A DNA stretch of 32,000 nucleotides from contig NC_000964.3 of the NCBI RefSeq assembly GCF_000009045.1, positions 360,001-392,000 of the forward strand, written 5' to 3'. The DNA comes from Bacillus subtilis subsp. subtilis str. 168. Lineage in GTDB: Bacteria; Bacillota; Bacilli; Bacillales; Bacillaceae. The position numbers and the translations under genes are program-made. Shown one piece after another: positions 1-32,000 of the stretch. The notes beneath the pieces are model-generated. The model made no database searches and was not told the origin of the DNA. It worked only from the letters and a program-made list of their open reading frames with translations. Each line of letters starts with the position of its first letter. The stretch's first letter is position 1.

Positions 1-435
1 TTTTGTCTGTAAGCCTACTCGTGCGAACTTCCCTAACAAATACGCCTCTTCATTTGTAATCGAGGCGCTTCCGTATACCGCCATGGCGTCATGTCCGTGT
101 TCAGTTTGGATCATTGTCACTTGGTCTTTGATATGATTCAGTGCTTCTTCCCAGGAAACAGGCATAAACTCGCCGTTTTTCTTCAGCAGCGGCCGGGTGA
201 TGCGGGAGGAGTTCAAGGCATGCTGGTGAGCATTCATGCCCTTGATGCATAGCCGACCCTGTGTCGTAGGATTATCAATCCCGATCGCAGTGTACTTTTT
301 GCGCGTGACGATGGTTTGTTCCACGAGCTGCATTTTGCACTGCATGCTGCAAAACGGGCATTGAGTGTCATATGTTTTTTCTGATTGGACGTCTTGCTGT
401 TTATCACGGAAATATCTAAGCAGTCGTTCAGTCAA
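1..435 (-). CDS. nasC: Assimilatory nitrate reductase catalytic (molybdopterin) subunit NasC, N-terminal 145 codons; the gene runs off the left edge
   Basis: The minus-strand frame is open from 435 to 1. It is absent from the ORF track because it has no stop in the window. TTG at 435-433 lies a few nt after GGATGAGG in the nasB 3-prime end. Translation MTERLLRYFRDKQQDVQSEKTYDTQCPFCSMQCKMQLVEQ...GRLCIKG carries the N-terminal C-x2-C-x3-C...C iron-sulfur motif typical of MopB-family oxidoreductases. It lies directly downstream of nasB. Confidence 0.85.
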   Translation of the reverse strand, partial: MTERLLRYFRDKQQDVQSEKTYDTQCPFCSMQCKMQLVEQTIVTRKKYTAIGIDNPTTQGRLCIKGMNAHQHALNSSRITRPLLKKNGEFMPVSWEEALNHIKDQVTMIQTEHGHDAMAVYGSASITNEEAYLLGKFARVGLQTK

Positions 436-441
436 AATGCC

Positions 442-2757
442 TCATCCTTTCTTATATGCGCCCGTCTCTACAGTCGGGTTTTGAATCAGTGACAGATCTG
501 TTTGGAGGCTTTCCAGCAGCTGTGCCCTTAGGTCTTCTTCGAATAGCACTTCTCTGATATGAACGATCCCGAGACGGTCTATCCACTGATGAACACCTTC
601 TAAGTAATGAGCCGTTTCCCGATAATACTGGATCAGTCCTTTGATCATGCCGGCAGTGCTGTCTTCGTTCTCAGTCACGCAAAACAAAGCTCCTGAACGG
701 GCATGAGTTCCCCGGACGCCGCCGATGTGAATGTCCCAGCCAGCTTGTGTCCGAATTGCGCCGACATCTTGCAGGGCGGCCTCGGTGCAGTCTGTTTCAC
801 ATGATAAGCTGATAGAAATGGGAGCGGGTAAGGGAAGCATCTCAAGTTGTCTTTCGATTTGGGCTGCCAGCTGCTGAATCGATCGATTTTGCCCGCATGT
901 ACATGCTTTGATGCTTTGCAGCGCGTGTCGGTGTTCATTAGTGTAAACGGGCATTTTCAGGTCTTTTTTCATGTTCGGGAGATCCGCAGGCTTGATCCCG
1001 GAAAGCTTCAGCCTTTGGCCGTGAGTGATGGATACGTCGGGAATGCTGTATGCCTCAATGATGTTGGCGATGGTTCTTAGCTGCTCCGCGTTTGTCCGCC
1101 CGCCGTACATTTGCGGAATCAGGATGCATGTCTCTTCAGTGGCTGGCTCAGGCTGGACAAACCCAGGGTACAGCATTTCCAGATAGTATTGAATCGCAGG
1201 AACACAAGTACTGCATCCGTTTTTTGTTTTCCAGTCAAGCTGGTTCATCACTTCTGCCGGATTAGTGAATGGCCTGCGCTGAAGCTCAGCGATGATGTCG
1301 TCTTCTGTAAAATCAGTACAGCTGCAAAACGAAGGTGTGCTGGCGGGCTTCGTATATTCGCTGTTGGTCATGTATCTCAAAAGGTCTTCAACGAGCGGTT
1401 TGCATCCTCCGCAGGACCCAGTGGCTTTGGTGCAGTGCTTGACTTCCTCAACAGTTGTTAAGCTATTCGTGTGCACCGCGTCTTCAATCGCGCCTTTCGT
1501 CACTGTGTTGCATTGGCAAATCGTTTCACTGGAAGGCATGGATTCAAATAAAGGGCCGCTTGTCTCCGGTTCGATGATCTGTTTTTTGGCAATGGAGATG
1601 TCTCGTTGTTTAAGCAGGCTGTCGAGAAGCCGCTGCTTGTCACGGGTGTCTCCGAATAAAATAACGCCGGCCAGTTTGTCATCTACAAAAAGCGCTTTTT
1701 TATAAACGCCTGCTTGTTCGTCGTAGATTTTGATGCTCGTCGTGCGTTCATCCTCTTGGATCTTTCCTGCTGACCACACATCGATTCCAGCTATTTTTAA
1801 CGCCGCAGATGGTGCTGAGCCTTGATATTCCTCACATGGAACGCCGCAAATATGACTGGCGAGCGCTTTTCCCTGCTCATAAAGCGGAGCCACCAATCCG
1901 TACACCGTTCCGTTATGCTCAGCGCATTCACCAACGGCGTAGATATTCGGTTCGCTTGTCTGCATGAAGTCATTCACGATGATCCCGCGGTTCACTTTGA
2001 TTCCAGCGGATACAGCCAATTCAATATTCGGTTTGACGCCGGCCGCCATCACAATCAAGTCTGCTTTTAATGAAGAGCCATCTTTAAAATGGATTCGGTC
2101 TGCCTTCGTGGCGCCGGAAATGGAGACGGTGTCTTTCTCCAAAAGAAAGGTTAGGCCTTTTTGTTCCAGCTCTGTTTGCAGCAGCCGCGCCGCTGTTTGA
2201 TCGAGCTGTTTTTGCATAATGCCGGCGGAGTGGTGAATGACGCTGACATCCATACCGAGATGCTGTAAACCTACTGCAGCTTCCAGTCCTAATAAGCCGG
2301 CTCCGATTACCGCAGCCTTTTGAAAGTGCTGGGCCATGTTCATCAGCGCTTGGCAGTCTTCTATTGTCCGAAATCCATAGACACCTTTTTTGTCTGCCCC
2401 GGGGATAGGGAGAATATGAGGGGAGGAGCCTGTTGCCACTATTAATTTGTCATACGACAGAGTGCGTTTCCGATCTGTGATGACCTGCTGCTGATCTGTA
2501 TCAATCTGAATAACCGTTTCGCCTGTGTAAAGCGTGATCCCGTGCTTGTCGTACCAATCCTTGCTGTTCAGTGTAATATCATCGAGTGACGCTTCACCCT
2601 GCAATACAGAGGATAAGAGAATGCGATTGTAATTGGGATGCGGCTCGCTTCCGAAAATGACAATCTCAAACATGTGGCGATTCAGCTTTAATACTTCTTC
2701 AATACAGCGGATTCCGGCCATGCCGTTTCCCGCTAACACTAATCTTTGTTTCTTCAT
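442..2757 (-). CDS. nasB: Assimilatory nitrate reductase electron-transfer subunit NasB (NirB-like flavoprotein)
   Basis: 771-aa ORF. It has an N-terminal GxGxxG (LAGNGMAG) and a second dinucleotide fold (VIGAGLLGLEAA). Two BFD-like 2Fe-2S Cys pairs are present (CQCN...CGGC and CSCT...CSTC). The C-terminal half is nitrite/sulfite-reductase-like. Protein recognised as B. subtilis NasB. Confidence 0.92.
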   Translation of the reverse strand: MKKQRLVLAGNGMAGIRCIEEVLKLNRHMFEIVIFGSEPHPNYNRILLSSVLQGEASLDDITLNSKDWYDKHGITLYTGETVIQIDTDQQQVITDRKRTLSYDKLIVATGSSPHILPIPGADKKGVYGFRTIEDCQALMNMAQHFQKAAVIGAGLLGLEAAVGLQHLGMDVSVIHHSAGIMQKQLDQTAARLLQTELEQKGLTFLLEKDTVSISGATKADRIHFKDGSSLKADLIVMAAGVKPNIELAVSAGIKVNRGIIVNDFMQTSEPNIYAVGECAEHNGTVYGLVAPLYEQGKALASHICGVPCEEYQGSAPSAALKIAGIDVWSAGKIQEDERTTSIKIYDEQAGVYKKALFVDDKLAGVILFGDTRDKQRLLDSLLKQRDISIAKKQIIEPETSGPLFESMPSSETICQCNTVTKGAIEDAVHTNSLTTVEEVKHCTKATGSCGGCKPLVEDLLRYMTNSEYTKPASTPSFCSCTDFTEDDIIAELQRRPFTNPAEVMNQLDWKTKNGCSTCVPAIQYYLEMLYPGFVQPEPATEETCILIPQMYGGRTNAEQLRTIANIIEAYSIPDVSITHGQRLKLSGIKPADLPNMKKDLKMPVYTNEHRHALQSIKACTCGQNRSIQQLAAQIERQLEMLPLPAPISISLSCETDCTEAALQDVGAIRTQAGWDIHIGGVRGTHARSGALFCVTENEDSTAGMIKGLIQYYRETAHYLEGVHQWIDRLGIVHIREVLFEEDLRAQLLESLQTDLSLIQNPTVETGAYKKG

Positions 2758-2838
2758 GTATCAGACCTCCTTTGGCGAAGCTCGTAAGTTTTCTCCTATT
2801 AAAAATTATGTCACAATGCATTGTTAACGCATTAAACG

Positions 2839-2855
2839 TGTCACAAAAACTTACA
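2839..2855. promoter_or_regulatory. TnrA box (TGTNA-N7-TNACA) in the divergent nasB/nasA control region
   Basis: TGTCACAAAAACTTACA fits the 17-bp TnrA/GlnR operator consensus. It lies in the 179-bp nasB-nasA intergenic region. A TATATC -10-like hexamer at 2883-2888 would put the box centre near -48 for nasA. Confidence 0.7.
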
Positions 2856-2936
2856 CATGTCTTTTCCAGAAAATAATGGTCCTATATCCTTGATTCAGAA
2901 AATGTAAAATAATGAGGGTCTAGAAAGGGGAATCTT

Positions 2937-4142
2937 ATGAAGCTGTCGGAACTGAAAACTAGCGGTCATCCACTCACTTTGCTCTGTTCCTTTTTATACT
3001 TTGATGTCAGTTTTATGATATGGGTTATGCTTGGGGCGCTGGGTGTTTATATTTCTCAGGATTTTGGCCTGTCTCCTTTTGAGAAAGGGCTTGTCGTAGC
3101 TGTGCCGATTTTATCTGGATCTGTGTTTCGTATCATTCTTGGTATTTTAACGGACAGAATCGGACCGAAAAAAACGGCAGTGATCGGGATGCTGGTGACG
3201 ATGATTCCGCTGCTTTGGGGGACATTCGGCGGCCGTTCCCTGACTGAGCTGTATGCCATCGGGATTCTGCTTGGCGTGGCGGGAGCAAGCTTTGCTGTAG
3301 CGCTGCCTATGGCCAGCCGCTGGTATCCGCCTCATTTGCAGGGACTTGCGATGGGGATTGCCGGAGCGGGGAACAGCGGCACGTTGTTTGCAACCCTGTT
3401 TGGCCCTCGTCTGGCAGAGCAGTTCGGCTGGCACATTGTCATGGGAATTGCGCTAATTCCATTATTGATCGTCTTTATTCTTTTTGTATCCATGGCAAAG
3501 GATTCCCCTGCACAGCCGTCTCCCCAGCCGCTCAAAAGCTATCTGCATGTGTTTGGGCAAAAGGAAACATGGTTTTTCTGCCTGCTGTACAGCGTCACAT
3601 TTGGCGGATTTGTCGGGCTCTCAAGCTTTTTATCTATTTTCTTTGTTGATCAATACCAGCTGTCAAAAATTCACGCAGGGGACTTCGTTACATTATGTGT
3701 GGCGGCGGGGAGCTTTTTCCGGCCTGTCGGGGGCTTGATTTCAGATCGTGTCGGCGGCACGAAAGTTCTTTCTGTATTGTTTGTCATCGTGGCACTGTGT
3801 ATGGCCGGAGTCAGTAGCCTGCCATCTCTCTCAATGGTTATTGTTCTATTGTTTGTCGGAATGATGGGGCTCGGAATGGGAAACGGCGCAGTATTCCAGC
3901 TCGTGCCGCAGCGCTTCCGCAAAGAAATCGGCATGGTGACGGGAATCGTCGGTGCGGCCGGAGGAATCGGAGGGTTTTTCTTGCCGAACATCTTAGGATC
4001 TCTCAAACAGATGACAGGCACATATGCTATCGGTTTTATCACGTTTTCCTGTATCGCGCTGCTGGCGTTTGCACTTGTGCTTGCCGCAGGCTATTACTGG
4101 CGGAAAAGCTGGAGCGCGGAAAGCAGCCCGGCGGATGTTTAG
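2937..4142 (+). CDS. nasA: Nitrate/nitrite transporter NasA (MFS, NNP family)
   Basis: 401-aa, highly hydrophobic, 12-TM-like ORF with glycine-rich NNP-type motifs ([21 protein letters not shown]). SD GAAAGGGGA is upstream of the ATG. Divergent from nasB. Confidence 0.9.
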
Positions 4143-4152
4143 GATTTTGACG

Positions 4153-4178
4153 GACACGCGTTTGTGCGTGTCTTTTTT
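4153..4178 (+). terminator. Rho-independent terminator after nasA
   Basis: GACACGC-gtttgt-GCGTGTC hairpin followed by TTTTTT, 10 nt after the nasA stop. Confidence 0.8.
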
Positions 4179-4215
4179 ATTTTCTCTTGATTTTCAACAG
4201 TGAACCGATCAAAAT

Positions 4216-4236
4216 AAATAGTAATTATTACGATTT
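4216..4236. promoter_or_regulatory. Zur box upstream of folE2 (yciA)
   Basis: AAATAGTAATTATTACGATTT is a near-perfect palindrome matching the B. subtilis Zur operator (AAATCGTAATNATTACGATTT). It ends 22 nt before the folE2 ATG. Confidence 0.85.
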
Positions 4237-4258
4237 GTTAGTGAGAGGAGTTTTCTGA

Positions 4259-5173
4259 ATGAATCAACATACGCTGCTCCCGAAAAAAACGGAGCGTCTT
4301 CAATACTTTGGATCGGTCAGTCCGATCAAAGGCGAGAAACCAGTGGAAAAAGAGAAAATGAAGGACCTGCAAAATATCAGGAAGGATTATTTTTTTGACA
4401 TTCAGCATGTAGGTGTAGCTAATGTGTCCCATCCAGTCACAATCACTTCTGCCATGATGCCTGCCGAGCAAACAACGGCTGCGAACTTTACAATGACTTG
4501 TAATTTGCCGAGAAATCAGAAGGGGATTAACATGAGCCGGTTAACAGAGCTGCTGCAAGTCTATCATCAAAATGGCTGGATTCTCTCATTTTCCTCTCTT
4601 CAGCAATTTACGAAAGAGCTTGCAGAAAACATGGACACATCATCTGCCACAGTTGAAGTGAGGTTTCCGTGGTTTTTCGAACGGAAAAGCCCGAAGCTTG
4701 AGAAAGCGGGTTTGATGCATGCTGATATATTCATGTCTGTCACCTATCGCAAAGATCAGCCGTTTAAACAGCGTGCCGGCATCTCAGCAAAAGTAACGAC
4801 TCTGTGCCCTTGCTCCAAGGAAATCAGCGAATACAGTGCCCATAATCAGAGGGGAACGGTCAGCATTTGGGCGGATATTCACCCGGCCGCATCGCTGCCA
4901 AGTGATGTTAAAGCTGATTTGCTTCACGCCGCAGAATCAAATGCTTCTGCGAGACTGCATCCGGTATTGAAGCGGCCTGATGAAAAAGCCGTGACAGAAA
5001 CGGCCTATGAAAACCCGAGATTTGTTGAGGATCTCGCCCGGCTGATTGCTGCAGATTTGTTTGAGCTTGAATGGGTGTCAGCCTTTGAGATTGAATGCCG
5101 AAATGAAGAATCGATCCATCTTCACGATGCCTATGCGAAGCTGTGTTTTTCGAAGGAAGTGGATAAAATATGA
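4259..5173 (+). CDS. folE2: GTP cyclohydrolase IB (zinc-independent FolE2; synonyms yciA, folEB)
   Basis: 304-aa ORF with GAGGAG SD 8 nt upstream. Recognised as the FolE2/MptA-type GTP cyclohydrolase (DUF198 family) of the B. subtilis Zur regulon. A Zur box lies directly upstream. Confidence 0.9.
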   Translation: MNQHTLLPKKTERLQYFGSVSPIKGEKPVEKEKMKDLQNIRKDYFFDIQHVGVANVSHPVTITSAMMPAEQTTAANFTMTCNLPRNQKGINMSRLTELLQVYHQNGWILSFSSLQQFTKELAENMDTSSATVEVRFPWFFERKSPKLEKAGLMHADIFMSVTYRKDQPFKQRAGISAKVTTLCPCSKEISEYSAHNQRGTVSIWADIHPAASLPSDVKADLLHAAESNASARLHPVLKRPDEKAVTETAYENPRFVEDLARLIAADLFELEWVSAFEIECRNEESIHLHDAYAKLCFSKEVDKI

Positions 5174-5754
5174 AACTCTCATTATTCATTATTGCAGTTC
5201 TTATGCCAGTCATCCTGCTGTCAGCCTGCTCCGATCATGCAGAAGAACACGCAAGTATCAATACAAAGAAAACGGTCGAAAACATAACGGACGTTCGAAA
5301 AACAGCAAAAACAAGCATTGATTGGACAAAGCCTTCGGGCGGAGAATACCCGGATATTAAACAGAAGCATGTCTGGATTGATGTGAATGTGAAGGAGCAG
5401 AAGGCTTACATCAAGGAAGGAAGCAACACCATCTATACAATGATGATTTCTTCTGGTCTTGATCAAACAAAAGATGATGCTACGCCAAAGGGCACCTTTT
5501 ATGTAGAGCCTGAACGGGGAGAATGGTTTTTCTCCGAAGGATACCAGGAAGGCGCAGAATACTGGGTATCATGGAAAAATCACGGTGAATTTTTATTTCA
5601 TAGTGTGCCAATGACTAAGGATCAAAAAGTCATCAAAACGGAAGCAGAAAAACTAGGAACGAAAGCATCTCACGGATGTATCAGGCTGACCATTCCAGAT
5701 GCGAAATGGGTATATGAAAATATCCCTGAACATACAAAAGTGGTGATCAGCTGA
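5170..5754 (+). CDS. yciB: Lipoprotein with L,D-transpeptidase (YkuD) catalytic domain, YciB
   Basis: 194-aa ORF. Its start overlaps the folE2 stop (ATGA). It has a signal peptide with lipobox LLSAC. The YkuD active-site motif SHGCIRL is near the C-terminus. Confidence 0.88.
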   Translation: MKLSLFIIAVLMPVILLSACSDHAEEHASINTKKTVENITDVRKTAKTSIDWTKPSGGEYPDIKQKHVWIDVNVKEQKAYIKEGSNTIYTMMISSGLDQTKDDATPKGTFYVEPERGEWFFSEGYQEGAEYWVSWKNHGEFLFHSVPMTKDQKVIKTEAEKLGTKASHGCIRLTIPDAKWVYENIPEHTKVVIS

Positions 5755-5765
5755 ATTGAAAACCG

Positions 5766-5794
5766 TTGACAAAAAGGAAAAAAGACCATACAAT
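5766..5794 (+). promoter_or_regulatory. Sigma-A type promoter for yciC (TTGACA-17-TACAAT)
   Basis: Consensus -35 TTGACA (5766-5771), exact 17-nt spacer, and -10 TACAAT (5789-5794). A Zur box starts 3 nt downstream. Confidence 0.75.
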
Positions 5795-5796
5795 TT

Positions 5797-5817
5797 AAAT
5801 CGTAACAATTACGTTTT
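5797..5817. promoter_or_regulatory. Zur box overlapping the yciC promoter/start site
   Basis: AAATCGTAACAATTACGTTTT matches the Zur operator. It is part of a 15-bp exact direct repeat CAATTTAAATCGTAA (5791-5805 and 6021-6035). Confidence 0.82.
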
Positions 5818-6026
5818 ATGATAAATGGCTTATCATTGTCTGTGCATCTGTGAAAAGCGGAAAGGCATCGATTAAGGATCTTGCTGTCGGCAAAGGCAAG
5901 GATTTGCGATGGGGAAAAGGATTAAACGCGGTTGGAGTCTTTACTGATTTAGAAATCGGGCGGCAGCGAGAAATGAGCGCGAAAAGCTGCTCTACACCAT
6001 TGTACATACGGCGAAGTATTCAATTT

Positions 6027-6047
6027 AAATCGTAATCATTCTATTTT
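6027..6047. promoter_or_regulatory. Second, half-degenerate Zur box just upstream of the yciC ribosome-binding site
   Basis: AAATCGTAATCATTCTATTTT has a perfect left half and a weakened right half (ATTCTA vs ATTACG). It ends 3 nt before SD GGAGG (6051-6055). Confidence 0.65.
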
Positions 6048-6062
6048 AATGGAGGCACTATT

Positions 6063-7256
6063 ATGAAAAAAATTCCGGTTACCGTACTGAGCGGTTATCT
6101 CGGTGCGGGAAAAACAACATTGCTGAACAGCATTTTGCAAAATCGCGAAGGCTTGAAAATAGCGGTTATCGTAAACGATATGAGCGAGGTGAACATTGAC
6201 GCGGGCTTGGTTAAGCAGGAAGGTGGCCTTTCCAGAACAGATGAAAAGCTTGTGGAAATGTCAAATGGCTGCATTTGCTGCACGCTTCGCGAAGACTTAT
6301 TAATTGAAGTTGAGAAGCTGGCAAAAGACGGACGGTTTGATTATATCGTCATCGAATCGACAGGAATCAGCGAACCGATCCCGGTGGCCCAGACTTTCTC
6401 TTATATCGATGAAGAGATGGGAATCGATCTTACAAAATTCTGTCAGCTGGATACGATGGTGACGGTTGTTGATGCCAACCGTTTTTGGCATGATTATCAG
6501 TCAGGCGAAAGCCTTCTGGACCGCAAAGAAGCATTGGGGGAAAAGGATGAAAGAGAAATCGCCGACCTCTTGATCGATCAAATTGAGTTTTGCGATGTAC
6601 TGATCTTAAATAAATGTGATTTGGTCAGCGAGCAAGAGCTCGAACAGCTTGAAAACGTTCTTCGTAAACTGCAGCCAAGAGCCAGGTTCATTCGTTCCGT
6701 CAAAGGAAATGTAAAACCGCAGGAGATTTTGCATACAGGGTTATTTAACTTCGAGGAAGCGAGCGGATCGGCCGGCTGGATTCAAGAGCTGACGGCAGGC
6801 CATGCGGAACACACCCCGGAAACAGAAGAATACGGTATCTCTTCATTTGTATATAAGAGACGTTTGCCGTTTCATTCTACACGATTTTACCGTTGGTTGG
6901 ATCAAATGCCAAAGAACGTGGTACGTGCCAAAGGAATCGTCTGGTGCGCATCTCATAACAACCTCGCTTTGCTGATGTCGCAAGCAGGTCCGTCGGTTAC
7001 GATTGAGCCTGTATCTTATTGGGTGGCGGCGTTGCCGAAGCTTGAGCAGGAGCAAGTCAAACAGCAGGAGCCGGAAATCCTGGAGGAGTGGGACCCGGAG
7101 TTCGGCGACCGCCTAACGCAGCTAGTTTTTATCGGAACTGACCTGGATGAAGAAACGATCACGAAAGAGCTTGATCAATGCCTGTTGACTGAGTATGAAT
7201 TTGATTCCGACTGGTCGCTGTTTGAGGACCCGTTTAAATGGAAGCTGAATCAATAG
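6063..7256 (+). CDS. yciC: COG0523 G3E-family GTPase, zinc metallochaperone YciC (ZagA)
   Basis: 397-aa ORF. It has Walker A GYLGAGKTT, the CxCC metal motif (GCICCT), ESTG switch and NKCD specificity motifs, and a CobW_C-like C-terminus. SD GGAGG is 7 nt upstream. The gene is Zur-boxed. Confidence 0.92.
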   Translation: MKKIPVTVLSGYLGAGKTTLLNSILQNREGLKIAVIVNDMSEVNIDAGLVKQEGGLSRTDEKLVEMSNGCICCTLREDLLIEVEKLAKDGRFDYIVIESTGISEPIPVAQTFSYIDEEMGIDLTKFCQLDTMVTVVDANRFWHDYQSGESLLDRKEALGEKDEREIADLLIDQIEFCDVLILNKCDLVSEQELEQLENVLRKLQPRARFIRSVKGNVKPQEILHTGLFNFEEASGSAGWIQELTAGHAEHTPETEEYGISSFVYKRRLPFHSTRFYRWLDQMPKNVVRAKGIVWCASHNNLALLMSQAGPSVTIEPVSYWVAALPKLEQEQVKQQEPEILEEWDPEFGDRLTQLVFIGTDLDEETITKELDQCLLTEYEFDSDWSLFEDPFKWKLNQ

Positions 7257-7291
7257 AAAAAAAGCCGTCCCATGGGGAACGGCTTTTTTTA
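7257..7291. terminator. Bidirectional rho-independent terminator between convergent yciC and yckA
   Basis: AAAAAA-AGCCGTCCC-atg-GGGAACGGCT-TTTTTTT. The stem is flanked by an A-run and a T-run, so it can terminate both strands. Confidence 0.85.
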
Positions 7292-7304
7292 ATGAAACGT
7301 TTGT

Positions 7305-7985
7305 TTAAACATAATGAGCGTATTTTTTCTCAAGGATATTCTGAAAGACCGCGGCAATGGAGCAGATGGCCCAATAAATGAGAGCGGTCAGAATATACAT
7401 GGTCATATAATCAAACTCTCTGCCCCCGATGATTTTCGCATGCTGGAGCAATTCCGGCACTGTAATCATCGCAGCGAGAGAGGACGCCTTGATCAAGTCG
7501 AGCAATACATTGGCAAGCGGAGGCAGCGCAATACGTATCGATTGCGGCAAAATGATGCCCCTCATCGTCTGCCAATAGGAAAGACCCAGCGAGGATGCGG
7601 CTTCCCACTGTCCTTTTTCGACGGATGAAATGGCTGAACGGTTAATTTCCGCAATGTAGGCGGCGCTGTTTAGGCTAAAGCCGATTAAAGCAGCCGTGAC
7701 AGCGGAAAATTCAATGCCGATATAAGGAAACCCGAAATAAAGGATAAACAAAATCACCAAAATCGGAACGCCTCGCATAAATGAGATATAGAGCTTCGCC
7801 GGCCATCTTAACAAAGCAAGTTTAGACATTCTGGCGAGTGATATGAACAGGCCGATCACAGTTCCCGCAAACATGCTTACAAAAGAGATGAGCAGTGTAT
7901 AACCAATGCCTTTTATGACATAAGGGAACGATTCAATGGCCAGCTTCGTGTTGAAAATATATTCCCACTGAATGCTATTGATCAT
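7305..7985 (-). CDS. yckA: Polar amino-acid ABC transporter permease YckA
   Basis: 226-aa hydrophobic ORF of the HisM/GlnP-type permease family. It has an EAA-loop-like segment (EAASSLGLSYWQTMRGIILPQ). It starts 9 nt after the yckB stop. Confidence 0.88.
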   Translation of the reverse strand: MINSIQWEYIFNTKLAIESFPYVIKGIGYTLLISFVSMFAGTVIGLFISLARMSKLALLRWPAKLYISFMRGVPILVILFILYFGFPYIGIEFSAVTAALIGFSLNSAAYIAEINRSAISSVEKGQWEAASSLGLSYWQTMRGIILPQSIRIALPPLANVLLDLIKASSLAAMITVPELLQHAKIIGGREFDYMTMYILTALIYWAICSIAAVFQNILEKKYAHYV

Positions 7986-7994
7986 GGCGTCCGA

Positions 7995-8858
7995 TTACAA
8001 ATCAACGTCCTGAACGTCGGCATCAATTTTTTTTGATACATCTGCTTTATTGAAGAATTGTTTCGACAGTTTAGTCAAAGAGCCATCCTTGCTCATCTCT
8101 TTCAATGCTTCGTTCATCTTTTTCTGAAGTGCCGCATTGCTTTTTTTCATGACAAGGGCCTGTTTGTTCGGCATGTACTTGATGTCAGGATGAATTGTAA
8201 TGTTGAGATCCGGGAATGCCGCGAGCGCAAGTGTCTGCAGGTAATAGTCGTTTAAAATGACGTCAGTGCGTCCGTTGGCAACATCTTTTAAATATTGCTC
8301 ATTCGTCGCATTATCATAAATCACTTCTTTGGCGCCGTATTTTCTCGCGACCTCCATGTAGACGGTTGTAGCCGCGCCAGCCGCTTTCTTCCCTTTTAAA
8401 TCCTTGAGCGTTTTAATCCCTGATAAATCGTCTTTTCGGACAATTGCCGTGCCGTATGAATATTTATATGGAGTGGAAAATGCGAACTTCTCCTCACGGT
8501 CCTTCGTCACATCGATGTCATTCGCGGCTGCGTCAACCTGTCCGCTGTTCACCGCTGTCAGCATCCCGTCAATGCCCATCTCCTTGAACTCAACCTTCAG
8601 CCCCAAGCGTTTTGCCGCTTCACGAACAACTTCAACCTCGTAGCCCGTCAGCTTATCAGAGCCAGAGTCAGTATCGTGATAAGAAGTGGGATAGAGCGTA
8701 CCTGATGTAGCGACTACGATTTTCCCTTTATCCTTAATCTGCTCCCAGCCTGTATCCTTGGAATCGGCTTCATTTTTGCCGGAACAGGCTGCCAATATAA
8801 GAAAGAAAGCCATTGTGAAACTGAATATAACGGCTTTGGAATGCATGAATGATTTCAC
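7995..8858 (-). CDS. yckB: Amino-acid ABC transporter substrate-binding lipoprotein YckB
   Basis: 287-aa ORF with a GTG start 7-8 nt after GGGGGA. It has a signal peptide with lipobox ILAACSG and family-3 solute-binding-protein features. An alternative ATG lies 4 codons in (8846). Confidence 0.88.
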   Translation of the reverse strand: MKSFMHSKAVIFSFTMAFFLILAACSGKNEADSKDTGWEQIKDKGKIVVATSGTLYPTSYHDTDSGSDKLTGYEVEVVREAAKRLGLKVEFKEMGIDGMLTAVNSGQVDAAANDIDVTKDREEKFAFSTPYKYSYGTAIVRKDDLSGIKTLKDLKGKKAAGAATTVYMEVARKYGAKEVIYDNATNEQYLKDVANGRTDVILNDYYLQTLALAAFPDLNITIHPDIKYMPNKQALVMKKSNAALQKKMNEALKEMSKDGSLTKLSKQFFNKADVSKKIDADVQDVDL

Positions 8859-8974
8859 CTATAGTTCCCCCAATCTGTTAATCAACTAAAAAGATAGCAT
8901 TGAACATAAGGGGTTGCAATATGTTGATCGCGTTTTCAAAAAGTTCGAATTGTGTATACAAAAAGCATGGGTGG

Positions 8975-9217
8975 GTGTTTAAAAGCGTCTATGAAGGGAA
9001 GAGGTGATGAAAAAAGGAATTGTCCAAGGATGAATGCCAGACGTACCAAGGAAACGCATGTGAAAGTGAAGGATGCAGCAGACCCGTCACTCATCTATGC
9101 CAATACCGGAAGAAATGGTCAAGAGGCATGAAACCGATCTTCAGAATAAATTTAAGTCTTGCTGATGCCCCTAAGGCATATGATATATTCGATGAGAAAG
9201 AAAATGGAAACATTTAA
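8975..9217 (+). pseudogene. Candidate relic of a zinc-type medium-chain (formaldehyde/alcohol-like) dehydrogenase gene, internally deleted and stop-interrupted
   Basis: A single frame reads VFKSVYEGKR-TGA-TGA-KKELSKDECQTYQGNACESEGCSRPVTHLCQYRKKWSRGMKPIFRINLSLADAPKAYDIFDEKENGNI-stop. The start resembles the MKAVVYEGKxD N-terminus of MDR dehydrogenases. The end resembles their L-x-L-x-DAP-x-AY-x-x-F-x-x-K-x-x-G-x-IK C-terminus. Only ~80 codons remain of the ~350-400 expected. This is judged from memory of family consensus, not from a search. Confidence 0.35.
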
Positions 9218-9235
9218 ACCATAATGGGGAGTCAA

Positions 9236-9691
9236 ATGAATATTTACAAACCAGCCGGATTTTGGATCAGACTTGGAGCTGCATTGTTAGACTACATTAT
9301 AGTCTCCGTGCCGCTTTTGCTGATCTATTGGCTGATTACAGGAAAAGACCCAAACGACAGCATGTTCATCAGTTTGGTTGTTCTGCTGTATTCTATTTTG
9401 CTGCCGATGTTTTGGCGCGGTTATCTTATCGGAAAAAGGATCTGCGGAATCAGAATCGTAAAAAAAGACGGATCACAGGTCAGTCTGTTAACAATGTTTT
9501 TACGGGTTATTGTAGCCGGCCTGGTTTACTGTATAACCTTCGGACTCGGCTTGATCGCCAGCCTGATTCTGATTGCCGTACGAGAAGACAAACGGACCCT
9601 GCATGATTTAATCGCGGGAACATATGTCACTTATGCGACACCAGGTGAAGAGGAACTTAATGCTGACGAAGAGATTAGAAAGAGCGAATAA
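9236..9691 (+). CDS. yckC: RDD-family integral membrane protein YckC
   Basis: The ORF is open from 9224 (155 aa). I prefer the ATG at 9236 (151 aa) because GGGGAG lies just upstream of it, though the spacing is short, so 9224 remains possible. It has three predicted TM segments and a C-terminal RDD-type motif (REDKRTLHDLIAGTYV). Confidence 0.8.
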   Translation: MNIYKPAGFWIRLGAALLDYIIVSVPLLLIYWLITGKDPNDSMFISLVVLLYSILLPMFWRGYLIGKRICGIRIVKKDGSQVSLLTMFLRVIVAGLVYCITFGLGLIASLILIAVREDKRTLHDLIAGTYVTYATPGEEELNADEEIRKSE

Positions 9692-9708
9692 TGGTTCGCT
9701 CTTTTTAT
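9681..9708 (+). terminator. Rho-independent terminator after yckC
   Basis: AGAGCGAA-taatgg-TTCGCTCT followed by TTTTTATTTTT. The hairpin overlaps the stop codon. Confidence 0.8.
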
Positions 9709-9772
9709 TTTTATGCATAAAAAATACAAGGCAGCAAAACATATGAAAAATAGGATTGGAGGAATAAAATGG

Positions 9773-10105
9773 ATGAAACGAATAACCATCAACATTATCA
9801 CAATGTTCATTGCAGCGGCTGTCATTTCTCTGACCGGTACAGCTGAGGCCGCTGAAAAACAGCAGCAGTCTCCCGCAAATGTTACACTGACAGATCAGCA
9901 AAAGAAAGAGATTGAACAACTGGAAGCAGAGATTCTTAAAAAGCGCAAAGACGTGATCTCAAAGTATGTACAATACGGTATCCTGCCTAAAGAAAGAGGA
10001 GAACACATCAAAAATCACTTGGACAAACACTTTGAAATGATGAAACAAAACGGCTTTGTTCCAAAGCACCATCCTCATCCGCATAAATTTGAAAAAAGAC
10101 ATTAA
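9773..10105 (+). CDS. yckD: Small secreted protein YckD (DUF2680-like) with histidine-rich C-terminus
   Basis: The ORF track opens at 9713, but GGAGG (9758-9762) sits 10 nt before the ATG at 9773. That start gives 110 aa beginning MKRITINIITMFIAAAVISLTGTAEA (signal peptide, AEA cleavage site). The C-terminus is PKHHPHPHKFEKRH. Confidence 0.82.
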   Translation: MKRITINIITMFIAAAVISLTGTAEAAEKQQQSPANVTLTDQQKKEIEQLEAEILKKRKDVISKYVQYGILPKERGEHIKNHLDKHFEMMKQNGFVPKHHPHPHKFEKRH

Positions 10106-10111
10106 GATTTT

Positions 10112-10141
10112 AAGCATCCAATGGGAATTGGGTGCTTTTGC
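10112..10141 (+). terminator. Probable rho-independent terminator after yckD
   Basis: AAGCATCCA-atgggaat-TGGGTGCTT (one G-U pair) followed by a short TTT run. Confidence 0.6.
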
Positions 10142-10197
10142 GTTATTTACAGGTAGGCAATATTAGCTGAGCTGTTCCGCGACTAACATCGAGTTGA

Positions 10198-10215
10198 TAT
10201 GAAACGCGTTTCATA
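10198..10215. promoter_or_regulatory. 18-bp perfect palindrome TATGAAACGCGTTTCATA (cre-like operator) within the putative bglC promoter
   Basis: Perfect dyad. The outer half-sites TGAAA/TTTCA resemble the CcpA cre (TGWAANCGNTNWCA). The centre is ...ACGCGT..., so the conserved central CG is shifted by one position. It lies between a TTGATA -35-like hexamer (10194-10199) and TATGAT (10219-10224). Confidence 0.45.
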
Positions 10216-10216
10216 G

Positions 10217-11692
<1,476 letters not shown>

Positions 11693-11697
11693 AGAGT

Positions 11698-11726
11698 CCC
11701 TGAGAGTTATTCTCTCAGGGGTTTTT
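11698..11726. terminator. Terminator shared by convergent bglC and nin
   Basis: CCCTGAGAG-ttatt-CTCTCAGGG followed by GTTTTT. It sits between the bglC stop (11692) and the nin stop (11729). Confidence 0.85.
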
Positions 11727-11728
11727 CA

Positions 11729-12127
11729 TTACACAGAAACAGCATCAATAATATAAGTGTCGGCGTGCAAATCTGACATTTCAGCCGGCACAGTCCAGCA
11801 TGTCAATTGATAGTCTCCTTTAGGCAGATCAAAGGACAGTCTTTTAGACATGATGCTTTCAATATGAATTCCGTTTTCTGTGACATGAAAAGGAACAGTC
11901 ACTTTTTTTTCGTAGGAGTTTACTGTTTCTGAACTGTTCAGGCGAAAAAGAATAAAGGCCTTTGTATTTCGCTGTGCCTCAAAGGAAATGGCTCCGTCTG
12001 CCGCAGCATATCCTTTTTCAATCGCTTCGTCAGTCCAATCCATTACAGGAGGTGTAGAATCCTTTTGAAATACAGTAAATTGATGATATGAAATCGAAAG
12101 TTCTTGCGGCTTCCATGATTTGATCAA
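11729..12127 (-). CDS. nin: Nin, proteinaceous inhibitor of the competence nuclease NucA
   Basis: 132-aa ORF with a TTG start 9 nt after GAGGAGG. It lies immediately downstream of nucA. Protein recognised as B. subtilis Nin. Confidence 0.88.
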   Translation of the reverse strand: MIKSWKPQELSISYHQFTVFQKDSTPPVMDWTDEAIEKGYAAADGAISFEAQRNTKAFILFRLNSSETVNSYEKKVTVPFHVTENGIHIESIMSKRLSFDLPKGDYQLTCWTVPAEMSDLHADTYIIDAVSV

Positions 12128-12153
12128 TGTGCTGTTCCTCCTCTATGTACTGT

Positions 12154-12603
12154 TTACTGAATTGTGAATAAAACCTTTGTGCCGTCTGGGTAATCGGTAA
12201 GCCGATGCCCGACCCAAGAGCCTGCTCCGCGGTTGTCAGCGGGAGAAATGTATTCTACAGAAGCTCCCTCACCGCCTTCTTTGCACATGGCCATTGGCCA
12301 TTCATCTCTGTCATACCCCTTTTTGGAAGGTACGTCCTTTAATGATTGCTCGCGGCGTTCTTCAGCTCCGTCTCTGTCAATAGTGCACACCTCTGAGTGC
12401 CCCTCATTTATCGCATCCTTAATATGCTTGGCAGTTTCGGGATACCGGTCAGATGGGAAGGCCATTGTTTCATCATATTCTTTCGTTTGAGACGTTTTTT
12501 GATCAGCTGAGAAAAAGTCTCCTTTTATCAGGCCGACAGCTGCAGCTGCTATGATGACGATGACGAGAAGTATCGTTTTTATGATGTCCGTCGTGATGTT
12601 CAC
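12154..12603 (-). CDS. nucA: Membrane-anchored DNA-entry nuclease NucA (competence)
   Basis: ORF of 149 codons from a GTG that is itself part of the GGGAGGTG Shine-Dalgarno, so the true start may be 1-2 codons downstream. It has an N-terminal TM anchor ([20 protein letters not shown]) and a C-terminal nuclease domain. Recognised as NucA. Confidence 0.88.
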
Positions 12604-12692
12604 CTCCCGCTTTTAAAACTGACACAAGAGTAATCCAGAAAGCATTTGGTGTAAAGGTTTAAATTTTATGTTTTACGATCAGTTTATTGCAG

Positions 12693-12727
12693 AAATCGTA
12701 ATTTTAGCAGATCGAAATATTTGTTTT
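12693..12727 (-). promoter_or_regulatory. Candidate ComK box (two AAAA-N5-(A/T)TTT motifs) upstream of nucA
   Basis: The minus strand reads AAAACAAATATTT-cgatctgct-AAAATTACGATTT. These are two AT-boxes about two helical turns apart (spacer 9 instead of the canonical 8), ~90-125 nt upstream of the nucA start. nucA-nin is a known late competence operon. Confidence 0.35.
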
Positions 12728-12770
12728 CAGCAAAATACGATTGCCAATTTACAATAATGATAGTAAGTCA

Positions 12771-14492
12771 TCAGCCGTTTTCGGCTTGATTAATCATTTT
12801 AAATTGGCTTATGATACCGGTAAGCTCCTCAGCTAATTGAGAAAGTGTTTCAGAAGCTGCGGTAATCTCCTCCATTGCAGCAAATTGCTCCTCTGTTAAT
12901 GCAGCCGCTTGCCGGGTATTTTTAGTAGATTCTTTAATGTCGGCCGTATTGGCTGCAAAGGAATCATTTATTTGATGTGCACTGGCTGAAATGTTTGTTA
13001 CAGATGCTGATAAATCACTAATCTCGGCGCTGATTTCACCTGTTGCAGCTGCAATTTCCTTAAATGCATCTCTGGTGCGCTGGATCATGGTGACTCCTTC
13101 TGCAGCTTCTGTTTTCACATGCTCAACAGATCTTGCAGACCGGTTCATATCCTTTTGTATTTCTATGATCAGTTTTGAAATCTGCCCCGCAGACTGTTGA
13201 GACTCTTCTGCTAATTTCCGTACTTCATCAGCAACAACAGCAAAGCCTTTTCCTTGTTCACCGGCTCTGGCAGCTTCAATCGCTGCATTCAGCGCAAGCA
13301 GGTTTGTCTGATCAGCAATTTGGGTGATGACCGATAAAATTTGCTCAATTTGTTTAGAGCGGCCGTCTAACTGGTGTATGATTTCTCCGCTTTTCTGAAT
13401 TGACTGGTGAATCGCATCCATTTGCGCCTGTACATTTGCAATTTCCTTTTGTCCAATGTCTGCTTTTGATTGAGCGAGCTGCCCTTTGTCAGCGATAGCG
13501 GCAGTATTTGCAGAAATATCCCGGATGTCTGCTGAAGCTTGTTTTAATGAGCTTTCACTATTTTCAATTCGGGTGATCTGATCTTGGGCTCCATTTGCAA
13601 TCTGCTGTACAGCTTCTGTGATTTTTTCTGAAGCTTGATTTGTTTCCTCTGCTCCGGCTGAGAGCTGCTGAGAGGCTGACGCAAGCTGAAGGGCTGATTG
13701 TTGTACGGTTTGTATGGTATCGTTCAGCTTCATTCTCATCTTATTATAATAGACGCTTAGTTCTGAAAGCTCGTCACCGGTTTTGTCTGACACCTCTATT
13801 GTCATATCTCCGTTTCCGGCACTTTCAAAGGCGCTTTTTAAAGCGTTCAGCCGCTTGTTGATTTTTCTGGTGAAAACCAAGACAAGGATGACTGATACCA
13901 TAATGACGATAACAAGAACGATAGCGAATTGAGTGAAAAGTGATTGTGTAAGTGATGCTAAAATACTTTGATTAGCTCCGGTATACAGCATGCCGATGAT
14001 GTTCCCATTTTGATCTTTTAACGGCATGTATGCAGTCTGATAAGAAGAACCTGCTACATCTGCTTGTCCGTAAAAACGCTTTCCTTTCTTTAAAACAGCG
14101 GCAATAACTTCAGAAGAAGCCTGGGTGCCGACGGCTCTTTCGCCATTTTTCATGACATTGGTTGCAACACGAGTATCGCCTTGGAAAATGGTAATGGTAT
14201 CACCTGTCTTTTCACCAAGCAGATCAACAATATCTTCATTTCCATTGATTTGTGTTTGCCCTTTATAGAGCTTATTGTTTTTCACCTGCCAGTCGCCTGA
14301 CATGACATCATCAATATAAGTGCTGCTTAAAGCGAGATCACCTTTCGCTTTTTCAGTTGCCATTTGTTTCATGCTTTCTGTAATTTCCTTAAGCATCACA
14401 GTGCCAACTGATGCCGAAAACAAAAGAATCACCACGAAAACGAGGCAAAGAATTTTAGTTCCTAGCTTCATCTTAAATCGTTTTATCAACAT
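12771..14492 (-). CDS. tlpC: Methyl-accepting chemotaxis protein TlpC
   Basis: 573-aa ORF. It has an N-terminal TM, a ~150-aa extracellular sensor domain, a second TM, a HAMP region and the highly conserved MCP signalling hairpin ([34 protein letters not shown]). Confidence 0.92.
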
Positions 14493-14526
14493 AATTCCTC
14501 CCTTTACGATTTGCAGGTCATATTAC

Positions 14527-14554
14527 TTATCGGGTTTTTGGGTTTAAAGTTTTA
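14527..14554 (-). promoter_or_regulatory. Candidate sigma-D promoter of tlpC
   Basis: The minus strand reads TAAA-N16-CCCGATAA against the consensus TAAA-N15-GCCGATAT. It ends ~35 nt upstream of the tlpC start. The spacer is one nt long and the match is imperfect. Confidence 0.4.
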
Positions 14555-14560
14555 TTTTAG

Positions 14561-14594
14561 AAAAAATAAAACCGGCCTGATCTTCAGGCCGGTT
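14561..14594 (-). terminator. Rho-independent terminator after hxlB
   Basis: The minus strand reads AACCGGCCTGA-aga-TCAGGCCGGTT followed by TTATTTTTT, starting 9 nt after the hxlB stop. Confidence 0.88.
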
Positions 14595-14602
14595 GTGTGA
14601 TG

Positions 14603-15160
14603 CTATTCAAGGTTTGCGTGGTGAGTGAACATAGTTTCAGAATCGAGACCTTTTTTCTCCATGAGTTTTAAAATCACTGCATCATAGAAGAGCAGCAAAG
14701 TTTGTTCAAATAATGATCCCATTGGCTGAATGGTTTTATAGCTTCCGTTAGACTGGTCTTTAGGGGAACCAGGCATTCTGATGATGAGGTCCGCTTGTTT
14801 TCCGATGCTTGATTCCGGATTGATGGTTAAAGCGGCAACAATTCCGTGTAAGCTTTTTGCTTTTGCTGCGGTATGAATCAAGCTCTTTGTCTCGCCTGAT
14901 CCTGAGCCGATAATAACTAGATCTCCTTCGGCGAGCGGCGGAGTGAGAATCTCACCTACTATATGGGCGTTGAAGCCCATGTGCATCAGTCTCATCGCGA
15001 AGGATTTTGCCATCAGGCCAGACCGCCCCGCACCCGCGGTGAAAATTTGGTGGGATGAAAGAATGTGATCGGCAAGCTGGTCAGCTTCTTCATTAGAAAT
15101 ATAAGCTGCTGAATTGTGTAACTCATTGAGAATTTCCGCTACGTATTCAGTCGTTTTCAT
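14603..15160 (-). CDS. hxlB: 6-phospho-3-hexuloisomerase (SIS domain), RuMP pathway
   Basis: 185-aa ORF with a SIS-domain pattern (GAGRSG...IGSGSGET). It starts 5 nt downstream of hxlA. Recognised as HxlB. Confidence 0.92.
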   Translation of the reverse strand: MKTTEYVAEILNELHNSAAYISNEEADQLADHILSSHQIFTAGAGRSGLMAKSFAMRLMHMGFNAHIVGEILTPPLAEGDLVIIGSGSGETKSLIHTAAKAKSLHGIVAALTINPESSIGKQADLIIRMPGSPKDQSNGSYKTIQPMGSLFEQTLLLFYDAVILKLMEKKGLDSETMFTHHANLE

Positions 15161-15165
15161 CGGAG

Positions 15166-15798
15166 TTATCCTTGGACAATCAGCTGCTTCATTTTTGAAG
15201 CTGTTTCCGCCTTATCAGCTGCGCTTGTAATTCCGCCCCCGACAATGACAAGGTCAGGCTTTTGCTGGATCACTTCTGGCAGTGTATCAAGTTTGATGCC
15301 GCCCGCGATTGCGGTTTTTGCGTTTTTTACGGTATTTTTGATTGTCGTTAATTCTTCGAAAGAGTTTTTGCCCTCTGCTTGAAGATCATAGCCAGTGTGG
15401 ACGCAGATGTAGTCAACACCGAGTGCGTCAATTTCTTTCGCACGGGATTCGATATCTTTCACGTTAATCATGTCCACTAAGATTTTCTTCTTTTGTTTTT
15501 TGGCTTCTTCTACTGCGCCTTTAATCGTTGCATCGTCTGTAGCCCCTAAAACGGTGATGATGTCAGCGCCTGCTTCCGACGCTTTCATAATTTCGTAGCC
15601 TCCGGCATCCATGATTTTCAGGTCTGCAAGAACCTTCAATTGAGGAAATGCTTCTTTTATTTCTTTAACGGCTCTTAGGCCTTCATTGATGACGACCGGT
15701 GTTCCGATTTCAACTACGTCGATGTATTGTTCTACCTCTTTGACAAGCTCAATGGCTTCCGGGATGTTGACGAGGTCTAATGCAAGCTGTAATTCCAT
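15166..15798 (-). CDS. hxlA: 3-hexulose-6-phosphate synthase, RuMP pathway
   Basis: 210-aa ORF of the OMP-decarboxylase-like HPS family (MELQLALDL...DLKIMD...VGGGIT). SD AAGGGAGTGG is upstream. Recognised as HxlA. Confidence 0.92.
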   Translation of the reverse strand: MELQLALDLVNIPEAIELVKEVEQYIDVVEIGTPVVINEGLRAVKEIKEAFPQLKVLADLKIMDAGGYEIMKASEAGADIITVLGATDDATIKGAVEEAKKQKKKILVDMINVKDIESRAKEIDALGVDYICVHTGYDLQAEGKNSFEELTTIKNTVKNAKTAIAGGIKLDTLPEVIQQKPDLVIVGGGITSAADKAETASKMKQLIVQG

Positions 15799-16031
15799 TG
15801 TTGATCCACTCCCTTTTTCGAATTATTGTTCATTCTATAGGTTCCTTCTTTTGTTGAGAAGTAGGCACTTTGAAGTCAACAAGTTACTTGGAGGATACTG
15901 TGAGGAGAGACAATCAGATTTCTTTCGCTTGATTTTATGAGTGAGTATAATGAAAAAAGAGTCTGCAAAAAAGTAAGTAAGTGATGATACGTATCTAACA
16001 TACAAAAAGGTTACTAAGGGGGGGGATTCTA

Positions 16032-16394
16032 TTGAGCCGGATGGACGACAAAAGGTTTAATTGTGAGAAGGAATTAACGCTTGCAGTGATTGGCGGTAAA
16101 TGGAAAATGCTCATTTTATGGCATTTAGGAAAAGAAGGCACAAAACGGTTCAATGAATTAAAAACATTGATTCCTGATATTACGCAGAAGATCCTCGTGA
16201 ATCAGCTGAGAGAGCTTGAGCAGGATATGATTGTTCACAGGGAAGTGTATCCAGTTGTCCCGCCGAAGGTTGAATATTCTCTGACCCCGCACGGAGAAAG
16301 CCTCATGCCTATTCTTGAAGCCATGTATGAGTGGGGGAAAGGCTATATGGAATTGATTGATATCGACAAAAATGTCATGAAAGAATCGTTGTAA
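16032..16394 (+). CDS. hxlR: HxlR-type winged-helix transcriptional activator of hxlAB
   Basis: 120-aa ORF with a TTG start 6 nt after a G-rich SD (AAGGGGGGGG). It has the HxlR/DUF24 signature C-x...[13 protein letters not shown]. It is divergent from hxlAB. Confidence 0.9.
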
Positions 16395-16423
16395 GACGCT
16401 CTTCGCAAGGGTGTCTTTTTTTG
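16394..16423 (+). terminator. Rho-independent terminator after hxlR
   Basis: AGACGCTCTT-cgca-AGGGTGTCT hairpin (with G-U pairs) followed by TTTTTTT. It overlaps the stop codon. Confidence 0.7.
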
Positions 16424-16559
16424 CCTTTTTTTCGGTTTTTGCGCGGTACACATAGTCATGTAAAGATTGTAAATTGCATTCAGCAATAAAAAAAGATTGA
16501 ACGCAGCAGTTTGGTTTAAAAATTTTTATTTTTCTGTAAATAATGTTTAGTGGAAATGA

Positions 16560-16575
16560 TTGCGGCATCCCGCAA
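16560..16575. promoter_or_regulatory. ComA box 1 of the srfA promoter
   Basis: TTGCGGCATCCCGCAA is a perfect TTGCGG-N4-CCGCAA dyad. Confidence 0.88.
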
Positions 16576-16603
16576 AAAATATTGCTGTAAATAAACTGGA
16601 ATC

Positions 16604-16619
16604 TTTCGGCATCCCGCAT
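16604..16619. promoter_or_regulatory. ComA box 2 of the srfA promoter
   Basis: TTTCGGCATCCCGCAT has the same dyad with two mismatches. It is exactly 44 bp (about four helical turns) downstream of box 1. Confidence 0.85.
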
Positions 16620-16641
16620 GAAACTTTTCACCCATTTTTCG

Positions 16642-16670
16642 GTGATAAAAACATTTTTTTCATTTAAACT
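16642..16670 (+). promoter_or_regulatory. Probable srfA core promoter (GTGATA-17-TAAACT)
   Basis: The hexamers have a 17-nt spacer. They are placed so that ComA box 2 lies at about -74 to -59, the published geometry as I recall it. This implies a start near 16677 and a ~290-nt leader. Confidence 0.5.
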
Positions 16671-16967
16671 GAACGGTAGAAAGATAAAAAATATTGAAAA
16701 CAATGAATAAATAGCCAAAATTGGTTTCTTATTAGGGTGGGGTCTTGCGGTCTTTATCCGCTTATGTTAAACGCCGCAATGCTGACTGACGGCAGCCTGC
16801 TTTAATAGCGGCCATCTGTTTTTTGATTGGAAGCACTGCTTTTTAAGTGTAGTACTTTGGGCTATTTCGGCTGTTAGTTCATAAGAATTAAAAGCTGATA
16901 TGGATAAGAAAGAGAAAATGCGTTGCACATGTTCACTGCTTATAAAGATTAGGGGAGGTATGACAAT

Positions 16968-19900
16968 ATGGAAATAACTTTTTACCCTTTAACGGATGCA
17001 CAAAAACGAATTTGGTACACAGAAAAATTTTATCCTCACACGAGCATTTCAAATCTTGCGGGGATTGGTAAGCTGGTTTCAGCTGATGCGATTGATTATG
17101 TGCTTGTTGAGCAGGCGATTCAAGAGTTTATTCGCAGAAATGACGCCATGCGCCTTCGGTTGCGGCTAGATGAAAACGGGGAGCCTGTTCAATATATTAG
17201 CGAGTATCGGCCTGTTGATATAAAACATACTGACACTACTGAAGATCCGAATGCGATAGAGTTTATTTCACAATGGAGCCGGGAGGAAACGAAGAAACCT
17301 TTGCCGCTATACGATTGTGATTTGTTCCGTTTTTCCTTGTTCACCATAAAGGAAAATGAAGTGTGGTTTTACGCAAATGTTCATCACGTGATTTCTGATG
17401 GTATCTCCATGAATATTCTCGGGAATGCGATCATGCACATTTATTTAGAATTAGCCAGCGGCTCAGAGACAAAAGAAGGAATCTCGCATTCATTTATCGA
17501 TCATGTTTTATCTGAACAGGAATATGCTCAATCGAAGCGGTTTGAAAAGGACAAGGCGTTTTGGAACAAACAATTTGAATCGGTGCCTGAACTTGTTTCC
17601 TTGAAACGGAATGCATCCGCAGGGGGAAGTTTAGATGCTGAGAGGTTCTCTAAAGATGTGCCTGAAGCGCTTCATCAGCAGATTCTGTCGTTTTGTGAGG
17701 CGAATAAAGTCAGTGTTCTTTCGGTATTTCAATCGCTGCTCGCCGCCTATTTGTACAGGGTCAGCGGCCAGAATGATGTTGTGACGGGAACATTTATGGG
17801 CAACCGGACAAATGCGAAAGAGAAGCAGATGCTTGGCATGTTTGTTTCTACGGTTCCGCTTCGGACAAACATTGACGGCGGGCAGGCGTTTTCAGAATTT
17901 GTCAAAGACCGGATGAAGGATCTGATGAAGACACTTCGCCACCAAAAGTATCCGTATAATCTCCTAATCAACGATTTGCGTGAAACAAAGAGCTCTCTGA
18001 CCAAGCTGTTCACGGTTTCTCTTGAATATCAAGTGATGCAGTGGCAGAAAGAAGAGGATCTTGCCTTTTTGACTGAGCCGATTTTCAGCGGCAGCGGATT
18101 AAATGATGTCTCAATTCATGTAAAGGATCGATGGGATACTGGGAAACTCACCATAGATTTTGATTACCGCACTGATTTATTTTCACGTGAAGAAATCAAC
18201 ATGATTTGTGAGCGCATGATTACCATGCTGGAGAACGCGTTAACGCATCCAGAACATACAATTGATGAATTAACACTGATTTCTGATGCGGAGAAAGAGA
18301 AGCTGCTTGCGAGGGCCGGCGGTAAATCTGTGAGCTACCGTAAGGACATGACGATACCAGAGCTGTTCCAAGAAAAGGCTGAACTGCTTTCTGATCATCC
18401 AGCGGTTGTATTTGAAGATCGCACATTGTCCTATCGAACGTTACATGAGCAATCTGCACGCATCGCCAATGTGCTGAAACAGAAAGGGGTTGGCCCGGAC
18501 AGTCCTGTCGCGGTTTTGATTGAACGCTCTGAACGGATGATTACAGCTATCATGGGAATTTTAAAAGCCGGCGGAGCCTATGTGCCGATTGATCCGGGTT
18601 TTCCTGCTGAGCGCATTCAATATATTTTGGAGGACTGCGGGGCGGATTTCATCCTGACTGAATCGAAGGTTGCGGCGCCTGAAGCCGATGCTGAGCTGAT
18701 TGACTTAGATCAGGCGATTGAGGAAGGTGCAGAAGAAAGCCTGAATGCAGATGTGAACGCTCGGAACCTTGCCTACATTATTTACACATCGGGAACAACC
18801 GGACGCCCGAAAGGCGTTATGATCGAGCATCGCCAGGTTCATCATTTGGTTGAATCTCTGCAGCAGACGATTTATCAAAGCGGCAGCCAAACCCTGCGGA
18901 TGGCATTGCTTGCGCCGTTCCACTTTGATGCGTCAGTGAAGCAGATCTTCGCGTCGCTTCTTTTGGGCCAAACCCTTTATATCGTACCGAAGAAAACAGT
19001 GACGAACGGGGCCGCCCTTACTGCATATTATCGGAAGAACAGCATTGAGGCGACGGACGGAACACCGGCTCATTTGCAAATGCTGGCAGCAGCAGGCGAT
19101 TTTGAAGGCCTAAAACTGAAGCACATGCTGATCGGAGGAGAAGGCCTGTCATCTGTTGTTGCGGACAAGCTGCTGAAGCTGTTTAAAGAAGCCGGCACAG
19201 CGCCGCGTTTGACTAATGTGTACGGGCCGACTGAAACGTGCGTTGACGCGTCTGTTCATCCGGTTATCCCTGAGAATGCAGTTCAATCAGCGTATGTGCC
19301 GATCGGGAAAGCGCTGGGGAATAACCGCTTATATATTTTGGATCAAAAAGGCCGGCTGCAGCCTGAAGGCGTGGCGGGTGAGCTTTATATCGCGGGAGAC
19401 GGTGTGGGCCGAGGCTATTTACATTTGCCTGAATTAACGGAAGAGAAGTTTTTACAAGATCCATTCGTGCCGGGCGATCGCATGTACCGGACCGGGGACG
19501 TGGTGCGCTGGCTTCCAGATGGAACAATCGAATATTTAGGCAGAGAGGATGACCAGGTCAAAGTCCGCGGATACCGGATTGAGCTTGGGGAAATTGAAGC
19601 CGTGATTCAGCAGGCGCCAGACGTTGCAAAAGCCGTTGTTTTGGCACGCCCTGACGAACAGGGAAATCTTGAGGTTTGCGCATATGTTGTGCAGAAGCCT
19701 GGAAGCGAATTTGCGCCAGCCGGTTTGAGGGAGCATGCGGCCAGACAGCTTCCTGACTATATGGTGCCGGCTTACTTTACAGAAGTGACAGAAATTCCGC
19801 TTACACCAAGCGGCAAAGTCGACCGCCGCAAGCTGTTTGCACTAGAGGTGAAGGCTGTCAGCGGCACTGCCTATACAGCGCCGCGAAATGAGACTGAAAA

Positions 19901-20144
19901 AGCAATCGCAGCCATTTGGCAGGACGTGCTGAACGTTGAGAAGGCGGGGATCTTTGACAATTTCTTTGAAACTGGCGGACATTCATTAAAAGCCATGACC
20001 CTTTTAACAAAGATTCATAAGGAAACAGGCATTGAGATTCCGCTTCAATTTTTGTTTGAGCATCCGACGATTACGGCTCTTGCAGAGGAAGCTGATCACA
20101 GAGAAAGCAAAGCTTTTGCGGTGATTGAACCTGCTGAAAAACAG
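16968..20144 (+). other. srfAA module 1: starter (lipo-initiation) C domain - A - T; Glu-activating by established knowledge
   Basis: HHVISDG at 17382-17402; YTSGTTGRPKG at 18783-18815; the carrier GGHS serine codon at 19983-19985. Boundaries are approximate. Confidence 0.8.
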
Positions 20145-23100
20145 GAGCATTACCCGCTTTCATTGGCACAGCAGCGAACATATATCGTCAGCCAGTTCGA
20201 GGATGCGGGAGTCGGCTATAACATGCCAGCAGCAGCAATTCTGGAAGGGCCTTTAGATATTCAAAAGCTGGAGCGCGCATTTCAGGGATTAATCCGACGC
20301 CACGAGTCATTGAGAACATCATTTGTTCTTGAAAACAGCACGCCGAGACAGAAAATTCACGATAGCGTTGATTTCAACATCGAAATGATTGAAAGAGGCG
20401 GCCGCTCAGATGAGGCAATTATGGCTTCATTCGTTCGGACATTTGATTTGGCGAAAGCTCCGCTGTTCAGAATCGGTTTGCTGGGGCTTGAAGAGAACCG
20501 TCATATGCTGCTGTTTGACATGCACCATTTGATTTCTGACGGTGTATCCATTGGCATTATGCTGGAGGAGTTAGCACGCATTTATAAAGGCGAACAGCTT
20601 CCTGATCTTCGTCTCCAGTATAAGGACTACGCTGTATGGCAAAGCAGACAGGCTGCTGAAGGGTACAAGAAGGACCAGGCTTATTGGAAGGAAGTCTTTG
20701 CAGGCGAGCTCCCGGTGCTTCAGCTTCTGTCCGATTACCCAAGACCACCTGTTCAAAGCTTTGAAGGGGATCGGGTGTCAATCAAGCTGGATGCGGGGGT
20801 AAAGGATCGCCTCAATCGTTTGGCTGAACAAAACGGCGCCACTTTATATATGGTGATGCTTTCCGCTTACTATACGCTTTTGTCAAAGTATACGGGGCAG
20901 GATGACATCATTGTCGGGACACCGTCAGCGGGCAGAAATCACTCCGATACAGAGGGCATTATCGGGATGTTCGTCAATACGCTTGCGATTCGCAGTGAGG
21001 TGAAGCAGAATGAGACGTTTACCCAATTGATCTCGCGTGTCCGCAAACGGGTGCTGGATGCCTTTTCTCATCAGGACTATCCGTTTGAGTGGCTTGTTGA
21101 AGATTTGAACATCCCGCGTGATGTTAGCAGGCATCCGCTGTTTGACACGATGTTCAGCCTTCAAAACGCGACAGAGGGCATTCCGGCTGTCGGCGATCTT
21201 TCCTTGTCTGTTCAAGAGACCAATTTCAAGATTGCCAAATTTGATTTGACGGTGCAGGCGAGAGAAACCGATGAAGGCATTGAGATTGATGTGGATTACA
21301 GCACAAAGCTGTTTAAACAAAGCACGGCAGACAGGCTGCTTACGCATTTTGCGCGTTTGCTTGAAGATGCTGCGGCTGATCCAGAGAAGCCGATTTCTGA
21401 GTATAAGCTTCTTTCTGAAGAGGAGGCTGCTTCGCAAATTCAGCAGTTTAACCCGGGCAGAACACCTTATCCGAAAGATAAAACAATTGTTCAGCTGTTT
21501 GAGGAGCAAGCGGCGAATACGCCAGACCACACTGCGCTTCAATATGAAGGCGAATCACTCACTTATCGTGAACTGAATGAACGGGCCAATCGTTTAGCCC
21601 GCGGCATTCTTTCTCTTGGAGCTGGCGAAGGCAGAACTGCGGCTGTCTTATGCGAGCGGTCAATGGATATGATTGTGTCGATCTTGGCAGTATTAAAATC
21701 AGGTTCGGCTTATGTTCCGATCGATCCGGAACATCCGATTCAGCGGATGCAGCATTTCTTCCGTGACAGCGGAGCAAAGGTGCTTCTCACTCAGAGGAAA
21801 TTAAAGGCTTTGGCGGAAGAAGCGGAATTTAAGGGCGTTATCGTGCTAGCCGATGAGGAAGAAAGCTATCATGCCGATGCGCGAAATCTCGCACTGCCTC
21901 TTGATTCTGCAGCAATGGCCAACCTGACGTATACTTCCGGAACGACTGGAACACCTAAGGGGAATATCGTGACACATGCCAATATTCTCCGCACGGTGAA
22001 GGAAACGAATTATCTCAGCATTACAGAACAGGATACGATTCTCGGTCTTTCCAATTACGTGTTTGACGCGTTTATGTTCGATATGTTCGGCTCTTTGTTA
22101 AACGGAGCCAAGCTGGTGCTGATACCGAAGGAAACCGTTTTGGACATGGCTCGCCTGTCCCGCGTCATTGAACGGGAGAACATCAGCATTCTCATGATTA
22201 CAACCGCTTTGTTCCACTTGCTTGTGGACTTGAATCCGGCATGCTTGTCAACGCTTCGCAAGATTATGTTTGGCGGGGAACGGGCTTCGGTTGAGCATGT
22301 CAGAAAAGCTTTGCAAACGGTTGGAAAGGGCAAGCTCCTTCATATGTATGGACCGTCTGAAAGCACGGTTTTCGCGACGTATCATCCGGTTGATGAATTG
22401 GAGGAGCACACGCTGTCTGTTCCGATTGGAAAACCGGTCAGCAATACGGAAGTATACATTCTTGACCGTACGGGACACGTGCAGCCTGCCGGGATTGCCG
22501 GAGAGCTTTGCGTCAGCGGCGAAGGACTCGTGAAAGGCTATTACAACCGTCCAGAACTGACTGAGGAGAAATTTGTTCCCCATCCGTTTACATCCGGCGA
22601 ACGCATGTATAAAACGGGAGACCTTGCGAGATGGCTGCCGAATGGCGACATCGAATTTATCGGGCGAATCGACCATCAGGTGAAGATTCGCGGACAGCGC
22701 ATCGAGCTTGGAGAAATCGAACATCAGCTGCAAACCCATGATCGTGTTCAGGAAAGTGTTGTGCTTGCCGTTGATCAAGGAGCGGGAGATAAACTGTTGT
22801 GTGCTTACTATGTCGGAGAAGGAGACATCTCATCACAAGAGATGAGAGAGCATGCTGCGAAGGACTTGCCGGCATATATGGTTCCTGCGGTGTTTATCCA
22901 AATGGACGAGCTGCCGCTGACAGGGAACGGAAAAATTGACCGGAGAGCGCTGCCGATTCCTGATGCCAACGTTTCAAGAGGTGTTTCATATGTTGCGCCA
23001 CGCAATGGAACGGAACAAAAAGTCGCGGACATTTGGGCACAGGTACTTCAGGCAGAACAAGTCGGCGCTTATGACCACTTCTTTGACATTGGCGGACATT

Positions 23101-26100
23101 CATTAGCAGGCATGAAGATGCTTGCCTTGGTTCATCAGGAACTGGGCGTTGAGCTGTCACTCAAGGATCTCTTCCAGTCACCGACGGTTGAGGGCTTGGC
23201 ACAGGTGATTGCCTCTGCTGAAAAAGGGACAGCCGCAAGTATCAGCCCGGCAGAGAAACAAGATACGTATCCTGTTTCTTCACCGCAAAAACGGATGTAC
23301 GTGCTTCAGCAGCTTGAGGATGCGCAAACGAGCTATAACATGCCGGCGGTTCTGCGCCTGACAGGTGAGCTTGATGTTGAAAGGCTTAACAGCGTCATGC
23401 AGCAGTTAATGCAGCGTCATGAAGCCTTGAGAACCACGTTTGAAATAAAAGATGGAGAAACGGTGCAGCGGATCTGGGAAGAGGCTGAGTGCGAGATAGC
23501 CTATTTCGAAGCCCCGGAAGAAGAGACAGAGCGGATCGTTTCTGAGTTTATTAAGCCTTTCAAAATCGACCAACTTCCACTGTTCAGAATAGGGCTTATC
23601 AAGCATTCAGACACTGAGCATGTGCTGCTGTTCGATATGCATCATATTATTTCTGATGGTGCATCTGTCGGTGTGCTGATTGAGGAGCTTTCAAAGCTGT
23701 ACGACGGAGAAACCCTTGAGCCGCTCCGTATTCAATATAAGGATTATGCCGTGTGGCAGCAGCAGTTCATTCAGTCTGAGCTTTACAAGAAGCAAGAAGA
23801 GCATTGGCTGAAGGAGCTGGACGGAGAGCTGCCGGTGCTGACGCTTCCGACTGATTACAGTCGGCCTGCCGTTCAAACATTTGAGGGAGACCGCATTGCA
23901 TTTTCATTAGAAGCAGGCAAAGCTGATGCTCTGCGCAGGCTTGCAAAAGAAACGGATTCCACGCTTTACATGGTGCTTCTGGCTTCATACAGTGCGTTTT
24001 TATCAAAAATTAGCGGGCAAGACGATATCATCGTCGGTTCACCTGTGGCCGGACGATCTCAAGCGGACGTCAGCCGCGTCATCGGAATGTTCGTCAATAC
24101 ATTGGCGCTGCGCACGTATCCGAAGGGTGAAAAGACGTTTGCTGACTATCTTAACGAAGTGAAAGAAACGGCACTCAGCGCTTTTGATGCGCAGGATTAC
24201 CCACTTGAGGATTTGATCGGAAATGTTCAGGTTCAGCGTGACACAAGCAGAAATCCGTTATTCGATGCAGTTTTTTCAATGCAAAATGCGAATATAAAGG
24301 ATTTAACAATGAAAGGGATTCAGCTTGAGCCGCATCCGTTTGAACGGAAAACAGCCAAGTTTGACCTCACGCTGACGGCTGACGAAACCGACGGAGGGCT
24401 TACATTCGTACTCGAATACAATACAGCTCTGTTTAAGCAGGAAACGATTGAACGATGGAAGCAATATTGGATGGAGCTTTTAGATGCAGTTACTGGGAAC
24501 CCGAACCAGCCGCTTTCCAGCCTGTCACTGGTCACCGAGACAGAAAAGCAAGCGCTTCTTGAGGCATGGAAGGGCAAAGCGCTGCCTGTGCCGACAGACA
24601 AAACGGTTCATCAGCTATTCGAAGAGACTGCCCAGCGCCACAAAGACCGCCCGGCTGTCACATACAACGGCCAGTCTTGGACGTACGGCGAGCTGAATGC
24701 GAAGGCAAACCGTCTCGCGCGGATTCTGATGGACTGCGGCATCAGCCCGGATGACCGCGTCGGCGTTCTCACGAAGCCGTCGCTTGAAATGTCCGCCGCG
24801 GTGCTCGGCGTCTTGAAAGCCGGAGCGGCGTTTGTGCCGATTGATCCTGACTATCCGGATCAGCGGATTGAGTATATTTTACAGGACAGCGGCGCGAAGC
24901 TTCTCTTGAAACAGGAAGGCATTTCAGTGCCGGACAGCTATACGGGAGATGTCATTCTTCTCGACGGAAGCCGCACGATTCTAAGCCTGCCGCTTGATGA
25001 AAACGACGAGGAAAATCCAGAAACCGCTGTAACCGCGGAGAACTTGGCGTACATGATTTACACGTCTGGAACGACCGGACAGCCGAAGGGTGTCATGGTC
25101 GAGCACCATGCGCTTGTGAACCTGTGCTTCTGGCACCACGACGCGTTCAGCATGACAGCGGAGGACCGCAGTGCGAAGTACGCGGGCTTTGGGTTCGACG
25201 CTTCCATTTGGGAGATGTTCCCGACCTGGACGATCGGTGCCGAACTTCACGTCATTGAGGAAGCGATCCGCCTCGATATCGTCCGCCTGAACGATTATTT
25301 TGAAACGAACGGCGTAACGATCACGTTCCTGCCGACACAGCTTGCGGAACAGTTCATGGAGCTTGAGAACACATCACTTCGCGTATTGCTTACTGGAGGA
25401 GACAAGCTGAAGCGCGCAGTGAAAAAGCCGTACACACTCGTCAATAACTACGGGCCGACAGAGAATACGGTCGTTGCCACAAGCGCAGAAATCCATCCGG
25501 AGGAAGGCTCGCTTTCCATCGGAAGGGCCATTGCCAATACGAGAGTATACATTCTCGGCGAGGGCAATCAGGTGCAGCCGGAAGGCGTAGCCGGAGAGCT
25601 TTGCGTGGCGGGGCGCGGACTGGCACGCGGCTATCTGAATCGAGAAGACGAAACCGCGAAGCGGTTTGTCGCTGATCCGTTTGTGCCGGGTGAGCGCATG
25701 TACCGCACCGGCGATTTGGTGAAATGGACGGGCGGCGGCATCGAATACATCGGCCGGATCGACCAGCAGGTCAAGGTCCGCGGCTACCGGATCGAGCTCT
25801 CAGAAATTGAAGTCCAGCTCGCCCAGCTTTCTGAGGTGCAGGATGCGGCGGTGACAGCTGTCAAAGATAAAGGCGGCAACACAGCGATCGCGGCGTATGT
25901 CACACCGGAATCAGCTGACATAGAAGCACTGAAATCAGCACTGAAGGAAACCCTGCCGGATTACATGATCCCGGCGTTCTGGGTGACGCTGAACGAGCTT
26001 CCGGTTACGGCAAACGGCAAAGTGGACCGCAAAGCCTTGCCTGAGCCGGACATCGAAGCGGGAAGCGGAGAATACAAAGCGCCGACGACCGACATGGAAG

Positions 26101-27731
26101 AGCTGCTTGCCGGCATCTGGCAGGACGTGCTTGGAATGTCTGAAGTCGGTGTCACCGACAATTTCTTCTCGCTTGGCGGAGATTCCATCAAAGGAATTCA
26201 AATGGCGAGCCGCTTGAACCAGCACGGCTGGAAGCTGGAAATGAAAGATCTCTTCCAGCACCCGACGATCGAAGAGCTCACCCAGTACGTAGAGCGTGCC
26301 GAAGGCAAACAGGCAGACCAAGGCCCGGTGGAGGGCGAAGTCATCCTGACGCCGATCCAGCGCTGGTTCTTTGAAAAGAACTTCACGAACAAGCACCACT
26401 GGAACCAATCTGTGATGCTTCACGCCAAGAAGGGCTTTGATCCTGAACGGGTGGAGAAAACATTGCAGGCGCTGATCGAGCATCATGACGCGCTCCGCAT
26501 GGTCTATCGTGAGGGACAGGAAGACGTCATTCAATACAACAGAGGTCTTGAAGCTGCTTCAGCTCAATTGGAGGTCATCCAGATTGAGGGCCAAGCTGCA
26601 GATTACGAAGACCGAATAGAGAGAGAAGCGGAGCGTTTGCAAAGCAGCATCGACTTGCAGGAAGGCGGCTTGTTAAAAGCAGGCTTGTTCCAAGCGGAAG
26701 ACGGAGATCACTTGCTTCTTGCCATTCACCACTTAGTGGTTGACGGCGTGTCGTGGCGGATTTTACTGGAGGATTTCGCCGCGGTATATACACAGCTTGA
26801 GCAAGGCAATGAACCGGTTCTCCCGCAGAAAACACATTCATTTGCAGAGTATGCAGAGAGATTGCAAGACTTCGCGAACTCCAAAGCCTTTTTGAAAGAA
26901 AAAGAGTATTGGAGACAGCTTGAAGAACAAGCTGTTGCGGCAAAGCTTCCGAAAGACCGCGAATCTGGTGATCAGCGAATGAAACATACAAAGACAATTG
27001 AATTCTCGCTGACTGCTGAAGAGACAGAACAGCTCACCACAAAGGTGCATGAGGCATATCACACAGAAATGAATGATATTTTGCTGACGGCATTCGGATT
27101 GGCAATGAAGGAGTGGACGGGTCAAGATCGAGTAAGTGTTCATTTAGAGGGGCATGGACGTGAAGAAATCATAGAAGACCTGACCATTTCTCGCACAGTC
27201 GGCTGGTTTACAAGTATGTACCCAATGGTGCTCGATATGAAGCATGCGGATGATCTGGGCTACCAGCTGAAGCAAATGAAAGAAGATATCAGACATGTGC
27301 CGAATAAGGGAGTCGGATACGGCATTCTGCGCTATCTGACGGCACCGGAACATAAAGAAGATGTGGCGTTCTCGATTCAGCCGGATGTCAGCTTCAACTA
27401 TTTAGGTCAGTTTGACGAAATGTCGGATGCAGGTTTGTTTACGAGATCAGAGCTGCCATCAGGACAGTCATTAAGCCCTGAAACAGAAAAACCGAATGCG
27501 CTGGATGTTGTCGGATATATCGAAAACGGAAAACTGACGATGTCACTGGCCTATCATTCTCTTGAATTTCATGAAAAAACAGTACAAACATTCAGTGACA
27601 GCTTTAAAGCGCATCTTCTCAGAATCATTGAACATTGCCTATCTCAAGATGGTACGGAACTGACCCCGAGTGATCTTGGTGACGACGATTTGACGCTGGA
27701 TGAGCTGGATAAATTAATGGAAATTTTCTAA
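16968..27731 (+). CDS. srfAA: Surfactin synthetase subunit 1 (NRPS, three modules: C-A-T, C-A-T, C-A-T-E)
   Basis: 3587-aa ORF with SD GGGGAGG 7 nt upstream. It contains three sets of NRPS core motifs plus a terminal epimerisation domain (see module features). Recognised as SrfAA. Confidence 0.97.
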   Translation: MEITFYPLTDAQKRIWYTEKFYPHTSISNLAGIGKLVSADAIDYVLVEQAIQEFIRRNDAMRLRLRLDENGEPVQYISEYRPVDIKHTDTTEDPNAIEFISQWSREETKKPLPLYDCDLFRFSLFTIKENEVWFYANVHHVISDGISMNILGNAIMHIYLELASGSETKEGISHSFIDHVLSEQEYAQSKRFEKDKAFWNKQFESVPELVSLKRNASAGGSLDAERFSKDVPEALHQQILSFCEANKVSVLSVFQSLLAAYLYRVSGQNDVVTGTFMGNRTNAKEKQMLGMFVSTVPLRTNIDGGQAFSEFVKDRMKDLMKTLRHQKYPYNLLINDLRETKSSLTKLFTVSLEYQVMQWQKEEDLAFLTEPIFSGSGLNDVSIHVKDRWDTGKLTIDFDYRTDLFSREEINMICERMITMLENALTHPEHTIDELTLISDAEKEKLLARAGGKSVSYRKDMTIPELFQEKAELLSDHPAVVFEDRTLSYRTLHEQSARIANVLKQKGVGPDSPVAVLIERSERMITAIMGILKAGGAYVPIDPGFPAERIQYILEDCGADFILTESKVAAPEADAELIDLDQAIEEGAEESLNADVNARNLAYIIYTSGTTGRPKGVMIEHRQVHHLVESLQQTIYQSGSQTLRMALLAPFHFDASVKQIFASLLLGQTLYIVPKKTVTNGAALTAYYRKNSIEATDGTPAHLQMLAAAGDFEGLKLKHMLIGGEGLSSVVADKLLKLFKEAGTAPRLTNVYGPTETCVDASVHPVIPENAVQSAYVPIGKALGNNRLYILDQKGRLQPEGVAGELYIAGDGVGRGYLHLPELTEEKFLQDPFVPGDRMYRTGDVVRWLPDGTIEYLGREDDQVKVRGYRIELGEIEAVIQQAPDVAKAVVLARPDEQGNLEVCAYVVQKPGSEFAPAGLREHAARQLPDYMVPAYFTEVTEIPLTPSGKVDRRKLFALEVKAVSGTAYTAPRNETEKAIAAIWQDVLNVEKAGIFDNFFETGGHSLKAMTLLTKIHKETGIEIPLQFLFEHPTITALAEEADHRESKAFAVIEPAEKQEHYPLSLAQQRTYIVSQFEDAGVGYNMPAAAILEGPLDIQKLERAFQGLIRRHESLRTSFVLENSTPRQKIHDSVDFNIEMIERGGRSDEAIMASFVRTFDLAKAPLFRIGLLGLEENRHMLLFDMHHLISDGVSIGIMLEELARIYKGEQLPDLRLQYKDYAVWQSRQAAEGYKKDQAYWKEVFAGELPVLQLLSDYPRPPVQSFEGDRVSIKLDAGVKDRLNRLAEQNGATLYMVMLSAYYTLLSKYTGQDDIIVGTPSAGRNHSDTEGIIGMFVNTLAIRSEVKQNETFTQLISRVRKRVLDAFSHQDYPFEWLVEDLNIPRDVSRHPLFDTMFSLQNATEGIPAVGDLSLSVQETNFKIAKFDLTVQARETDEGIEIDVDYSTKLFKQSTADRLLTHFARLLEDAAADPEKPISEYKLLSEEEAASQIQQFNPGRTPYPKDKTIVQLFEEQAANTPDHTALQYEGESLTYRELNERANRLARGILSLGAGEGRTAAVLCERSMDMIVSILAVLKSGSAYVPIDPEHPIQRMQHFFRDSGAKVLLTQRKLKALAEEAEFKGVIVLADEEESYHADARNLALPLDSAAMANLTYTSGTTGTPKGNIVTHANILRTVKETNYLSITEQDTILGLSNYVFDAFMFDMFGSLLNGAKLVLIPKETVLDMARLSRVIERENISILMITTALFHLLVDLNPACLSTLRKIMFGGERASVEHVRKALQTVGKGKLLHMYGPSESTVFATYHPVDELEEHTLSVPIGKPVSNTEVYILDRTGHVQPAGIAGELCVSGEGLVKGYYNRPELTEEKFVPHPFTSGERMYKTGDLARWLPNGDIEFIGRIDHQVKIRGQRIELGEIEHQLQTHDRVQESVVLAVDQGAGDKLLCAYYVGEGDISSQEMREHAAKDLPAYMVPAVFIQMDELPLTGNGKIDRRALPIPDANVSRGVSYVAPRNGTEQKVADIWAQVLQAEQVGAYDHFFDIGGHSLAGMKMLALVHQELGVELSLKDLFQSPTVEGLAQVIASAEKGTAASISPAEKQDTYPVSSPQKRMYVLQQLEDAQTSYNMPAVLRLTGELDVERLNSVMQQLMQRHEALRTTFEIKDGETVQRIWEEAECEIAYFEAPEEETERIVSEFIKPFKIDQLPLFRIGLIKHSDTEHVLLFDMHHIISDGASVGVLIEELSKLYDGETLEPLRIQYKDYAVWQQQFIQSELYKKQEEHWLKELDGELPVLTLPTDYSRPAVQTFEGDRIAFSLEAGKADALRRLAKETDSTLYMVLLASYSAFLSKISGQDDIIVGSPVAGRSQADVSRVIGMFVNTLALRTYPKGEKTFADYLNEVKETALSAFDAQDYPLEDLIGNVQVQRDTSRNPLFDAVFSMQNANIKDLTMKGIQLEPHPFERKTAKFDLTLTADETDGGLTFVLEYNTALFKQETIERWKQYWMELLDAVTGNPNQPLSSLSLVTETEKQALLEAWKGKALPVPTDKTVHQLFEETAQRHKDRPAVTYNGQSWTYGELNAKANRLARILMDCGISPDDRVGVLTKPSLEMSAAVLGVLKAGAAFVPIDPDYPDQRIEYILQDSGAKLLLKQEGISVPDSYTGDVILLDGSRTILSLPLDENDEENPETAVTAENLAYMIYTSGTTGQPKGVMVEHHALVNLCFWHHDAFSMTAEDRSAKYAGFGFDASIWEMFPTWTIGAELHVIEEAIRLDIVRLNDYFETNGVTITFLPTQLAEQFMELENTSLRVLLTGGDKLKRAVKKPYTLVNNYGPTENTVVATSAEIHPEEGSLSIGRAIANTRVYILGEGNQVQPEGVAGELCVAGRGLARGYLNREDETAKRFVADPFVPGERMYRTGDLVKWTGGGIEYIGRIDQQVKVRGYRIELSEIEVQLAQLSEVQDAAVTAVKDKGGNTAIAAYVTPESADIEALKSALKETLPDYMIPAFWVTLNELPVTANGKVDRKALPEPDIEAGSGEYKAPTTDMEELLAGIWQDVLGMSEVGVTDNFFSLGGDSIKGIQMASRLNQHGWKLEMKDLFQHPTIEELTQYVERAEGKQADQGPVEGEVILTPIQRWFFEKNFTNKHHWNQSVMLHAKKGFDPERVEKTLQALIEHHDALRMVYREGQEDVIQYNRGLEAASAQLEVIQIEGQAADYEDRIEREAERLQSSIDLQEGGLLKAGLFQAEDGDHLLLAIHHLVVDGVSWRILLEDFAAVYTQLEQGNEPVLPQKTHSFAEYAERLQDFANSKAFLKEKEYWRQLEEQAVAAKLPKDRESGDQRMKHTKTIEFSLTAEETEQLTTKVHEAYHTEMNDILLTAFGLAMKEWTGQDRVSVHLEGHGREEIIEDLTISRTVGWFTSMYPMVLDMKHADDLGYQLKQMKEDIRHVPNKGVGYGILRYLTAPEHKEDVAFSIQPDVSFNYLGQFDEMSDAGLFTRSELPSGQSLSPETEKPNALDVVGYIENGKLTMSLAYHSLEFHEKTVQTFSDSFKAHLLRIIEHCLSQDGTELTPSDLGDDDLTLDELDKLMEIF
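20145..23261 (+). other. srfAA module 2: C - A - T; Leu-activating by established knowledge
   Basis: HHLISDG at 20523-20543; YTSGTTGTPKG at 21930-21962; the GGHS serine codon at 23100-23102. Boundaries are approximate. Confidence 0.8.
23262..27731 (+). other. srfAA module 3: C - A - T - E; Leu activated and epimerised to D-Leu by established knowledge
   Basis: HHIISDG at 23640-23660; YTSGTTGQPKG at 25059-25091; the GGDS serine codon at 26184-26186. The E domain spans about 26322-27650 with HHLVVDG at 26727-26747. Confidence 0.8.
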
Positions 27732-27743
27732 TAGAGGTGGCAT

Positions 27744-30700
27744 ATGAGCAAAAAATCGATTCAAAAGGTGTACGCACTGACACCAATGCAGGAGGGAATG
27801 CTGTATCATGCGATGCTTGATCCGCATTCTTCCTCGTACTTCACACAATTAGAGCTTGGGATTCACGGCGCTTTTGATCTTGAAATCTTTGAGAAAAGCG
27901 TCAATGAACTGATTCGGTCATACGATATTCTCCGTACGGTATTTGTGCATCAGCAGCTGCAAAAACCGCGTCAGGTCGTGTTAGCGGAACGCAAAACAAA
28001 AGTGCATTATGAGGATATCAGTCATGCAGACGAAAACCGCCAGAAAGAGCACATTGAGCGTTACAAACAAGACGTTCAGCGCCAAGGCTTTAACCTGGCA
28101 AAAGACATATTGTTCAAGGTAGCGGTTTTCCGCCTTGCTGCAGATCAGCTGTATCTTGTCTGGAGCAATCATCATATTATGATGGACGGCTGGAGCATGG
28201 GCGTCCTCATGAAAAGCCTGTTCCAAAACTATGAAGCGCTCAGAGCAGGCAGGACACCGGCAAACGGTCAGGGCAAGCCTTATTCCGATTACATCAAGTG
28301 GCTTGGAAAACAGGACAATGAAGAAGCGGAGAGCTACTGGAGCGAGCGCTTGGCGGGTTTTGAACAGCCAAGCGTGCTCCCGGGCCGCCTGCCTGTGAAA
28401 AAAGACGAATACGTCAATAAAGAATATTCATTTACATGGGACGAAACACTGGTTGCCCGTATTCAGCAAACCGCAAATCTCCATCAAGTGACAGGGCCTA
28501 ACCTATTTCAGGCCGTTTGGGGCATTGTTCTCAGCAAATACAACTTTACGGATGATGTGATCTTCGGAACGGTCGTCTCGGGACGACCGTCTGAAATCAA
28601 CGGAATCGAAACGATGGCGGGGCTGTTTATCAACACCATTCCAGTGCGGGTGAAAGTTGAACGAGATGCTGCATTCGCTGATATTTTCACAGCTGTTCAG
28701 CAGCATGCAGTAGAGGCAGAGCGTTACGATTACGTGCCGCTCTATGAGATTCAAAAACGCTCAGCTCTTGATGGCAATCTCTTAAACCATCTGGTCGCGT
28801 TTGAAAATTATCCGCTTGATCAAGAGCTTGAAAACGGCAGCATGGAAGACCGCCTCGGGTTTTCGATTAAGGTAGAAAGCGCATTTGAACAAACGAGCTT
28901 CGATTTCAACCTGATTGTGTATCCGGGCAAAACGTGGACCGTCAAAATTAAATATAACGGAGCCGCCTTTGATTCCGCTTTTATCGAACGGACAGCGGAG
29001 CACCTTACCCGCATGATGGAAGCAGCTGTCGATCAGCCGGCCGCTTTTGTGCGTGAGTACGGGCTTGTGGGAGACGAAGAGCAGCGGCAAATTGTCGAGG
29101 TGTTTAACAGCACGAAAGCCGAACTCCCTGAAGGAATGGCTGTTCACCAAGTGTTTGAAGAGCAAGCGAAACGGACGCCGGCGAGCACCGCCGTCGTATA
29201 TGAAGGAACCAAGCTGACGTACCGCGAGCTGAATGCAGCGGCTAACCGTCTGGCGAGAAAGCTTGTCGAACATGGGCTTCAAAAAGGGGAAACAGCAGCG
29301 ATTATGAACGACCGCTCAGTAGAAACCGTTGTCGGCATGCTGGCTGTTTTAAAAGCAGGCGCCGCATATGTGCCGCTTGATCCAGCGCTTCCTGGGGATC
29401 GTCTTCGTTTCATGGCAGAGGACAGCTCCGTTCGAATGGTTTTGATCGGAAATTCTTATACAGGGCAGGCACATCAGCTGCAAGTGCCGGTTCTTACACT
29501 GGACATAGGCTTTGAAGAGAGTGAAGCGGCTGACAATCTCAACCTGCCATCCGCCCCGTCTGATTTGGCGTACATCATGTACACATCCGGTTCAACGGGC
29601 AAACCGAAAGGCGTCATGATCGAACATAAAAGCATTCTGCGCCTCGTCAAAAATGCCGGGTACGTTCCTGTTACTGAAGAAGACCGCATGGCGCAAACGG
29701 GAGCTGTCAGCTTTGATGCCGGAACGTTTGAGGTATTCGGCGCACTGCTGAATGGCGCAGCACTTTATCCGGTCAAAAAAGAGACACTGCTTGATGCGAA
29801 ACAATTTGCTGCATTCCTGCGTGAGCAAAGCATCACAACTATGTGGCTGACATCACCTTTATTCAACCAGCTTGCTGCAAAGGATGCGGGTATGTTCGGC
29901 ACACTGCGCCATTTAATCATCGGCGGAGATGCCCTTGTCCCGCATATTGTCAGCAAAGTAAAACAGGCATCGCCGTCGCTTTCATTGTGGAACGGATACG
30001 GCCCGACAGAAAACACGACGTTTTCAACCAGTTTTCTGATCGACCGCGAGTATGGCGGCTCTATCCCAATCGGGAAGCCGATCGGAAATTCCACTGCCTA
30101 TATTATGGATGAGCAGCAATGCCTGCAGCCAATCGGCGCGCCTGGTGAGCTTTGCGTAGGCGGAATCGGTGTAGCGCGTGGGTATGTCAATCTCCCTGAG
30201 CTGACGGAGAAGCAATTTCTGGAAGACCCGTTCAGACCGGGTGAGAGAATTTACCGCACTGGTGACTTGGCAAGATGGCTGCCGGACGGCAATATCGAAT
30301 TTTTAGGCAGAATCGACAACCAAGTGAAGGTGCGCGGCTTCCGAATTGAGCTTGGCGAAATTGAAACAAAACTGAACATGGCTGAGCATGTGACAGAAGC
30401 CGCGGTGATCATACGCAAGAACAAAGCAGACGAAAATGAAATTTGCGCGTACTTCACGGCGGATCGTGAAGTGGCTGTGAGTGAGCTGAGAAAAACACTG
30501 TCTCAGTCTTTGCCTGACTATATGGTCCCTGCCCACCTGATTCAAATGGACAGCCTGCCGCTCACGCCAAACGGGAAAATCAACAAAAAGGAACTGCCTG
30601 CACCGCAATCAGAAGCCGTGCAGCCGGAATACGCAGCACCAAAAACAGAGAGTGAAAAGAAATTAGCGGAGATCTGGGAAGGAATACTCGGCGTCAAAGC

Positions 30701-32000
30701 AGGCGTTACCGATAACTTCTTTATGATCGGCGGCCATTCTTTGAAAGCGATGATGATGACGGCGAAAATTCAAGAGCATTTTCATAAGGAAGTTCCGATA
30801 AAAGTGCTTTTTGAAAAGCCGACTATTCAAGAACTGGCACTGTATTTGGAAGAGAACGAAAGCAAGGAGGAGCAGACGTTTGAACCGATCAGGCAAGCAT
30901 CTTATCAGCAGCATTATCCTGTATCCCCGGCCCAGCGGAGAATGTATATCCTCAATCAGCTTGGACAAGCAAACACAAGCTACAACGTCCCCGCTGTACT
31001 TCTGCTGGAGGGAGAAGTAGATAAAGACCGGCTTGAAAACGCGATTCAGCAATTAATCAACCGGCACGAAATCCTCCGTACATCGTTTGACATGATCGAC
31101 GGAGAGGTTGTGCAAACCGTTCATAAAAACATATCGTTCCAGCTGGAGGCTGCCAAGGGACGGGAAGAAGACGCGGAAGAGATAATCAAAGCATTTGTTC
31201 AGCCGTTTGAATTAAACCGCGCGCCGCTCGTCCGTTCGAAGCTTGTCCAGCTGGAAGAAAAACGCCACCTGCTGCTCATTGATATGCATCATATTATTAC
31301 TGACGGAAGTTCAACAGGCATTCTAATCGGTGATCTTGCCAAAATATATCAAGGCGCAGATCTGGAACTGCCACAAATTCACTATAAAGATTACGCAGTT
31401 TGGCACAAAGAACAAACTAATTATCAAAAAGATGAGGAATACTGGCTCGATGTCTTTAAAGGCGAACTGCCAATACTGGATCTTCCCGCGGATTTCGAGC
31501 GGCCAGCTGAACGGAGCTTTGCGGGAGAGCGCGTGATGTTTGGGCTTGATAAGCAAATCACGGCTCAAATCAAATCGCTCATGGCAGAAACAGATACGAC
31601 AATGTACATGTTTTTGCTGGCGGCGTTCAATGTACTCCTTTCCAAGTACGCGTCACAGGATGATATCATTGTCGGCTCGCCGACAGCTGGCAGAACACAT
31701 CCTGATCTGCAAGGTGTGCCGGGTATGTTTGTCAACACGGTGGCACTCAGAACGGCACCAGCGGGAGATAAAACCTTCGCGCAATTCCTTGAAGAGGTCA
31801 AAACAGCCAGCCTTCAAGCATTCGAGCACCAGAGCTATCCGCTTGAGGAGCTGATTGAAAAGCTTCCGCTTACAAGGGATACAAGCAGAAGTCCGCTGTT
31901 CAGCGTGATGTTCAACATGCAGAATATGGAGATTCCTTCATTAAGATTAGGAGATTTGAAGATTTCCTCGTATTCCATGCTTCATCATGTTGCGAAATTT
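27744..32000 (+). CDS. srfAB: Surfactin synthetase subunit 2, first 1419 codons (module 4 C-A-T and the start of the module 5 C domain); runs off the right edge
   Basis: ATG at 27744 lies 12 nt after the srfAA stop, with SD GAGGTGG. The frame stays open to the window end, so it is absent from the ORF track. The N-terminus is MSKKSIQKVYALTPMQEGMLYHA. HHIMMDG is at 28170-28190, YTSGSTGKPKG at 29580-29612, the GGHS serine codon at 30738-30740, and the next C-domain HHIITDG at 31287-31307. Confidence 0.95.
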   Translation, partial: MSKKSIQKVYALTPMQEGMLYHAMLDPHSSSYFTQLELGIHGAFDLEIFEKSVNELIRSYDILRTVFVHQQLQKPRQVVLAERKTKVHYEDISHADENRQKEHIERYKQDVQRQGFNLAKDILFKVAVFRLAADQLYLVWSNHHIMMDGWSMGVLMKSLFQNYEALRAGRTPANGQGKPYSDYIKWLGKQDNEEAESYWSERLAGFEQPSVLPGRLPVKKDEYVNKEYSFTWDETLVARIQQTANLHQVTGPNLFQAVWGIVLSKYNFTDDVIFGTVVSGRPSEINGIETMAGLFINTIPVRVKVERDAAFADIFTAVQQHAVEAERYDYVPLYEIQKRSALDGNLLNHLVAFENYPLDQELENGSMEDRLGFSIKVESAFEQTSFDFNLIVYPGKTWTVKIKYNGAAFDSAFIERTAEHLTRMMEAAVDQPAAFVREYGLVGDEEQRQIVEVFNSTKAELPEGMAVHQVFEEQAKRTPASTAVVYEGTKLTYRELNAAANRLARKLVEHGLQKGETAAIMNDRSVETVVGMLAVLKAGAAYVPLDPALPGDRLRFMAEDSSVRMVLIGNSYTGQAHQLQVPVLTLDIGFEESEAADNLNLPSAPSDLAYIMYTSGSTGKPKGVMIEHKSILRLVKNAGYVPVTEEDRMAQTGAVSFDAGTFEVFGALLNGAALYPVKKETLLDAKQFAAFLREQSITTMWLTSPLFNQLAAKDAGMFGTLRHLIIGGDALVPHIVSKVKQASPSLSLWNGYGPTENTTFSTSFLIDREYGGSIPIGKPIGNSTAYIMDEQQCLQPIGAPGELCVGGIGVARGYVNLPELTEKQFLEDPFRPGERIYRTGDLARWLPDGNIEFLGRIDNQVKVRGFRIELGEIETKLNMAEHVTEAAVIIRKNKADENEICAYFTADREVAVSELRKTLSQSLPDYMVPAHLIQMDSLPLTPNGKINKKELPAPQSEAVQPEYAAPKTESEKKLAEIWEGILGVKAGVTDNFFMIGGHSLKAMMMTAKIQEHFHKEVPIKVLFEKPTIQELALYLEENESKEEQTFEPIRQASYQQHYPVSPAQRRMYILNQLGQANTSYNVPAVLLLEGEVDKDRLENAIQQLINRHEILRTSFDMIDGEVVQTVHKNISFQLEAAKGREEDAEEIIKAFVQPFELNRAPLVRSKLVQLEEKRHLLLIDMHHIITDGSSTGILIGDLAKIYQGADLELPQIHYKDYAVWHKEQTNYQKDEEYWLDVFKGELPILDLPADFERPAERSFAGERVMFGLDKQITAQIKSLMAETDTTMYMFLLAAFNVLLSKYASQDDIIVGSPTAGRTHPDLQGVPGMFVNTVALRTAPAGDKTFAQFLEEVKTASLQAFEHQSYPLEELIEKLPLTRDTSRSPLFSVMFNMQNMEIPSLRLGDLKISSYSMLHHVAKF
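30880..31020 (+). CDS. comS: ComS, 46-aa competence regulator (anti-adaptor for MecA/ClpCP), encoded in the +1 frame inside srfAB
   Basis: TTG at 30880 lies 9 nt after AAGGAGG (30864-30870). Translation (M)NRSGKHLISSIILYPRPSGECISSISLDKQTQATTSPLYFCWREK is recognised as ComS. The ORF-track entry 30811-31020 is the same frame extended to an upstream ATG that lacks an SD. Confidence 0.9.
   Translation: MNRSGKHLISSIILYPRPSGECISSISLDKQTQATTSPLYFCWREK

Follow-up and report, generated by a model that had tools for sequence, protein, structure and literature searches.

Evidence for the competence gene comS as a 46-codon reading frame overprinted on srfAB of Bacillus subtilis

Positions 30880-31020 of the window, i.e. 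of the whole 32 000-nucleotide stretch of DNA that was analysed, are almost certainly comS, a gene of 46 codons that occupies the +1 frame of srfAB, the B. subtilis NRPS gene for surfactin synthetase on which it is overprinted. The gene is already known, being a textbook case and no discovery (D'Souza 1994; Hamoen 1995; both as cited in PMC7960918 and PMC4482431), and the first-pass annotation of this DNA was right to label it as known biology. Nothing that speaks against the comS reading was found in the present analysis.

Translation from the TTG at 30880 yields 46 codons plus a stop and the peptide (M)NRSGKHLISSIILYPRPSGECISSISLDKQTQATTSPLYFCWREK, which aligns with positions 1-44 of the 44-position Pfam model ComS (PF17584) at 126.8 bits (E=2e-37; cut-off 27 bits), and which an exact-sequence look-up (593 contigs) returned as COMS_BACSU, competence protein ComS. 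The first-pass annotation had recognized the peptide as ComS from the letters alone, and both results bear it out; the AAGGAGG Shine-Dalgarno (SD) sequence, the TTG, the 46-codon ORF and the 141 nt read in two frames, which it had also described, are all found in the sequence. Among 102 off-frame candidate starts in srfAA and srfAB, a 7-nt match to the anti-SD occurs only at the start of comS. Compared with ComS of B. subtilis 168 (BSU03500; COMS_BACSU; PF17584), this is the same gene without any difference, and the +1 nesting in srfAB, the TTG, the SD and the upstream promoter region with its ComA boxes are likewise the same. Proteins named ComS were also returned from B. inaquosorum, B. mexicanus and B. 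halotolerans by a homologue search, while a scan of the peptide against NCBIfam found no model for ComS and a PDB sequence search found no solved structure containing it.

Since srfAB starts with the ATG at 27744, comS overlaps srfAB codons 1046-1093 (Table 1). The phosphopantetheine serine codon of the module-4 carrier domain (TCT at 30738, within a GGHSL motif) lies upstream, and the Condensation domain of module 5 begins, according to Pfam, at residue ~1055 (nt 30906), so that comS covers 9 codons of the linker and ~39 codons of the condensation domain, in agreement with the earlier assignment of frame 0 to the linker and the first ~40 codons of this domain. The gene is therefore located in the T4-C5 linker and the N-terminus of C5 of SrfAB, which is a more precise placement than that in the A domain of module 4 given by a 2021 review (PMC7960918). 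The ComS motif IILYPR shares its nucleotides with the srfAB codons for HYPVSPA, which are part of the N-terminal motif of the condensation domain.

Table 1. Features of the comS locus and its operon (window coordinates unless residues are indicated)
Feature	Position	Strand	Description
ComA box 1	16561-16574	+	inverted repeat TGCGGCATCCCGCA; upstream of srfAA
ComA box 2	16605-16618	+	inverted repeat TTCGGCATCCCGCA; upstream of srfAA
srfAA	16968..27731	+	first gene of the operon; ORF of 3587 aa
srfAB (5' part)	27744..32000	+	host gene, extends past the window end; module 4 (C-A-T) and start of module 5
SrfAB Pfam domains	aa 7-451, 471-814, 872-945, 973-1035, from ~1055		Condensation, AMP-binding, AMP-binding_C, PP-binding, second Condensation
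Module-4 carrier domain (PP-binding, PF00550)	30660..30848	+	aa 973-1035; ends 10 codons before the comS start
Shine-Dalgarno AAGGAGG	30864..30870	+	9-nt spacer to the comS TTG; spells srfAB codons K-E-E
comS CDS	30880..31020	+	TTG start, 46 codons, TAG at 31018-31020; +1 frame relative to srfAB
ComS residues 12-17, IILYPR	30913..30930	+	MecA-recognition motif
ComS residues 39-43, LYFCW	30994..31008	+	invariant C-terminal block (16 ComS sequences)

Upstream of srfAB lies srfAA, the first gene of the operon, and the message for comS would have to be transcribed through it. In B. subtilis 168, srfAA is reported at 376968-387731 (PMC4838370), which is the same length and is offset from the window numbering by exactly 360000. 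The window very probably corresponds to nt 360001-392000 of strain 168. The two ComA boxes, which the first-pass annotation had put about 14 kb upstream, are exact pattern matches 44 bp apart and 14.3 kb upstream of comS, and they match a quorum-sensing input via ComA~P, whose control of the operon is stated in PMC12915044. A weak sigma-70-like match (TTGAAA-17-GAAAAT, 30741-30769), 110 nt upstream of comS, is the only one on the + strand. The number of promoter-like matches around comS is not above the shuffled expectation and none of them is convincing, so that the sequence speaks neither for nor against an internal comS promoter.

All comS-bearing species show purifying selection on the comS frame itself, as judged here from synonymous sites of srfAB compared over 6.8 kb. 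In the subtilis clade, synonymous diversity (pS) over comS is 0.074 vs a gene background of 0.319 +/- 0.058, the lowest value among 2150 sliding windows (gene-wide permutation p<0.0005), which is the dual-coding constraint that the first-pass annotation had anticipated. The amyloliquefaciens clade gives 0.148 vs 0.370 (gene-wide p=0.033). Neither the orthologous site of the licheniformis clade, where the comS ORF is missing (pS 0.560 vs 0.506), nor the paralogous T5-C6 junction of the same genomes (0.281 and 0.459) has such a dip. Its 5' edge matches the ORF, and past the comS stop pS climbs only gradually. None of the other off-frame ORFs in the 6.8 kb of srfAB compared shows a synonymous-site dip; the warning in the first-pass annotation that off-frame ORFs here should not be dismissed automatically is thus only weakly borne out.

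Fifteen further species, drawn from the subtilis clade, the atrophaeus clade and the amyloliquefaciens clade, retain the 46-codon ORF, its TTG, the GGAGG core of its SD and the position of its stop, i.e. the +1 frame is intact in 15 of 15 relatives, as the earlier reading had implied. Across the resulting 16 ComS sequences (window plus 15 species), the GGAGG core and the peptide parts IIL[YF]P and LYFCW are invariant. In the amyloliquefaciens clade (B. velezensis, B. siamensis and B. nakamurai) and in B. atrophaeus, ComS occupies the same position in srfAB with all of these signals and with the synonymous-site dip, and it retains IIL[YF]P and LLYFCW; however, its central part has diverged (PQHSAGCISLISSDRPARATTS against PRPSGECISSISLDKQTQATTS), and in place of IILYPR it carries IILFPQ or IILYPQ. 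By contrast, the orthologous T4-C5 junction of the lichenysin synthetase gene lchAB (63-65% protein identity to SrfAB over the query), inspected in B. paralicheniformis, B. sonorensis, B. haynesii, B. swezeyi and B. glycinifermentans, has neither TTG nor SD at the site, an interrupted or shifted +1 frame and no IILYP motif, in line with PMC545597, where B. licheniformis is said to have no obvious comS. Further afield, rpmH inside rnpA of Thermus thermophilus resembles comS in being a complete small gene read from an internal out-of-frame start in a longer one, and a preprint presents the two as the classic pair (bioRxiv 10.1101/520783), although the proteins and functions are unrelated and comS is a regulator carried on a 27-kb biosynthetic operon.

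The published genetics fits this sequence closely. Five single-base changes that introduce stop codons into comS but are synonymous in srfAB eliminate the activity of ComK-dependent promoters, with surfactin retained (PMC12915044), and all five map exactly onto the window sequence and numbering when the start is placed at 30880. Even the stop at Trp43 (G128A) behaves like a full comS deletion for PcomK and PcomGA promoter activity (PMC12915044). Engineered comK-comS cassettes imply that comS can rescue competence in trans (PMC4685060). On the account in the literature, ComQXPA quorum sensing would generate ComA~P and thereby transcription of the operon from the srfAA promoter ~14 kb upstream (PMC12915044); from the long srfA mRNA in which comS sits (PMC4482431), the SD and TTG would then direct internal, out-of-frame initiation. 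ComS is reported to bind the adaptor MecA via IILYPR, which is listed as its degron for MecA/ClpC (PMC8138137), in competition with ComK (PMC4482431; PMC3648451; PMC8138137), and it is because of this competition that ComK would escape degradation by MecA/ClpC/ClpP and activate its own gene. Self-activation of ComK would in turn lead to entry into competence, for which comS is required (PMC4482431; PMC3648451; PMC12915044), and the same protease would degrade ComS as well.

Could the +1 ORF nonetheless be a non-coding by-product of NRPS sequence, with T-C junctions that happen to lack +1 stops and an AAGGAGG that is just the Lys-Glu-Glu of an acidic linker? In the 15 kb of NRPS sequence in srfAA and srfAB, 19 off-frame ORFs on the same strand reach 46 codons or more, so the length of the comS ORF alone is not beyond chance, and at the paralogous T1-C2 junction there is a +1 ORF of 43 codons (20125-20256) whose TTG lies within a few nucleotides of the homologous position and which stops at the homologous TAG. 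Neither the PF17584 match with its exact identity to COMS_BACSU nor the retention of ORF, start and SD in 16 species sits with a by-product, however, and the idea, which we regard as extremely improbable, is refuted because the synonymous constraint is restricted to the comS-bearing clades and to the T4-C5 junction, and because srfAB-silent stop mutations abolish competence signalling (PMC12915044). The extent of the product is a separate matter. From the first TTG of the maximal +1 ORF, 30811..31020 (+) in the ORF listing, a 69-aa protein could be read of which the 46-aa form would be only a part, and the frame is indeed open from 30802 in the window and still further upstream in relatives. 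Yet 30811 is preceded by AGTTCCGATAAAAGTGCTTT, which holds no SD, the Pfam model aligns to residues 1-44 of the 46-aa form, all database ComS proteins listed have 46 aa, pS is 0.18-0.31 over 30813-30860 and falls to 0 from the SD onward (30861-30902, subtilis clade), and the published residue numbers Ser4, Ser25, Leu28 and Trp43 fit only a start at 30880. The longer product was therefore rejected as very unlikely; of the interval 30811-31020 that the first-pass annotation had given for its finding, the end stands, but the beginning is the ORF finder's start and not that of the gene.

It is also conceivable that synonymous change is low because of an element in the RNA or DNA (a structure, a processing site or a binding site) and not because of selection on a peptide. 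A second cold spot at 31119-31175, 100 nt downstream, carries no convincing ORF, so non-peptide constraints may act in the region. Over comS itself, however, the comS start region (30840-30920) is no more stably folded than shuffled sequence (z=0.29) and gives no Rfam match, the dip follows the 5' edge of the ORF with pS at 0 from the SD and a gradual rise after the stop, the invariant parts are the peptide motifs IIL[YF]P and LYFCW, and nonsense mutations produce a null phenotype (PMC12915044). We give this explanation next to no credence for comS, and retain the reading of 30880-31020 as an overprinted gene under selection for its peptide.

The second cold spot (core TTCCAGCTGGAGGCTGCCAAGGGACGGGAAGAAGACGCG; ~100-155 nt beyond the comS stop) has just two counterparts in the 6.8 kb of srfAB, namely comS and the srfAB start, where the dip has no link to an off-frame ORF. 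The cold spot at 31119-31175 is the one new item here. It is not a repeat within the window. A +1 ORF of 25 codons (31108-31185) has no usable SD and was rejected because its TTG start is not conserved, being lost in B. halotolerans and B. mojavensis; a promoter-like site on the minus strand (31156->31128) is not constant in its -10 hexamer, which differs in four species, and a minus-strand ORF of 22 aa has no SD. None of these explains the conservation. At the RNA level, 31021-31220 folds no better than shuffles (z=0.16), the alifold consensus of 16 species is weak (-16 kcal/mol, covariation term -1.6), and Rfam returned no match over 30500-31500. It is possible, though unlikely, that the cold spot marks a cis-element of the srfA mRNA or DNA that has not been described before and has a role in comS expression.

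As to its origin, comS would have arisen by overprinting in an ancestor of the subtilis, atrophaeus and amyloliquefaciens clades, at a junction where the +1 frame may tend to be open anyway. That IILYPR is written over the conserved HYPVSPAQ helps to account for the emergence of the gene and for the marked immobility of the region. The comparison sets comS at a carrier-condensation junction rather than inside the A domain, and the +1 frame has to be preserved whenever the SrfAB T4-C5 junction is recoded. Its confirmation shows that a real overprinted gene can be recognized from raw sequence, and the 4-fold drop in synonymous diversity, being specific to clade and junction, makes it a clean positive control for the detection of dual coding. 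For B. subtilis, comS is the classic bacterial case in which one complete gene is translated, out of frame, from within another, and it hard-wires competence to the quorum-sensing control of surfactin synthesis; the arrangement would make competence strictly dependent on transcription of the surfactin operon.

The 46-codon frame nested in srfAB, recognised as comS in the first-pass annotation, is comS itself, not a comS relative, and is already known. Its 46-aa peptide matches Pfam PF17584 (ComS, Bacillus competence protein S) across the entire model (126.8 bits against a cut-off of 27, E=2e-37), and an exact-sequence look-up returned ‘Competence protein S, COMS_BACSU’, found on 593 contigs. 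All proteins returned by a homology search with the peptide (B. inaquosorum, B. mexicanus, B. halotolerans; identity 89-96%) were named ComS, and natural B. subtilis genomes with the identical peptide share ~98% identity with the window across 4.1 kb. comS is one of two classic bacterial cases of out-of-frame internal initiation (bioRxiv 10.1101/520783). The published coordinates of srfAA in strain 168 (376968-387731; PMC4838370) become those used here by subtracting exactly 360000, so the window very probably corresponds to nt 360001-392000 of that strain.

Features of the srfA region (window positions, unless residues are given)
Feature	Position	Strand	Remarks
ComA box 1	16561-16574		upstream of srfAA; TGCGGCATCCCGCA
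ComA box 2	16605-16618		upstream of srfAA; TTCGGCATCCCGCA; boxes 44 bp apart
srfAA	16968-27731	+	gene upstream of srfAB; 3587 aa
srfAB host frame	ATG 27744, runs off window	+	protein begins MSKKSIQKVYALTPMQEG...
SrfAB Condensation	residues 7-451		Pfam
SrfAB AMP-binding	residues 471-814		Pfam
SrfAB AMP-binding_C	residues 872-945		Pfam
SrfAB PP-binding	residues 973-1035		Pfam
SrfAB carrier serine codon TCT	30738		sequence
SrfAB second Condensation	from residue ~1055 (nt 30906)		Pfam
Maximal +1 ORF	30811..31020	+	69 codons counted from first TTG
Shine-Dalgarno (SD) AAGGAGG	30864-30870	+	9 nt before TTG 30880; read in sequence
comS	TTG 30880 to TAG 31018-31020	+	46 codons, 141 nt including stop; (M)NRSGKHLISSIILYPRPSGECISSISLDKQTQATTSPLYFCWREK
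srfAB places with pS <0.06	srfAB start; 30858-30942 (comS SD and start); 31119-31173		16-codon windows, subtilis clade

As srfAB codons begin at positions divisible by 3, comS occupies the +1 frame, where it overlaps srfAB codons 1046-1093. By the Pfam mapping, this footprint comprises nine codons of the linker between the module-4 carrier and module-5 condensation domains (T4-C5) and the first ~39 codons of the latter. The earlier assignment to this linker and the start of C5 was right, the Pfam boundaries and the carrier serine codon agreeing with it; comS sits downstream of the carrier domain, at the T4-C5 junction, rather than in the A domain of module 4, where a 2021 review sets it (PMC7960918).

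Which start codon is used, and does the frame matter apart from its host? A 2026 study introduced five single-base stop mutations into comS (11C>A, 74C>A, 74C>G, 83T>A and 128G>A) that leave the SrfAB sequence unchanged; the mutants lost ComK-dependent promoter activity just as a comS deletion does, and retained surfactin and its multicellular phenotypes (PMC12915044). Counted from 30880, these mutations fall on ComS Ser4, Ser25, Ser25, Leu28 and Trp43 and, on the window sequence, convert srfAB Ile or Leu codons into synonymous ones, exactly as published. The numbering therefore shows that the field counts comS from 30880, not from 30811.

What sets comS apart from other off-frame ORFs? Not its length, which is no evidence for it, since 19 off-frame ORFs on the same strand reach 46 codons or more across srfAA and the srfAB fragment. 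The distinguishing feature is the ribosome-binding site: among 102 off-frame start codons with 30 or more open codons after them, a 7-nt anti-SD match occurs solely at 30880, the runners-up reaching 6 nt. The paralogous T1-C2 junction of srfAA also carries a +1 ORF, of 43 codons (20125-20256; peptide LNLLKNRSITRFHWHSSEHISSASSRMRESAITCQQQQFWKGL), with a TTG within a few nt of the place homologous to the comS start and a TAG matching the position of the comS stop (xTA GAT read as TAG); it has no real SD (AAAG only) and no IILYP motif. The +1 frame at such junctions thus tends to be open, which suggests that this intrinsic openness provides raw material for overprinting.

To follow comS across species, SrfAB residues 960-1259 were scanned against one genome per species, which gave 79 loci, L001-L021 and L024 being the orthologous junction in surfactin-type synthetases. 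Every locus of L001-L015 (ten subtilis-clade species, B. atrophaeus, and the amyloliquefaciens clade with B. nakamurai, B. velezensis and B. siamensis) retains the 46-codon +1 ORF uninterrupted, with a TTG start, an (A/G)AGGAGG SD and an identical stop position; neither IIL[YF]P nor LYFCW varies among them. The comS start, SD and motifs are missing from the licheniformis clade (L016-L020) and from two more distantly related Bacillus loci (L021, L024), where the frame is broken or shifted, in agreement with the report that B. licheniformis has no obvious comS (PMC545597). One of the distant loci (L021, Bacillus sp. NPDC077027, locus ~3260-3385) has a 41-codon +1 ORF, LNGLNQLNERKSIRCHRHSDVFIFCISLSQTVRTTTYRSS, after a TTG that conservation of the FE(P/R)I codons places at the position homologous to the comS start. 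This ORF is probably a by-product, having neither ComS motifs nor a proper SD, and possibly shows a precursor state. In Bacillus stercoris D7XPN1 (L002, JHCA01000011.1), a stop or frameshift interrupts srfAB ~1.9 kb upstream of comS (locus position ~1125), the frame being open only from 1128 on, and comS is intact with a D29Y variant; the synthetase may have decayed to a pseudogene that retains comS, or the assembly may be wrong. One B. subtilis genome (L080, GCA_046529535.1, CP127089.1, 2374-3141) carries an identical comS free-standing outside srfAB, 48 nt downstream of comK. The pair resembles the engineered comK-comS cassettes for super-competence in an earlier study (PMC4685060), and shows that comS can function away from srfAB.

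Depressed synonymous divergence over comS is borne out by a srfAB codon alignment of about 2260 codons per locus (Nei-Gojobori pS, 48-codon windows; gene-wide p from 2000 column permutations). In the subtilis clade (11 sequences), pS over comS is 0.074 against a background of 0.319 +/- 0.058 (p<0.0005), the lowest among all 2150 background windows; in the amyloliquefaciens clade it is 0.148 against 0.370 +/- 0.079 (p 0.033), with 11 of 2150 windows at or below this value and the minimum at the gene start. The licheniformis clade, which has no comS, shows no dip (0.560 against 0.506), and the paralogous T5-C6 junction of the same genomes is normal (0.281 and 0.459 in the subtilis and amyloliquefaciens clades, respectively). 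On a finer scale, pS is 0 over 30861-30902, covering the SD and first comS codons, and stays at or below 0.13 up to the stop. Third positions of srfAB are second positions of comS, so nearly all SrfAB-silent changes alter ComS, which explains the dip as selection on the comS frame.

In 16-codon windows, the 6.8 kb of srfAB compared yield just three places where pS in the subtilis clade falls below 0.06, and one of them, a second cold spot at 31119-31175, lies ~100 nt past the comS stop (pS 0.03-0.04, mean 0.31; 19 codons; gene-wide permutation p=0.003). Shared ancestry or recombination may have produced it by accident, or it may be a cis-element. Its core, TTCCAGCTGGAGGCTGCCAAGGGACGGGAAGAAGACGCG (31137-31175), includes the 8-bp palindrome CCAGCTGG and is nearly invariant in B. 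atrophaeus and B. nakamurai too, and diverged in B. velezensis, B. siamensis and the licheniformis clade. Searches of the cold spot for RNA structure, an Rfam match or a repeat found none, and neither a credible ORF nor a conserved promoter was found on either strand. ComS expression requires PNPase, for a cause still unexplained (PMC4482431), which turns a processing or protection element at this site into a testable guess, albeit not a finding.

The observation in the first-pass annotation is confirmed and its interpretation supported; the tie it makes between quorum-sensing control of surfactin synthesis and competence is taken from published work. Once the ComQXPA quorum-sensing system phosphorylates ComA, PsrfAA drives the srfA operon (PMC12915044), whose very long mRNA has comS embedded in it (PMC4482431). 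The adaptor MecA has a higher affinity for ComS than for ComK; by binding it, ComS frees ComK from MecA/ClpC/ClpP proteolysis to autoactivate, and is in turn degraded (PMC3648451, PMC4482431). A published RNase III cleavage site lies in srfAA mRNA at genome position 377518 (window 17518, CDS nt ~550); without RNase III, srfA RNA rises ~3.9-fold and surfactin ~2-fold, with competence unchanged (PMC4838370). The motif recognised by MecA, IILYPR (PMC8138137), is encoded at 30913-30930 over the srfAB codons for HYPVSPA, the conserved N-terminal motif of condensation domains, and the invariant LYFCW overlies SrfAB VLLLEG. Presumably the functional core of ComS was built on the most tightly constrained stretch of this NRPS junction, and double constraint then froze the region. 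As a known gene, comS provides a positive control for overlapping-gene detection.
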